From Thermoplasmatales archaeon (GTDB lineage Archaea; Thermoplasmatota; Thermoplasmata; Thermoplasmatales; Thermoplasmataceae): 64,000 nucleotides of DNA. Each line of letters opens with the position of its first letter. Position 1 is the stretch's first letter. The notes beneath the pieces are model-generated. The model had not been told where the DNA came from and searched no databases. It was given only the letters and a program-made list of their open reading frames with translations. This document shows, in pieces, positions 1 through 64,000 of the stretch. A program made the translations under genes and the position numbers. The DNA is taken from contig DAIDBH010000019.1 of NCBI GenBank assembly GCA_027310185.1, positions 32,001 through 96,000 of the forward strand. Direction: 5' to 3'.

Positions 1-657
1 TTTCAGTTCAGTGATAAGTTCATCAGTTGCCTTCTCTGAATTGCTTAAGACAGCAGAAATATTTTGTTCTGATACCATATCGGTCAGCCCATCTGAACTT
101 AGGAGTATCATGTCCCTATCATGAAGGTCAATAGAACCGGTAAATATTTCGGGAGTTCTGTCAACACCGATACAAGATGTGAGATAGCCCGTGAAAATCT
201 CCCTGTGAACTTCACTCAGCACCCTCAATTTTCCATCATAAAGCATTAGTTCGCTATCCCCAGAATTTGCAAAAGAAAGAGTCTTATCGTGAATAACAAA
301 AGTTGTAAGAGTGCTGGCCATATACTCTGAACTCTTCTTTTTTCGGTTCACTGAAAGTACAGAACTGTTCGCCTGAATCATGCCTTTTCTTATGGAACTT
401 ATACTTCCAGAACTAAACGCACCAGACCTTATTTCCTCTGTGATCGTTTGAATGAAGACACTTACCGACTCCCTGCTGGCAATTTCCCCATCCGGCATTC
501 CACCAACCCCATCTGCCAGTGCAGCAATAAGAAATACATTCTCATTTCTATATTCTATGGTTTGCATATCTGCACTGTCTTCATTATTACTTCTTTTTAG
601 CCCCTGGTCCGTATCCATTGAATAATGTATAGTAAGAAAGTTATTTTTGAATATCAC
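1..657 (-). CDS. PP2C/PPM-family protein phosphatase, partial (runs off window start; start GTG 657 or ATG 618)
   Basis: Not in ORF track. Manual translation gives TDQGLKRSNNEDS, LADGVGG, MASTL, NSGDS and LLSSDGLTD, the PPM motifs. Confidence 0.9.
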   Translation of the reverse strand, partial: MIFKNNFLTIHYSMDTDQGLKRSNNEDSADMQTIEYRNENVFLIAALADGVGGMPDGEIASRESVSVFIQTITEEIRSGAFSSGSISSIRKGMIQANSSVLSVNRKKKSSEYMASTLTTFVIHDKTLSFANSGDSELMLYDGKLRVLSEVHREIFTGYLTSCIGVDRTPEIFTGSIDLHDRDMILLSSDGLTDMVSEQNISAVLSNSEKATDELITELK

Positions 658-689
658 TTAAAAATAATTGTGATATGACTAATATATTT

Positions 690-3311
690 TTACTGTTTTT
701 CTCTATTTCCATGAAAGATGGATAGCATTGAAGGAAAGTAAAACGTTCTTATTACGAATGTATCTATTATGAGTGAGATAACAAATGCAAGTCCAAGCTC
801 CTCCAGGAATGCAACTGGAATAAAAGCCAGTGAGCCAAGAGAAATAGCAAGTATCAATCCCAGTGAAGTAACAGTCTTTGCACTTCCTACCATCCCTTTC
901 CTCAAGCCCTCCTCAAAATCTTCTTTCTGCACCTCTTCTATGATCCTTGAAGTAATGAAAACAGTGTAGTCGTTACCAAGGCTGAAGAGAATTATGAACA
1001 GGATTATTGGAATCAGATATATCAGCTGGATATGAAGCACGTAGTTTGATAAAAGGTATAGAATGAATGTACTCCAGGATATACTGAAGAATGTTCCAGT
1101 TATTGAGATTACTGGATATCTCAATTTCCTGAAAGATGCCAGTAGAATGAGGAAAATCGCAATGATTATGAATATCTCAAGTTCGCTATATGTTCTTATA
1201 TTGGAAGCCTGCTGATCAATTACTGAGGAAGTGATTCCACCCACAATGAAAGAATCGTTAGCCCTCATAGAACTTACAGTAGATATGGATTCCTTTGAAT
1301 ATGGGGAGCTGCTTAAGGAGACTATGAAGAGGTAGTATCTTCCATTATCGATTGTAAATGCACTGGGAGATGAAAAATTTGTAATCTTCATTCCACTTAC
1401 ATAAGGGCCTTCTACCGAGGACACTCCAGTATACGACAAAATTCTTTTAGCTGTGTTCTCCAGAATGCCAATCTGGCTGTGAGTAAGATTTTCACCGTTG
1501 AAATTACTCTTGTAAACAATGTACGTTGGGAATATGACTCCATCTCCAAAGTTGTCTTCAATCTCATTCAATCCATGAACAGAACTGAGTGACTGGGGAA
1601 GTCCAGTGTTAAAATTGTAGGTAGTAGGAGCTGTAAAGAAGAAGTATCCTCCTGCGGCTCCCAGAATTATAATGACTGCAGCCACCGCAAACTTCTTGCT
1701 CGATGAGAAGGAAGTGGTCTTGTAGAATATAGATTTTCTGTGATGGTTTTCTCCCTGTGGTTTAGAACCTATCTTCATTATAAGCCTCTTTGATAGAAGC
1801 TTCATTGCTACTGGCAGCAATGTTGTCTGAAGAATTACTGTGAAAATTATTGCCTGGAAGAGAACAATCCCCCAGTCAAAGAATGATGGGACAAGGGAAA
1901 AGGTCAGTAGTGTAACGGCTACTGTTATTCCACTTATAATTACTGCCTTTCCAGCCCTGTTAATAGCGATCTCAAGTGATTCCTCATAGCTCTTCCCCGA
2001 TCTCAATTCCTGCCTGTATCTTGCTATTAGAAATACAAGGTAATCTGTTGAAACTCCAAGTATAACTGCGGTCAATGTGTAATTTACAATGAAACTTACA
2101 TTACCAATTAGAAAACCAGTGATGTAAACTGAAACATAGCCCAGTAATAATGAAATACCTACAAATATTAACCCAAGAATAGAGGCCCAGTATGAAACCA
2201 GGGTTATGAAGACTGCAATCAGCAGGAATATGAAAATAAGACCAAAGGCAAATCCTGATTTGGCTGTTACCTGTGAAGTCTGATAAGCAATAGCCCCGTT
2301 ACCTGTCACTATTGCATTGTTTCCAAAAACCTGATCTGTGTACGAATTCAATCTGGGATAGAATTCCTGAGCAGGTGATGAACCATTCTTATATTCGAAC
2401 CCTGAAGGTGCGGTAAATTCAATTGATACAATGAAAATTTTATGATTTGGGCTCACTGTCTGGTTGATCAGAGAACCAGGAGCACTGAGTAATGCAAAAC
2501 TGGTAACATATCCGTTTCCCGGGTTACTGTAATTTATTGCTGAGTATACCAGATTCCATGAAATATTGAACCCGCTTGAATTGGAAATATAATTTGCAGT
2601 GGCTCTGCTCAATGAAGTTGAATTATCAAAACTTAGAAAATTAACATCCTGCAGTATGTAAGTTGTAATTGGTAATGTGCTGAAGGATGAGTTTCTTGCG
2701 TCCTCTACTATGGCATGAAATACTGTCTCCTTACCATTTCCCGCAAATTCTGCATATGAAGATTTAACATCTGAAACAAAGGTACTTTCATAGTTTGATC
2801 CATTATATCCACTCAAATTCACTGCCTGCTGTATTTCGCTCTCCTTGAAATCTAACGCATTCCAATTAATAAAGAAGTCATAAGAAAATCCGTAAATCTT
2901 AGAACTGTTATTTTTTACATTTAAATAATTGGCCTTTATCTGGCTACCGTAACTCTTAAGCGTTGTGTTGTCGATATAATCAGAATAGTTTGTAAATGGG
3001 TTGGTTGTTTTGTATACACTCTTATCAGCATTTCTGATCATGTAATTTAAGCGAAAAGTCTCTCTTGCAAGTGTATAATTAGACATTGGATTTCCATTTA
3101 CCACTATGGTTAGGGATTGGTGTGTTGTCTCAAGCTGGGAAACTAGCTCCTGAGCCTGGTTAGACTCAGAATTGCTGCTGGTTGTAGTTGAACTGGCGTA
3201 GTTTAGGTAGGAACTGTAATGTAAGACCGCAGGTATGGCTAGTAGAAGGACTACGACCCATACAATGATCACTACATTCCTCTTTGAAAGCAGGCTTTTT
3301 GCATTTAACAC
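690..3311 (-). CDS. MMPL/RND-family transporter
   Basis: 873 aa with two TM bundles, GVSTDYLVFLIARYRQE and SLGNDYTVFITSRIIEE motifs, and a large N-x-S/T-rich external domain. Confidence 0.9.
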   Translation of the reverse strand: MLNAKSLLSKRNVVIIVWVVVLLLAIPAVLHYSSYLNYASSTTTSSNSESNQAQELVSQLETTHQSLTIVVNGNPMSNYTLARETFRLNYMIRNADKSVYKTTNPFTNYSDYIDNTTLKSYGSQIKANYLNVKNNSSKIYGFSYDFFINWNALDFKESEIQQAVNLSGYNGSNYESTFVSDVKSSYAEFAGNGKETVFHAIVEDARNSSFSTLPITTYILQDVNFLSFDNSTSLSRATANYISNSSGFNISWNLVYSAINYSNPGNGYVTSFALLSAPGSLINQTVSPNHKIFIVSIEFTAPSGFEYKNGSSPAQEFYPRLNSYTDQVFGNNAIVTGNGAIAYQTSQVTAKSGFAFGLIFIFLLIAVFITLVSYWASILGLIFVGISLLLGYVSVYITGFLIGNVSFIVNYTLTAVILGVSTDYLVFLIARYRQELRSGKSYEESLEIAINRAGKAVIISGITVAVTLLTFSLVPSFFDWGIVLFQAIIFTVILQTTLLPVAMKLLSKRLIMKIGSKPQGENHHRKSIFYKTTSFSSSKKFAVAAVIIILGAAGGYFFFTAPTTYNFNTGLPQSLSSVHGLNEIEDNFGDGVIFPTYIVYKSNFNGENLTHSQIGILENTAKRILSYTGVSSVEGPYVSGMKITNFSSPSAFTIDNGRYYLFIVSLSSSPYSKESISTVSSMRANDSFIVGGITSSVIDQQASNIRTYSELEIFIIIAIFLILLASFRKLRYPVISITGTFFSISWSTFILYLLSNYVLHIQLIYLIPIILFIILFSLGNDYTVFITSRIIEEVQKEDFEEGLRKGMVGSAKTVTSLGLILAISLGSLAFIPVAFLEELGLAFVISLIIDTFVIRTFYFPSMLSIFHGNREKQ

Positions 3312-3472
3312 ATGAATTAATTGTTTATATATAATTGAAAATTTGTTAAATTTTTCTTCACATATTACTTATTGCTTTTATATACTAATCGTACGATGAG
3401 GATAGTGTTTATTCACTGAAAAAAATTAATTAACGTCAATTTTTAATAATAGTTAGAATTACTTGAATAATC

Positions 3473-4249
3473 ATGGATACAGTAGATAAAAAAATCCTGT
3501 TCAGCTTACTGAAAGATGGTAGAACCCCACAAAGGCAGATAGCCAAGGAAATAGGTATCTCAGCACAAACCTTGAACTACAGAATGACGAAAATGATAGA
3601 AGATGGTATAATTGTAAACTTTATAGTACACATAAATTCCAGGATACTGGGAAAGGTAGAAGCATTTGCAGCTTACATTTCAGATAAGGAGATAGAAGAA
3701 GGTTATTTTACAAGACTGAAATGTCTGGAAAAGATCACTCTTTACGGATTTGATGGAGAAACCGCTGAGGAAGTAGATAAGAAAATTGAAGATGCGTCAT
3801 TGAAACTAGGCCAGCCTGTGATGAAGTACAGGCCGGAAATCAATTCTTATTCAGGAAATTCGAAGAACATAGATTTCCAGATTATTGACCAGCTAAAGAA
3901 AACACCAAGAGCAAAAATATCTGAAATTGCCAAGGCTCTGGATATGCCCGTGATACGGATAAAGAGAAGGTATAACTTCCTGAGAAAAAGTCATCTTGTG
4001 GCCGTAATGGCGAAAATTGACCTTTCTAAGACAGATGTTGTCATCTTCAGCATTTTCAGTACTGATCAGGAAAAGATTGAGTCTATACTGGAAGATGCAA
4101 CAATATTCAAGATAACAGATAACAAGACCGGGGTATTCATATGTTTTGCGGAAAACATGGTCAGCGCAAGGACACTGATCAACAGTTCAAGGGAAGCCGA
4201 GAAAAGCAGTGAAGTCATGGTTATATATGACTATGAATTCATTCATTAG
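3473..4249 (+). CDS. Lrp/AsnC-family regulator with two HTH domains
   Basis: MDTVDKKILFSLLKDGRTPQRQIAKEIG and a second IDFQIIDQLKKTPRAKISEIAKAL HTH. Confidence 0.85.
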   Translation: MDTVDKKILFSLLKDGRTPQRQIAKEIGISAQTLNYRMTKMIEDGIIVNFIVHINSRILGKVEAFAAYISDKEIEEGYFTRLKCLEKITLYGFDGETAEEVDKKIEDASLKLGQPVMKYRPEINSYSGNSKNIDFQIIDQLKKTPRAKISEIAKALDMPVIRIKRRYNFLRKSHLVAVMAKIDLSKTDVVIFSIFSTDQEKIESILEDATIFKITDNKTGVFICFAENMVSARTLINSSREAEKSSEVMVIYDYEFIH

Positions 4250-4320
4250 GTAATACTGAATTACATAAATAACACGACCAATTGAACAGAATGAGTTTGG
4301 AAAATCAATAAAAGTTAATT

Positions 4321-5493
4321 ATGGAATTGCCATTAAACTTTGTGTTATCAAAGAGAGTAAATAACGTCTCTGAATCTGCTACGGTCTCCACGTCTGCTAA
4401 GGCTGCGAAGATGACCGCCGAAGGAAGAAAAATTATAAACTTTGGAGTGGGAGAGCCAGACTTTACAACACCTGCTGGTGAAATAAACTATGCATTTGAG
4501 AAGGCCAAAGAAGGATTCACACACTACACACCATCAAAGGGATATGTGGAATTGAGAACCAAGATCGCTAAAAAGATCAATAATAACATCCACAATCTGA
4601 ACTCTGAAAACATAATTGTAACACCAACAAAATTTGCCATTAACCTTGCAATCATGGCAATCGCAGATGAGGGGGATGAAATAATAATTCCAGAACCATA
4701 TTTTCTCTCATATCCTGAAATCTGCAGGATTTACGGGGTAAAACCAGTCGAGGTACCGTCCAATGATGATTTTTCCCTTGATCTTGAGGGCATAGAAAAT
4801 TCTATTACACCAAGGACAAAGGGCATAATCATATCCAATCCTGCAAATCCAACAGGTAAGGTTTTTTCAACAGAGGAAATCAAGGCACTACAGAAGCTAT
4901 GCATCGATGAAGGAATATATTTTATTCAGGATCAGATTTATGAAGAACTTGTTTTCGAGGGGAAAATTCAGGATATAATTGAGATGGATCAGGAAATGAA
5001 GCATACCATACTAATAAGCGGCTTCTCTAAAAGTTATGCCATGACAGGATGGAGGATAGGATATCTCGCTTCATCCAGAGAATTTATAAGTGCGGTAGAC
5101 AAGCTTCAGCAACAGACCATAACATGTGCACCTTCGATTTCTCAAATGGCGGCCATATATGCAATGGATGATGAAGAGAGTCCTAAAGCAATGAAGGAGG
5201 TGTTCAGGAAAAGAAGGGAACTTGTTTGTAACCTGATAAGTGAAATTAAAGGTCTGAATCTCATAAAGCCAGAAGGGGCATTTTATGTTTTTCCATCATA
5301 CGACCTCAATATATCATCAGTTGAATTCTGCAAGCAGATTCTTGATTCAAAGGGTCTTCTGCTTACTCCAGGTTCAGCATTTGGTAAACAGGGGGAAGGT
5401 CATTTCAGAATTTCCTATGCGCTATCTGAGGATAAATTGAAGGAAGGGATCGCACTCTTGGCGAGTTTCATGGATGAGCAGAGCAGGATTTAA
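4321..5493 (+). CDS. PLP-dependent class I aminotransferase (aspartate aminotransferase-like)
   Basis: GEPDF, NPANPTG and SGFSKSYAMTGWRIG motifs. Confidence 0.93.
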   Translation: MELPLNFVLSKRVNNVSESATVSTSAKAAKMTAEGRKIINFGVGEPDFTTPAGEINYAFEKAKEGFTHYTPSKGYVELRTKIAKKINNNIHNLNSENIIVTPTKFAINLAIMAIADEGDEIIIPEPYFLSYPEICRIYGVKPVEVPSNDDFSLDLEGIENSITPRTKGIIISNPANPTGKVFSTEEIKALQKLCIDEGIYFIQDQIYEELVFEGKIQDIIEMDQEMKHTILISGFSKSYAMTGWRIGYLASSREFISAVDKLQQQTITCAPSISQMAAIYAMDDEESPKAMKEVFRKRRELVCNLISEIKGLNLIKPEGAFYVFPSYDLNISSVEFCKQILDSKGLLLTPGSAFGKQGEGHFRISYALSEDKLKEGIALLASFMDEQSRI

Positions 5494-6477
5494 ATGGGTT
5501 TAAGCTTCTTGATTGTTCCAGTTCTAATCACAGTTCTCGTGATTGCCGGAATCAGTTTAATTCTGACATTCTTTAATTTCAGGGCAATCCGCCTTTTCAG
5601 TAGAAAATATGAAGAGGACATTGAAAACTACAAAACATCTATCAATGAGTACGAGGAAGATTTTACAGTTTCTCCAGATGAAGAGATGGAGGAAGATGAG
5701 GAAATTGAGAAGGAACATACCCGGGAAGAGGTAAAACTGGAGATAGATAAGGACATGGAGAGACTTACAAACGAGATCAGAAAGAATGAGTTGCTGATGG
5801 AGAAAATGGAAAAACATTATTCAACACTGAGAAAGGTTTCTAAGGACATGATGGAAAGCATCATTCCACCGACAAAATTTCAGTCTCTTTCGGAGACTTA
5901 TGCACCGATCCCACTGATTGATGAAAAGCCATTGTGGAATGATCTTGTGAGAAATCATATACCATCAGAGCAGGGAAACCTCTATGAGATGTGGGGTAAA
6001 TATGTTGAACTCACAGGAGAATATTCACATCAGAAGATAGAGTCAATAAAGGGAATCCTGGAGAAAATTTTTGGCAGGACAGAATATAGAAAATTAGATA
6101 GATCTGATAATGCAGTCAATGGGGATACATACTATACGGTAAAACCAGTGCTTCATATCCTGAACAACCTGTTCTTCGATGAACCGGAAATTCAATTTCA
6201 GATAGAGGACGGAAAAAAGGAGAAGAAACTGGGAAGATCATCATCTCTTCTGATTAACAATGAGGAATTCATACATGGAAAGACATCAGAAGTGATGGCA
6301 TTTCAGTCCATGTTCAGGGAAATTCTTGACACAAAGAACTATTCTATATGCAGGGAAACACAGAGACAGAAGGAATTGAAAAGTGAAATAGAAAACATTA
6401 TTAAAAGCATAAGGAAATTATTAAACTGGTTCATATTTGAAGAAGATAACATGATACAGTGTAAGATGCTGGAGTGA
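5494..6477 (+). CDS. Hypothetical membrane-anchored acidic/coiled-coil protein
   Basis: N-terminal hydrophobic helix and E/D-rich stretch. Abuts both neighbours. Confidence 0.75.
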   Translation: MGLSFLIVPVLITVLVIAGISLILTFFNFRAIRLFSRKYEEDIENYKTSINEYEEDFTVSPDEEMEEDEEIEKEHTREEVKLEIDKDMERLTNEIRKNELLMEKMEKHYSTLRKVSKDMMESIIPPTKFQSLSETYAPIPLIDEKPLWNDLVRNHIPSEQGNLYEMWGKYVELTGEYSHQKIESIKGILEKIFGRTEYRKLDRSDNAVNGDTYYTVKPVLHILNNLFFDEPEIQFQIEDGKKEKKLGRSSSLLINNEEFIHGKTSEVMAFQSMFREILDTKNYSICRETQRQKELKSEIENIIKSIRKLLNWFIFEEDNMIQCKMLE

Positions 6478-6998
6478 ATAAAATGTCAAGGGCATTTATA
6501 GTTGGAAGATTTCAGCCATTTCATCTTGGCCATCTGGAAGTTATACAGGAAATTCTCAAGGAGCACGAGTCTGTGATTATTGGAATAGGGAGCGCCCAGT
6601 ATTCTCATACCCTCCAGAATCCATTCACTGCTGGAGAAAGGCATCTGATGATCTCGAATACGCTGGAAAGCAGGAAGATATTCAATTTCTACATAATTCC
6701 GATTGAGGACGTAAACTCCAACCCACTCTGGGTAGCTCATGTGGAATCTCTTACTCCACGTTTCTCAAGCGTTTACACAAATAACCCACTGGTCAAAAGA
6801 CTCTTCTACGAGAAAAAATATAATGTGAAATCAATGGAACTCATAAACAGGGTGGAGTGGTCAGGTACCAGAATAAGAGACAGGATGATAAGGGGGGAAA
6901 ACTGGGAAAGAGATGTACCAGAAACTGTCTCAGAAATAATTAGGGAAATTGATGGTGTTGGAAGATTGAGGGCACTCTCAGAATCAGATGATCTATAA
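6474..6998 (+). CDS. nadM: Nicotinamide-nucleotide adenylyltransferase (likely start ATG 6483)
   Basis: GRFQPFHLGH, GSAQYSHTLQNPFTAGER and SGTRIR motifs. Confidence 0.93.
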   Translation: MNKMSRAFIVGRFQPFHLGHLEVIQEILKEHESVIIGIGSAQYSHTLQNPFTAGERHLMISNTLESRKIFNFYIIPIEDVNSNPLWVAHVESLTPRFSSVYTNNPLVKRLFYEKKYNVKSMELINRVEWSGTRIRDRMIRGENWERDVPETVSEIIREIDGVGRLRALSESDDL

Positions 6999-7012
6999 TC
7001 TTAAAGAAAAGA

Positions 7013-8212
7013 TCAATCAGAATAAACCATTTTTTCAATGGTTTCCCTATCCTGCAGTATCTGGTCAATTATGACATATTCATCCACCTGATGTGCAACA
7101 TCAGGAACTGTAGTGCTCCATACAACTGCTTCATATCCCAGTCTTCTGAAGAAAGCAGCGCATGTACCGCCTCCAATTCCAACAACCTTTGGTTCCCCTC
7201 CTCTGCTGGATAACGCCTTCACGAGTCTTGTGACAACCTCTGAATCCTTTGAGGTGGGCACAGGTGCCTGTTCTCTCTGTACAAACTCCATTTTAATTTT
7301 AGACTTATGTGTTCTTTCAAACTCGGAAATCTCCCTTGAAATGTCATCTACCACGCTATCCACATCGTAACTGGGCAATATCCTGCAATCCATGTAGAAT
7401 ACTTCCTTACCTGGAATGGTGTTTATGTTGTCCACGTTTTTCTCATGCTTCGTTGGCTCAAATGTGGAATAGGGGAAGTTGAAAGTATCATCTTTGCTGG
7501 TATACTTTGAGTGAAGCATCTTATCAATTGACAGCATGAATTCCATTCCATCTCTTGCAGCGCTGATTGCATTGCTTGGCATACTTGCATGGTATTGTCT
7601 ACCATTAACTGTAAATTTAATCCACACAATACTTTTCTCTGCTATCTCGAGTTCCATCCCGTCCATGGAACCTGCATCAGGCACAATTATCAGGTCGTCT
7701 TTCTTGAAAATGTTCTTGTCAAGGAGGTACTGGATGCCATACACACTCCCAACCTCCTCATCTGCAACAAATGCAAGACCTAGATTCATTTTTAATTTGG
7801 ATCTGTCGAGTCTTTTCAGGAGTAGGAGCGAAAGAAACACCGCCTGACCATCATCAGAGGTGCCACGGCCATAGATTCTGTTACCCTCCACAGTTGCCTG
7901 AAATGGTGCTCTTGTCCACAGGTTTGGATCACCATCAGGTACTGTATCTATATGGGATACAAGCCAGAGGGTACGATCAAAATTTCCCACTTTCTCTATT
8001 ATGCTGGATCTCTTGAATCCTGCCTTGTCCTCAACATCATATCTTACTGAATCCTCGTATCCCAGTTCCTTCAGGATGCTGACAAGAAGATCCGCCCTCT
8101 CAGATTCCCCCTGGCCACCAGAAGCCGGGCTAATAGATTTCACTGGAATAATCCTCTTTGCAAGTTCAATTATAAACTCCTTTTCATCCGTTATATCTTT
8201 TAAGCTCATCAT
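7013..8212 (-). CDS. M20-family metallopeptidase (DapE/ArgE-like)
   Basis: SHIDTVP, GRGTSDD, DEEVGS and AHQVDE motifs. Confidence 0.9.
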   Translation of the reverse strand: MMSLKDITDEKEFIIELAKRIIPVKSISPASGGQGESERADLLVSILKELGYEDSVRYDVEDKAGFKRSSIIEKVGNFDRTLWLVSHIDTVPDGDPNLWTRAPFQATVEGNRIYGRGTSDDGQAVFLSLLLLKRLDRSKLKMNLGLAFVADEEVGSVYGIQYLLDKNIFKKDDLIIVPDAGSMDGMELEIAEKSIVWIKFTVNGRQYHASMPSNAISAARDGMEFMLSIDKMLHSKYTSKDDTFNFPYSTFEPTKHEKNVDNINTIPGKEVFYMDCRILPSYDVDSVVDDISREISEFERTHKSKIKMEFVQREQAPVPTSKDSEVVTRLVKALSSRGGEPKVVGIGGGTCAAFFRRLGYEAVVWSTTVPDVAHQVDEYVIIDQILQDRETIEKMVYSD

Positions 8213-8455
8213 CTCTGATTGTTGTTCTATTAATAAACAATTACCTCATTTAATTCCTCATTGTGTCCCATGATTAACCGGTAAAGTAATCCATGTAGCA
8301 TGATCCTGTTATTTCCGGTGTAACCGGGGAAATATTGAAGTGACATTGTTTGATAACAGTTGTTTCTAAAGTCATGAGGATATACTTTATTTATAACGAC
8401 TAAGGATATAAGTCACTTGCAATAGTTAAATAATGACGAATTTATTTACAAGGGA

Positions 8456-9841
8456 ATGGAGCATAAAAAGGAAGATTTTAGTGAATGGTATAATGAAATA
8501 ATAGACATTTCCCAGCTTACAGATAAGAGGTACCCAGTTAAGGGGATGAATGTCTGGATGCCCTATGGATACAGCCTGATGAAAAACACGGATGAAATGA
8601 TCAGGAACAAGTTCTACGAAGATGAATATGAGGAGGTGATGTTTCCTTCATTGATCTCAAGGCCAATGTTTGAAATTGAATTTGAGCACATTAAAGGCTT
8701 TGAAAAAGAGCTGTTCTGGATAACAAAGGGTGGAAGAGAATCCCTTGAAGAAGACCTTGCTATGAGGCCAACCAGTGAAGCTGCAATTTACCCAATGTTG
8801 AAATTATGGATAAGAGATCATGGCGATCTACCAAAGAGAATCTTTCAGATTGTCCAGGTGTACCGTTATGAAACAAAACATACACGACCATTCATAAGAT
8901 CAAGGGATATCCACTTTATAGAATGCCACACTGCCCACGAGACTTATGACGATTCAGAGGAACAGATGGACCTGTACAGGAGGGAATGGGATTATTTTAC
9001 GAAAAAGCTCTGTCTACCCTATATGGAAGTAAGAAGACCGGAGTGGGATAAGTTCCCCGGTGCTGTTTACACCATAGCATTTGATACGCTTATGCCATCT
9101 GGCAGGACTCTTCAGATCGGGACAATTCACGAATATGGCAGTAATTTTTCAAAGAATTATGACGTGAAATTTGCAAAGGAAGATGGAAGCAGTCAATATG
9201 TTAACCAAACCACATTCGGTATGAGTGAAAGATTAATAGCAGCCATAGTTGGAATCCATGGAGATGACAAGGGCCTGATTCTCCCTCCGTTTGTTGCCCC
9301 AACGCAGGTAGTCATAGTTCCAATCTCATCTGCGGATTCCAGGCTTGAATCCTTTGTACACGAAATAGAGTCAAAAGTTAAGGCCAGTGGGTTCAGGGTG
9401 ATTGTTGATGATAATGATAACTATACACCTGGTTACAAATTTAACCAGTGGGAAATGAAGGGGGTGCCTCTGAGGATAGAAATAGGCAAAAGAGAGGCTG
9501 AATCAAATACAATTACTGTGTCCCTGAGAACAAGGAAGGGAAGGGTAAAGTTGAACAAAGATGATACGGCAGAGCTTCAAAATTTGCTGGATGAGGTAGA
9601 AAATGATCTGCTTAATAATGCCAGGAAGATACTTATGAATGGGATTGATGGAATTCCAAATAGTGGACAGGAGTCTAACATAAAGACATTTATCATCTGT
9701 GATAGTGAGAAATGCGCAAGATCGATAGAGGCAAGAACCGAGCTTGACATGATGGGACACATCCTGAATTACGGGTCTAAAGGTAGATGTGAGGTTTGTG
9801 GAAATGAAGGGAGAACTGCCCTCTTCTCTAGACCATACTGA
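8456..9841 (+). CDS. proS: Prolyl-tRNA synthetase (archaeal type)
   Basis: DFSEWYN, RPTSEA, YRYETKHTRPFIR, GVPLRIEIG, C-terminal Cys cluster and terminal Tyr. Confidence 0.97.
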   Translation: MEHKKEDFSEWYNEIIDISQLTDKRYPVKGMNVWMPYGYSLMKNTDEMIRNKFYEDEYEEVMFPSLISRPMFEIEFEHIKGFEKELFWITKGGRESLEEDLAMRPTSEAAIYPMLKLWIRDHGDLPKRIFQIVQVYRYETKHTRPFIRSRDIHFIECHTAHETYDDSEEQMDLYRREWDYFTKKLCLPYMEVRRPEWDKFPGAVYTIAFDTLMPSGRTLQIGTIHEYGSNFSKNYDVKFAKEDGSSQYVNQTTFGMSERLIAAIVGIHGDDKGLILPPFVAPTQVVIVPISSADSRLESFVHEIESKVKASGFRVIVDDNDNYTPGYKFNQWEMKGVPLRIEIGKREAESNTITVSLRTRKGRVKLNKDDTAELQNLLDEVENDLLNNARKILMNGIDGIPNSGQESNIKTFIICDSEKCARSIEARTELDMMGHILNYGSKGRCEVCGNEGRTALFSRPY

Positions 9842-10499
9842 GCACAAGCCAATTGTGTTCTTTGACATGGATGGGGTGCTCACCACAGAGAAGAGCAGCT
9901 GGAACTATGTTCATTCAAGACTGGGAGTTGATAACAACCTCAATTATTCACTTTTCAGGGCAGGAAAGATAGATTATCATGAATTTATGAGGCGTGATGT
10001 TAACCTGTGGATCCAGGAAATGGGTGAGGTACAGGTAAGCCAGATAAGGGAAATCCTTAATGAAATTGAACTGTTTCCAGGAGCAGTGGAAGCAACCGGA
10101 ACACTTGCTGCTGAGGGATTTCATCTTGTAATAGTATCAGGTGGATTGATGTGGCTGGCGGAAAGGGTCGGAAGACTTACGGGAATAAGTGATATTTATG
10201 CAAATATAATTCTATCACTGGGTGGAAAGGTACTGCCTGATGGGAAAGCTGTGGTGGACCCAAAAAGGAAGGATATAGTAGTAAACAGTGTTATAAGCAC
10301 TTATAAGCCTGAATATTCCATTTCAGTTGGGGATTCTCCAGATGATGAAAAGATGTTTATGGTCACCGACTATTCCATAAGCATGAACAATGAGCCGGGG
10401 TTCATAAATACCATGGGTTTTGACCTCAAAACTGATAACCTGAAGTCATGTGCTGATCTCATTCTGGGGATCAGGGATCAGAGAAATGAAATCACCTGA
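9789..10499 (+). CDS. HAD-superfamily phosphatase, phosphoserine phosphatase-like (likely start ATG 9804)
   Basis: FDMDGVL, VSGG and GDSPDD motifs. Confidence 0.85.
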   Translation: MRFVEMKGELPSSLDHTEHKPIVFFDMDGVLTTEKSSWNYVHSRLGVDNNLNYSLFRAGKIDYHEFMRRDVNLWIQEMGEVQVSQIREILNEIELFPGAVEATGTLAAEGFHLVIVSGGLMWLAERVGRLTGISDIYANIILSLGGKVLPDGKAVVDPKRKDIVVNSVISTYKPEYSISVGDSPDDEKMFMVTDYSISMNNEPGFINTMGFDLKTDNLKSCADLILGIRDQRNEIT

Positions 10500-11178
10500 A
10501 ATGAGAAGGGAGGAGAAACTTCCCTTTGGAATAGGATGCATAGATCAGTTTCTTGAAGGTGGGATCGATCCAGGGGTAATTACGCAGATATATGGGGAAG
10601 GCGGTTCGGGAAAGACAAACATGGCTCTTCAGCTTACGGTATCTACATTATCCAGGGGAGACAAGGTCGTATATATTGATACAGAGGGATTCTCAAGCAA
10701 CCGTTTTCTGCAGATCTGCGGAGGAAATCAGGAATATTCAAACAACCTGATTCTTTTCACCCCGGAGAACATAGGTGAGCAGGAGGTATGTCTCATAAAG
10801 GCTGAGAGAATGATGCAGAATTCAGATGATATAAAACTTCTGGTTATTGATTCAATGACTGCACTGCTGAGAATTGAAAGAGATGAAAACCTGAAAAACC
10901 AGGGACTATCAAGGGATATATCCATTCTAAACACCATATGTAACAAACACAAGATTCCTGTTTTCATCACAAACCAGATATATTTTGACGTGGAGGAAAA
11001 CCAGATCACTCCATATGGGGGGTATCTCCTGAATCATTTCTCAAAGACAATACTTTCGATCAGGCGGTCAAGGGGAACCGGTAGGGAAGTGAAAATAGTG
11101 AAGCACAGGTCAATACTGGACGGAAAAGCCATTGAAATATTCATCAACAGTACAGGCCTGTCATGTACAGAGGCATGA
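10450..11178 (+). CDS. radB: DNA repair protein RadB (likely start ATG 10485 or 10501)
   Basis: Walker A GEGGSGKT, LVIDS, and the RadB-specific C-terminal KHR motif. No RadA N-terminal domain. Confidence 0.92.
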   Translation: MLISFWGSGIREMKSPEMRREEKLPFGIGCIDQFLEGGIDPGVITQIYGEGGSGKTNMALQLTVSTLSRGDKVVYIDTEGFSSNRFLQICGGNQEYSNNLILFTPENIGEQEVCLIKAERMMQNSDDIKLLVIDSMTALLRIERDENLKNQGLSRDISILNTICNKHKIPVFITNQIYFDVEENQITPYGGYLLNHFSKTILSIRRSRGTGREVKIVKHRSILDGKAIEIFINSTGLSCTEA

Positions 11179-11235
11179 ATTCTCAACTCAAGGCCTTTCA
11201 AAAAGATTTACATACTGGCACACATATGGAAGTAC

Positions 11236-12255
11236 ATGGGAGTTAATCTTGAGCCCATCCTGATAAAACACAAAACTCATATAAAGGATTTCTCAAATAA
11301 TACAGTTTCAGTGGATGCTTACAATCAGATCTACCAGTTCCTCAGTGCAATAAGGCAGCCAGACGGGACACCATTGATGGATTCTTCTGGAAAGGTAACA
11401 TCCCATCTAAGCGGTCTGTTTTACCGGACAATATCACTCATGGAAGAGGGTCTTAAACCTGTATACGTTTTCGATGGCAAGCCGTCCCCAATGAAACTGA
11501 GAACACTCGAGGAGAGGAAGGCAATAAAGGAGAACTCAGAAAGGGAACTGGAAAAGGCAATCATGACTTCAGACAGGGAAAAAATTGCAAGGTTGAAGAG
11601 AAGTATAAATCACATCACAAAGGACATGATTGATGAAAGCAAGCAACTACTCACATATATGGGATTGCCATATGTACAGGCTCCTTCTGAAGGGGAGTGC
11701 CAGGCATCATACATGAGTTCTACAGGAAAGGTAAATGCAGTCATCTCACAGGATTATGACTGCCTGTTGTTCGGTGCAAGGGAGGTTTTGAGGAATTTCA
11801 CCATATATGGAAAGAGAAGGGTTTCGAGCAGGAACATCTACGTTACTGTGGACCCGGAATACATAGATCTGAAGGAGAATCTCACCGGTATGAATATAAC
11901 AAGGAGTCAGCTGGTAGATATAGCCATAATGGTTGGAACGGATTTCAACAGTGGAGTTGAGAGAGTCGGCCCAAAGACAGCATTGAACCTGATCCAGAAG
12001 CACGGAAACCTGGAGATGGTCATCAAGGAGAAGGGTTACAGGATACCTCAATACGAAGAGGTGAGAAAACTATTCCTTGAGCCGGAGGTAACGGATGATT
12101 TCAGCGTCTCATTCGGAAAGCCTGAAGAAGAAAAAATATACTCGTTTCTCTGCGATCTTCACAACTTCGGTGAAAACAGGGTAAAACCATTCATAGAAAA
12201 ACTGAAAACAAGCCTTCAGAAGGGAAACCAGTCCAGTCTTGATTCATTTTTCTAG
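11236..12255 (+). CDS. fen: Flap endonuclease 1
   Basis: MGV start, YQFLSAIRQPDGTPL, APSEGE, SQDYD, GTDFN and C-terminal PIP box QSSLDSFF. Confidence 0.97.
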   Translation: MGVNLEPILIKHKTHIKDFSNNTVSVDAYNQIYQFLSAIRQPDGTPLMDSSGKVTSHLSGLFYRTISLMEEGLKPVYVFDGKPSPMKLRTLEERKAIKENSERELEKAIMTSDREKIARLKRSINHITKDMIDESKQLLTYMGLPYVQAPSEGECQASYMSSTGKVNAVISQDYDCLLFGAREVLRNFTIYGKRRVSSRNIYVTVDPEYIDLKENLTGMNITRSQLVDIAIMVGTDFNSGVERVGPKTALNLIQKHGNLEMVIKEKGYRIPQYEEVRKLFLEPEVTDDFSVSFGKPEEEKIYSFLCDLHNFGENRVKPFIEKLKTSLQKGNQSSLDSFF

Positions 12256-13230
12256 ATAATCCCTCAGTACAGAGAAGGGCTTCATCATTACTGACAGGTT
12301 ATCAGATACGGACTCCTTGAGGTCCATTGGATGAATCGAACCAGCATTATACATAACCTCTAGAGAACTGTAATTATTGAATATTATGTCTCCGCCTTTC
12401 TTCTCTGGCCTGTGTATAGTTACTTCCTTCATTGAAGGAAATATAATTATCTTCATTATATCCATAATTGGGTTCCCTTCCGATGTCCCCATTGGACAGA
12501 AAGAATTTCTTATCTTCCTTCTTATGTCCTCTTCAGAGTCTGTCATTAGGATAGCGCTGTCAGGATCACTTTTTGACATCTTCTTGAAAGTATCCATTCT
12601 TCCAGTTCCCTTCAGGCTTCCGAGAAGTGGTGAGTGCATGGATACAACCTTTTTTCTGTTCATCTTTTCCGCAATATCCCTTGCAAGCATGTGAGCATGT
12701 CTCTGATCCATCCCACCCAGCGCAACGTCAAGATCCAGTTCAAATATATCGTTTACCTGCATCACTGGATAAAGGTATTTGCTGAAATCGGACTCGGCAT
12801 CAGACTCATCTCTTCCCATTATGGGGAGAGCACGTTTCAACCTAGAAAGAGTTGTCTGTTTTGCAGTCCGGATGATCCCTTCCATGTAACTGCTCTTATC
12901 TATCAGGTCGGATGCCCAAATAAATTCAGGTTTCAAATCACCCATTTCTATCTCGTAGGCTTTTTTCAGAAGTTCTCCGCTCTGTCTTATACGTTCCAGG
13001 TCTCCGCCCAGTTTATCGTTCACCATGGCATGCCAGTCAGCAAGCAGTATCTGCATCCTGATACCGGCTTTCATCATCGCCTTGATCCTGGTACCTATAA
13101 CCAGAATATGTCCTATATGGGGTATGCCTGAGGGTTCCACGCCATGATATCCCTTGCAGTTTTTTTCAAGGGCCTCAAACTCACTTTCTGTTACAATTTC
13201 TTCAAAAAGGGAAGTATCAAGATTCAACAA
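12244..13230 (-). CDS. tyrS: Tyrosyl-tRNA synthetase
   Basis: HIGH, ADWHA, YPVMQVND, GGMDQ and KMSKS motifs. Confidence 0.96.
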   Translation of the reverse strand: MLNLDTSLFEEIVTESEFEALEKNCKGYHGVEPSGIPHIGHILVIGTRIKAMMKAGIRMQILLADWHAMVNDKLGGDLERIRQSGELLKKAYEIEMGDLKPEFIWASDLIDKSSYMEGIIRTAKQTTLSRLKRALPIMGRDESDAESDFSKYLYPVMQVNDIFELDLDVALGGMDQRHAHMLARDIAEKMNRKKVVSMHSPLLGSLKGTGRMDTFKKMSKSDPDSAILMTDSEEDIRRKIRNSFCPMGTSEGNPIMDIMKIIIFPSMKEVTIHRPEKKGGDIIFNNYSSLEVMYNAGSIHPMDLKESVSDNLSVMMKPFSVLRDYLEK

Positions 13231-13249
13231 TATACAGGCATCAAATTAT

Positions 13250-13768
13250 CTATCTTAATCTTTCCCTACATATACTCCTGTACTTGCAGTTCACGCATCT
13301 TCCGGGGTTATCATGATTCCTGTTAGGGACACCTCTCACCCTCCTGATAAGTTGAGCTCTTGCAAGTACCCTGTCCTTCAATTCTGGACTGTTATTGATA
13401 TAGAACGATCTGTTCCGGTATTTTATAACACCGTACTGGATCATATTTTCAGGGTAAAGCTCCTGAAGGATGATGAAATAAACTCCCATTTGAATTATGT
13501 GCGGTTCCCAGGGTTGGTCGCCTATATTGCTGCTTTTGTACTCATAGGGAATTATTTGCCCACTGTTTTCTATCACTCTATCCGGCTTACCCGACAGGCC
13601 ATATCTTTTTGAAACCAGGATTTTCCCCTCTGCTTTCATGTCTCCATATATGAACCTTCCCCTGGGCATCTCATAATAGTCCACTCTCCTTCTAGCCTTA
13701 AGGAAATAGAAGACGAGAATTAACAGAACCACAATAAATGGGACGATGAAATAAACAGGAAGCAACAT
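13250..13768 (-). CDS. Cas4-like PD-(D/E)xK nuclease, C-terminal part, with N-terminal TM helix
   Basis: GLSGKPD, EYK, QMGVY (QxxxY) and CVNCKYRSIC (CxxC-x5-C). Residues about 2-23 are hydrophobic, followed by KARRR. Confidence 0.88.
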   Translation of the reverse strand: MLLPVYFIVPFIVVLLILVFYFLKARRRVDYYEMPRGRFIYGDMKAEGKILVSKRYGLSGKPDRVIENSGQIIPYEYKSSNIGDQPWEPHIIQMGVYFIILQELYPENMIQYGVIKYRNRSFYINNSPELKDRVLARAQLIRRVRGVPNRNHDNPGRCVNCKYRSICRERLR

Positions 13769-13769
13769 T

Positions 13770-14039
13770 TCAGACGAACACTACAAACATGAACACAATA
13801 ACAAGCAATATGGCAATTATGAGGGTAACACTTAGTTTCGAGTTTCTCTCGTGATCTATATCGGCATCCTCGTGAGCTATGGTGCCCCTATTCATCCTTT
13901 CAACTTTGTCAGCCGGGATTCTGTATCCTTCACGGGTATAATACCATGAGAGGGCACAGTAGTCAAACTCAGCAAGTTCCGATGCACTGATAATTCTTTC
14001 TCCCTCATCAGGGTTGTTTCTCGATCCAGATTCTGTCAT
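13770..14039 (-). CDS. Cas4-like nuclease N-terminal fragment with C-terminal TM helix
   Basis: ISASELAEFDYCALSWYY...RGTIAHE matches the Cas4 N-terminal Cys plus G-x3-H motif. The last 20 or so residues are hydrophobic. Confidence 0.8.
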   Translation of the reverse strand: MTESGSRNNPDEGERIISASELAEFDYCALSWYYTREGYRIPADKVERMNRGTIAHEDADIDHERNSKLSVTLIIAILLVIVFMFVVFV

Positions 14040-14781
14040 ATGAGCGCTCCTGTTTTAGTGCGATAGTACCATTCTTCCTGATAAACATACTGTATATAAA
14101 GAACTTTACCCTATCCTCCTTTGTTTCTCCCCACACTTCTTCCATGAAGAAAGAATCTTCCCTCATATTCATGATCTTCTGCATGATTGATTCAAGGTCT
14201 CTCTCAGGCTCACCAGAATTCAGTACTTCATAGATTTCTTCAACCTCTGCAACCTGTTCCATATGGGGCATCCTGACGATTTTTTCCCTGCTCCTTTCTG
14301 TTTTCCTCATAACCTCAATGAGTTCCACTAGCATGACCTTCCTCGTTTCGTGATGCTTGACTGGCATATTCAGGCTTATAAATTCCTTTTCCTCTATTTC
14401 CAAATCATTTACTTCTTCCTGTGATAAATCCTGATAATTCTCTACAGTCTCTTCAGCTTCTTTCTTGCCAAAGTTATCAATCAGGTCGTTAGCCTGCACA
14501 TACACTATTCCCCATGACCTGTATATTATATATCCTGCTTCTGCAATGGACATCAGACCTGCATTTGTTAATTCCCTTACTATAAGAACAAAATTAACAA
14601 CATCTACACGCCACGGATCTATTTCTCTTGCAATGCACCGTTCCATTATCTCTATAATGTTCTTCGTCTCTTCCTTTGTATCCTTGAAGTCGAGCTCTTC
14701 ATAGAACCTCGTATCAATGCCAATAGTTGATGCCTGAACAATTATTGTCCTTTTAAGATCAATTAGCTGTGTATCTTCCAT
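14008..14781 (-). CDS. scpA: Kleisin ScpA
   Basis: EIDPWRVDV motif, RKVMLVELIE and winged-helix-like C-terminus. Directly after smc. Confidence 0.85.
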   Translation of the reverse strand: MEDTQLIDLKRTIIVQASTIGIDTRFYEELDFKDTKEETKNIIEIMERCIAREIDPWRVDVVNFVLIVRELTNAGLMSIAEAGYIIYRSWGIVYVQANDLIDNFGKKEAEETVENYQDLSQEEVNDLEIEEKEFISLNMPVKHHETRKVMLVELIEVMRKTERSREKIVRMPHMEQVAEVEEIYEVLNSGEPERDLESIMQKIMNMREDSFFMEEVWGETKEDRVKFFIYSMFIRKNGTIALKQERSYDRIWIEKQP

Positions 14782-17700
14782 CTATTCACCTCCAAAGCTT
14801 TTGGAAAAAATTTCCGTGCAACCTGCTGCTTTGTTCATGGTAACCCCGAATAGGGAGTTTGCGTACTTGCTCATGGCATTCTTCAATGATATCATAATGA
14901 TTTGAGAGGTATTTGAATTTTCCCTTAACAACTCACCCATTGCCTCAGCATTGGTACCATCCAGGAACATGTCAATTTCGTCAAGGAAATAAATGGGTGA
15001 GGGCTTGATTCTCTGGACCGCAACAATGAACGAAAGTGCTACCAGACTCTTCTCACCACCACTTAGCGACTGTAATTTTGTATATGTAGTGCCCTTAGGC
15101 TTTGCCTTTATCAACAATTCTGAATCCAGTGGTTTTGATTCATCGGAGAGATACATATCCACGTCACCTCCCCTCGTCAATCTCTTGAATATTTCCCTCA
15201 TCTCGACTTTTACCTTTCCATAAAGATCAAGAAGAACTCTTGTCTTTACCTCTTCCAGTTCTGCCATTAACTTAATAAGGGAGTCAACTTCCCTCTTCAG
15301 AATGTCAATTTTTTCAACCAGATTATCCCTTCTTTCCGTATCTCTCCTGAGATCTTCCTCTGCCAGCTGGTTTACTGCACCAATTTCCTGTAATTTTGCA
15401 ACCTTAACGGCAATTTCGCTGTTCGCCCTCTGTGCGCTTGAGTAGTCAGTAATAACATGACCACCGTTCTGCCTGAGTTCTTCCCTAAGTGCTGATAACC
15501 TTTCATTGAAGTTCTGTATCTTTATCTTTGAGGTGAGAACAGCATTTTCATGATTCTTCATTTCAGACTCCAACCTTGAACTTTTCTGACTGATATCTGA
15601 AATTTGCCTCTCTATTTCCTTCAGCCCCTGAATGATTTTTCTGTTATTTTCATTGAGCTTTTCCTCTTCCCCCTCGAGTCTTCCTATTTCATTTCCAAAT
15701 CTTGCAATTTCCTCTTCTATCCGATCTTTTTCTATAGTTTCTGCATTTATGTTCTTTATCAGATTGTCATCTTCCATCATCAACTCTGACTTTCTTTCTG
15801 ATATTTTCTTCATTGTTGTCTGATTGCTGGATTTAGTTGCCATGGTAGAATTTTGTTCATTACTTATCTTTTCAAGCTCCTTTTGAAGTTCTGAGAGATC
15901 ATTCCCCTCCTCCTTATTGTCACCTATGATCATATAAAGTTCATTCTTTCGCTTCTCAAGAGATGCTTTCTTGCTCTCCTCTCCTGCTATTTCATTCTGA
16001 AGTTTTTCAAGTGAAGCAGAACTGTTTTTCAGCTCAATTTTGAGGGTCTGAATCTCAAGTTCAAGTGATTCCCTGATTTTCTGGCTCTCCTTTAACTGGG
16101 ATTCCAGTGAATCAGACTTTCCCTTCCCTTCACCACCACTCTTTGATATATCCATCAGTTGTTTTGATACATCGTCATACTCCTGTCTCAAATTTCTCGT
16201 TTCACGATCAAGACTGTTGAATCTTTCTCTAAGTTCCTCAAGAAGTTTTTCCCTGTTTTCCAGTTCAGAAAAGTTGAATGTTTTCCTGGTCCTGTTCATG
16301 AATCCTCCTGATATTGCACCACTAGCCTCAAATATGTCCCCATCAAGAGTCACAATTCTAACGCCTGTCATATACTTCTTTGCACTTTCAGGAGTATCGA
16401 CAACAACAGTATCCTGGAACGTGTACCATATGGCGTTAGCATAAACATCCTGGCACTGAATCTGCTGGCTCAGTAGGGAAGTTGAACGGTCCTGCTGAAT
16501 AATAGTAAGGGCCTTACCTCTTGGTCTTCCAGGCAAGATCTTATTCAGTGGGATAAAGGTTACACGTCCGAGCTTCTTCTCTCTCAGTAATTCAATGCAT
16601 TCCTGGGCCACATCTTCATTATCAACTACTATGGAATTCAGTCTTCCACCTGCTGCTGCCTCCACAGCAAGCGCATACCTGTCGTCATAACTTATGAGTT
16701 CTCCTATGGATCTGTGTATTCCAGATATGGCTCCTCTTGCCTTTGCTTCCATTATTGCAGAAATGGATTTGTTGGCGAAGCCCTGGGAGCCCATTTCAGA
16801 TCTCATTCTTTCCACTTCCTTTCCGAGGGAATCCATTTTTGATCTAGTCTCTGTTCTTTCTCTTTCTCGATCCTTGATCTGGGATTGCAGTTCATAATAT
16901 TTCTTACTCAGGGACTCGTTTCTGGACCTGTTTCCTCCCTCGTCCTTCTTGATCTGGTTTAACTGCCATTGAGTTTCAGATAATCTGTATTTCTCGTTTG
17001 TAAGGCTCTCTTCTTTAATACCAAGCTTTGTTTCTATTCCCTTGAATCTCTTTGATTCCTCAGACTCCTCTCTTCTTATTTTTTCAGTAATATTTGAATT
17101 CTCTTTAAGTTCCTTCTCTATAATAGTCAGCTCATCAGTTGCCTTCCTGTACTCTTCTGTCTTATTTCTCTGAAGTTCTATCTTCTGATTTATCTGGGCC
17201 CTCAGAGAAGTTTCCCTATATTTCAATTCTTCTTCCCTGCTCATGAGCTCATTAAAGGACTTTGCAAGATTATCTATCTCCTCATCTATCTCTTCGATCT
17301 TGCCTGTATTTGTTTCTATAAGACCACGTTCTTTATCTATATTCATGCTGATGTTTGAAGCATTTATTTCTGCTCTGGCTCTTTCCAGTTTTTTGGATTC
17401 TATACCTTTTCTTATACCTTCAAGCTCCTTCTGAATCCTTTCTCCAATTCCTTTCTCTATTTCCATTCTCTTCTGCGTGAGTGTCTCATGTTCTCTGGTT
17501 AGATCATCCAGTAGGGCCTTAATTTCAGCCATTTTCTTTTCACTCTCTTCCATTGATTGCTGATGGCCACTGAGATCTATCTCAACTCCACGGATCTGGA
17601 TGGAGAGGGCAGTGGCTTTTAAATCAACAATTTCACTGTTAAGACTCCTATATTCTCTCAGCTTTTCAGCCTCTTTCTCTATTATTGCAATATTTTCTTC

Positions 17701-18300
17701 AATCTCTGTTCGCAATGTTTCTGACGCAAGTATTGTCTTATCGATCTCATCGATCTTTTCTTTTGCAGAATTGATCCTCATATTGTAGGCATCTATTCCT
17801 GCTATGGATTCCAGCAATTTTCTTCTTTCATTTCCACTGACATATATAAATTTATTTATGTCTCCCTGCAGGACGAAGCTATAGGAGTCCAGCTGGATTC
17901 CGATATTTTCGAGAAACCTGTCAACCTCACTGTGCTTTGATCTCTTGCCATTTATGAAATAAGTACTGTTTATTTCATTACCACTCTCTTCAATAACTCT
18001 TGATATTTCCACTGTTTCAAAAGATTCATCATCTCTATCTTCGACAAATACTGCCTTGACCTCTGCCTTGGAAATCTTCTTATCCCCATTGCCAGGATTG
18101 TGTATTAAATCATCGAGTTTGTCAGCTCTCACAGTCTTGGATGATCTTGTACCGAGGACAAACAGGAGGGAGTCACCTATATTGCTTTTCCCACTACCAT
18201 TGGGACCAGCTATCATGCTCAATCCTGGCCTGAAATCTATCTTCATGCCCCTATGGCAGAAAGATTTGAAATTTTTAATTTCTAAGCTGTATAGTCTCAA
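14782..18300 (-). CDS. smc: Chromosome segregation protein SMC
   Basis: Walker A GPNGSGKSN, hinge GRVTFIPL...GAISGG, signature LSGGEKS, Walker B LDEID and long coiled coils. Confidence 0.97.
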   Translation of the reverse strand: MRLYSLEIKNFKSFCHRGMKIDFRPGLSMIAGPNGSGKSNIGDSLLFVLGTRSSKTVRADKLDDLIHNPGNGDKKISKAEVKAVFVEDRDDESFETVEISRVIEESGNEINSTYFINGKRSKHSEVDRFLENIGIQLDSYSFVLQGDINKFIYVSGNERRKLLESIAGIDAYNMRINSAKEKIDEIDKTILASETLRTEIEENIAIIEKEAEKLREYRSLNSEIVDLKATALSIQIRGVEIDLSGHQQSMEESEKKMAEIKALLDDLTREHETLTQKRMEIEKGIGERIQKELEGIRKGIESKKLERARAEINASNISMNIDKERGLIETNTGKIEEIDEEIDNLAKSFNELMSREEELKYRETSLRAQINQKIELQRNKTEEYRKATDELTIIEKELKENSNITEKIRREESEESKRFKGIETKLGIKEESLTNEKYRLSETQWQLNQIKKDEGGNRSRNESLSKKYYELQSQIKDRERERTETRSKMDSLGKEVERMRSEMGSQGFANKSISAIMEAKARGAISGIHRSIGELISYDDRYALAVEAAAGGRLNSIVVDNEDVAQECIELLREKKLGRVTFIPLNKILPGRPRGKALTIIQQDRSTSLLSQQIQCQDVYANAIWYTFQDTVVVDTPESAKKYMTGVRIVTLDGDIFEASGAISGGFMNRTRKTFNFSELENREKLLEELRERFNSLDRETRNLRQEYDDVSKQLMDISKSGGEGKGKSDSLESQLKESQKIRESLELEIQTLKIELKNSSASLEKLQNEIAGEESKKASLEKRKNELYMIIGDNKEEGNDLSELQKELEKISNEQNSTMATKSSNQTTMKKISERKSELMMEDDNLIKNINAETIEKDRIEEEIARFGNEIGRLEGEEEKLNENNRKIIQGLKEIERQISDISQKSSRLESEMKNHENAVLTSKIKIQNFNERLSALREELRQNGGHVITDYSSAQRANSEIAVKVAKLQEIGAVNQLAEEDLRRDTERRDNLVEKIDILKREVDSLIKLMAELEEVKTRVLLDLYGKVKVEMREIFKRLTRGGDVDMYLSDESKPLDSELLIKAKPKGTTYTKLQSLSGGEKSLVALSFIVAVQRIKPSPIYFLDEIDMFLDGTNAEAMGELLRENSNTSQIIMISLKNAMSKYANSLFGVTMNKAAGCTEIFSKSFGGE

Positions 18301-18350
18301 AGTTCACCCCGTCAGACAACTGTATGATATTATTACAGAAATATAAATAT

Positions 18351-18890
18351 TTATGCATTGTTAATCACATCTTCCTTAGGTTGATTACTGAGTAGCTCCC
18401 TGGCTGACGATTTTAGATGCAGAAATTCGCCTACAAGAATTCCCAGGGATATAGCCAGGCTTGCATTGACCGCTGTCAGAAGATAAATATTAGTCGTGTT
18501 AAGAACAAATTCAAGAACGATCCTTATCAAATAGAGCATTAGCGTCAGGAAGAGTACCCACGTGGACCTTTTATACATCAGTACTGTTCCTTCCCAGTAA
18601 ACAGTTGATAATGATCCTATCCTGTCGCCCAGTATAAATCCCGGGATTATCATAATTGCTGCTATCAGGTCATAAATGACAAATGAATAGAGGACCGCCA
18701 GAAAGTATATCAGAAGAAGTGCATAAATAACAGGAGTTGTTAAAATTCTACGTAATGTATAAGGTCTGCCATTGATTCCTCTCTTAATCCTTCTGTAAAT
18801 AAGCAGACCGAAAATCGCAATCAACAGTATATAACTATAAATATCACTGCCTGAATTCGAACTCTGATTTGTAAACGTTAATACTAGCAC
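18351..18890 (-). CDS. Membrane protein, CcdC/DUF1453-like
   Basis: About 5 TM helices. RRIKRGINGRPY and LYLIRIVLE patterns. Confidence 0.65.
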   Translation of the reverse strand: MLVLTFTNQSSNSGSDIYSYILLIAIFGLLIYRRIKRGINGRPYTLRRILTTPVIYALLLIYFLAVLYSFVIYDLIAAIMIIPGFILGDRIGSLSTVYWEGTVLMYKRSTWVLFLTLMLYLIRIVLEFVLNTTNIYLLTAVNASLAISLGILVGEFLHLKSSARELLSNQPKEDVINNA

Positions 18891-19136
18891 AAAATATAAT
18901 GTATCTAATATATTTAAATCTTTGAGAAAGATATCCGCTGAGCCTGCGATGTGTAAGAATTGTCAAACTTCAGTTTTTCGAAAGAGAGTAAAGTAATCAC
19001 AATCAGGTGATGAGTTCTCCAGAACCGAAGAGAATCAAAGCCATGAGAGAAATAAGGTTTGAATCTCCAGCACTTTCTGTTTGAAGAGCAAGTTAGATGC
19101 TTTCAACAACTGATACTGAAAACATAATAACAAAGA

Positions 19137-20084
19137 TTGAATTTTCCCCTCATGGTATCATCTTTCAAGGTTACATTTCTCGGAAGTGGGGGTTCTTGGC
19201 CATTTCCAGGGAGGTCATTGCCGGCAGTAGTGGTTCAGTTAGATGATTTTGTATGCATGTTTGATTGTGGTGAAGGAACGCAGAAGCAGATAATGAAAAG
19301 TGGAATTTCTTTCATGAAAATAGATAGTATATTTATATCACATTTTCACGGAGATCATTTTCTGGGCATACTTGGTCTGATCCAGAGCATGTCATTTAAT
19401 GGAAGGGAAAAACCGCTAAAAGTTTATGGACCACCCGGGGCTATATCAGTCCTTACAAGAGCATTCAATGTAGGTTATTACACTCTTGGATTTGAAATAC
19501 TCATAAACGAGATACCATTCGAAGGAAAGCTCCAGACTGAATTTTTTACTCTTGAAACAATCAGGGCTGATCATCCCGTACCCGCAGTTTCATACAAACT
19601 TACTGAAACTGATCTGATAAAGATAGATCCTGAAAAAGTAAAGAAACTTGGTATTGAATCAAGCAAAATTGAAAAACTACGTGAACACGGGGAGTTGAAC
19701 ATAAATGGAAGGATAGTTAAGCTTGAGGAAGTTTCAGCAGGAATAAGAAAGGGGAGAGTCCTTGTATATTCGGGAGATACCAGGCCAAATAGTGAAATGG
19801 TAAACTTCGCAAGAGGAGCAGATGTATTAATTCATGAGACAACAACAGATTCGTCGCTGGAACCGAAGGTAAATGAATTCGGACATTCATCATCAAGGCA
19901 GGCCGCAGAAATAGCCAGAGATGCAGAAGTGAAGCGCTTTTATCTATATCATTATAGCCCTCGAATTGATGACCCAGAAATTTTACTTAAGGAGGCAAAA
20001 TCTATTTTCCCAAATTCATTTCTGTCTAAGGAACTCCTATCATTCGATGTGGCAAAGGGAGAGACTATTCCCCAGAATCACTGA
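19137..20084 (+). CDS. rnz: Ribonuclease Z (likely start ATG 19152)
   Basis: DCGEGTQ, HFHGDH, SGDT, HETT, GHSS and HYSPR motifs. Confidence 0.95.
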   Translation: MNFPLMVSSFKVTFLGSGGSWPFPGRSLPAVVVQLDDFVCMFDCGEGTQKQIMKSGISFMKIDSIFISHFHGDHFLGILGLIQSMSFNGREKPLKVYGPPGAISVLTRAFNVGYYTLGFEILINEIPFEGKLQTEFFTLETIRADHPVPAVSYKLTETDLIKIDPEKVKKLGIESSKIEKLREHGELNINGRIVKLEEVSAGIRKGRVLVYSGDTRPNSEMVNFARGADVLIHETTTDSSLEPKVNEFGHSSSRQAAEIARDAEVKRFYLYHYSPRIDDPEILLKEAKSIFPNSFLSKELLSFDVAKGETIPQNH

Positions 20085-21459
20085 ACGGTTTGCTGCTCTT
20101 CATACTCTGTTTTACCTTACCTGATATTCTAGTTTCAAAAATATAGGTAAGAATAATTGAGATGAAGAATGAAATTACATAGCTAAAATCAACACCGGAA
20201 GTTGCAGAGTAAAATGGTATGTATATACCAAAATAATACTGAATAGTATCCATGAATGGAATGGAGATGCCAATTGAAAGTAGATAGGCTATAATAGGGT
20301 TCCAGTTTATGTTAGCATAAAAGCCTCCTTTCCTCTTAACAAGGAAGAATTCTGCTATCATGACACCAATCCACGGCGTTATCCAGTAATCAAGAACATA
20401 AAGGAATCCCTCAAAATAGGAGGAGAATGTATTATAAAAGATGAATCCCATTGCAACCGTGAGTATTCCTATGGCCAGGATGATATAATTTCTGCCGTTT
20501 TTAAAACCAAGAGACCTTATGGACATAAGATTGGAATAAAGATTAAGTGAGTTTGCAGCAAGACCACCGAGAAAGAGTGTAAGTGATCCGAGTATCCAGA
20601 ATCCACCCAGTAATGGCACAAACAGCCTGTTTGAAAACACTCCACTCAGATTCAAATCAATCCCTACGTAAAAGCCTATAAGTTCAACCAGAAATGACGC
20701 TAGTGCAGTACCCAAAAATGTATAAATGAAGGCTTTTGCTGATGAAAACTGGCCTTTCTGTGTATATCTGGAATAGTCTGCTGCATAAGGGCCCCAAGAC
20801 ATGATGTAAGAAAACGACAGCATAATTATGGAAGCAAATGAAATTATTGAAAAAGTGCCTGTATATGAAGAGATGAACCCTGAAGGACTGGTAATAATTG
20901 AATATGTCAGTATCACAAAAAGTATTCCGAGAACAACGGACATTATCTTCTCGAATGCTTTGATTGACCTGTGACCGAAAATTATTGTCACTGCTATTAC
21001 AGCCATCACAATTATGAGCGATGTAATTTCAAGAAGATTAATGCCCATGAAGCTTGGGTTGTAAGAATCTCTTGAACTGAGAATGAACTGTAGTGCTCTT
21101 GATGATATGATTAGGTTGACTGACAACCATCCAATGGTGTTCATGAACTGGAGCAGGGAAAATATCTTTCCGCCTCCTTTCCCGAATGATTTTTTTGATA
21201 TTTCCATCTGTCCCATGCCACTTGTTGGACCGAGATGGCTCATGAAAGCAACGAGCAATCCTCCAAAAACGTTCGCTATTAAAAGTGCTATAACAGTATA
21301 ATAAACTGTCAGTCCATAGGACTCAACCAGGACTCCAAGTGCAAAATCAGCAACTGTAAGATTTGATCCGAACCAGAGGTAGAAGAGAGCATTTGGTTTC
21401 ATTGTTCTCTGGCCGTTTTCAAGGGTTCCAAGAAGCGTTTCATCGCTATGTTCTGACAT
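20065..21459 (-). CDS. Purine-cytosine permease (NCS1 family)
   Basis: WFGSNL and SWGPYAADYSRY motifs, about 12 TM helices. Confidence 0.9.
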   Translation of the reverse strand: MSEHSDETLLGTLENGQRTMKPNALFYLWFGSNLTVADFALGVLVESYGLTVYYTVIALLIANVFGGLLVAFMSHLGPTSGMGQMEISKKSFGKGGGKIFSLLQFMNTIGWLSVNLIISSRALQFILSSRDSYNPSFMGINLLEITSLIIVMAVIAVTIIFGHRSIKAFEKIMSVVLGILFVILTYSIITSPSGFISSYTGTFSIISFASIIMLSFSYIMSWGPYAADYSRYTQKGQFSSAKAFIYTFLGTALASFLVELIGFYVGIDLNLSGVFSNRLFVPLLGGFWILGSLTLFLGGLAANSLNLYSNLMSIRSLGFKNGRNYIILAIGILTVAMGFIFYNTFSSYFEGFLYVLDYWITPWIGVMIAEFFLVKRKGGFYANINWNPIIAYLLSIGISIPFMDTIQYYFGIYIPFYSATSGVDFSYVISFFISIILTYIFETRISGKVKQSMKSSKPFSDSGE

Positions 21460-21571
21460 TCTTATCCCTTATCAATTAGTTAAATTAAATCTATGTGGTA
21501 TTGAAATACGAGACACCCGTTTAAAATATTTGCATAAAATAAAAATATATATTAAGAGTCAATAAGGAAAG

Positions 21572-22075
21572 GTGGATATCCAAAGAAAGATAGAAGCTAT
21601 CCTGTTCGCAGCGGAAGAACCTGTAGGTATAACAGAAATATCCTCAATCCTGCTGGAAGACCAGAATATGATAAAGAAGGAGTTGAGGAAACTGATAAGG
21701 GAATACGCTGGAAGGGAAACCTGTATAACAATAAGCAATGCAGGAAAGAAATACAGGATGGTCCTTAAAAATGAATATTCAGATCTGGTAAAAGGTGTAG
21801 CAAAGCCAGAATTATCTCCTGAACAGATCAGGTTGCTCACCCTAATACTCAACAATGACAGAACCATGAAGGGGGAAGTCAAGGAGAAGTTCAAGATGCA
21901 GGGTGACTTCCTGGTACACTCCCTGAAGAGAGCAGGATTTATTAAATCAGTTAAATATCGTAATACAGAAATTTACGAATTAACCGGTAAATTTTATAAA
22001 TATTTTAATATGGATAAAAAGAAGATACCTGTAAACAGGGAGGATGAAAGGGGGAGTGAGATAAAAGATGAGTGA
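21572..22075 (+). CDS. scpB: SMC-Scp complex subunit ScpB
   Basis: IEAILFAAEEP N-terminus and YELTGKFYKYF near the C-terminus. Confidence 0.88.
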   Translation: MDIQRKIEAILFAAEEPVGITEISSILLEDQNMIKKELRKLIREYAGRETCITISNAGKKYRMVLKNEYSDLVKGVAKPELSPEQIRLLTLILNNDRTMKGEVKEKFKMQGDFLVHSLKRAGFIKSVKYRNTEIYELTGKFYKYFNMDKKKIPVNREDERGSEIKDE

Positions 22076-23390
22076 AGTAATTGCAATTGTAGGTGGTGGT
22101 GGAAGGGAAGATGCTCTTGCGAGAAGGTTGTTTCAGGATGGGGCAGAGCTGATCTCCATAATGCCAAATGACAACCCATCAATAAGATCAATAAGCAGTG
22201 AATCGCTAGTAACAAAATCCATGGATACTGATCTAATAGCGAGATTCATAATCGACAAGAAGCCAGATCTCGTATATGTAAGTCCAGACGGTTACCTTGA
22301 AACCAATCTGGTTGACAAACTTGAATACAACAAGATCAAGGTTGCAAGTCCAACGTCAGCATCATTCCAGATCGAGAGTTCAAAAATCTTCATGAGACAG
22401 CTTATGAAGAGGTACGGAATTCCGGGAAACCTTAAATATGAGGTTCTGGACAATGAATATGATATACAGAAAATGCTTTCAAACACGAATCTTGAATTCG
22501 CCATAAAGCCCTCCGGATTAACAGGAGGAAAAGGGGTAAAGATAACTGACCAGCATTTCAACAGCAGGGCCGAAGCCATAGGATACGCCCAGGAGGTTTT
22601 CCGTAGGGATAAGAAGGTGCTTATTGAAGAAGCCGTATATGGGGAGGAATTCTCAATGCAACTGTTTACGGATGGTGTAAACTCAATCTTTGCTCCTGTC
22701 GCACAGGACTATAAGAGATTATACGAGAACGACCTCGGACCAAACACCGGGGGAATGGGTTCAATAACCGATATAGAACTCAAGCTTCCCTTCATGAGAC
22801 CGGGGATATATGAAAGAGCAAAAGATATTTCCAAGAGGTTTATAGAAGCACTTTTCCAGGATGGATTGCTTTTCCGTGGAGTCCTTTATGTTCAATTCAT
22901 GCAAACGAAAGATGATCTGAAGGTAATAGAAGTTAATGGAAGGCTTGCCGATCCGGAAGGGATGAATATAGTCACGCTTATGGAAGGTAATTCAGTTGAT
23001 TTAATGTTCAAGATAGCTGATGCAGATCTCAAGAGCACAAAGATCACCTTCAGGAGGAAAGCTTCTGTATTGAAATATCTTGTCCCGGAAGGTTATGGCA
23101 TAAACCCAAAGCCTGGAACCCTTAATATAAATACCAAAGACCTTCCTGACCATGTACATATCTTCTATTCATCCGTTGAAGGTGAGCTTGAAGAGGTCAA
23201 GATGACAAATTCAAGAGCTATAGCCATAATGACAGAGGCAGATTCCATACCTGAGGCATCGAACATGGTGGAATTGAATCTTTGGAGAATAAGAGGAGGA
23301 TATTACATGAGGCACGATATAGGCACGAAAGAATCAATAAATAAAAAGATAGAAATGGCCAGAACCGGGAATTACAAATTCACTCACTGA
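22068..23390 (+). CDS. purD: Phosphoribosylamine-glycine ligase
   Basis: GGGGRE, KPSGLTGGKGV, QDYKR...GPNTGGMG and RLADPE motifs. Confidence 0.96.
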   Translation: MSEVIAIVGGGGREDALARRLFQDGAELISIMPNDNPSIRSISSESLVTKSMDTDLIARFIIDKKPDLVYVSPDGYLETNLVDKLEYNKIKVASPTSASFQIESSKIFMRQLMKRYGIPGNLKYEVLDNEYDIQKMLSNTNLEFAIKPSGLTGGKGVKITDQHFNSRAEAIGYAQEVFRRDKKVLIEEAVYGEEFSMQLFTDGVNSIFAPVAQDYKRLYENDLGPNTGGMGSITDIELKLPFMRPGIYERAKDISKRFIEALFQDGLLFRGVLYVQFMQTKDDLKVIEVNGRLADPEGMNIVTLMEGNSVDLMFKIADADLKSTKITFRRKASVLKYLVPEGYGINPKPGTLNINTKDLPDHVHIFYSSVEGELEEVKMTNSRAIAIMTEADSIPEASNMVELNLWRIRGGYYMRHDIGTKESINKKIEMARTGNYKFTH

Positions 23391-24294
23391 GCTTGTCGAT
23401 CCTCCCAATCACCCTGGGTTTTGCATTAGGTTTTATCAGAATATAATCATCCCAGGGAAGTACAGGTTTATCCATTGTAATTTTGCCATTCTCCATAATA
23501 CCACGGGAATAGATGAAGTGACCTGAAACGAATACTTCTCCATCCTTCCGTGCATCTTCTGGAACAGCCCTGTGAAACTTTATATTCCCCCTAATCTCCT
23601 TTAATGGAATTTCTATCTCCTCGGAGAGGGTTGCTCCTCGGTCGATAGATTCTATATCTGCATTTTTCAGGGCTATTCCAACTCTAGATCCAGCTGGGGC
23701 CTCATCAAAATCAACATCGTTCATCTGTATTGATCTAACCTGGACCTGAACTCCGGCAGGATTGAGATAAAGTGTTTGATGCTTCTTCAGTGTCCCAGAT
23801 AGTACGAATCCCAGAATGACTGTACCAACGCTTTTAACCTTGAAGAAGTGATCTATTATAACCTTCACATTACCCGTTGGATCTGGTTTCACAATATTTC
23901 TATCAAGAGTTTCTAGCATGTCCATGGCATTACCATCGTACATCCTGTAATTTTCAAGATTTGAACCTTTTATGATACTCTTTAATTTTCCAGTATCTGT
24001 GAACGAATCAGTAATGAATAAGCCATTTTTCTTGTTCATAAGGTCAGCACATATAATATTCTCCCCAAGGAACCCATCGAATTTCCTCCCATTTATAAGG
24101 CAGTAGTCCGAGAGTGTCATGCTGTCTGTCAGTGAAGAAATCTTATCTGGATACCTCAACGGAGAAAACAGTGTTATGTTTCCTTTCTCATCTTTTCTTC
24201 CATAAATCGTTATATCACTTTCCGTGTGCTTCTTCACTATACTCTTGATAAAATCTTCAAGATCATATGCAAACAGTTTCAAATCACTCATCAT
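23380..24294 (-). CDS. SelB-like/EF-Tu domain-2 protein with degenerate G domain
   Basis: IDHFFKVKSVGTVILG, VRSIQ and RVGIALK motifs. No GTP-binding P-loop. Confidence 0.8.
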   Translation of the reverse strand: MMSDLKLFAYDLEDFIKSIVKKHTESDITIYGRKDEKGNITLFSPLRYPDKISSLTDSMTLSDYCLINGRKFDGFLGENIICADLMNKKNGLFITDSFTDTGKLKSIIKGSNLENYRMYDGNAMDMLETLDRNIVKPDPTGNVKVIIDHFFKVKSVGTVILGFVLSGTLKKHQTLYLNPAGVQVQVRSIQMNDVDFDEAPAGSRVGIALKNADIESIDRGATLSEEIEIPLKEIRGNIKFHRAVPEDARKDGEVFVSGHFIYSRGIMENGKITMDKPVLPWDDYILIKPNAKPRVIGRIDKLSE

Positions 24295-25165
24295 TCATCA
24301 TCTCCGTACACTCCCTTATTGTTTCCACCATAAGGCTTGAATTATTTGGAAGTTCAGCCCTCCTGTATCCCATACCCTTATCTAAAACCTTTTTCCCGAA
24401 CAGAAAGTCAAGATCATACAGCACTTCCAGGTGATCGTAAATAAAGCCTATGGGTACTGTAACGATATTATTATACCTGCCTTGCTCAATACCTTCAAGT
24501 ACCTGATAAACACTTGGTTCCAGCCATGTTTTTCCGTATGATCCCCTGCTCTGAAATGCAAAATTAAACTCCTTTATTCCAAGGCTCCCTGCAATCTGCC
24601 CGGACCAGTTCTTGAATATATTGTAATATTCGGTTTCCTGCTCTATGGTGTGTGGTAGACTGTGGGCGCTGAAAAGGAGGAAATCCCCATCTCTATAAGT
24701 CTTCTTCACAGACTCAACCCAGTATTGAGTAAGACTGGGCGCATCTGTCATGCCACTTACCAGGCGTACCTGAGGATTATAATCTAATTTTTTAAGTACC
24801 CTATGGAATGGGTCTATGTAGCTTCCCTGGATACTCGTGTTCCTGATGGGAAAAAGTGGAAGTAGGTTTATCCGTTCGTAACCCCTATCTCTGAGTTGAA
24901 TGACGATCTCCTCGATTGAAGGCTTCCAGTGCTTGAAAGCCATATAAACGTCCATTTCACTTATTGAATTCCTAACCTGTTCCGTGAGCTTTCTGAGGAT
25001 TTCACTGGACGGAGACTTGAATCCAAATCTCGAATACTTGTTTTCTGTCTCATCTATGGCAAATTTTGGTGGTTCCCTACCCCCATATACATCTCTCAGG
25101 TAATCCATTATATCTTCTTTTCTTTCCGGGCTTCCGTAAGCCATCATAAGTAAGGCATTTTTCAT
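24284..25165 (-). CDS. hemH: Ferrochelatase
   Basis: MAYGSP, FSAHSLP, FQS...WLEP and GFIYDHLEVLYDLD motifs. Confidence 0.93.
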   Translation of the reverse strand: MKNALLMMAYGSPERKEDIMDYLRDVYGGREPPKFAIDETENKYSRFGFKSPSSEILRKLTEQVRNSISEMDVYMAFKHWKPSIEEIVIQLRDRGYERINLLPLFPIRNTSIQGSYIDPFHRVLKKLDYNPQVRLVSGMTDAPSLTQYWVESVKKTYRDGDFLLFSAHSLPHTIEQETEYYNIFKNWSGQIAGSLGIKEFNFAFQSRGSYGKTWLEPSVYQVLEGIEQGRYNNIVTVPIGFIYDHLEVLYDLDFLFGKKVLDKGMGYRRAELPNNSSLMVETIRECTEMMNDE

Positions 25166-26148
25166 CCTATCACTTCGTGTATTTTCCTAACAAGTGTTCG
25201 TGCATTCTCAGGGTCTGTATCAGGTAGTATCCCGTGACCCAGATTAAATATGAACCTGTTAAAATCTCTCATTTCCTTCACAATTTTAATGCTTTTGTCA
25301 ATAGTTTTGTCCAGAGATGATGAAAGAACAGCCGGATCAAGATTTCCCTGCAATCCTATATTTCCAAAATTTTCAGCAATCTCCTTTAATGAACATCTCC
25401 AGTCCAGACTGAGAAAATCAGCGTTCCCTTTTTTCAATGATTCCATCATTCCTGAAGTACCTGTTGAAAAATATATGGATTTTGCTCCATTATTCTTGAT
25501 TTCTTTCGTTATCTTGCTTACCGTTGTGTTAATAATAAGTTCAACATAATCTGGGTCCAGAAAACCTAGCCAGCTATCAAAGATCTGTATAACCCTGGCA
25601 CCTGCGGCCACCTGGGATTGAGCATCCTTCACGATTATGTCTGTGATTCCATTGAGTAAATCCCTCATTTCATTCTCATCCTTTAAAAGTTTTGTCTTCG
25701 TTTTCTTCAGGTCCCTGTCAGGTCCCCCTGATATTATATATGAAGCAATGGTCAAGGGTCCACCGACAAATCCAATTATTGGAATTGTACTGTAGTTCCG
25801 GACAAAGTTTTTTACGGCCCTTCCGGAATATGAAATAAATTCATTTGAGATACTAGAGGATTTCTCAGGCACTGGACCAACATTTTCTATATATTTTATC
25901 CTGTAACCCATGTTTTCCAGTGGTGTCATTATGTCAGAAAATATTATTGCAGCATCAGTACCAAGAAACGAAGCTGCTTCATAGGCTATTGTGGATGATA
26001 CATCAGGAAGATGGCAGATCTCCTCCATCGTATATTTTTTTCTTAACTGGCGATAGGATTCCATATATCTTCCTGCCTGCCTCATGAACCAGACCGGGGT
26101 AAGATCATGTTCCTTACCTTCCAGGGTAGAATAAAACGTATTAACCAT
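25162..26148 (-). CDS. hemE: Uroporphyrinogen decarboxylase
   Basis: PVWFMRQAGRY, FSDI, QIFDSW, QGNLDP and NLGHG motifs. Confidence 0.96.
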   Translation of the reverse strand: MVNTFYSTLEGKEHDLTPVWFMRQAGRYMESYRQLRKKYTMEEICHLPDVSSTIAYEAASFLGTDAAIIFSDIMTPLENMGYRIKYIENVGPVPEKSSSISNEFISYSGRAVKNFVRNYSTIPIIGFVGGPLTIASYIISGGPDRDLKKTKTKLLKDENEMRDLLNGITDIIVKDAQSQVAAGARVIQIFDSWLGFLDPDYVELIINTTVSKITKEIKNNGAKSIYFSTGTSGMMESLKKGNADFLSLDWRCSLKEIAENFGNIGLQGNLDPAVLSSSLDKTIDKSIKIVKEMRDFNRFIFNLGHGILPDTDPENARTLVRKIHEVIG

Positions 26149-27438
26149 TTATGGTCTCAGTCTTCTTATTGTTCTGGGATAGGCTATAGCCCCTGTAATC
26201 TTGTCCAGATGCATTATCCACATGGCAAGTCTGTCCATTCCCAGCCCAAATCCAGAGTGAGGAACACTGCCATATTTCCTTAGATCCAGGTACCAGTAGT
26301 AATCCTCCTCCACGAGTCCATTATCATCTATTCTTTTCTTCAGCAGGTCATAGTCCCATATTCTCTCGCCTCCTCCAAGTATCTCACCATATCCTTCGGG
26401 GGCAAGAAGATCGTGACACAATATCTCATCTGGTTTTGCAGGATTTGGTTGGTGGTAAAATGTTTTTAGTGATGCAGGAAAATCGGTGACAAATATGGGC
26501 GTCTTGAAGTTTGACATTATCTGCCTCTCCTCATCTGCTCCTAGATCATCCCCATATTTCAGTGGCATTCCAAGGGATTCTGACATTTCTATAAGTTGCC
26601 TGTAAGGAATCCTTCTGAAAGGTTTCAAGCTTTCCTTAAGCGTATCTATGTCTCTTCCAAGTATTTTTAATTCCTCACTGTTTTCATCAAGAGTTTTCTT
26701 CACAATATAATGAAGCATCTTCTCTTCAATTTCCATCATCTGCTGATTGTTTACCCAGGCAACCTCTCCTTCTGCATGCCAGTATTCAGTTAGATGTCTC
26801 CAGGTCCTGCTCTTTTCTGCCCTGAAACTGGGGGTTATGGTATAGACTTTTTCAAGGGAGAAAATAAACGTTTCCAGATAGAACTGTGAACTCTGTGTAA
26901 GATATGCCTTTTCTCCAAAGAATGGTACACTGAATAGTGTGGAACCGCCTTCGGTAGCAGTAGACACCATTATGGGCGGTTGAACTTCATAATATCCATC
27001 ATTATCATAGAATTCCCTGAAAGCCTTAAAGATGGTCGAACGGATCTTCAGGATCGCGTTAAATTCCCTGCTCCTGATCCAAAGATGCCGGTTATCAAGT
27101 TCAAACTCCTCAGAAATATCTTTAGACACAGGAAAATTGTCATTTCTCTGATATATGGTAAATGATTTAATATTCATTTCATAACCAGTTACTGCTCTTT
27201 CATCTTTCTTCAATTCTCCACTGAAACTTACACTGCTTTCTATAGTAAGGGAGGAAATTAGCTTGAAATCTGCTTCATTGAAATTTTCGGATTTAGCTAC
27301 ACACTGAATAATACTGGAAGCATCCCTCAGAATGACAAAAACCAATTTACCTGATGTTCTAATCCTATAGACCCATCCCCTTATATCGAATTCTTTACCG
27401 GTAGATGAATCATTCAGAATGGAGGATATCTGTTCCAT
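26149..27438 (-). CDS. asnS: Asparaginyl-tRNA synthetase
   Basis: OB fold, [26 protein letters not shown] and [11 protein letters not shown] motifs. Confidence 0.92.
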
Positions 27439-27452
27439 GACACCGGATTAAT

Positions 27453-28046
27453 TCAGGCAATATATATTTGTTCGAAATGTTCCAGCAATTTAGGATTCAA
27501 TAAAATTGGGTAGGAAATCCCCTTGATGATTTCATCTCTCAAAATTCCGGTATTCTCTTCAATTAATGTTAGATTCCTAACTAAAACATTTTTCGATACT
27601 TCAAACTGTCCCATCTGCCATTTTACCTGTGAGACCAATAATCCTATTATTTCCTGAAGGATCATCTTATCCCATCCCTTAGACCTCTTCCAGTAGTGTT
27701 CCATTATCTCGTGCATTTCCCAGAAACGTTCATCCTTATTCATTGCGATGAATTTCTTAATTGAAAAAGTTCTGTAGAAATTGTCATCATCATAGACATC
27801 CGCATCAAACCTGAATTTTTCATTATCTGAGTTAGAAATATCATCATCAGGATTCAGATCGTAGAAGTCAAGTTCTTCTCCATATACCGTTCTTCTAGTT
27901 ATGTGCTTTAAACCCATTCTTTCAGGGGATTTGCCATAATATCCAATTATGAGCCGCATTTCAAAAGGCGTTTCCAAGGTTTCTGGACTTATAACGTTCA
28001 ACAAGTGTTCTTGGTATTCCCTTCTGGACAAGGGAATTCCAGTCAT
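27453..28046 (-). CDS. DUF309-domain protein
   Basis: RFWEMHEIMEHYWK resembles the DUF309 HE-x-x-E-x-x-W motif. Confidence 0.7.
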   Translation of the reverse strand: MTGIPLSRREYQEHLLNVISPETLETPFEMRLIIGYYGKSPERMGLKHITRRTVYGEELDFYDLNPDDDISNSDNEKFRFDADVYDDDNFYRTFSIKKFIAMNKDERFWEMHEIMEHYWKRSKGWDKMILQEIIGLLVSQVKWQMGQFEVSKNVLVRNLTLIEENTGILRDEIIKGISYPILLNPKLLEHFEQIYIA

Positions 28047-28560
28047 CTATTATATTTCTATCAATTGCCATTGAAATCAATGACTCCGTTGGGATGTAAT
28101 ATGTGTGTGGTGCATAAGAGGTCCCAAGCAACCATGGTGGATAACTGAAGTATCCTCTGAATCTACCTGGAATAACAGGTAGAAGAATATCTGAAAGAAT
28201 GGAGGCGACCTTTTCGTTAAAATACCAGTATTTAATCTGTGTTTCACCAAATTTTATGCTAGGAACAAACATCTTCCATTTAAGGCCATACATGGAAATC
28301 TCTCCCTTGTAGATAGATGATCCACCAAACTCATCATAAATTGTCTGAGGGGGTTCCTCCTCTACGCCAGATTCAACGTTCACAATCCTTACTGGCGTTC
28401 CTTTGAACATACTGAGTCTCCTCTGGATAGAATTCTCTATCCATTCCCTCTCTTCCTCTGTTATTGTATTATCATTCCCTACCTGGTCTAGCAGATCTAT
28501 TAAATCTTCAACTGTTCCATTCAGGACAAGTTTTTGATAATACTCAGACTTTACTGCCAT
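27961..28560 (-). CDS. Hypothetical protein
   Basis: 199-aa ATG ORF with normal composition and no recognised family. Confidence 0.7.
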   Translation of the reverse strand: MAVKSEYYQKLVLNGTVEDLIDLLDQVGNDNTITEEEREWIENSIQRRLSMFKGTPVRIVNVESGVEEEPPQTIYDEFGGSSIYKGEISMYGLKWKMFVPSIKFGETQIKYWYFNEKVASILSDILLPVIPGRFRGYFSYPPWLLGTSYAPHTYYIPTESLISMAIDRNIIDDWNSLVQKGIPRTLVERYKSRNLGNAF

Positions 28561-28744
28561 TTTGATGCCTTCAGCATATCAAGATAATCTAGATATATAA
28601 CACTTATGGGACAATCAGGAACATAATTATCGGGAAAATATGTGCATGGTATTCTTGAAATGAGATATAATCAGTCATGTCAGACAGCAATATCCATCAC
28701 TCTGAAATTGGAAAACTTTTATTATATTACAACTATGGGATGAT

Positions 28745-29701
28745 ATGGAATCCAGGGAGTTAATCTCAAAGTATATCCAGGACCTAAAGGACATAGGAGA
28801 CAGAATATTTATTGTAAACTCGTCATATTATAAATCCGGGAATTTCGAAAGCAAGGACGTCTTTAAGTTCACTCCCTTCGATCTTAATCAAATGGAATTA
28901 AATATTCCACTGTCCCCTCACGAAAATATGAAGGAACTACTTTCAGATATGGGTTATGATTTCCTTATTTCAGAAGGAGTTGAATTCCTGAAATTAAAAG
29001 ACTATGCAGAGGAAGAGCAGCAGGAGGAAACAAATATAGATATACCCATAGTAGACATAAACAATCTGGGAACAATAGAGGCGATAGATCTTGCTTACAA
29101 CCTTAAACTAAAGGAACGAACAAGAGAAGAGAAAGAGCCAATAGATGTTATTGATCTTTCTTATGAAGTAAAGAATGAACTTAAGTTCCCTGATGAATTC
29201 TTTAATGATTTCCCATCAAAACTCATGGAATCACCATATCTTAACACAATGAAGAACTGCACAAAATATGGCTTTATTCAGGGGTTCAGAGTATATTACA
29301 ATTTTTATCAGCTCTCAAGCAACTCAATAGTCCCAATCTCATCCTATCCTGCTGAAATAAAATTGAGTCAGAATATTAACATTGAAGGCCTGATGATGTC
29401 ACTGCAAAGCAAGTTCAAGAGTTTCTCAGAGACTGAAGAATTTGGAATATACAACACTTACAGAATGGTCAGGAATATAAAGAATAAATACCTGATGAGG
29501 AAGGGAAAACCATGTTCAATCTCAATATTCACCAAGCCAGAGCTTGAATGGGCAGAAAGTTCCGGCCTCTTTGAAATAAATGAGGATAAGTTACAACTTT
29601 CCGAAGGTGCCGTTCCAACAGATCTTTCTGATCTTATCAATGAATATGCCATTGGAGCGGAACGAATTGTTCAAAAGTGGAAAAGTATGAAATTATTTTA
29701 A
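28745..29701 (+). CDS. Hypothetical protein
   Basis: 318-aa ATG ORF, TATA-like TTTATTATA about 25-30 nt upstream, no recognised family. Confidence 0.75.
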   Translation: MESRELISKYIQDLKDIGDRIFIVNSSYYKSGNFESKDVFKFTPFDLNQMELNIPLSPHENMKELLSDMGYDFLISEGVEFLKLKDYAEEEQQEETNIDIPIVDINNLGTIEAIDLAYNLKLKERTREEKEPIDVIDLSYEVKNELKFPDEFFNDFPSKLMESPYLNTMKNCTKYGFIQGFRVYYNFYQLSSNSIVPISSYPAEIKLSQNINIEGLMMSLQSKFKSFSETEEFGIYNTYRMVRNIKNKYLMRKGKPCSISIFTKPELEWAESSGLFEINEDKLQLSEGAVPTDLSDLINEYAIGAERIVQKWKSMKLF

Positions 29702-29704
29702 GAA

Positions 29705-30208
29705 TTAATCTTTCTTTGGCTCGTTTTCGTCGATTGTTTTACCGAAAACCTTTCCCACTTCCCTGTAGCCAATTTTCTGGTAGAAGTTCAGTGCAATAAG
29801 GTTCAATGCTGGAAACTCTGCTGTAACAACTCCTATCTTCCTTTTCCTCATTTCTGCATATAGGTGATCTAGTAGTAGATTTCCTACATTCTTCCTCCTC
29901 AGCTCAGGCATTATATAAAGATCTATGATCCTGACTTCATAGTTCGGTACATATGAAACTCTTTCCCTGACTTCTGCTTTTATAAGTCCGTAAATCTTAC
30001 TATTTGCCACGGCTACCAGGGCAATATTCTTTTTCTTATCCTTGATGCACTCCAGGTAATAGTTTTTGATTCCGGCATGGTTCTGTTCATTTGCGGTGAA
30101 GAGTGAATCAAATTCTCCATTCAATCTCTTCATCCTCAGTATGAGTTCCACAAATTGATCTATATCGCTTTCTTCTGCATTCCTTACTTCAATCTTCATT
30201 TCTTTCAT
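29705..30208 (-). CDS. GNAT acetyltransferase
   Basis: LYIMPELRRKNVG and ALNFYQKIGY motifs. Confidence 0.88.
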   Translation of the reverse strand: MKEMKIEVRNAEESDIDQFVELILRMKRLNGEFDSLFTANEQNHAGIKNYYLECIKDKKKNIALVAVANSKIYGLIKAEVRERVSYVPNYEVRIIDLYIMPELRRKNVGNLLLDHLYAEMRKRKIGVVTAEFPALNLIALNFYQKIGYREVGKVFGKTIDENEPKKD

Positions 30209-31539
30209 TCATTCACCTCGGGTAATTTTTCCACTATATTCAATTTCATCAGTTTTTCAAAATTTTCCCTGTTGCGGGTAATTATTTCACTTGCGGTCTT
30301 ATAAAATCCCTCCTTGCTGTCTATCTTTCTCGCTAGCTTTTCCTCAACTGTTGCCCTGGCAACGGAAGAAGCTACCCTTGGATAGAGTTCCCAGTCCCCC
30401 ATGGTTGGAACAATGTGATCCGGGTCGGGATTCTTCACATAATCAGCAATCTCATAGGCTGCCTTCACCATTATTCTAAAATTCACTCCACGGGATCGAG
30501 CATCAAGAACGCCTCTAAATATTCCTGGAAACACAAGGCTGTTGTTTATCTGGTTTGGAAAGTCACTACGACCTGTTGCAACCACTTTTGCGCCAGCGGA
30601 TTTTGCATCGTCTGGCCATATCTCGGGGAGTGGATTTGCCAGGGCGAAAATTGCAGGATCCTTGTTCATTTTCCTAACCCATTCCTGCCTGATCAGACCA
30701 GGTTGAGATTTAGCTGCGGAAACCACAATATCGACCCCCTCCATGGATTCCTCTATATCACCTTTCCTTCTTTCCGCATTTGTTTTTAGCGCCAGTTCAT
30801 ATTTCCACGGATTTGATATCATAATTTTATCGAGATCGGCTCTCTCAGGTTCTAAAATACCCTTAGAGTCCACCATTATAATATTGCCGGGCTTGAATCC
30901 AGCTTCTATCATAAGATGAGCAGCAGCTATATTTGCTGCGCCGGATCCTATCAGTGAGACGGTTGTGTCTTCTATCTTCTTCCCTGCAATTCTTAGAGAG
31001 TTTATGAGACCTGCAAGGATAATACAGGCTGTACCCAGTTGATCATCATGCCATGCCGGAATGTTTAATTTTTCCTGTAATTCCTTCAGAACGAAGAAAC
31101 ACTTCGGGCTCTCGATATCCTCAAGATTATAGCCTCCAAAGGAAGGCTCCAGCGCCATTGCAACTTTTATAAATTCTTCTCCTGAGGAAACTCTCATGGG
31201 CAACGGTATGGCATTAACACCTCCAAATAAGTTAAAAATCATAGCTTTTCCTTCCATAACTGGCATGGCTGCTTCTGGTCCTACATTTCCAAGACCAAGC
31301 ACCCTTGTACCGTCTGTGATTATTCCAATTGAATTCCATCTTCCAGTCAGTTCAAATGACTCATCCGGATTTTTATTAATTACTCTTGAGACTTCCGCAA
31401 CACCAGGAGTGTACCAGTATGAAAAATCCTTAACTGAAGAAATAGGAACATTTGGGTAATTTCTTATTTTGCCCTTATAATATCTCGAGTATTCCACAGC
31501 TAATTTATTAAATTGCTGTGTTCTCTCTTCATTATTCAT
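30205..31539 (-). CDS. NAD(P)-dependent malic enzyme
   Basis: YTPGVA, DGTRVLGLG, NLEDI, HDDQLGT, GSGAA and GRSDFPNQINN motifs. Confidence 0.95.
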   Translation of the reverse strand: MNNEERTQQFNKLAVEYSRYYKGKIRNYPNVPISSVKDFSYWYTPGVAEVSRVINKNPDESFELTGRWNSIGIITDGTRVLGLGNVGPEAAMPVMEGKAMIFNLFGGVNAIPLPMRVSSGEEFIKVAMALEPSFGGYNLEDIESPKCFFVLKELQEKLNIPAWHDDQLGTACIILAGLINSLRIAGKKIEDTTVSLIGSGAANIAAAHLMIEAGFKPGNIIMVDSKGILEPERADLDKIMISNPWKYELALKTNAERRKGDIEESMEGVDIVVSAAKSQPGLIRQEWVRKMNKDPAIFALANPLPEIWPDDAKSAGAKVVATGRSDFPNQINNSLVFPGIFRGVLDARSRGVNFRIMVKAAYEIADYVKNPDPDHIVPTMGDWELYPRVASSVARATVEEKLARKIDSKEGFYKTASEIITRNRENFEKLMKLNIVEKLPEVNE

Positions 31540-31587
31540 TCTATAGCATCGTAAAATTGTTTAAATAGGCTTCGAAATTATCAGATT

Positions 31588-32550
31588 ATGGAGAAAGTTA
31601 ACAATGTTAAGCTGGACTGGAACTTAATTCTATTATCTCAAAAGCGCTTGTTTCAGGATAAGTTCAGGGACATGAATGCGGATGAAGTTTATGCACCGGT
31701 TATAGACATGTTGAATAACAACAGGATACCTTCAAGAGTTATAGTATCCAATGGGAGAATATGTTCATATGGATATGTAATGCCACCACAGGGAATAGAT
31801 GATAGACTGATCTGCTCAATGGGATTTGTAAATAAGGATGAGTCATACATCAAAAAAGGAATTGATATATTAAGCTGGTTCTCAGAAATGGCGTCGAAGG
31901 AATCCAAACTTCTGATCATTGATGGCATTTTCAATGGTGAAGAATTCTTCAGTGAGCTGGAAAAACTAAACTTCACTCGGGCCTACAGGGTAAAATTGAT
32001 TGGAAATTTAGACACAATCATGGAAAGAATGAAAAAGTCATATGAGTCACTCAGGGAGAGAAATGAGAATTTTATAGAGCTGCAGAATGATGAAATTTCA
32101 ATGAAAGAGCTTGGAATTGCACAGTCTGAAGCCTATAATGGCACCCCAGATGAATTTCTGCTGATTCAGAAGGATGGCAATAATATCACGCCAGAAATTA
32201 TAAATTCAGGTTATTACGGAAAAATCCTTTTTACACCTTCCAGGATTCTCCATAACGGTGAGATAATTGGCTCGGTGCAGGTTAGTGATGGTTCATTTGA
32301 ATTTTTCAGGATAAATACGCCACTTCTGGTTGATCTTTTCATATCAAAAAAATATCAGGGAAAAGGATATGGTAGTTATCTTTTGTATCAGTCCTGTAAA
32401 AAACTGAAAAATCTTGGATACAGTAATGTTCAGTTATGGGTAAATCGTGATTCCACATCTTATAAATTCTATAAGGATTCAGGATTTCAGGACGAGGGAG
32501 AGGACGATCTAATGTATTACAGGGACTTTCGTAGGGTTGTCACAAATTAA
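31588..32550 (+). CDS. GNAT acetyltransferase (C-terminal GNAT domain)
   Basis: FISKKYQGKGYG and FYKDSGF motifs. Confidence 0.8.
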   Translation: MEKVNNVKLDWNLILLSQKRLFQDKFRDMNADEVYAPVIDMLNNNRIPSRVIVSNGRICSYGYVMPPQGIDDRLICSMGFVNKDESYIKKGIDILSWFSEMASKESKLLIIDGIFNGEEFFSELEKLNFTRAYRVKLIGNLDTIMERMKKSYESLRERNENFIELQNDEISMKELGIAQSEAYNGTPDEFLLIQKDGNNITPEIINSGYYGKILFTPSRILHNGEIIGSVQVSDGSFEFFRINTPLLVDLFISKKYQGKGYGSYLLYQSCKKLKNLGYSNVQLWVNRDSTSYKFYKDSGFQDEGEDDLMYYRDFRRVVTN

Positions 32551-32599
32551 TACCCATATGGGTTATTTTCAAATCATCAAGTAAGACCAGTAATTTCGT

Positions 32600-33556
32600 T
32601 TACAACATTGAGATCAGGAAATTAACCGCTATAACACTTACGGGGATGGATATGTTGTCATCCACGGGATATCTGGAAACAGATTCTGCAAATGTTGCAA
32701 CTATTGCAAGAAGCACATATAGGGGACCAAGGATAGCATATGCGAAAATGGCTGTTGGAATAAGCATGAACAGAAAACCGCCTATACTCTTTTTGTGATT
32801 ATAGAAAAGTTTTCTCGTCCTTATATTTACGCCTCCTATGGTTGCCAGTGAGTCTCCTATTGCCATTGCAAAGACTCCAATTTCAACAACCCGCCATCTG
32901 AGGGACAGTGCAATCAATATCATCAATCCGGCAATAAACCACAGGCTGCCCACTCCAGGTTGTACATTATTTCTCTCAAAACGAAGGATTGCCTTTGATA
33001 TTCTTGATTCCCTCTCAACGGCAGCAACATTAACGAGTACTATGCTGATCAGGATTGCAAGTAGTAGTCCTCCTTCCAGGAGTACCTTTGGTATCAAGAT
33101 GATGGCAAGCAGTATGATTATTCCTGAGCATATCTGAACAATATCTCTTTCAACCTCTGTCTTTTTCTTCTTTCCTCTTTCATTCTCATTATCAAGGTTC
33201 ATAAGTCTTACACTGTTCGATAGCAGCAGTGAAATTGAGATACCAACTCCCAGTGAAAGTGTCTCGTGAAGAAGAGGAGAGATACTGAAATACAGGGTTC
33301 CGTCAACTATGGTTATGAATATTAGTATGAATATGAAGACATATGAGTTCCTCGAGTAAAGAGTATTTATGGAGAGAGTTCCAAGAACAACAATTGCAAA
33401 ATCTATGGTATCTGGAAAAATAAGATAGAACAGCAATCCAATAAGAAGCGAAACGATCAGGGAATAATCAATCAATTTATACCGAAAAAGGTGGAACAAG
33501 ATGATACTTCCAACAATTATCACAACGTTAAAAAGAAGAAAATCAAGAAATATCAC
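32600..33556 (-). CDS. Polyprenol (dolichol/phytol) kinase-like membrane protein
   Basis: Multi-TM with GDSLATIGG, KKSIGG and DDNISIP motifs. Confidence 0.8.
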   Translation of the reverse strand: MIFLDFLLFNVVIIVGSIILFHLFRYKLIDYSLIVSLLIGLLFYLIFPDTIDFAIVVLGTLSINTLYSRNSYVFIFILIFITIVDGTLYFSISPLLHETLSLGVGISISLLLSNSVRLMNLDNENERGKKKKTEVERDIVQICSGIIILLAIILIPKVLLEGGLLLAILISIVLVNVAAVERESRISKAILRFERNNVQPGVGSLWFIAGLMILIALSLRWRVVEIGVFAMAIGDSLATIGGVNIRTRKLFYNHKKSIGGFLFMLIPTAIFAYAILGPLYVLLAIVATFAESVSRYPVDDNISIPVSVIAVNFLISML

Positions 33557-33589
33557 GGGATATAATTAATTACTAATATAAAAAATTGG

Positions 33590-34261
33590 TTAAAGTGGGA
33601 AGTCCATATTACCAAAAGCCTTTTTCCAGTCGTCCAGGAATCTGGTCAAACCTTCTGTGGTTTTAGGGTGACTTGGGAGTTTTGATAAAACATCGAATGG
33701 CAGCGTTATTACGTCTGCCCCCATGATCATCGATCTCAAAACATGCAATGGACTCCTGATTGATGCTACCAGGATATTTGTCTTCATGCCGTAATTTGTA
33801 TAGATAGTCTTTATCTGTTCTATTACCGACATGCCGTCCTCCGCGATATCATCAAGCCTGCCTACAAATGGTGATACATATCTTGCACCTGCCTTTGCAG
33901 CAAACAGTGCCTGTATGCCACTGAAGATAAGCGTTGAATTAACCGGTATCCCCTTGTCTGAAAGAGCCTTTGTCACCTTTAGTCCGACGGTAGTAAATGG
34001 AACTTTAACAACAGCATTTTTTCCAAGTTCACTTATTTTGAAGGCCTGTTTCAACATGTTATCGTAATCCTCTGCTATGACTTCAATGCTTACCGGTCCC
34101 GGAGTTTCCTTGAGAATTCTGGTAACAATATCTTTAAAGCTTCCGCTATTTTTCATTTCTTTTGCTATCAGTGATGGGTTTGTTGTGACTCCATCAAGTA
34201 GTCCCCATTCATTGGCCTGCTTTATCTCTGTTAAATTTGCCGTATCAAGAAATAGTTTCAT
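33590..34261 (-). CDS. tal: Transaldolase / fructose-6-phosphate aldolase family
   Basis: [28 protein letters not shown] and ASIR motifs. Confidence 0.93.
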
Positions 34262-35213
34262 ATTTTTTCTCCTCCCTGAATGATTTCACACCAGCTGAGA
34301 CGATATCATTTACACCCATATGAAAATAATCAAACAACTCCCATGACTTTCCTGATTTACCAAAGGAGTCTTTCATGCCAACCCTAACAACAGGTACAGG
34401 ATATTCCTCAGAAGTTACCTCGCATACCCTGCTTCCAAGACCATTGTAGATTGAATGTTCTTCAGCAGTTACTATATGTCCTGTCTTTTTCGCATAGTCT
34501 ACTATATTGGCCCTGTCAATGGGTTTGATGGAGGACACGTTAATAACCGCAGTATCTATTGCAAGCTCCTTAAGTTTTTCTGCTGCTTCGAGGGCGAATG
34601 AAAGCATGGACCCATTTGCAAAAATTGTCAGGTCACTCCCGTCTCTTAAAACGGTATTTTTCCCCTCCCTAAATTGATAATCATTCTCATTCACTACTGC
34701 AAATTTTTCCCTGGTTAATCTGACATAGTAGGGGGTTTTAGTCTTTTCAACAAGGTAATCTATTACAGACTCAGTTTCTATGGAATCTGCCGGAACTATG
34801 ACTTTCATGTTGGGAAGTCCGCTCATTAACCCAATGTCTTCTACCATCTGATGAGTCGCACCATCTTCTCCTACTGTTATACCTGCATGAGTTACAACAA
34901 ATTTCACGTTTATATTATTGTAACAAACCGACTGCCGTATCTGCTCATAGGTTCTTGTGAGAAAAATTGCGAATGTTGAAACAAATGGCTTCAAATCACT
35001 TAGGGCCATCCCAGCTGCTGTTGTTACCATAGACTGTTCTGAAATACCCATGTTAAAAAACCTGTCTGGGAATTCCTTACCAAAGGCCTGAGTCTTTGTT
35101 GAACTTGACAGATCTGCATCAAGAACAACAAGGTCACTGTGGTTCTTTCCGAGCTCCACTAGCTTCCTTCCATACGCTTCTCTTAAACTTTCACTCTTCA
35201 TAAATTCTAGCAC
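34245..35213 (-). CDS. Transketolase C-terminal subunit
   Basis: [21 protein letters not shown] and AEEH motifs. Confidence 0.93.
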
Positions 35214-36057
35214 CTATTTCACCCAAGGCCATTTCATACTCCTCATTTGATGCAGGAGGAGAGCCATGGTATTTTGGATTATTTTCCATATAGCTTACGC
35301 CCTTACCTTTCACTGTATTGGCTATCAGAAACACTGGCTTATCTGAGCTCTTTCTTGCAAAGTCAAATGCTTTCTGTATTTCATTAAAATTGTGGCCATC
35401 AAATTCCATCACGTTCCACCCAAAGGATTTGACTTTATCATAAACACTTCCCATTGGCATTATATCCTTTGTGAAACCATCAAGCTGTACTCCATTCTTG
35501 TCTAGTATTGCTACCAGGTTATTCAGCCTATATTTACTACCTGCCATAAGTGATTCCCACACGCTTCCCTCCTCGATTTCCCCGTCTCCAAGAATTGCAA
35601 AAACCCTGTAATCTTCCTTCTTGATTTTTGCAGCAATTGCCATTCCTACAGCTACTCCAAGACCCTGCCCGAGAGATCCTGTTGATGATTCAACACCTGG
35701 AACTCCACGATGAACATGTCCCTCTAGCTTTGAGTTCAGCTGTCTGAAATCCATGAGTAGTTCCTGAGGAAAAAATCCCCTCAACGCAAGGATGCTGTAT
35801 AATGCCGGAGATGCATGTCCCTTGCTCATTATCAGTCTGTCCCTTTTTGGCATTTCCGGGTCCTTTGGATCAATAATCATTTCCCTGAAGTAAAGGTCAG
35901 TCAGAATGTCTATTATACTGAGAGAACCACCAGGATGTCCACTTTTTGCGCTGTAAACCATCTTGATTATCAGGGATCTTGCAGACTGTGCTATCTTAAA
36001 AAGTGTTTTATTATCCAGTTTTTTATCCTGGATTTCCATATCACTAGGAAATTCCAT
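35191..36057 (-). CDS. Transketolase N-terminal subunit
   Basis: SGHPGGSLS, SKGHA, TGSLGQG and TPP motif GDGE...N. Confidence 0.94.
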   Translation of the reverse strand: MEFPSDMEIQDKKLDNKTLFKIAQSARSLIIKMVYSAKSGHPGGSLSIIDILTDLYFREMIIDPKDPEMPKRDRLIMSKGHASPALYSILALRGFFPQELLMDFRQLNSKLEGHVHRGVPGVESSTGSLGQGLGVAVGMAIAAKIKKEDYRVFAILGDGEIEEGSVWESLMAGSKYRLNNLVAILDKNGVQLDGFTKDIMPMGSVYDKVKSFGWNVMEFDGHNFNEIQKAFDFARKSSDKPVFLIANTVKGKGVSYMENNPKYHGSPPASNEEYEMALGEIGARIYEE

Positions 36058-36128
36058 CTCTTACCTTGCCCCAAATTACTTTATAGAAAATGAAATTAAA
36101 ACTTTTCCTATTTTTACAAACTAATAAA

Positions 36129-37199
36129 CTATGAAATTTCGTGCCTGTCTTTTCGTATATGAAACTCCTCCCCTTCAGGAATAATTCCCGTTGCAAAGAA
36201 TATTATCTTTACCTTCCCCTTGAAGGTATTATCGGTCTCCTGCCTGACAATTATATTTGCACCAGGTGATACCTTATCCTTCATGAATTTCATTGCCTTT
36301 TCCCTTTCCTCAACAGTAAGGGTATCATCACCAGAGATGCTTAGAAGAAGACCTCTGGCCTGGGAAATTTCTGAAGAGTTAAAGGGGGAATTCAATGCCG
36401 ATTCGCATGCTTCCATGATTCTCTGTTCCGGTGAGGAATCAGAAATTCCAACTCCAAATATGCCTAGACCGCCGAGTTCCAGTATTTTTTCCAGGTCAGA
36501 AAGTTCTGTGTTCACAGTCGCACTCTTAGAAACACTTTCGATCAGTCCTTCAATTGCATTCATCATTATTGAGTCAGCAAACTCGAGGGCCACATTGAAT
36601 AGTTCTCTTGGTGCATATTTTCTTATCCGGTCATTCTCAAAGAGGATGAGGGAATCACAGAATTGAATCAACTCAGATTCCCCTTTCCTGGCATTCTCCA
36701 TCCGCTTTTTTCCTTCGCTTGCCATGGGGAGGGAAGCAATGCCTATGACTATTGAATTTCTCTCCTTTGCCTTCATTGCAAGAAAGGGAGAAGACCCCGT
36801 CCCGGTTCCGCCACCAAGTCCTGTTACAATGATGGCAATCTTGACCCTGTCCAGGCTTTTTTCAATCTCTGTTTGGGATTCTCTCGCAGCAGCATTACCC
36901 ACCTGAGGATCTGCCCCAGCTCCCCTTCCCTTTGTAAGCTGCTTCCCAAGCACAATTTTCTCTTTCACCCCAATCTTACTGAGATGTGATGCATCAGTGT
37001 TAGCGGCCGCGAATGAGATTTCACAGTATGGTGAGTTGAAACTTCTATTTACCATTCTCTTGATAGTGTTGGAACCTGCACCACCCATCCCAAAGATCTT
37101 TATTCTCAGTTTATTCTCTTCAACAAGTTCTGTGAGTTTTTCCTTTGAAGTACCGTAATTCTCCTCTTCTTCATCAATGCTGGGATTCCCAGAAATCAT
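36129..37199 (-). CDS. ftsZ: Cell division protein FtsZ, divergent (ORF extends to 37280; ATG 37199 preferred)
   Basis: GMGGAGSN, NTD, GRGAGADP and GLGGGTGTG motifs. Confidence 0.92.
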   Translation of the reverse strand: MISGNPSIDEEEENYGTSKEKLTELVEENKLRIKIFGMGGAGSNTIKRMVNRSFNSPYCEISFAAANTDASHLSKIGVKEKIVLGKQLTKGRGAGADPQVGNAAARESQTEIEKSLDRVKIAIIVTGLGGGTGTGSSPFLAMKAKERNSIVIGIASLPMASEGKKRMENARKGESELIQFCDSLILFENDRIRKYAPRELFNVALEFADSIMMNAIEGLIESVSKSATVNTELSDLEKILELGGLGIFGVGISDSSPEQRIMEACESALNSPFNSSEISQARGLLLSISGDDTLTVEEREKAMKFMKDKVSPGANIIVRQETDNTFKGKVKIIFFATGIIPEGEEFHIRKDRHEIS

Positions 37200-37367
37200 A
37201 ATGAATAATAGTATAGGAATATATAAGTTATCTTTTTTGTTACCGGTATAATTTTCACGGTTCAAACTTAATGAGTACAACTGCCTGCGATATTTTGACT
37301 ATGAGACACTAAAAATAAAAATTTTATTGGAAAATAATCTTTGTTTACGCTTTAAATAAGGTTAAAA

Positions 37368-38972
37368 TCAACTGTAATATTTCTCCCTTAATTTCTTTTT
37401 GTCAACTTTTCCAGTAGAGGTCATTTCAAAGGAATCCACCCTCACATATTCATCAGGCATCCAGAATTTTTCTATTCTTCTTTCTTCCACGAACCTTTTC
37501 AGAAATTCATCGATTTCTTCTTTTTTAACGGTACCATTTGAGGTATAGAATGCCACAGGCCTTTCCCCCCACTTTTCATCTTTCTTTCCGATAATGGCGA
37601 CCCTGTCTATGCCATCATAAAGGCTAACTACATCTTCAAGTATCAAAGTAGGTATGAATTCACCCCCGGATTTAACTGCATCCTTCTCTCTGTCCACTAT
37701 ACAGAGATATCCTTTTTTGTCTATATATCCAAGGTCTCCTGTATGAAGCCATCCCTCAGCCCATAATTTTTTTGTAGCCTCAGCATCCTTGTAATATTCC
37801 CTTGCAACATATGGGGATCTAACGAGTATTTCACCGAACTTATTTTTTTCATCCTTATTTAGCTCGGATTTTGAATACATTATTTTAATTTCCACAAAAG
37901 GAGCTGGAATTCCAGCCTTGATTTCATATTCTTCTTTAGTTTTCTCGTCCAGGTTCTGAACCTCGCTGTTCAGAGTGGAAAATGAAACAAGGGGTGCTGT
38001 TTCAGATAAACCATAAGCACCAATGCTTGTGACATTAAAAGATTTAGCCCTGTTCTTTAGTTCCATGGTTAAGGCTCCACCCCCAATAATACATCTCAGG
38101 TTAAGCGATGGTAATACTTTGCTGGAATTTTTTGCGGCCAGTAACATATATAGTATGGAGGGGACCATAGCAGTTGTGCTTACCCTTTCACTTTCCATAA
38201 GTTCGAGTATTTTCTCAGGGTTATATCTTCCCGGGAGGACATATTTTAGACCTTTCAGAAGGAAAAGCTGGGGAAGACCCCAGGCGTGAACATGAAACAT
38301 TGGTACCAGTGGCATCAATGTATCGCCAGAACCAAGTGAGATCGGATAATCGGATACTGTGTTGGCAATTGAGAATGCATGAAGCACTATGTCCCTATGA
38401 GTAAATGATACGCCCTTTGGCATTCCAGTGGTTCCAGACGTATAGAAAAGTGTTGCAGTATCCTCTTCTGAAACATAGGGAAGAGATATATTGTCGTCCG
38501 TATTTACAAGATCTTCAAAATTTATTACGTTGTTAAATGGTAAGTTGATCTCTTCATTAGAAGTCCTGTAAATGATCCATCCTTTTATGAAACCAAATAG
38601 ATCCTTATATTGAACGAACATTTTGGCTATCTCATCTCTCAGTATTAAATATGAATCCTCTGCATGTTGAATAGTATAATATATGAGCTCAGTAGGATAT
38701 CTGATATTGACCGTATGCAGTATTGCACCGGTCATTGGAACAGCATAGAAAGCCTTTAGAAAATTGATTGTATCCCAGTCAAGAATCCCTATCTTATCCT
38801 TAGGCTTAACGCCAATTTTTACAAGGCCCTTTGCCAGTGATGTGACGTCACTTCCAAATCTGCTGAATGTAATTCTTCCAAATTCTGAATCAACTATTTC
38901 CTGACTGGGATTTCTAACCGTACTACTTCTTAAAAGATTTCCCAGTGTCAATTCGTATTTTACGTAAGTCAT
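37368..38972 (-). CDS. Acyl-CoA synthetase (AMP-forming, fatty acid-CoA ligase; ORF extends to 39011)
   Basis: YTSGTTGMPKG, YGLSET, GWLHTGD and TSTGKVDKK motifs. Confidence 0.93.
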   Translation of the reverse strand: MTYVKYELTLGNLLRSSTVRNPSQEIVDSEFGRITFSRFGSDVTSLAKGLVKIGVKPKDKIGILDWDTINFLKAFYAVPMTGAILHTVNIRYPTELIYYTIQHAEDSYLILRDEIAKMFVQYKDLFGFIKGWIIYRTSNEEINLPFNNVINFEDLVNTDDNISLPYVSEEDTATLFYTSGTTGMPKGVSFTHRDIVLHAFSIANTVSDYPISLGSGDTLMPLVPMFHVHAWGLPQLFLLKGLKYVLPGRYNPEKILELMESERVSTTAMVPSILYMLLAAKNSSKVLPSLNLRCIIGGGALTMELKNRAKSFNVTSIGAYGLSETAPLVSFSTLNSEVQNLDEKTKEEYEIKAGIPAPFVEIKIMYSKSELNKDEKNKFGEILVRSPYVAREYYKDAEATKKLWAEGWLHTGDLGYIDKKGYLCIVDREKDAVKSGGEFIPTLILEDVVSLYDGIDRVAIIGKKDEKWGERPVAFYTSNGTVKKEEIDEFLKRFVEERRIEKFWMPDEYVRVDSFEMTSTGKVDKKKLREKYYS

Positions 38973-39231
38973 GTGGAAATAAATATTACCAATATTATTC
39001 AAACTTCCCAACCTTTCATTTCAGTTAAATAGGAAAGAACGACAGTCTTACCCCATAAGCAGACAAATTCCATAGAATGTGCCCTATAGATTCACTTTCA
39101 GGATATCTGAGGTTTCTGTTCCATTCTGGTTAGAAATGGCGTAAAACAAAGAAAAAACTGGAAAATGTCATTCAATTCCTTATTATGGTGAGTAATATAA
39201 GCCTCAATATTATTCATAAATAAGCGTGGTA

Positions 39232-39244
39232 TTACATAATGTAA
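39232..39244. promoter_or_regulatory. Palindrome TTACAT-A-ATGTAA, putative operator
   Basis: Perfect 6-1-6 inverted repeat in the long divergent spacer before the sugar ABC operon. Confidence 0.3.
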
Positions 39245-39453
39245 CTATTTAAACGAGTAAAAAAACTAAATATTATTTTCAAGCTATGGTATCAAAATAC
39301 GTTTGGCCATAGAGTAACTTGATATGTAAGACATAAAAACACTCGCAGACAGGAAAATTAAAGAATGTATTACAAAGTCTGATTTAAAGATAAAAAACAA
39401 TCCAATTAAATTTGATCGAATTTAGAAAAACTTGAAATTAGGTGTGATAACAA

Positions 39454-40380
39454 ATGGAAAATAGGAATACGATCAGTAAAAGTAAAGCTGATATTAGACA
39501 TGATAAGGAAGAAGACTTTCTATCCAGAGGTAATGTTTTCAAAAGGTCTGCTAAAAGGAATATCTATTACCTTATTTTTGCTATCCCTGCTTTGGCCTAT
39601 GTGATAGGACTTGCAATCGTTCCAGCTATAACAGTTGTATATGATAGCTTTATTGGAAAACATGGGTTCACTCTAGCCAATTATCTTGCTTTACCGAGTT
39701 ACGGACTGTATGGTGCTATAATAAATACTCTGCTTGTAAGCGTTGGTGCCCTTTTAATACAGCTTTTCATTGCGCTTGCAATTGCGATGGTACTGGTAAA
39801 GCCATTCAAGGGTAAGAAGGCTTTTTCCACATTAGTTATTATTCCACTAGGTATTTCTACCGTGGTAAGCGCTTTTGTATTTTCCATAATATTCCAGGCT
39901 GTTGGTGGATATGCTAACTCAGCGCTGGTTTCAATTGGATTAAAACCCATAGACTGGTTCAATACAAACAGTTCCTCACTAGGTGTTGTGATGTTCTCCG
40001 ATTTCTGGAAGAATACACCACTGGTTGCATTGATTCTATATGGTGGTCTTTCATCCCTCCCACCAACCCTCTATGAAGCAGCTTCAGTGGATGGAGCTGG
40101 TGCAGTAAGCCGATTTATACACATAACCTTGCCAAACATTGCACCCATAATGTCAATTGCGCTTCTGGTAAGGGGAGTCAGTGAATTCAATATTTTTGCA
40201 TTGCCGCTCGTAATTATAGGGTATCATCCACTTATAATGAATACATTGATATTCGAAAATTACTCCTCTCTGCAGACAAGAAACATTTCTTATGCAGCTG
40301 CAACAATCCTTCTGGCAATAATCATGGTGTATTCGGTTATAGTTGTAAGACTTGGAGGTGCGAAAGATCATGTCAAATGA
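39454..40380 (+). CDS. Carbohydrate ABC transporter permease
   Basis: EAA loop LYEAASVDGAG, 6 TM helices. Confidence 0.92.
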   Translation: MENRNTISKSKADIRHDKEEDFLSRGNVFKRSAKRNIYYLIFAIPALAYVIGLAIVPAITVVYDSFIGKHGFTLANYLALPSYGLYGAIINTLLVSVGALLIQLFIALAIAMVLVKPFKGKKAFSTLVIIPLGISTVVSAFVFSIIFQAVGGYANSALVSIGLKPIDWFNTNSSSLGVVMFSDFWKNTPLVALILYGGLSSLPPTLYEAASVDGAGAVSRFIHITLPNIAPIMSIALLVRGVSEFNIFALPLVIIGYHPLIMNTLIFENYSSLQTRNISYAAATILLAIIMVYSVIVVRLGGAKDHVK

Positions 40381-41197
40381 GAAGGGAAAATGGACAACAT
40401 ACATAGCAGTAATAATCCTAGCTATTGTATTCGTATATCCACTCTGGATACTGATCATTTATGCTTTCCAACCAGCATATCTAACATTTGACAAGATTTA
40501 TCCGGGTCAGATACCACTCGCTTTCACATTAAGTAACCTGATCCAGTCGTTCAAGGAAGTTGATTTAATTGGCCCTTTGACAAGAAGTCTGGAAGTTGCA
40601 TTCATGGTTGGTTTGATTGCGGTTGGACTTGGCATACCGGCTGGATACGGGCTTTCTAAACTTACTTCTGCACTGTCAAATAAATTAATCGTCTTCCTGT
40701 TCATAATCAACATGATGCCAGGACTGGTTATTGCAATACCAATATCAGTTTATTTTCTTCACGCAAATCTAGACAACACTGTCTTTGGTGTGGCATTTGC
40801 CCAGGAACTTGTTGTCCTGCCACTCTCGGTTTTTATTATGTTGAGTGGGTTTAGAAGCCTTCCACACGACCTGGAATACCAGGCAAGGGTAGACGGTGCT
40901 TCCTTTTCTTCAACATTTTTCAGGCTTCTAATGCCAATGATAAGGGTTCCAATTATGGTTGCCTTTTTACTGGCATGGATGACATCATGGGATGAGTTTA
41001 CTTATGCAGTGATTATTGCTCCTATAGTGCCAACAGATTCAACATTTCCTGTTACACTGTATAATTATGTTTCGAGGAATCTACCACTGGAATCCGCCAC
41101 ATTTGCTCTGGTAGCAACTATACCAGTCATAATACTGGCAGCGGTGCTTCAAAAGTACCTGAAAGGACAATATTTATCAGGAGGTTTAGTCGGATGA
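40370..41197 (+). CDS. Carbohydrate ABC transporter permease (ORF from 40352)
   Basis: LEYQARVDGAS and SWDEF motifs. GGAGGTG upstream of ATG 40370. Confidence 0.92.
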   Translation: MSNEKGKWTTYIAVIILAIVFVYPLWILIIYAFQPAYLTFDKIYPGQIPLAFTLSNLIQSFKEVDLIGPLTRSLEVAFMVGLIAVGLGIPAGYGLSKLTSALSNKLIVFLFIINMMPGLVIAIPISVYFLHANLDNTVFGVAFAQELVVLPLSVFIMLSGFRSLPHDLEYQARVDGASFSSTFFRLLMPMIRVPIMVAFLLAWMTSWDEFTYAVIIAPIVPTDSTFPVTLYNYVSRNLPLESATFALVATIPVIILAAVLQKYLKGQYLSGGLVG

Positions 41198-42216
41198 ACG
41201 TAAAAATGAGTTATGAAAATATTTATAAATTATACGGAAAGAAGAGAGTATTAAATAAACTGAATCTGGAAATATATGATGGTGAGTTTCTCGTAATACT
41301 TGGGCCCTCAGGAATGGGTAAGAGTACTTTATTGAGGACAACAGTGGGAATTGAGGACTTGACGGCTGGAAAGATAATTCTTGACGGTCAGGATATAAGT
41401 AAGTTGCCTCCCAATAAGAGAAATATCGCAATGGTGTTTCAGAACTATGCTCTTTATCCGAATATGACTGTTTATCAGAATATACAGTTTCCATTGAAAA
41501 TGGCAAAATATGAAAAGAGCAAAATAAAAGGTAAGATAGAATCTATAGCTGAAACGCTGAAGATTGGTGATGTTCTTCAAAGAAACATAAATCAGTTGAG
41601 TGGGGGTCAAAAGCAGAGGGTTGCTCTAGCCAGAGCACTTGTCAGGGATCCGAAGATTTTTCTTCTCGATGAACCCTTAAGCAATCTTGATGCAAGAGTG
41701 AGGTACACTGCAAGGGCTGAACTCAAGAAGATCCAAAAGGAACTCGGCCACACCTTTGTTTATGTGACACATGATCAAACAGAAGCTTCTACTCTATCTG
41801 ATAGGGTAGCTGTACTGAGAGACGGGAAAATAGAGCAGATAGGAGTTTTTGATGAGATATTGAATGAGCCAAAAAGCAAATGGCTTGGTGACTTTGTTGG
41901 AGAATATCCAATGAACTTCATTAACGGGGAAAGTTTCAACAACCCGGGCAAGATAATAGGATTCAGGGATCACTGGATAAGTGAGGGAAAAGATATTACT
42001 GGAACAGTTGAATGGTGTAACCAGGAAGAAGACAGTTTTCACGTGAGCTGTAGGTTTGATGATCGAAACCTGGAAAATGACTCAGACGATGAGGGCACAC
42101 ATCCCATAATATTGAAAACAAGCAAGAGATATGAGTTAGGGTCAAAGATCAGCTTCAGCCTTAAAAGATATAATATTTACAATGAAGATGGGTCTCTGTA
42201 TCAAGTAGTTAAGTAA
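41194..42216 (+). CDS. Carbohydrate ABC transporter ATP-binding protein (MalK-like)
   Basis: GPSGMGKST, VFQNYALYP, LSGGQKQR, LLDEP and VTHDQ motifs. Confidence 0.95.
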   Translation: MNVKMSYENIYKLYGKKRVLNKLNLEIYDGEFLVILGPSGMGKSTLLRTTVGIEDLTAGKIILDGQDISKLPPNKRNIAMVFQNYALYPNMTVYQNIQFPLKMAKYEKSKIKGKIESIAETLKIGDVLQRNINQLSGGQKQRVALARALVRDPKIFLLDEPLSNLDARVRYTARAELKKIQKELGHTFVYVTHDQTEASTLSDRVAVLRDGKIEQIGVFDEILNEPKSKWLGDFVGEYPMNFINGESFNNPGKIIGFRDHWISEGKDITGTVEWCNQEEDSFHVSCRFDDRNLENDSDDEGTHPIILKTSKRYELGSKISFSLKRYNIYNEDGSLYQVVK

Positions 42217-42417
42217 GTAAAATTTAACTTATATTTTTAAATCTAGATAGGTATCTAATAAGACAACTATATTCTTACTGACTAGCATGACAGCTTCATT
42301 TATCATAGGGTTAGTCAGATGAACTTTATTCATTTCATATGGATCTTCACACTTTTCCTGAAGAGTTCCCGGAATCATTTCTATTAAAAAGTAAAAAAAA
42401 TTTGGTTATTTAAAAAT

Positions 42418-43830
42418 TTATTGCCCTTCTATTGGGGCATATGTTCCGTTTTCATACTGGTCTGCAACGTTCTGGTTATAGTTTGTCTGCAGGAAGTTAT
42501 AGAGTGCGCTGTTCTGGCTTGCAAGTATTGATGGTATGTCAGTATATGTTGCATGGTCAACGACTATCTGTGTCCACGCTTTGTCCATAAGGGTTTGCCA
42601 CTCTCCTATCCAGGAAACTGGTGACCTGAGGAAAACTCCCCCATTTATTGCTGCGAGTGATTCATTTGTTACTGTATCCGTAGAATTATAGGATTTCATC
42701 CCAAGCTTTGTAAGATTGACAGATCCTGGCCACTGGTAGTACATCATTGAATAGGAGTTAGAAGCGAGTCCTGTGTAAGTTGCCCAGTAAGATGTCTTGT
42801 AATCTGGTGAGAAATATGCACTCAGGTTGTATATGTATTCCATTGCATGGATATCTCCAGTATCATTGAACATCATCGGGTTTCCACCAAACTGAACCAT
42901 CCACTGGTAAAGTTCTGTAGGTGTGCTTGCTCCTCCGTGTCCCTGCATGTTTATCTCACCGACTCCGTAGTGTTTGAAAAGTGTCTTTGCATCGGAATAA
43001 AGCTGAGTATATGTTGTTGGAACCTTTGATATTCCAGCGCCCTGAAGTGCCGTATAATCTACCCATACCAACGGTATATTAACAAGCTGTGTCAGGAAGT
43101 ATACTCCACCAAATTCATTTACTTCATAGTTGTTCAGACTTGATATTGAACTTATGACACCCTCTCCTGCCGTAATCTTTGCTGCATTGAGTGATGCCAG
43201 GTAGCCATCGTAAAACAGAACCCCAACATCTAGATTGTCAATTGTCATCACAACATTTGCATGAGAATTACCGGTTACCAGAGATGAAATTTCCTCGACC
43301 ATGGATGCAGCAGTTATGAAACTGACGCTGACATCAATGTTCGGATATGCTTTTTCGAAATTGCTTATCACTCCAGTTACGTATGATTCATCAGCGGTAC
43401 TTATGCTGGTGTAGTATGTGACGTCTACGGTCTTGTTAGTTGCACTGTATATGGTTGGCACTGATGTGCTTGGTGAGGATGTGTAGGCTCCCTGGTCAAC
43501 AGGTATAAATCCTGTATGGGCTTCACAGGCCTTCTGGATTGCTGGGTTCATTAGATAAGCCATTAGCTGAGCTGAAGCGGCAGGTGTTGATCCACCTTTC
43601 ATTTCAGCTATCACACAACCTCCAAGCAGATGTTCAGAGTTAACTGGACCACTAACACCTGTATACACATATAGCACATTATTGGATGTCGTTGGAGTAG
43701 GTGTTGTCTTGACCAGATTTTTATAATCAAGGCCAACAAACGATCCTACAAGAACGATGACCACAACAATTGCTATTATGGCTATCACCATGTTACTTTT
43801 TTTTTCTTTTGGTTCTATCGGATTATCCAT
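42418..43830 (-). CDS. Carbohydrate ABC substrate-binding protein, membrane-anchored, with rearranged segment order
   Basis: N-terminal TM plus Thr/Pro linker, FEKAYPNIDV, PTTYTQL and QWMVQFGG motifs. Confidence 0.88.
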   Translation of the reverse strand: MDNPIEPKEKKSNMVIAIIAIVVVIVLVGSFVGLDYKNLVKTTPTPTTSNNVLYVYTGVSGPVNSEHLLGGCVIAEMKGGSTPAASAQLMAYLMNPAIQKACEAHTGFIPVDQGAYTSSPSTSVPTIYSATNKTVDVTYYTSISTADESYVTGVISNFEKAYPNIDVSVSFITAASMVEEISSLVTGNSHANVVMTIDNLDVGVLFYDGYLASLNAAKITAGEGVISSISSLNNYEVNEFGGVYFLTQLVNIPLVWVDYTALQGAGISKVPTTYTQLYSDAKTLFKHYGVGEINMQGHGGASTPTELYQWMVQFGGNPMMFNDTGDIHAMEYIYNLSAYFSPDYKTSYWATYTGLASNSYSMMYYQWPGSVNLTKLGMKSYNSTDTVTNESLAAINGGVFLRSPVSWIGEWQTLMDKAWTQIVVDHATYTDIPSILASQNSALYNFLQTNYNQNVADQYENGTYAPIEGQ

Positions 43831-43933
43831 TTTTAATCTTCACTACATCTAAATCATTTTATATAAATTTAAAAAACAGTTAAATACTATAATAAACTAA
43901 TAAAAAGTATACATATTTATCTATATTATTAAT

Positions 43934-45796
43934 TCAATATAAAGTAAACTTCAATTCGTGTTCGATTTTCCCATAATTTTTAGAAACCCTGTTCAACCTT
44001 ACGGCTGCCCTGACCATACCAAGATGACTCAGCGCCTGTGGAAAATTACCAAGAAGTTCACCACTGCTCAGATCAATTTCTTCAGACATAAGACCAAGGT
44101 GGTTTGAATGTGAAATAATCTTGTCCAGTACCTCTCTGGCCTTTTTCACTTTGCCTGTAACAATCAAATCCTCAACATACCAGAATGATAAGAGAACAAA
44201 TGCATTATCATCAGATACAAAATTATCCTTGTCATTATACCTTTTAAAAAGGTATCCGTCTACCATGAGGTCACTTTCTATCTTCTTTATTGTCCCCAGA
44301 ATATAGGGGTGATCTGGTGGTAAGAATCCAAGGAGTGGCATCCTTAGAAGGGATGCATCAGTGCTTTCTGATCCATAAAACTGCATGAATGAATTATGCT
44401 TTGAGCTGTATGCATTTTCCATGACATCCTTCTTTATTAGATCAGCCTGAATTTTCCAGTCTGAGATAGGAGCTGAAAGTTCCAATTTCTTAGACATCTC
44501 AATACCTCTTTGAAATGCTGACCATGCAATAACTTTTGAATACGTATAATTCAACGGTTCTGATCTGAATTCCCATATACTTGAATCTCCATATTTCCAT
44601 ATCTCGGTTAACTTGGAAAGTATATTCCTTACAAAATCCCATAGATATGTATTAATTGTTCCTTCATTTTTAGAGACGTGATATATTGCATTGATGAGGC
44701 TTCCATATTCATCGATCTGTAGCTGGTTTGCAGCCAGATTCCCTACCCTGACAGGAGATGATTTCATATAACCTTCATAATTGATGAGTTTTTCCTCAAG
44801 ATTCTGGTATTCATTTATTGTGTAAATTGTCTTGAGGTGCCCTTCCATCTTTACCCTTTCCATTACATCATATAGAAATTTTACCGATTCGTTCTTGTAG
44901 CCTAGCATTGAAAGGGACTCTATCACATATGCCACATCCCGTACCCAGCAAAATCTGTAGTCATAATTTCTATCACCACCAATAGCCTCTGGCAGACTGG
45001 TAGTTGGTGCGGCGACCATCAATCCAGTGGGTTCATATATCAGTCCCTTAAGAACAAGGGCTGATCTTACCACCTCGTGGTTATATATAAGTGGAAAATT
45101 TCCATCCGAAACCCATTCTTTCTGGAATTTTGCCGTTTCCTCCATTAAGTCAAACGATTTAAAATCATTTGTCTTTTGTACGTGCTGCATGCCATAGAAT
45201 ACAATGATCCATCCACCTCCATTTTTATCTGTTTTGAAATTTGCCGCAATCTTGCTACCAGATACCTTGAAATTAAAGTCAGAGGATACGCCTACATATT
45301 CATCCTTATATTTGAATATATACCCATTTTTGTGTCTTATAACTTCTTCCGGTAAATTACCGAAGTGGAACGAGAGTCTTATTTCCGATCGAATCTCAAC
45401 ACCTTCCACCGGAGTTTCAACGTATCTGTGGATCTCAGGGAAATTAATCGTGCTATATTTTGAGGTTGGAATGAAATCTGTGACTCTTAATATTACCTGA
45501 TTTTTTTTCTTGAACTCGGTCACAAGTATGTTTGTATTGTCTATGTAATACTGGCTGCATGTCACATCTTCGAGATCAACTGGCTGAATAGAAAAACTTC
45601 CTCCCTTATTTCTGTCCAGTATTGAATCAAATATGGGGTCAGAGTTGAAATTAGGAAGGCATGCCCAGTCAATGGTGCCATTCATTCCCACCAAAGCAGA
45701 AGTCCTGTTGCTTGCGATGATTCCATGATGTGCAATCTTCAAGTATTCTTCTGCATTGAGCTCAGAAAGTAGTATGGACTTCCGTGATGACATCAA
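43934..45796 (-). CDS. GH15 glycoside hydrolase (trehalase/glucoamylase)
   Basis: AAPTTSLPE, NYDYRFCWVRD, SIWEFR and LMSEE...GNFPQALSH motifs. Confidence 0.93.
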   Translation of the reverse strand: MMSSRKSILLSELNAEEYLKIAHHGIIASNRTSALVGMNGTIDWACLPNFNSDPIFDSILDRNKGGSFSIQPVDLEDVTCSQYYIDNTNILVTEFKKKNQVILRVTDFIPTSKYSTINFPEIHRYVETPVEGVEIRSEIRLSFHFGNLPEEVIRHKNGYIFKYKDEYVGVSSDFNFKVSGSKIAANFKTDKNGGGWIIVFYGMQHVQKTNDFKSFDLMEETAKFQKEWVSDGNFPLIYNHEVVRSALVLKGLIYEPTGLMVAAPTTSLPEAIGGDRNYDYRFCWVRDVAYVIESLSMLGYKNESVKFLYDVMERVKMEGHLKTIYTINEYQNLEEKLINYEGYMKSSPVRVGNLAANQLQIDEYGSLINAIYHVSKNEGTINTYLWDFVRNILSKLTEIWKYGDSSIWEFRSEPLNYTYSKVIAWSAFQRGIEMSKKLELSAPISDWKIQADLIKKDVMENAYSSKHNSFMQFYGSESTDASLLRMPLLGFLPPDHPYILGTIKKIESDLMVDGYLFKRYNDKDNFVSDDNAFVLLSFWYVEDLIVTGKVKKAREVLDKIISHSNHLGLMSEEIDLSSGELLGNFPQALSHLGMVRAAVRLNRVSKNYGKIEHELKFTLY

Positions 45797-46001
45797 TCCT
45801 CAATACAATAAATTATAAATTTTTTGTTTTAGGGTTCAACATTTTATCACCTATATAACCGCATTAACAGATCAAAGAGTTCTGTATTAATTCCAACGGC
45901 TTGAGAAGGGACATATTCTGCATTTAACCGTATTGTGTAACAATTACTACCAAATTGTTGATTTAAATTACTTGATACTCTAAAACTAACTGTGCATTTC
46001 T

Positions 46002-47573
46002 TTAATTTTCTATCTCGTTCTTTTTTAATTCATCTAATTTTTCCTCCTCTACGAGGTTTACAGACCTTCCTGCTCTTGCTGCAACTTCCGGCTTTAATTT
46101 TACAGTCCTCATGGCATAATAAACTGCGAATATGAGGTAACCAATTGCACCTATGACGGCCTCAGTTATAGGGAAGACAGGTGGAACTATAGATTCAAAA
46201 AGTACCCATATAAATATACCTGTGGCTATTATTGGTAATACATAATGTTCCGTAATGTGTACAACGATGTAGATTCCATGATGTTTCTCTTTCAACCTTA
46301 CAAATAAAGTCATAACACTGGTATTCAACAGTATATGGGTAATGATCAATCCAAATAATGCAAGCGTAGTAAGAAAATCAAAACTGTTTCCCAGTGATGA
46401 AGACACGATTTCACTCGATGATAGGTTAAAGAGAATAGATGTGAAAGAATGCCCCATCATACCATTGATGAGCATGGTACCACCAATAGCCAGAATAGAT
46501 GCCATTGTGCCGATAAACATCAAAGCCTTGTGGGGTGTAACATACTTCTCATGCAATTCTGCAAAGTAGTGTGGTAGAACGCCATCACGGCCCATTGCAA
46601 AATAAACCCTGCCTGCATTGGATTGCATTGCCACAGAATCTGAAAAAGCAGAATTAAACGCAACGAGCGATAACATAACTCCTCCTGCAACTCCTGTATA
46701 GGCAGTTGCAACTATTATACCGGGAATGTTGGCCTGTGCAAAGGACGACATCAGTGAAACTCCCCAGCCCACTGTTAAGGCGTATGCAACTTCCGTTAGT
46801 ACAACACCAACTATAACAAGACCAAAAACCAGGCTCTTTGTTATAACCCTACTGCTCATCGCCTCCTCTCCGAGTGGAGCAGAACCTCCATATCCAATGA
46901 AACTTGTCAACCCGAATATCATTCCGAGTCCGAGTCCACTCAGAGGACCACCAACTTTATTGAAAATCTGGGATTTTGTGAACGGATCGAAAACCGCCAG
47001 TGTATTGTCCTTTGCTTCAACTATTATTATTGCTGAAAGAACACCAAGAAATATTACCTCGAAGAAAGCAGCTATCCTTACATATTTCATCTGGGGTCTT
47101 ATGCCAAAAATAGAGAGGGCTATGGGGGCAAGTATGAATATGAGAATCAGTGGAATCCATATCCAGCCAGGAAGTGAAATGCCAAGGAAATAGGAAAGAA
47201 CGCCTGGAAGCACAACTCCACCTACATAAACCGGTATTGCTGCCGTACTGGCTATCTGGTACATCACGTACAGCAACCCACTCGTAATAGCAGGGGTTGG
47301 CCCAAAGGCGGTTCCAATGTATCCATAATAACCCCCTGCACTTGCATGTCTCTTTGACAGGTGATAAAGAGTGTTAACTTCAAGAAACATTGTCAGGGTT
47401 GCGATAAGGAATGCCAGTGGTGTGAGAAAGAAGGCAAATGCAGCAGCTGATGTTATAAATGCAACCGTGTCACATGCCGGAGCCATCGCAGCTATTTCCT
47501 CAGCTATTGCACCCCAGACACCAACCTGTCTTTTCATTAGCCTATTTGCCTGTTTTCCAGTATCCATATACAA
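46002..47573 (-). CDS. APC-family amino acid permease
   Basis: SAGGYYGY, GYG...LGEE and RVYFAMGRDG motifs, about 12 TM helices. Confidence 0.9.
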   Translation of the reverse strand: MYMDTGKQANRLMKRQVGVWGAIAEEIAAMAPACDTVAFITSAAAFAFFLTPLAFLIATLTMFLEVNTLYHLSKRHASAGGYYGYIGTAFGPTPAITSGLLYVMYQIASTAAIPVYVGGVVLPGVLSYFLGISLPGWIWIPLILIFILAPIALSIFGIRPQMKYVRIAAFFEVIFLGVLSAIIIVEAKDNTLAVFDPFTKSQIFNKVGGPLSGLGLGMIFGLTSFIGYGGSAPLGEEAMSSRVITKSLVFGLVIVGVVLTEVAYALTVGWGVSLMSSFAQANIPGIIVATAYTGVAGGVMLSLVAFNSAFSDSVAMQSNAGRVYFAMGRDGVLPHYFAELHEKYVTPHKALMFIGTMASILAIGGTMLINGMMGHSFTSILFNLSSSEIVSSSLGNSFDFLTTLALFGLIITHILLNTSVMTLFVRLKEKHHGIYIVVHITEHYVLPIIATGIFIWVLFESIVPPVFPITEAVIGAIGYLIFAVYYAMRTVKLKPEVAARAGRSVNLVEEEKLDELKKNEIEN

Positions 47574-47646
47574 TCACATTAGTTCTTGATTAATTTCATT
47601 AGCATAGTACTAAACTATTTAATTCTTTCTAAATATATTATTTGCC

Positions 47647-48063
47647 TTAGTCATGTATTTGTTCAATCGCCCTTCCGTGTGGACATCTTTCTGGCTTCCC
47701 GAGTTTCAGAAACATTGTATCTATGGAATCGTGGTCCACGAGATAGTCTATCTGTTCGGAGAGTAAGCATGCCCTATCGATATCCATTCCGTATGTGACC
47801 ATTAAGGTCTCCAGTATCCTGTGATTTTCCTCAATTTCATGATAAAATGAGTCTCCTTTATGCGTTAGATGAATCATGCCTTTAAGGTGTGTTATCAGTT
47901 TCTTTCCTTCAAGTCTTTTAACAAGATTCAGTGCAGTTGGTGGCTTAACCTTCAGCATATCCGACAGATCAATAAGCCTCATTGGAAACTCATCTTTACT
48001 GTGATCTCCGATTACTATCAGGCAATCTCTCTCTTTTTTTGTGAGCAGTTTAAGATCATTCAT
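47647..48063 (-). CDS. DtxR/MntR-family metal-dependent regulator
   Basis: wHTH VKPPTA, HRILE and CPHG motifs. Confidence 0.9.
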   Translation of the reverse strand: MNDLKLLTKKERDCLIVIGDHSKDEFPMRLIDLSDMLKVKPPTALNLVKRLEGKKLITHLKGMIHLTHKGDSFYHEIEENHRILETLMVTYGMDIDRACLLSEQIDYLVDHDSIDTMFLKLGKPERCPHGRAIEQIHD

Positions 48064-48140
48064 TTAGTATATACCTAATCAAATTTGCATTATAATATTT
48101 TTCCTCCGGAACTGACGAAAGTTTTTATTAAAACTTCAGA

Positions 48141-48965
48141 TTGGTGTATATGGAAGCTGACGTTTTTATTTCAGTTGACGAGATGAAAAATATCCTTCAT
48201 AAGGCTGTTATCCTGGATTGCAGGTACAGACTTACCGAGCCTGACTTTGGATATAACGAGTTCTTGAAGTCTCATATTCCTGGATCATTCTTTATGGACC
48301 TGAATGGTCACCTTGCTTCTGAAGTTAAATTGACTGGTGGTAGACATCCTCTTCCAGACATTGATAAGCTAAAGGAGAGGCTTGAGGAAATTGGCATATC
48401 AAACAGCAGCACGGTTTTGTGCTACGACGATAATTTATCTGGAGCTGGCAGATGCTTGTTTCTATTAAGATATATGGGGATAAAGAAAGTAAGAGTTCTT
48501 AACGGTGGATTCAGGGAATGGGAGACCTTAGGATTGCCTGTAGAAACCGGTCCAGAAAGAAAGGTTATAAGGGGTCATATTAAAACTGAATTAAACTCAG
48601 ATATGATTGTGACTCATGAAGATATATTGAACCAGCAGGGCAAACATAGAATAATTGATGCGAGAGAGTCATATAGATACGAAGGAAGGAAGGAACCAAT
48701 CGATAGAATAGCAGGCAGGATTCCCGGTGCTGTAAATATACCATATACTGAACTGATGAATGGTGCAAAGATAAAGGAAAGAGATGAGTTGAGGCAATTT
48801 TTCAGGAATGTTAAAGATGGTGACATACTCTATTGCGGCTCCGGAGTAACATCATGTGTAAATTTTCTGGCGATGGAATATATAGGGATAAAACCCAAAC
48901 TGTATGTTGGAAGCTACAGCGATTGGATCAGCAGGAACCTTGATGTAGAGACAGATGTGGAATGA
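48141..48965 (+). CDS. Tandem-rhodanese sulfurtransferase, SseA-like (likely start ATG 48150)
   Basis: HIPGS, GRHPLP, GRIPGA, active site CGSGVTSC and YVGSYSDW. Confidence 0.92.
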   Translation: MVYMEADVFISVDEMKNILHKAVILDCRYRLTEPDFGYNEFLKSHIPGSFFMDLNGHLASEVKLTGGRHPLPDIDKLKERLEEIGISNSSTVLCYDDNLSGAGRCLFLLRYMGIKKVRVLNGGFREWETLGLPVETGPERKVIRGHIKTELNSDMIVTHEDILNQQGKHRIIDARESYRYEGRKEPIDRIAGRIPGAVNIPYTELMNGAKIKERDELRQFFRNVKDGDILYCGSGVTSCVNFLAMEYIGIKPKLYVGSYSDWISRNLDVETDVE

Positions 48966-49048
48966 GCGAACAAACTATATTTTTGAATATGTCTTATTAA
49001 ATATTGCAAAGCATATTAACAAAATTGCAATATTGACACTCGATAATA

Positions 49049-50215
49049 ATGAAAGACATTTATATTATATCTGCAAGGAGAACGCCACATGGAAAATTTG
49101 GAAAATCTCTTTCAGGTATCAGTGCAACTAAACTCGGGGGGATCGCGATAAGAGGTGCGCTCGAATCATCCGAAATCAGTCAGGAGTTGATAGAAGAAGT
49201 GATCTTTGGAAATGTCATCCAGGCAGGAAACGGTCAAAATCCTGCAGGTCAGTGTAGCACATATGGCGGAATAAGATCAGAAGTTACTAAGAACACCGTC
49301 AATGTTGTATGTGCCTCAGGCATGCTGGCAATTGAAAATGGATTCAGGGAGATAGCTCTTGGAGAAAGGGATATAGTCGTTGCAGGTGGTACAGAGAGCA
49401 TGAGCAGGGGACCGTACTTGCTTTCAAGTAATTTCAGGTACGGTGTAAAAAACATGTTTTCCAGCAGGGAAAGTCTCACAGATGCAATGTACAATGATGG
49501 CCTCATGGATGCATTTTACCTGAATTCCATGGGGTTTTACGCTGATAAAACTTCGGCCAAATATAAGCAAACCAGGACTGCGGTTGATCAATATGCATTG
49601 CAGAGTTATGAAAGAGCGATGAAAGCCACAAATATGGGATACTTCAAAGATGAAATTATTCCCATGGAGGAACTGAAAGTTGACGAGGGAATAAGAGCTA
49701 CAAGCATGGAAACTCTCTCAAAGCTAAGGCCTTCATTCAATGAAGACGGCATTCATACAGCTGGTAATTCTTCGCAGATTTCGGACGGTTCTTCAGCCCT
49801 GGTTTTAGCTTCAGAAAAGGCAGTTGAACAGTATGACCTCAAGCCCATAGGCAAGATCAATGGATTCTGGTCATCAAGTATGGACCCGAGGGATTTTATC
49901 GAGGCACCAATAAAATCAACAAGGGAAATGCTCCAGCGATATAACTGGAAGATAGATGATTTCGATCTTGTAGAACATAATGAGGCATTTTCAGGAGGTT
50001 GCATCCTGCTGAGAGACCAGCTAGGTATAGACAACGAGAGATTCAACGTAAATGGAGGAGCAATTGCTTTTGGCCATCCACTTGGGAGCAGTGGTTCCAG
50101 AATTGTGGTTACATTACTTCATGCCTTACGGCATAGAAAGTTGCAGAAAGGTATTGCAACCCTATGTCATGGCGGTGGTGGTGGGCATTCAATGGCTATC
50201 GAGGTGATCAATTGA
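49049..50215 (+). CDS. Acetyl-CoA C-acyltransferase (thiolase)
   Basis: VCASG, NEAF, GHPLGSSG and LCHGGG motifs. Confidence 0.95.
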   Translation: MKDIYIISARRTPHGKFGKSLSGISATKLGGIAIRGALESSEISQELIEEVIFGNVIQAGNGQNPAGQCSTYGGIRSEVTKNTVNVVCASGMLAIENGFREIALGERDIVVAGGTESMSRGPYLLSSNFRYGVKNMFSSRESLTDAMYNDGLMDAFYLNSMGFYADKTSAKYKQTRTAVDQYALQSYERAMKATNMGYFKDEIIPMEELKVDEGIRATSMETLSKLRPSFNEDGIHTAGNSSQISDGSSALVLASEKAVEQYDLKPIGKINGFWSSSMDPRDFIEAPIKSTREMLQRYNWKIDDFDLVEHNEAFSGGCILLRDQLGIDNERFNVNGGAIAFGHPLGSSGSRIVVTLLHALRHRKLQKGIATLCHGGGGGHSMAIEVIN

Positions 50216-51060
50216 AAGTCTCGGTTGTGGGTTCTGGCACCATGGGCAGGGGAATAGGACAGGTTTTTGCGCAGAATGGCTACAGCGTAGTTCAGGTTGA
50301 TGTCAACAAGCAGGCTCTGGACATTGCAAGGGATGCCATAATTGATTCACTGGGTAGGCTTGAAAGGAAAGGGTCACTCAAAGACACACCCGATCAGGTA
50401 ATCGGAAGAATGACTTTCTCAGACAGCATGGAGTCCATAAAAGAAAGCGATATAGTCATTGAAGCCGTGTTTGAAAGGGTGGACGTAAAAACTGAGACAC
50501 TGAAGCGAATTTCAGATACAGTCAGTAAGGAAACCATCATAGGTTCAAACACCTCATCCATATCCATCAATCTGCTTTCGGCATACATTGAGCGCCCTGC
50601 AAGGTTCATGGGTATCCATTTCTTCAATCCAGTGCCCGTCATGAAATTGGTTGAACTTGTGTCAGGTGAAAACACATCATCGGAATTAGTGAAAAAAGTA
50701 TCTGAATTGCTGGTTTCAATTGGGAAGGAACCGGTCAATGTCAGGGATTTTCCTGGCTTTGTTTCTAACAGGGTATTGATGCCATTGATCAGGGAAGCAA
50801 TACTTGCACTTGAAGAGTCGGTAGCAAGTGCTTCAGACATAGACAAGACGTTCAGATTAGGAATGAATCATCCGATGGGACCCCTGGAACTTGCTGACTT
50901 CATAGGTCTGGATGTATGCCAGGATATTATGGAAGTACTTTACACCAATTACGGAGATCCGAGGTTCAAGCCTCCAATCACGCTGAGAAACCTGGTAAAT
51001 TCCAGGAAGCTTGGCCGTAAGACCGGAGAAGGGTTTTATAAATATGAGGTGAAGAGATGA
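50212..51060 (+). CDS. 3-hydroxyacyl-CoA dehydrogenase (TTG 50212 after GAGGTGA; ORF from 50164)
   Basis: GSGTMG, SNTSS, HFFNP and HPMGP motifs. Confidence 0.94.
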   Translation: MKVSVVGSGTMGRGIGQVFAQNGYSVVQVDVNKQALDIARDAIIDSLGRLERKGSLKDTPDQVIGRMTFSDSMESIKESDIVIEAVFERVDVKTETLKRISDTVSKETIIGSNTSSISINLLSAYIERPARFMGIHFFNPVPVMKLVELVSGENTSSELVKKVSELLVSIGKEPVNVRDFPGFVSNRVLMPLIREAILALEESVASASDIDKTFRLGMNHPMGPLELADFIGLDVCQDIMEVLYTNYGDPRFKPPITLRNLVNSRKLGRKTGEGFYKYEVKR

Positions 51061-51818
51061 AAAATATATTGGTTGAAAAAGAAGGAAGATTGCTAAAAAT
51101 ATTCATAAATAGGGAAAAGAAGTTGAATCCCCTTGACATTGAAACAATAGAGGAGATTGGTGAAGCTCTGAAAGAAGAGAGGCAGATTGGAATCATATCT
51201 GGAATGAACAGGGCATTCAGTGCAGGTGCAGATATTAATGTGTTCTTGAACCTTGATCCCGTAACAGCATATGACTTTTCAAAACGCGGTCATCAGGTCA
51301 TGGATTTCATAGAGGAGAGGCAGATGCCGGTAATTGCAGCAATTCATGGTTTCGCTCTGGGAGGAGGTTTTGAGCTTGCACTTGCATGCGATATACGAAT
51401 TGCCCATCCTGATACCTATTTTGGTCTACCAGAGGTTACGCTTGGAATAATACCGGGATTTGGTGGAACTCAGAGACTTAGAAACCTTGTGGGAAACAGC
51501 AGGGCATTTGAACTTGCATCGCTCGGGACTAGGATTGATTCAAGCAGGGCACTCAGCATGGGCATTATCAGCGAAATAAATGATAAATACCTGGAAAGGG
51601 CTGTTGAACTTGGAAAGCAGTATGAAGCACTGCCGTTTGAGTCACTGGCATATATAAAAGAACTTACACGGGGCAGGAAAATGGATCTCTTTGATCGAGA
51701 AAAAGAGTATTTTGGAAATATGTTCAGGACAGAGAATCAAAAAGAGGGGGCCGCCGCATTTGTGGAAAAAAGAAAGGCAAATTTCAATACAAAAATAAAC
51801 AATAGCTTATTTGACTAA
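51057..51818 (+). CDS. Enoyl-CoA hydratase/isomerase
   Basis: FSAGADI, ALGGGFELALACD and PE...PGFGGTQRL motifs. Confidence 0.93.
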   Translation: MKNILVEKEGRLLKIFINREKKLNPLDIETIEEIGEALKEERQIGIISGMNRAFSAGADINVFLNLDPVTAYDFSKRGHQVMDFIEERQMPVIAAIHGFALGGGFELALACDIRIAHPDTYFGLPEVTLGIIPGFGGTQRLRNLVGNSRAFELASLGTRIDSSRALSMGIISEINDKYLERAVELGKQYEALPFESLAYIKELTRGRKMDLFDREKEYFGNMFRTENQKEGAAAFVEKRKANFNTKINNSLFD

Positions 51819-52817
51819 AATAAGGTTCTCTTTTATTTCTTTTACATTTGAGCTTAAATCTTCAGTCTCCATTCTTGTAAGGATTCCATTCTTTTGGTAG
51901 AATTCACTGTATTTTATACCACTGTCAGGAAAAACTGTGTATACTTTTAGGTTGTTTCTTGATTCGGCTATCTTAAGTGCCCCCATGAAATTTGCACCTG
52001 ATGAAAAACCAACGTAAATTCCAAGTTCTCTGGCAAGCTTTTGAACTCCATCTCTTGCGTCTTTTTCATTTACATTTATCATCTTGTCTACCAGTGAAAT
52101 GTTCTTTTCAATGATTGTCTTGTCCTTTGCCTTTAAAAAATTCCTTATTCCCTGTATATAGGACGACTGATCCGACTGCAGCATGTAAACAGTTGTACCT
52201 GGTCGTTTGTCCTTGAAGTATTTGGCATTCCCAATTATTGAGCCACCTGTTCCCATGGCTATTGCCACTGCATCCGGTAATCCTCCTATCTGTTTTTCTG
52301 CCTCTGGAGCCGTTGTATAAACATGAGACAGATAATTGAATTCATTTCCATGCTGATGAAGACAGACATAAGTTTCCGGTTCTTTCATTGCAATGTCAAT
52401 GGCGGAATTAATGGCAACCTCTGTGCTGGTAGTCTCAGGTGGTTCATTTGTCTCAACAACCTTTGCTCCAGAGTCTATCAGGGCTTTCTTGGTTCCATCA
52501 GATGTGCCCGGAGGTATGAAAAGCATGGACTTAATTCCAAGTTTTCGACAGATATTTCCAGTCGCTATTCCTGTATTACCTGATGTTCCCTCGACGATGG
52601 TCTTATTCACTATATTTCTCTCTGTAAGGATAAGATGATCGATCATGAAGAATGCTCCCCTGTCCTTGATAGATCCAAAGGGATTGAAATATTCAAGTTT
52701 AGCAAAAACTGATGAACCATTAGATGTATCATATTTAAGCATCGGGGTATTACCGAAACCTTCCCTGTAAAAATCATCCCTTATGTTTCTGCATAGTTTT
52801 TCCCTTTCCTCGCCCAT
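51807..52817 (-). CDS. Cysteine synthase family PLP enzyme
   Basis: KLEYFNPFGSIKDR, TSGNTG, GTGGS, SSGAN and FPDSG motifs. Confidence 0.9.
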   Translation of the reverse strand: MGEEREKLCRNIRDDFYREGFGNTPMLKYDTSNGSSVFAKLEYFNPFGSIKDRGAFFMIDHLILTERNIVNKTIVEGTSGNTGIATGNICRKLGIKSMLFIPPGTSDGTKKALIDSGAKVVETNEPPETTSTEVAINSAIDIAMKEPETYVCLHQHGNEFNYLSHVYTTAPEAEKQIGGLPDAVAIAMGTGGSIIGNAKYFKDKRPGTTVYMLQSDQSSYIQGIRNFLKAKDKTIIEKNISLVDKMINVNEKDARDGVQKLARELGIYVGFSSGANFMGALKIAESRNNLKVYTVFPDSGIKYSEFYQKNGILTRMETEDLSSNVKEIKENLILVK

Positions 52818-52904
52818 AAATCCCTATGTGATTTTTCATTATTATTGTTTCCTGAATTTATGAGTAAGATATGAATAGTTATTCTCAATAAGAGTGAGAT
52901 TAAT

Positions 52905-53984
52905 TTGTCTGACTACAACAAAGAGATAGCTGAGGGGTTTGAATTATTAACCCAGGGAGAATTCGAAAAAAGCCTTGAAAAATTCATTACAGCAATAGAA
53001 ATAGATTCAACCAGGCCAGATGCCTTTTCATTGGCATCAGAAGCATTTGCGCAAATTGGCGATATTGAAAACGCCAAGTCCCACGCGGAATTGGCCTATA
53101 AAATAGATTCCGAAAAGCCGGAATATGTATTGCAGTACGCTTCCATGCTTTATGCAACGGGAAACAGCGAGGAGAGCCTGAGACTCGCAAACGAGGCTCA
53201 GAAAAAAGGAGAAATGCCAGAGATACATCTCCTGAAAAGCAACATCTATATGGACATGGAGGAAGACCAGAAGGCTCTTAAAGAGGCTAAAATGGCTTTT
53301 GAGATGGATAAGAATCCCATATACAGGACAAATTATGCCATTGTCCTTAAGGAGAGTGGGAAAATAAAAGAATCAACTGAAATCCTAAAGAAAATGGTGC
53401 AGGAAAACCCGGATGATTTGGATGCAATTTATTTATTATTCCAGAATGAGCTTGCCGAAGATCACCTCTCCGAAGCCATGAATTACATTACAAAATGCAT
53501 ATCCCTCAATGATTCTGAGCCATTATTCTACTCCGAACTGGCATCAATGATGGAAGATTTTGAAGATAATGAACTTGCAGAGAAATATTATAAGAAGGCA
53601 TTTGATGTTTCAGACAACGATCCAGAAATGGCAATGCAACTTGCAGAACTCTATAATTCTCTTGATAAGGTGCAGGAAGGTATTGATGTACTGGAAGTTT
53701 CCCACAGCGATGAAGATCCAGAATATCACCTCATGATGGGCAAACTTCTCATGGGCAAAAAAGAGTATAATAAGGCCATTTCTCATCTGGATATTGCAAT
53801 TGAAATGGCAGACGATCCAGAGGCAAAAATTGTAAAAGGATCATGTCTTATGGAAATCAACCGGCTGAATGAAGCGCAATCTATACTGAAGGAAGCCTTA
53901 AAGCAGGACTTCCAGACAGAATATGTTGAGTCTCTGTTAAATCAGGTCTGGTGGAAGGAGAACAGCAAGAAATTCAAACTATAA
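52905..53984 (+). CDS. Tetratricopeptide repeat protein
   Basis: Successive 34-aa-like helical repeats across the whole length; acidic. Confidence 0.85.
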   Translation: MSDYNKEIAEGFELLTQGEFEKSLEKFITAIEIDSTRPDAFSLASEAFAQIGDIENAKSHAELAYKIDSEKPEYVLQYASMLYATGNSEESLRLANEAQKKGEMPEIHLLKSNIYMDMEEDQKALKEAKMAFEMDKNPIYRTNYAIVLKESGKIKESTEILKKMVQENPDDLDAIYLLFQNELAEDHLSEAMNYITKCISLNDSEPLFYSELASMMEDFEDNELAEKYYKKAFDVSDNDPEMAMQLAELYNSLDKVQEGIDVLEVSHSDEDPEYHLMMGKLLMGKKEYNKAISHLDIAIEMADDPEAKIVKGSCLMEINRLNEAQSILKEALKQDFQTEYVESLLNQVWWKENSKKFKL

Positions 53985-54300
53985 TTTCCAGATTTTTTCC
54001 ATTCAATCTTATTTCATAAATCTTCAAGTTACCTGACAATGCATAATCTCCCATTGATCTGGGTATTGGATTCTCAAGCACATCGCCGTTATTCAGATTG
54101 AAAATAATATGATGGGAAGGACACATTATCCTCTCCCCGGAAAGAATCTTGCAAAGAAAGAGAGGACCACCCCTATGAGGGCACTTTGAGTCAAAGGCAA
54201 AGTATTTTTCACCTTCTTTGATGATCGTTATATCTTTATCCTGACTCTGTACCCTCTTTCTACCCATGGAGTCAAATCCTCCATTTTCAATACTTATCAT
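53974..54300 (-). CDS. Rieske [2Fe-2S] ferredoxin
   Basis: CPH...CPSH ligand motifs. Confidence 0.9.
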   Translation of the reverse strand: MISIENGGFDSMGRKRVQSQDKDITIIKEGEKYFAFDSKCPHRGGPLFLCKILSGERIMCPSHHIIFNLNNGDVLENPIPRSMGDYALSGNLKIYEIRLNGKNLEIIV

Positions 54301-54301
54301 A

Positions 54302-55276
54302 TTAGAGGGAGATCTTGGATTTTTTATTCAGATCAACAAATTTCCAGTCACTTCTAACCGATCCCATCCCACGTTTCTTGTGAACATAGTTAATAGCACT
54401 CAATGCTGCTACAGAACCCTGACCGGCTGAGATCACTGCCTGTTTATACGGGATATTTGTTACATCCCCTGCAGCGAAAACGCCTTCTTTGCTTGTTCTG
54501 CCACTCATGTCTATAATGACTTCGTTGTCTTTGTTCATTTCAACAAATCCATTCAGCATCCCTGTCTTTGCAATGTATCCCATTTCAACAAACACTGCTT
54601 TAACTGGAACCTGTTCAAGCGAGCCATCCTTCTTTCTGAGGGAAACTGCGTTCACAGTCTTATCTCCGAGTATTTCCTCAACTTCTGACTCGTAAAGGAA
54701 TTTAACAGTCTCCAGGGATTTTGCCTCAGCTATCATGTCTTCTGAACCTGAAATACGGTTTCCCTTCTGTGTAACATATACATTTGAAGCAACTGTTCCT
54801 AAATATAGTGCAGCCTGAAGAGCATGGTCTCCTGCGCCAGCTACAAGAACATCCTTATTTCTATAGAGCGGACCATCACATATTGAGCAATAGGATACAC
54901 CTCTTCCCTTGAATTTCTCTTCTCCCTTGCTCCCCAGATCTCTTGGGGTTTTACCAAAAGCAAGAACCAGTGCATCGCATTCATATTGCTGTTCCACACC
55001 TTTCAGGATAAACTGGTTATCTGATTCAGTTACTGTCCTTACCTCATCATATGAAAACTCAGTTCCATACATCTGAGCCTGTGCCTGAAATTTGGAAGCC
55101 AGATCAAACCCGGATATACTTTCAAAGCCAGGGTAATTCTGGATATCCGTTGTAAGTAATCCCTGACCACCAATATCTTTTGTGATTACAAGTGTCTTCA
55201 TTCCCTGCCTGGAAGAATAAATGGCCGCAGTAAGACCTGCAAAGGCACCACCTATTACAATAATATCATATTTCAT
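54302..55276 (-). CDS. trxB: Thioredoxin reductase-like flavoprotein
   Basis: IGGAFAG, GGQ...NYPG, GVSYCSICDG and FAAGD motifs. Confidence 0.92.
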   Translation of the reverse strand: MKYDIIVIGGAFAGLTAAIYSSRQGMKTLVITKDIGGQGLLTTDIQNYPGFESISGFDLASKFQAQAQMYGTEFSYDEVRTVTESDNQFILKGVEQQYECDALVLAFGKTPRDLGSKGEEKFKGRGVSYCSICDGPLYRNKDVLVAGAGDHALQAALYLGTVASNVYVTQKGNRISGSEDMIAEAKSLETVKFLYESEVEEILGDKTVNAVSLRKKDGSLEQVPVKAVFVEMGYIAKTGMLNGFVEMNKDNEVIIDMSGRTSKEGVFAAGDVTNIPYKQAVISAGQGSVAALSAINYVHKKRGMGSVRSDWKFVDLNKKSKISL

Positions 55277-55687
55277 TCAGTTCAACAACTTCTTTAGTTT
55301 TGCATCAAGCATTGCCTTTGGTACAGCTCCGATACTTACATCAGCGACCTTACCATTCTTGAACATTATTACAGTAGGTATGCTTGTAATATTGAATGAT
55401 GAACTTACTTCCGGATTGGCATCTACATCCACTTTTCCAAAGGAAATCTTACCACTGTATTCATTGGCCAGTTCTTCAACTATTGGGGAGAGGAATCTGC
55501 ATGGAGCACACCAGGATGCCCAGAAGTCCACTACCATAATCTTGCTCTTTTTTACCTCATCATTGAAAGTTGCATCTGTTAATTCTACAGGTTTCATTCT
55601 TTTTTCCTCCTTATTCTTATTTTCTTCCTGAATTCTTGCCAGTACTTTTTTCCTTATGTTTTCCAGTTCTACATCTTCATCTGACAT
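55277..55687 (-). CDS. trxA: Thioredoxin with N-terminal helical extension
   Basis: DFWASWCAPC and SIPT motifs. Confidence 0.95.
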   Translation of the reverse strand: MSDEDVELENIRKKVLARIQEENKNKEEKRMKPVELTDATFNDEVKKSKIMVVDFWASWCAPCRFLSPIVEELANEYSGKISFGKVDVDANPEVSSSFNITSIPTVIMFKNGKVADVSIGAVPKAMLDAKLKKLLN

Positions 55688-55788
55688 AATTGAATTCTAT
55701 TAGATATTTGATTGGAGTTAATCAACGTTACGGTTTTGCCAAAATCATACAAAACCATTTATAGAACAACCCAATACCGGCGTATAAT

Positions 55789-56172
55789 ATGAAAATAACA
55801 TCAAAATTGAATTCCGATATTGCTTGCTGTTCCGATTTACTGGAATCGGTATTTAACTTTGGAAAGACTGATGTGGACATATTTTATGCATTAACTCCTG
55901 GAAAGTGGTTCAGGATAGAGGATATTTCAAATGATATAAAAAGGGATCAGAGTACAGTTTACAGATCATTGCAGAAATTGATCAGCATGGGCTTTGTAAT
56001 GCGAGACTCAAGGATCATCCAGAATGGAGGCTATTATTATGAATATGCATTATCAGTTTCCTCAACGCTTGATAAGGTAATCAGAGAAAAGATTGATGAG
56101 TTGATTGATCGTCTGAGAAGCCTTTCAAGGGACCTTATACGGGAATTAGAATCACGGGAAATGATACAATAG
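55789..56172 (+). CDS. wHTH transcriptional regulator (TrmB-like)
   Basis: RDQSTVYRSLQKL and GGYYYEY motifs, N-terminal CC. Confidence 0.85.
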   Translation: MKITSKLNSDIACCSDLLESVFNFGKTDVDIFYALTPGKWFRIEDISNDIKRDQSTVYRSLQKLISMGFVMRDSRIIQNGGYYYEYALSVSSTLDKVIREKIDELIDRLRSLSRDLIRELESREMIQ

Positions 56173-56175
56173 TTT

Positions 56176-57138
56176 TCATCTCACCATTGATATAAATCTT
56201 TGAGCCTCTTCCACCACTCTTACCACTCTGTATCCATCATTCCCTGTTGCTATCCTGCTTTTTTCTCCATTTGCGTATTTTACAAATTCTGACACTTCTT
56301 CAGCATACATGTTCCCTGATTTAAACTCCTTTACCATTTCATCATCGATCTCAACTACTGCATTGATTGAAGTGCCAAAGAAATTTCTGCACTTTATTTT
56401 TCTGTCTGCGGTCAACAGGGTCAAGTCATTTGAAATGGGGCCCATCTGTCTGGATGAGAAAGCAGCAGCGAATCCCTTTTCGAACTGCATATTTACTATC
56501 ATTGATTCATCAATTATCTTCTCTTCTGGCATCCTGAATGAGGTTACCTTCCTGGGAAATCTATTATGAAATGAAATCAGCGTATCAATGACGTGAACGC
56601 CAGTACCCATTACGGAACCTCCTCCTACCTTATCTGGTTCGCTCCACCACTTGCTATCTGTCGTTTGTTCCCTTGCAGCTGACTTATGGGTCCACATTCC
56701 CGATTCATAAATTATTTCTTCATCGGGTTTCAGTATTTCATTTTTTATGTAGTCAAGCGCAGGGTGCATTCTGAGATGGAAGCCAATACCAAGTTTAGCC
56801 TTCCTCTCGGTTGCCAGGGAAATGAGTTCTTTTGCGTCTGCAGATCTCAGTGTCATCTGTTTTTCCAGCAGAACATGTTTGCTATGATTTAGGGCTTTTC
56901 TTGCATGTTCAAAATGCATGAAATTTGGTGAACCCACATAGACAGAATCTATATCATCAGAAAGCATTTCTCCATATGTAGGGTAATATTTGCATGAAAA
57001 CTTTTTAGATATTTCATCTCCCTTCTCCTTGTTCGTCGTGGTAATACCTGAGATTTCATTACCACTTTCTAAAATGGCAGGCATCACCCTATTCACTGCA
57101 TGATTACCGATACCAACAACCCCGAATTTCATAATCAA
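56176..57138 (-). CDS. Gfo/Idh/MocA oxidoreductase
   Basis: GIGNHA, KHVLLEK and GGGSVMGTGVHVID motifs. Confidence 0.9.
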   Translation of the reverse strand: MIMKFGVVGIGNHAVNRVMPAILESGNEISGITTTNKEKGDEISKKFSCKYYPTYGEMLSDDIDSVYVGSPNFMHFEHARKALNHSKHVLLEKQMTLRSADAKELISLATERKAKLGIGFHLRMHPALDYIKNEILKPDEEIIYESGMWTHKSAAREQTTDSKWWSEPDKVGGGSVMGTGVHVIDTLISFHNRFPRKVTSFRMPEEKIIDESMIVNMQFEKGFAAAFSSRQMGPISNDLTLLTADRKIKCRNFFGTSINAVVEIDDEMVKEFKSGNMYAEEVSEFVKYANGEKSRIATGNDGYRVVRVVEEAQRFISMVR

Positions 57139-57233
57139 ATATGGTGAGTCTGTTAATAATATATTCTATTATCTTGTTGGTTTCATTATTCCTGTGTCAA
57201 ATCTTTAAATATGCAAATTCGATATTATCGTGA

Positions 57234-58052
57234 ATGGCAAATTCCAAAAAAACAAATAAACAGAAGGAAGACGAATTAAGAATCCTTATCCAGAGAAGAA
57301 GGAAGATATTAACGACTGCAGTAACAATAGTAGTGGCTGTTATAGTAATTGTAGCGGTACTCATAGCTTCTGGTGTATTTAATTCATCATCTCCCGGTAC
57401 TTCATCCAATTCCACAGTGGTGCAAAGTGGAAAATTTATCAGGATAGACGGTTCGGACGTTTCACCAGTCGGTGGAGTTAATATTTATTTTCTTTCATGG
57501 CAGGGATGCCCAATCGGTGCCTCAGACAGCTGGTTTATTTACAATTATGTTCACTCTCAGGATCCATCACTTTCAAATTCCACAATATATCACGACATGC
57601 ATTTCAGTGATCCTGATGAAAGCCCTACAAACATACCAGGTCTTCTCTTTAACAACTTCACTTATAGTCTAGGTGGGATAGATTATCACTTCCACGTTAT
57701 ATATGTGTATGGAGAATACCTTCCACCGGATGGACCCAGTTCAGTTAGCCAGGGAGAATCTGTCCTGAATGCAAATTTTCCATCTTCAGTTTCATCGCTG
57801 TTCCTGAAATATGAGACTCAATACCCAACAGCTAATCTAAGTGGCGAAGCAATCGCAAACTATGCAGGGCACCTGACTTCAAGCTTAATAATAACGGGAC
57901 CTTCAGGAACATACTATGCAGAGGGTGAACTATACAGTCCTTCAACAATAGCAAACATACAGCCTGGAATCCTCATAAATGAACTCTCTCAATATCCTGG
58001 CATAACCGTGGGAACATCAGAACTTGGATCTGCTGTGAATTCTGTAATCTGA
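57234..58052 (+). CDS. DUF929-like membrane-anchored extracellular protein
   Basis: Basic N-terminus plus TM helix, SWQGCPIGASDSW and HFSDP...NIPGLLF motifs. Confidence 0.7.
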   Translation: MANSKKTNKQKEDELRILIQRRRKILTTAVTIVVAVIVIVAVLIASGVFNSSSPGTSSNSTVVQSGKFIRIDGSDVSPVGGVNIYFLSWQGCPIGASDSWFIYNYVHSQDPSLSNSTIYHDMHFSDPDESPTNIPGLLFNNFTYSLGGIDYHFHVIYVYGEYLPPDGPSSVSQGESVLNANFPSSVSSLFLKYETQYPTANLSGEAIANYAGHLTSSLIITGPSGTYYAEGELYSPSTIANIQPGILINELSQYPGITVGTSELGSAVNSVI

Positions 58053-58071
58053 AAAATGTGAGAAGAAACAG

Positions 58072-59124
58072 ATGGATATTTATGCCGATTTTCACAACAT
58101 AAAGAAGATCTTCCTTTCCACACCAATTTTTATCTGTCTTCTGGTGATGTGGTTATATGGCGTAAACTCTATTTTTTACGTACTGTTGATTTCTATAGTT
58201 TTATCCGTGATAATATCAGTCTTATATTCTGTATGGATGGAGTCAACAACATACCATGAGGCTTCTGGCGTTTGGATCATGCCAATCATAGCATACATGT
58301 TTTTAAGGCTGGACTTTTCAGGAAGCATACCCAATATTATTGAATTATTGAAAGCTCCATTCATCATAGATACTCTAATATGGATTCCAATCGGTATATT
58401 CATCATCAACTTTATAATCCACCTGACCCCACACAATTCAGGTCAATATAATTCACCCGATCAAAAAAGGTCATATGGATACTGGCTAACAGTATCAACA
58501 ATAATCGGGATGGGAATAACTGTTATCCTATCCGGGTTAACCGAAGGCTATATTTTTATTTTTCCAGACAGATATATGATTCCACTGTTTTATGGGTTAA
58601 TAGTTGTCCTTGCACAATTCAACTTTTCTGTTACAAGCAGGAGAAGCATAAATGGTATTGTTCTTATCCTTATCCTGTATTCATTGCTGGCAATATACGA
58701 AAATATACTTAAGGGTGTTTTCCCGCCTCTTTTAACAATTCTCGTGGAGTTTATACTTCTCACGTCATTCTTCTGGATTGTGATGAATCCCGAACAGAGG
58801 GAAGGAAAATATACAGGATCAGTAATATCCTATCCGCACTATAGAATAAAGTTCTTCCTTGTAGTCCTCTGGTTCCTCATACTCTATTTTACCATCCCAA
58901 AAGTATATCAGCCAGTTGAATCGGTTCTCATATTTCCACTTATATTCTTTTCTGAATTCATAGTTGACCTTTTTAAGGGAATCAGGGCCTCGACTCTTTC
59001 TGGCAAGGGTGGTATAATAGGAGGAGCAGGTCCCTTCGACAGTCTCTATTCAACTTTCTCCTTTACCATATTCACCTACCTGGTTTTTGTAATAATAGTA
59101 ATGAATAATCTAACTGGAATTTAA
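58072..59124 (+). CDS. Multi-pass membrane protein with DUF1614-like C-terminus
   Basis: About 10 TM helices. IGGAGPFD resembles the DUF1614 GGAGxFD motif. Confidence 0.6.
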   Translation: MDIYADFHNIKKIFLSTPIFICLLVMWLYGVNSIFYVLLISIVLSVIISVLYSVWMESTTYHEASGVWIMPIIAYMFLRLDFSGSIPNIIELLKAPFIIDTLIWIPIGIFIINFIIHLTPHNSGQYNSPDQKRSYGYWLTVSTIIGMGITVILSGLTEGYIFIFPDRYMIPLFYGLIVVLAQFNFSVTSRRSINGIVLILILYSLLAIYENILKGVFPPLLTILVEFILLTSFFWIVMNPEQREGKYTGSVISYPHYRIKFFLVVLWFLILYFTIPKVYQPVESVLIFPLIFFSEFIVDLFKGIRASTLSGKGGIIGGAGPFDSLYSTFSFTIFTYLVFVIIVMNNLTGI

Positions 59125-59214
59125 TATTGAGGTTACTTAAAATATTAATCACAATAGATCCACGCTTAAAATGATTCGGGGTTTTTTATCAGGCCTAAAT
59201 ATCCAGTTCGAATA

Positions 59215-61044
59215 TCATGAATTTTCCATTCTCTGGACATCTTTAATTCTCCTTATCTCCATGTTATAAGCTTCAGCAACTTCTGAGAGCGTCAGAGTTC
59301 CGACAACAACATCTGGTGAATTGTCATCGTAAACAATGAGTTTTCCAGATGGTTCCTTTGTAAGTTTATTCAGTGCATTGTGTAAGTTGTCATCACTTCT
59401 GATGAGAGGTGGATCTGTTTGCATCACGCTTTCAATCTTCTCATCATAGTTAACATTAACTGGTATATTTTCTATGGACAGGTACCCTTCAAGTTTACCA
59501 CCATCCTCCACAACTATCCCCTTTGTCCTGCTTTCTCTTATCATATTGATTCCTGCTCTGAGGGTTTCATTCTTACTAATCTTGAAATAATCCTTCTTCA
59601 TGGCCGTATATACCGGGATGTCGTCCATTATCGGGTTCTTATATTCATCTTCGTGGGCAGGGGATTTGCTTCTATCCAAAACCTGCGAACGATAAATTGA
59701 GAGATTCCCACTAACAAAGTAACTTACCGTTGTTGCAAGCATTAAGGGTATGAACAGTGCATATGATCCTGTCATTTCTGTCCCCATTATAATAATAGCA
59801 ATTGGAGCCTTAGATGCCCCACCGAACATTGAAATCATGGACACTATTATAATTTCATCCACGCTCAGATAAGGGAAAAAAATTCTGAGAGGAATTGCAA
59901 TAGCTGCCCCTAGGAATGCTCCAATCACCAGTCCTGGAGCGAAGACTCCTCCAGATCCTTCGGATCCTATGGTGAATGATGTTGCAACAGTTTTCAAAAA
60001 GAAAAGCACAATAAAGATAACGAACAAATCAAGGTACCCAGTTCCAAAAAGGGCCATATTCCCATCCAGCATCTGTTGAACCCATCCATACCCCAGTCCG
60101 AGTATTTCTGGAAAGAATATGGCGATTATCCCAACTATTGCTCCCCCGATTGCAGGTTTGGCATAGGGAGAAATCCTTTTTGCCATTGAAAATATTCTAC
60201 TTATACCGTAGAATGTCTTTATATAAAATATTGCGGAGAGACCAGCAAAAAAACCAATTATGAGATATGCGATTAGGGACAGCGGGTGAAAAAAGCCTAT
60301 TACAGTTGAAGTTGGAATTAGAAATATGGTCTTGTAGCCTGTGTAGTAACCAAAAATTGAATATCCGATCACCGAAGCTATTGTTGATGGAATCAACGCT
60401 TCTGTTTCGAAGTCCCTTTTATAAAGAATTTCTGTGCTTAGAATTGCTCCTCCAAGAGGGGCCAGGAATATACTTCCAATACCTGCCCCAATACCAGAAG
60501 CTACTGCGATACGGCGGTCGTGATCATCAAGATGAAATATATCTGAAAGGAAGGACCCAAATCCAGCGGCAATCTGCGCTGTGGGACCTTCCCTTCCAGC
60601 ACTTCCTCCCGAGCCTATGGTAATAGCTGAAGCAACTGTCTTTACCAGTGGTATTCTCTTTCTAATTCTTCCTGCATTGTTATGAAATGCACTGATCGCT
60701 GCATCCGTACCATGTCCCTTAGCTTCCGGTGCGGTTTTATTCAGAATAATAGCAACAACAATCCCTCCAATAATAAGCGATAGTGGAATGTAAAGATAAT
60801 GAATATTCGGGGAATATTGATAAAACGATGTCCCTGCAAGCAATCCTGATCTTGGTGGGGAAAATCCTGTTAAACCTGTCAGAAGGTAAGTTGTTACAAA
60901 TTCTATTGAAATGTAGAGAACAATTGCACCAAGACCTGCTATGATCCCAATCAGGGTACCAATAAGAGCCCATTTGCCCGATGCAGTAGACATCATTTTT
61001 GTGTAAAGACGAGATGCAACTGGAAAGCGGTTTGATGGGGACAT
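59215..61044 (-). CDS. ClC-family chloride channel/antiporter with CBS pair
   Basis: GHGTD, GGSAGREGP, GGVFAP and C-terminal CBS domains. Confidence 0.93.
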   Translation of the reverse strand: MSPSNRFPVASRLYTKMMSTASGKWALIGTLIGIIAGLGAIVLYISIEFVTTYLLTGLTGFSPPRSGLLAGTSFYQYSPNIHYLYIPLSLIIGGIVVAIILNKTAPEAKGHGTDAAISAFHNNAGRIRKRIPLVKTVASAITIGSGGSAGREGPTAQIAAGFGSFLSDIFHLDDHDRRIAVASGIGAGIGSIFLAPLGGAILSTEILYKRDFETEALIPSTIASVIGYSIFGYYTGYKTIFLIPTSTVIGFFHPLSLIAYLIIGFFAGLSAIFYIKTFYGISRIFSMAKRISPYAKPAIGGAIVGIIAIFFPEILGLGYGWVQQMLDGNMALFGTGYLDLFVIFIVLFFLKTVATSFTIGSEGSGGVFAPGLVIGAFLGAAIAIPLRIFFPYLSVDEIIIVSMISMFGGASKAPIAIIIMGTEMTGSYALFIPLMLATTVSYFVSGNLSIYRSQVLDRSKSPAHEDEYKNPIMDDIPVYTAMKKDYFKISKNETLRAGINMIRESRTKGIVVEDGGKLEGYLSIENIPVNVNYDEKIESVMQTDPPLIRSDDNLHNALNKLTKEPSGKLIVYDDNSPDVVVGTLTLSEVAEAYNMEIRRIKDVQRMENS

Positions 61045-61094
61045 CTTATTTTTCTCGATAAATAATTACTATTTACTTATTCTCTTTTAAGTGT

Positions 61095-61352
61095 TCAGTT
61101 CTGTTCTCTTCTATTATAACTTACCTTCTCCGGGAACGTGAGTAGAAGAATCGCATCTCCAATTGACTTGATCCATCTGAATGGAATTGAGATTGGAATG
61201 CCTTCACTTACGATACTGCTATTAGTATCCTTAATTAGCAGGCCATAAACATTGCCTCCCTCAAAATCAAGAATGACATCATATACATTTCCAACAAGCA
61301 CTCCTTTTTCTGTATACACTGGTTTCTCTATTAATCCATCAGTTGAAATCAT
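61095..61352 (-). CDS. PRC-barrel protein (CdpB-like)
   Basis: PVYTEKG...GNVYDVILD...IPFRWIKSIGDAILL pattern. Confidence 0.85.
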   Translation of the reverse strand: MISTDGLIEKPVYTEKGVLVGNVYDVILDFEGGNVYGLLIKDTNSSIVSEGIPISIPFRWIKSIGDAILLLTFPEKVSYNRREQN

Positions 61353-61356
61353 TGAT

Positions 61357-61923
61357 TCACCTCTTACAATATTCTATGAAGGATTTGAACATTTCTGTAC
61401 CGTACTGAGTATTTTCAACCTCTGGATGGAACTGAACACCAAACATTCCTTTCTTATCCGAGTAGAAAGCCTGGACCCTGCAGTTCTTGGAATTTGAGCA
61501 CACAACAAAGTCGCTTGAAATTGACACTATTTCATCATTATGATTCTCCCATACCACGATCTCCGGTGGAATCTCTTTAAAAATTCCTCCCTGATTGAAA
61601 AAACTAACTTTTGTCTTTCCAAATTCCGGTACTGGTGAAGACCTGACCTCACCATTGAAATGTAGGGCCATAAACTGAGCTCCTATACATATTCCAAATA
61701 CTGGAACGGAAGTTCTGTCAAGAATATCCGAAATCTTACCCAGTTTTGGGATTTCATTTGTTATACTTGGGGCACCTCCAGAAAGTACCCAGCCATCAGA
61801 ATCCTTGATATCATCAAAATTGATGTCATTGTCCACAATTTCTGATTCAACATCAAGTTTCTTCAGCACTTTCCACTCCTTATGAGTCCACTGACCACCA
61901 TTGTCAACTACATAAATTTTCAT
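61357..61923 (-). CDS. guaAA: GMP synthase glutaminase subunit A (ORF extends to 61986)
   Basis: VDNGGQWTH, GICIGAQ, HNDE and QFHPEV motifs. Confidence 0.93.
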   Translation of the reverse strand: MKIYVVDNGGQWTHKEWKVLKKLDVESEIVDNDINFDDIKDSDGWVLSGGAPSITNEIPKLGKISDILDRTSVPVFGICIGAQFMALHFNGEVRSSPVPEFGKTKVSFFNQGGIFKEIPPEIVVWENHNDEIVSISSDFVVCSNSKNCRVQAFYSDKKGMFGVQFHPEVENTQYGTEMFKSFIEYCKR

Positions 61924-62128
61924 AGATGATACATCCCGATTCTCTTTTATAATTTCTATATATCGAAATTTTTGTCGATGGGTCAATAAGAATGCCCTAT
62001 AATCAAATTATTCTACGGAATTCGTTATTTTTCTGCTAGTTTTTCAATGATATATTGAAATAGGTTGAAAAAAGACTATTAAAAGTATTACGAATAGTTT
62101 AATAACTTGTTAACTATAAGGTAAATAT

Positions 62129-62344
62129 ATGCAAATTTCTCTCCCTATTTATCATGATCTTGGAAATGAGTTTGTAGTGCTTAACGTTTCCGAGGATTTG
62201 ATTAATAGAGCTGTTTTTGACAACAAAGGTAACAAAGTGGGTAGAATAGTAAGAATTATTGGTCCAGTATCTGAGCCAATGGGGGTAGTAGTACTCTCAA
62301 AAAAATTCGATTCCGATGATAGGAGAGTATTTGTTAGAAATTAG
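62129..62344 (+). CDS. gar1: H/ACA RNP protein Gar1
   Basis: VFDNKGNKVGRIVRIIGPVSEP. Conserved position upstream of tfb. Confidence 0.8.
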   Translation: MQISLPIYHDLGNEFVVLNVSEDLINRAVFDNKGNKVGRIVRIIGPVSEPMGVVVLSKKFDSDDRRVFVRN

Positions 62345-62353
62345 GTGATTTAG

Positions 62354-63286
62354 ATGGAAAAAGAAAAGAGAAAAATTGAGCAGATTGAAAAGTGTCCAGA
62401 ATGCGGTTCCACAGATCTTTCAAGAGATTATGAAAGAGGTGAACTGGTATGCAATAAATGCGGTATTGTCATTGATGAAAGTTATATTGATCAGGGACCC
62501 GAATGGAGAGCATTTGACACAGAACAGAATGAGTCGAGAGCAAGGGCTGGTTCTCCAATGACCTTTACTTTACACGACAAAGGATTATCAACAGACATAT
62601 CCTGGAAGAATAAGGATTCTTACGGCAAATCCATACCAACAAGGAACAGGGCACAATTATACAGACTGAGAAAATGGCAGAAGAGGATCAAGGTTTCAAA
62701 TGCAGCTGAAAGAAATCTTTCCCAGGCATTGCAAGAAATGGAGAGAATGGCCTCAAATCTCAGTATTCCTAATGATGTCAGGGAAACCGCAGCTGTTATT
62801 TATAGAAAGGCTGTCAAACAGAACATGATCAGGGGCAGGAGCATAGAAGGAGTAGTTGCTGGTTCGTTATATGCCGCATGCAGAATCACGAATGTGCCAA
62901 GAACTCTTGATGAGATTGCTTCCATAACAAGGGTAAAGAAGAAGGAAATTGGACGTACTTACCGTATAATGAGCAGATACCTGCAGCTTAACATCATGCC
63001 TTCCAAGCCTGAAGATTATCTGAACAGATTCTGCAGTAAGCTGAAGCTTTCACTTGATACAAGAAAACAGGCCGCTGAAATAATCAAACTGGCACAGGAT
63101 AATGACCTTACATCAGGTAAAGGTCCAACAGGAGTTGCAGCAGCAGCCATCTACATAGCATCAATCCTCATGAACGAAAGGAGAACTCAGAGATCAGTTG
63201 CAGAAGTTGCAGGTGTAACTGAAGTAACAATAAGGAACAGGTATAAGGAGCTTACAGAAAAGCTTAATCTTGAAGTTCAGGAGTAA
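62354..63286 (+). CDS. tfb: Transcription initiation factor IIB
   Basis: Zn ribbon CPECG...CNKCG, GPEWRAF, RGRS and [12 protein letters not shown] motifs. Confidence 0.98.
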
Positions 63287-63498
63287 TCTTCACATATTTT
63301 TTCAACAATCTCAAAAATTTTTAGAAATTCATCGGTTATACTGTAAATGGATGAAAGTTTAACATCATCTACTTTTATTGTTATCTCCTCAGGACTATTT
63401 CTATTAATGGTTACGTGACTGTCATTTTCCGGAGAAGCGCATTTAATATAAGCTTCTATAATTTTTGGAGAACCCGTAATTGATAATTTAATATCCAA
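63277..63498 (-). CDS. KEOPS subunit Pcc1-like
   Basis: 73 aa with a PEN motif and small alpha/beta pattern. Weak resemblance only. Confidence 0.55.
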
Positions 63499-63598
63499 TT
63501 CAACCTAATCACTCTATATCTGGATTGTTTTTAATTTTTCCCACCTGCTTTGACAGAAGAAATACTAAAGATATATGGGGTCATTCATCTCACATTAA

Positions 63599-64000
63599 AT
63601 GGAAAAAATAAGAAGAATCGATAGGTATGAATCTATCGATGTCCAAGATAGAATCAGCGAAATACAGCGCTCAACTTTTGATCACTTTATCCCATTATTT
63701 ATTAAGCAGGCTCTTCGCAGTTCTGGAGAAGTATTTATATCGGAGGACTGTGGAGAATTGAAGGGTCTCTATGTATTTGATCCAGTAGAGCAATCAGGTA
63801 CATGTTTTACTGGAAGTACCAGAACTGCTAAGAATTTCTATTCCATGGGATTGGGTTCAGATTTCTTTTCCGAAATCCTCTTTAGAGAAGGTGCCAAAAT
63901 CGAAAAGATCAATTACCTAAACATGTCAAGCTATAAGCCTCATCTTAGCATTAAAAATGAAATTAAGATTCTTGGAATTTCAAGAGAAACTGACATCATT
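63599..64000 (+). CDS. Hypothetical protein, partial (runs off window end)
   Basis: Open frame from ATG 63599 (MEKIRRIDRY...) to the end of the window with no stop. Not in ORF track. Confidence 0.75.
   Translation, partial: MEKIRRIDRYESIDVQDRISEIQRSTFDHFIPLFIKQALRSSGEVFISEDCGELKGLYVFDPVEQSGTCFTGSTRTAKNFYSMGLGSDFFSEILFREGAKIEKINYLNMSSYKPHLSIKNEIKILGISRETDII

Follow-up and report, generated by a model that had tools for sequence, protein, structure and literature searches.

Two adjacent genes of a Thermoplasmatales archaeon, here called A and B, appear to encode the two subunits of one membrane-tethered Cas4-family PD-(D/E)XK nuclease, of predicted activity, that works outside CRISPR adaptation; we put the probability of this reading at about 80%. 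The genes lie in a 64,000-nucleotide stretch of a single contig (hereafter the window; coordinates in Table 1). The initial annotation had described two ORFs with Cas4-like motifs, and both ORFs and motifs stand as described; their order, however, has to be read on the minus strand, where the ORF listing of the window places both, and the strand sets the 89-aa ORF A 5' of the 172-aa ORF B.

Table 1. Features of the A-B locus, in coordinates of the window.
Feature	Position	Strand	Basis or remark
Gene A, 89 aa, Cas4-like N-terminal module and C-terminal anchor	13770..14039	-	Stop TGA at 13770-13772
Gene A soluble part, residues 1-66, with Cys28 and His56	13842..14039	-	Predicted cytoplasmic
Gene A TM helix, Leu69-Val89	13773..13835	-	Hydropathy 3.47 over 19 aa
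Junction TGA-A-ATG: stop of A, one spacer base, start of B; +1 frame offset	13766..13772	-	
Gene B, 172 aa, N-terminal anchor, Cas4/RecB-like core and three C-terminal Cys	13250..13768	-	Stop at 13250-13252
Gene B TM helix, residues 2-23	13700..13765	-	Hydropathy 3.02
Gene B positive cluster K24-A-R-R-R28, directly after the TM helix	13685..13699	-	Marks the cytoplasmic side
Gene B GKPD, residues 60-63, catalytic Asp63	13580..13591	-	Conservation among B halves
Gene B E76-Y-K78, ExK catalytic motif	13535..13543	-	Sequence
Gene B C158-x2-C161-x5-C167, three C-terminal Fe-S ligands (predicted)	13268..13297	-	Invariance among B halves
scpA (kleisin), 257 aa	14008..14781	-	Profile of orthologues
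smc, first in the same-strand run smc-scpA-A-B-tyrS	14782..18300	-	TIGR02169, 741.6 bits, above cut-off
tyrS, tyrosine-tRNA ligase, 19 nt downstream of B	12244..13230	-	NF006330, E = 3.6e-113

Gene B carries the core of a Cas4 nuclease. From its N-terminus, a hydrophobic segment (residues 2-23) is followed by the KARRR cluster, GKPD, E-Y-K, Q93xxxY97 and the CxxCx5C cluster, and the RecB-like motifs D, ExK and QxxxY are all present. Profile searches matched B to PF01930 (positions 30-158 of 160; 25.7 bits, above the cut-off of 22.7), PF12705, the PADLOC Cas4 model (positions 32-159, E = 2.1e-18) and TIGR00372 cas4 (positions 54-179 of 180, E = 7.8e-15), the last at 55.2 bits and thus below the equivalog cut-off of 65. 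When a B-half profile was compared with PDB sequences, the sole Cas4 found was 8d3l_I (E = 1.4e-5). Among 18 B halves G60 and P62 are invariant, D63 occurs in at least 90%, and C158, C161 and C167 are kept in 18/18. The catalytic motifs are complete in 145 of 150 representatives and in all 20 further loci.

The remainder of the Cas4 fold is found in gene A, which contains ISASELAEFDYCALSWYY (Cys28) and RGTIAHE (His56) ahead of its hydrophobic C-terminus. Cys28 is predicted to be the first Fe-S ligand and His56 is a candidate metal ligand. Taken alone, A matches Cas4-type profiles weakly: PDDEXK_1 at positions 2-45 of 247 (E = 0.0023; 18.4 bits against a curated cut-off of 22), the PADLOC Cas4 model at positions 4-53 of 161 (E = 0.0013) and TIGR00372 at 11.8 bits (cut-off 65). 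The proposed kinship of the small ORF to the Cas4 N-terminus is borne out by hhalign: set against single-chain relatives, an A-type profile aligns to their N-terminus (probability 95.5%, E = 1.4e-8), and the Cys and His fall in register; against the canonical Cas4 domain of the same genome, gene A gave a probability of only 3% (E = 0.013), with the Cys and His nonetheless aligned. A single PADLOC Cas4 model is thus covered piecewise (A, 4-53; B, 32-159), while one natural relative with two TM helices (P0049) spans positions 3-159 by itself. Cys28 is invariant in the 19 aligned A halves, and 84 of 86 A-type database proteins have the Cys motif together with a C-terminal TM helix. The full Cys set in its correct order is present only across the pair, as first observed: Cys28 of A and Cys158, Cys161 and Cys167 of B, all four invariant.

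A search for split and fused orthologues found both kinds: 43 split loci, and fused forms in 8 + 80 loci, with all 80 fetched loci single-frame. In the single-chain relatives, 2, 4 or 8 TM helices (chains of ~265-285, ~322-356 and ~534-596 aa, respectively) stand between the N-terminal Cys/His module and the Cas4 core, and the TM segment is inserted at the same point as in the split forms. Four-helix forms occur in Aciduliprofundum/DHVE2, Methanomassiliicoccales and many Thermoplasmata MAGs, and two- and eight-helix forms were seen among database representative proteins. Since fused relatives with 2, 4 and 8 helices exist in nature, and P0049, a natural 2-TM protein, matches the Cas4/PDDEXK_1 profiles end to end, the simplest reading is the one originally put forward, that a TM hairpin was inserted into Cas4 and the gene split within the hairpin. 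The TM insertions had no credible match in Pfam, where TauE, DUF2721, CrgA and DUF2085 appeared below threshold only.

The membrane-inserted Cas4-like architecture is old and widespread in the Thermoplasmatota and is not peculiar to the genome of the window. Of 401 genomes sampled from the phylum, 274 had a match to the B-type profile (E ≤ 1e-10), and presence is near-uniform in many families (50/53 in f26, 23/24 in f29, 14/14 in f15). In a tree of 105 rows, sequences of the same source groups mostly cluster together, and one branch (SH-aLRT 100) parts the split from the fused sets, giving one change between the states. A poorly resolved FastTree of 224 rows gives at least 6 changes, at least 3 of them forced by starred branches; the ‘split’ state of database proteins in that tree was assigned solely from length and TM count, so fission may have occurred once or several times.

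The distribution of charged residues points to the orientation of both anchors. In 23 A halves K+R averages 3.2 over the 15 aa that precede the TM helix and 0.04 past it, and protein A ends with this helix and so has no outside tail. In 22 B halves the N-tails are free of K/R, and the 15 aa after the TM helix hold a mean of 3.8 K+R. The single-chain forms with four helices show a K/R pattern of 5,0,4,0,4. By hydropathy and charge counts, this distribution fits the positive-inside rule and agrees with the suggestion in the initial annotation that both soluble parts are cytoplasmic, as is also predicted here.

Complex prediction for A with B gave ipSAE values of 0.74, 0.73 and 0.74 against 0.00 for the best control. 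The mark passed here is attained by solved complexes in 116 of 157 cases and by mismatched pairs in 2 of 215; the prediction used custom alignments and a ligand that lie outside this calibration, and the pass may, for the halves of a split gene, stem from likeness to solved single-chain Cas4 structures. The runs share at least 77% of contacts, with partner pLDDT of at least 63. The confident interface comprises residues 13-34, 39 and 41 of A and 157, 161-163 and 165-167 of B. In the model, Cys28 of A contacts residues 151, 152 and 157 of B, beside the C158/C161/C167 cluster. The TM helices and His56 of A are absent from the confident interface, and the model thus says nothing on TM-TM pairing. 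Foldseek searches with the model of a fused relative matched Cas4 8d3l_I (E = 4.7e-5) and also 7mi5, 4r5q, 4ic1, Dna2 and MGME1. ACE1 (9iab/9iac) is likewise among these matches.

Taken together, these features suggest a Cas4 fold interrupted by a membrane hairpin, with the gene cut in the hairpin loop. Protein A would supply the N-terminal helix, Cys28 and His56, cross the membrane once and end. Protein B would start outside, cross inward (TM helix followed by KARRR) and supply Asp63, Glu76, Lys78, Gln93, Tyr97 and the three remaining Cys. As A would end past a single crossing and B would re-enter, both soluble parts would face the cytoplasm and have to dock with each other; docking would complete the [4Fe-4S] site and probably that for the metal as well. 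The enzyme would then exist solely as a membrane-tethered heterodimer, and the close coupling of the genes would keep the halves in step. Computation shows the homology of both halves, purifying selection on a conserved pair, a topology read from charge and a predicted interface; Fe-S binding, nuclease activity, substrate and cellular role are what we infer for A-B. By analogy with Cas4, Dna2 and AddB-type enzymes, the pair may serve in housekeeping processing of DNA ends or single-stranded DNA near the membrane.

A role outside CRISPR adaptation, which the initial annotation had thought likely from the window, also looks likely from the rest of the genome. The sole Cas1 match lies on another contig (C5; the window is on C4), in a 557-aa open frame shared with a canonical Cas4 domain, and no Cas1 adjoins the A-B pair, which sits amid housekeeping genes. 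Because the genome has this separate Cas4-Cas1 fusion, we regard A-B as a solo paralogue that does not take part in CRISPR adaptation. In public records the 89-aa protein is labelled ‘hypothetical protein’ and the 172-aa protein ‘CRISPR-associated Cas4’, labels that give the wrong impression of a truncated CRISPR gene. The host archaeon is acid-loving, and the two genes are small neighbours.

The gene order smc-scpA-A-B-tyrS is kept in 27/27 loci of family f1, to which the window belongs, and the 3' end of scpA extends 32 nt into gene A. The scpA gene alone had no Pfam or NCBIfam match; a profile of 16 orthologues matched ScpA 6ivh_A (E = 1.3e-6) and ScpA/Rad21 C-terminal domains, and in the structural model a helical N-domain and a C-terminal winged helix flank a disordered middle. 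Genes for RadB and Fen1 lie near the pair. This setting lends itself to an alternative that we consider unlikely, namely that A-B is a membrane-tethered DNA-binding or Fe-S sensing module that works with SMC-ScpA in chromosome organisation or segregation, with cleavage secondary or dispensable; the conserved f1 order, the overlap and the proximity of RadB and Fen1 speak for it. Outside f1, however, smc or scpA adjoins the pair or its fused form in 0/11 non-f1 loci and 0/13 loci of family f26, and the synteny within f1 can be explained by plain inheritance. Neighbours outside f1 include pelota-like/ABCE1, RFC, a tRNA methyltransferase, a metallo-beta-lactamase-fold protein and others, with the pelota-like gene and ABCE1 found in the f26 loci whose flanking ORFs were scanned. 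As the neighbourhoods differ between lineages, no functional partner is conserved across those examined.

The SMC-linked alternative also draws on orthologues that lack catalytic residues. Five of the 43 split loci (L016-L019 and L026) have lost D/E/K/H residues, whereas the four Cys are all present and the two TM anchors persist, at least as remnants; a role free of cleavage is therefore possible. E-Y-K is replaced by M-F-R in L016-L019 and is lost in L026. Against a dispensable nuclease stand the complete catalytic motifs of nearly all representatives and of every further locus, cited above for gene B. In the L016-L019 clade, moreover, the A proteins without the His are paired with B proteins that have lost E and K, a pattern to be expected of two halves that contribute to one site. 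An account that combines these elements is improbable in our estimation: a housekeeping membrane nuclease of Thermoplasmatota, and possibly, as P0204 suggests, of some Chloroflexi, whose [4Fe-4S] and catalytic sites would form only on docking of two subunits inserted separately into the membrane, which in the Cuniculiplasma family would be co-transcribed and translationally coupled with SMC-ScpA and act on chromosomal DNA at the membrane in segregation or division, and whose nuclease-dead orthologues would keep a tethering and Fe-S function. With such a docking-dependent nuclease, if the account is true, the processing of DNA ends would be coupled to the membrane's inner face.

It is likewise doubtful that A-B is an innate defence nuclease that degrades the ends of incoming viral or plasmid DNA at the membrane. 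Cas4 proteins as a family are linked to defence, solo Cas4-like enzymes are reported to work with Argonautes against invaders (PMC12094033), the ACE1 structures are among the Foldseek matches, and a membrane site would suit the interception of entering DNA. The examined loci, however, have core housekeeping genes, and not defence genes or mobile elements, on their flanks; the near-uniform presence in f26, f29 and f15 is unlike that of typically patchy defence genes, and most sequences of one source group stay together in the 105-row tree.

Whether A and B are truly separate genes was judged from the junction and its relatives. In 23/23 split loci among 31 relatives, and in 20/20 further loci, gene A immediately precedes B on the same strand, and the halves are thus conserved together in 43/43. 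One nucleotide separates the stop codon of A (TGA) from the ATG of B, with a frame offset of +1, and this junction recurs in loci L002-L007, at 57-89% protein identity. In 22 of 23 split loci B has an ATG at the junction, with gaps of +1, +4, -1, -4 or -43 nt. The dN/dS ratios relative to the nearest relative (A, 0.062; B, 0.025) imply strong purifying selection on both reading frames. In two RNA-library runs of one sample, which is possibly the source of the window itself, assembled contigs show no differences over 12200-15200; one contig (13520-15036) spans B, A, scpA and the end of smc without differences, although DNA carry-over is possible and such contigs cannot prove a transcript.

These data leave very little room for a single protein in which A and B are joined by +1 frameshifting or TGA read-through, or were parted only by an assembly error or a recent pseudogene, the product being a single chain with two TM helices. 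Natural chains of that kind exist (~265-285 aa), and some loci come close to one: in L012 B has no ATG, GTG or TTG, and the frames would join if a G7 run were one G longer; in L127, L131 and L134 A and B share a frame with one stop codon between them; and nine f26 loci have no canonical B start ahead of the B TM helix. In this family of MGII-type relatives, B may start at the ATA that overlaps the A stop. In the window, however, B has its own ATG, and the variation in junction geometry among lineages means that no single recoding signal is conserved. Judged from the sequence, a tRNA could not re-pair in the +1 frame at GTC-TGA-A. We therefore consider a programmed frameshift in the window unlikely, given the junction sequence and the absence of a conserved signal, though one may occur in L012 and some f26 loci, and reject a sequencing or assembly error or a pseudogene, given a junction that recurs across genomes, varied geometries and low dN/dS; the RNA-library contigs, perhaps from the source sample, agree. 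That B alone is the enzyme, with three Cys and some other ligand, and A an unrelated small membrane protein upstream by chance, is barely credible: the weak matches of A to Cas4/PDDEXK_1 (E = 0.0023, 0.0013 and 0.16) would allow it, but the register of Cys and His in hhalign, the motif and anchor of nearly all A-type proteins, the constant A-B adjacency, the invariant Cys28 and the predicted interface (0.74 vs 0.00) speak against it.

Cas4-family nucleases are regarded as soluble Fe-S enzymes of small size, and what the many archaeal ‘solo’ copies do is an open question. The two-subunit nuclease proposed here belongs to a large, conserved, membrane-embedded branch of the family, often encoded by two genes. 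Since the gene is often cut in two, neither the Fe-S site nor, probably, the active site lies in one polypeptide, and the branch offers a natural test case of an Fe-S ‘staple’ and a PD-(D/E)XK site that tolerate domain insertion and fission. It also hints at a DNA transaction at the archaeal membrane so far without a known enzyme. For annotation, the 172-aa Cas4-labelled ORF and the 89-aa hypothetical protein are better described as partners than as a truncated CRISPR gene.

Compared with CRISPR Cas4 (PF01930/TIGR00372; SSO0001, 4IC1; Pcal_0546, 4R5Q; type I-C, 8D3L; Cas4-Cas1, 7MI5), A-B has the same core, the same D/ExK/QxxxY motifs and the same order of one plus three Cys. It differs in that membrane helices break the chain after the His motif and before the core, that the chain is divided over two genes, that cas1, cas2 and, according to the initial annotation, a CRISPR array are absent beside the pair, and that the TIGR00372 cut-off is missed (55.2 vs 65 bits). 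Usual Cas4 is a single soluble polypeptide of ~160-220 aa, whereas A and B have a TM helix each. Conserved residues specific to the A-B family are H90 before QxxxY and R150-N-H152 before the Cys cluster. The nuclease domains of Dna2, AddB/AdnAB and MGME1 have the same fold (5eax, 7sjr and 5zyv, by Foldseek with the fused relative's model), and Dna2 and AddB also bear an Fe-S ‘staple’ of one plus three Cys. These domains, however, are soluble and belong to large helicase-nucleases or to mitochondrial enzymes, and none is known to be membrane-anchored or split.

Solo-Cas4 genes, as described in the accessible text of two studies, lie away from CRISPR-cas loci and have an undefined cellular role (Hudaiberdiev et al. 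2017, PMC5704561; Methanosarcina mazei, PMC12501428). A-B shares with them, so far as that text goes, membership of the Cas4 family and distance from CRISPR-cas; the solo proteins it describes are apparently soluble single chains, whereas A-B is membrane-anchored and split. The words ‘transmembrane’, ‘split’ and ‘Thermoplasma’ have 0 occurrences in the main text of PMC5704561. Supplements and subscription journals aside, we found no description of a transmembrane or split Cas4 in the literature, and the split, membrane-anchored arrangement is seemingly undescribed. The closest counterparts of the pair are the single-chain forms of the Thermoplasmatota, which have the same N-terminal module, insertion point, core and Cys set; in those forms a single chain unites them all and its TM helices are even in number, whereas the pair in the window divides them between two genes, with one TM helix per subunit.

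The initial annotation had read 13250..14039 as a Cas4-like nuclease split into two membrane-anchored halves; both open reading frames, with their motifs, are present at exactly those coordinates, on the minus strand. Protein A reads ...ERIISASELAEFDYC(28)ALSWYY...RGTIAH(56)E... and its last 21 residues (Leu69-Val89) are hydrophobic, the chain stopping there. Protein B opens with hydrophobic residues 2-23 and K-A-R-R-R, followed in order by GKPD (60-63), E76-Y-K78, Q93xxxY97 and C158-x2-C161-x5-C167. Where the genes meet, the coding strand has GTC-TGA-A-ATG: a single base parts the TGA stop of A from the ATG of B, which puts the frames at an offset of +1. Profiles, synteny, charge counts and a predicted interface support the annotated interpretation as a whole, and we give a probability of about 0.8 to the architecture, a Cas4-family nuclease of two subunits, tethered to the membrane and facing the cytoplasm. 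Each of the tightly coupled genes would supply one subunit; the [4Fe-4S] site would be made up by both, and probably the metal site as well.

Positions of the gene pair, its neighbours and other Cas4-like frames (window positions, except where a contig of the genome, G000, is named)
Feature	Position	Strand	Remarks
A	13770..14039	minus	89-aa ORF
B	13250..13768	minus	172-aa ORF, consecutive with A
scpA	14008-14781	minus	257 aa; follows smc; last 32 nt overlapped by A
Fen1	11236-12255	plus	just past tyrS; convergent on the smc-scpA-A-B-tyrS run
RadB	10450-11178	plus	beyond tyrS; convergent on the smc-scpA-A-B-tyrS run
ORF	9789-10499		upstream of RadB/Fen1
Canonical Cas4-Cas1 fusion (L032/L033)	C5:9170-10651		557-aa open frame
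Cas4-like domain	C18:15391-15759		within a 918-aa frame; may be a helicase-nuclease protein
Cas4-like domain	C4:3080-3427		within an 899-aa frame; may be a helicase-nuclease protein

Both genes belong to a run on one strand: smc (TIGR02169, above cut-off), a further ORF, A, B and tyrS. The ORF after smc has zero Pfam or NCBIfam matches alone; a profile of 16 orthologues finds ScpA 6ivh_A (E 1.3e-6) and ScpA/Rad21 C-terminal domains, and its model has a kleisin-like layout. By the profile search and its place after smc, it is a divergent ScpA kleisin. The smc-scpA-A-B-tyrS order holds in 27/27 loci of family f1 and nowhere else among the loci examined; that the pair is a tether or sensor linked to SMC-ScpA is an unlikely reading. 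Flanking ORFs were scanned at seven loci of family f26, with a divergent pelota-like gene upstream in five and an ABCE1/RLI-type gene downstream in three, and the housekeeping neighbours of fused (single-chain) forms vary. Across f1, f26 and fused loci, the neighbourhoods name no consistent partner gene. They point to a core gene passed on mostly by vertical descent and not to a defence island, which counts against an entry-point defence nuclease, an explanation that we also regard as improbable.

The genome's sole Cas1 match shares its open frame with a canonical Cas4 domain on contig C5, and the window lies on C4; the C5 frame fits the Cas4/Cas1 gene reported in Cuniculiplasma strain S5 (PMC5155288). 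With that match on another contig and the pair in a housekeeping run, the annotated role outside CRISPR adaptation holds up. From family membership and context we infer that the A-B enzyme would process DNA ends or ssDNA at the membrane as a housekeeping function.

Cys28 is invariant among aligned A halves, as are G60, P62, H90, R150 and the three Cys among B halves, which keep D63 in at least 90%. In four loci of one Cuniculiplasma-genus clade (L016-L019, from G009, G010, G001 and G005), the His of A has become Tyr, E-x-K of B has become M-F-R and the TM helix of B is degenerate; in L026 (G002), D, E and K are all lost (GRPS, ExK absent). All five loci retain the four Cys and the smc-scpA context. 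Catalytic loss in A and B together agrees with one composite site, and the pattern would show selection in those species on a non-cleavage property, such as an Fe-S module, DNA binding or tethering.

The two halves are kept together as separate genes well beyond the window, as the reading of a split nuclease predicted. B was found in 28 of 41 related genomes, among them 16/16 of the remaining members of the genus, and its open frame is ~176-191 aa long in each. In all 31 loci retrieved and tested by tblastn and frame logic, A is immediately 5' of B on the same strand; 23 are split, and in the other eight a single frame of 322-356 aa holds both parts. Twenty further loci with short frames (13 from f26, seven from other f1 genera) are all split, with A directly upstream and every motif kept. 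Both genes are under strong purifying selection (dN/dS to the closest relative: A, 0.062; B, 0.025); between more distant relatives, saturation has been reached at synonymous sites and pN is far under pS. An ATG for B stands at the junction in 22 of the first 23 split loci, where gaps of +1, +4, -1 (TGATG), -4 (ATGA) and -43 nt occur. Neither a shared sequencing artefact nor a conserved recoding signal would be expected to give such varying geometry, and recoding or artefact yielding one chain is very unlikely. Two RNA-library runs of a single sample gave contigs with zero differences across 12200-15200, and one contig (13520-15036), which cannot prove a transcript, extends from B through A and scpA into the end of smc; as the sample may be the source sample, the contigs are compatible with the frame offset and not independent support for it.

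Some junctions depart from this pattern. In L012 (G019, genus g4), B has no start codon and the junction holds a G7 homopolymer, where one added G would fuse the two genes into a single chain with two TM helices; the locus is either an evolutionary intermediate or the product of an assembly error. A and B of L127, L131 and L134 are in the same frame with one stop codon (TAA) between them, directly followed by ATG in L131 and by GTG in L134. In nine f26 loci (L116, L118, L119, L120, L122-L126), a Shine-Dalgarno-like GAGGTG (GGGGTG in L120 and L123) is conserved near the end of A, 6 nt before its TAG/TAA stop, and the B frame has no ATG, GTG or TTG ahead of the TM helix, with an ATA overlapping the stop (ATAG/ATAA). 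In these nine loci B is probably initiated at the ATA through termination-reinitiation; alternatively, the halves would be joined by recoding.

Profile searches bear out the assignment of A to the N-terminal part of Cas4 and of B to the remainder. B matches positions 118-247 of 247 in PF12705, 30-158 of 160 in PF01930 (25.7 bits, cut-off 22.7) and 54-179 of 180 in TIGR00372 (E 7.8e-15; 55.2 bits, under the equivalog cut-off of 65), as well as several PADLOC Cas4 models (best E 2.1e-18). A alone gives weak matches to PF12705 (2-45, E 0.0023), TIGR00372 (2-43, E 0.16) and PADLOC Cas4 PDLC01447 (4-53 of 161, E 0.0013), the last of which B matches on 32-159; weak as they are, the A matches are precisely complementary to B's coverage. 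An hhalign comparison of a profile of 19 A-type proteins with the N-terminus of single-chain relatives gave 95.5% probability (E 1.4e-8) and put Cys and His in register. With the canonical Cas4 domain of this genome as target, the probability was just 3%, though Cys and His still line up. The natural protein P0049 (268 aa, two TM helices) covers PDDEXK_1 2-247 and PADLOC Cas4 3-159 in one chain, and so shows the form that the unsplit version takes. That A is unrelated to B is, beside this alignment in register, the least probable explanation of all.

Residues 38-190 of one modelled fused relative (pLDDT 71.9) form long helices, which an alpha/beta core follows; among solved structures the model is matched best by Cas4 8d3l_I (E 4.7e-5), Cas4-Cas1 7mi5, Dna2, MGME1, Cas4 4r5q and SSO0001 4ic1. 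Complex prediction from the A and B alignments with a 4Fe-4S cluster scored 0.74, 0.73 and 0.74, against 0.00 for 3/3 controls, with contact agreement of at least 77% and partner pLDDT of at least 63; the mark is attained by 116/157 solved complexes and 2/215 mismatched pairs, and since resemblance to solved structures can be enough for split-gene halves to pass, the score shows Cas4-fold likeness, not proven binding. The confident interface comprises residues 13-34, 39 and 41 of A and 52, 57-61, 88-97, 134-152, 157, 161-167 and 169 of B, with the TM helices and His56 outside it. In line with the expected convergence of the four Cys, Cys28 of A contacts residues 151, 152 and 157 of B in the prediction, beside C158/C161/C167, a result that may likewise reflect solved Cas4 structures.

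By the positive-inside rule, positively charged residues flank TM helices on the cytoplasmic side. K+R averages 3.2 in the 15 residues before the TM helix and 0.04 in the tail after it in 23 A halves; in 22 B halves it is 0 in the N-tail and averages 3.8 in the 15 residues after the helix. The helix-flanking segments of Aciduliprofundum-type 4-TM forms have 5, 0, 4, 0 and 4. This pattern places both soluble parts in the cytoplasm, in split and fused forms alike, in agreement with the annotated topology.

The pair is part of a phylum-wide family and is not peculiar to one genome. It is thus broader than had been supposed and less exotic in one respect, single-chain forms being common. A fused-alignment scan with one genome per species gave 151 relatives, of which 80 were kept (80/80 single-frame; 74/80 complete, with none of the five motifs missing); their sources are Aciduliprofundum/DHVE2, Methanomassiliicoccales and many Thermoplasmata MAGs. 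At E<=1e-10, 274 of 401 sampled genomes of the phylum match (f26, 50/53; f29, 23/24; f15, 14/14; f1, 13/26; f8, 2/48). The B-half profile has 1893 matches at E<=1e-3 (723 at E<=1e-10) among 1.84 billion representatives. Among the best 150, 107 have <=200 aa, 95 of them B-type (exactly one TM helix before GxPD, N-terminal Cys motif absent); 17 have 201-300 aa, most commonly with two TM helices (10/17), 21 have 301-400 aa, mostly with four, and five exceed 400 aa, with eight. The mostly even TM number of fused forms returns the chain to the same membrane side. In the 8-TM relatives (P0056, P0057, P0059, P0079 and P0151; 534-596 aa), the eight-helix block has no Pfam family match; the N-terminal Cys motif precedes it and the Cas4 core follows it in 4/5, the motif pattern being unmatched in P0079. 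Public protein sets hold 86 clusters of A-type small proteins, 84 with the Cys motif and a C-terminal TM helix, labelled 'hypothetical protein' or, in one source, 'Cas4 (RecB family)'. P0204, P0193, P0207, P0212 and P0230 form a distinct A-type group of 78-81 aa; one source attributes P0204 to a Chloroflexi bacterium, and by that source name the split architecture may occur in bacteria also.

In a 105-row tree of soluble columns only (22 split and 83 fused sequences), a single branch parts split from fused (SH-aLRT 100), and the split pair of genus g13 groups with Cuniculiplasma-type pairs. Three g13 genomes (G028, G032, G035; L020-L025) have both forms, a fused 4-TM copy and a split pair; the two genes of the split pair overlap by 43 nt and have a DUF2240 gene upstream. 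A 224-row tree, wider but poorly resolved, needs at least six state changes, at least three of them forced by well-supported branches; for its database proteins, length was the sole guide to state.

A full-text literature search, with supplements and subscription journals outside its scope, turned up neither a transmembrane nor a split Cas4 in the text covered, including that of PMC5704561, PMC13621843, PMC5155288, PMC11237513 and PMC12669027; in the main text of PMC5704561, on Cas4 phylogenomics, 'transmembrane', 'split' and 'Thermoplasma' have 0 occurrences. The A-B pair has its fold and chemistry in common with Cas4, whereas the membrane insertion, the even-numbered series of two, four or eight TM helices and the fission, probably recurrent, that would yield a heterodimer are new here.
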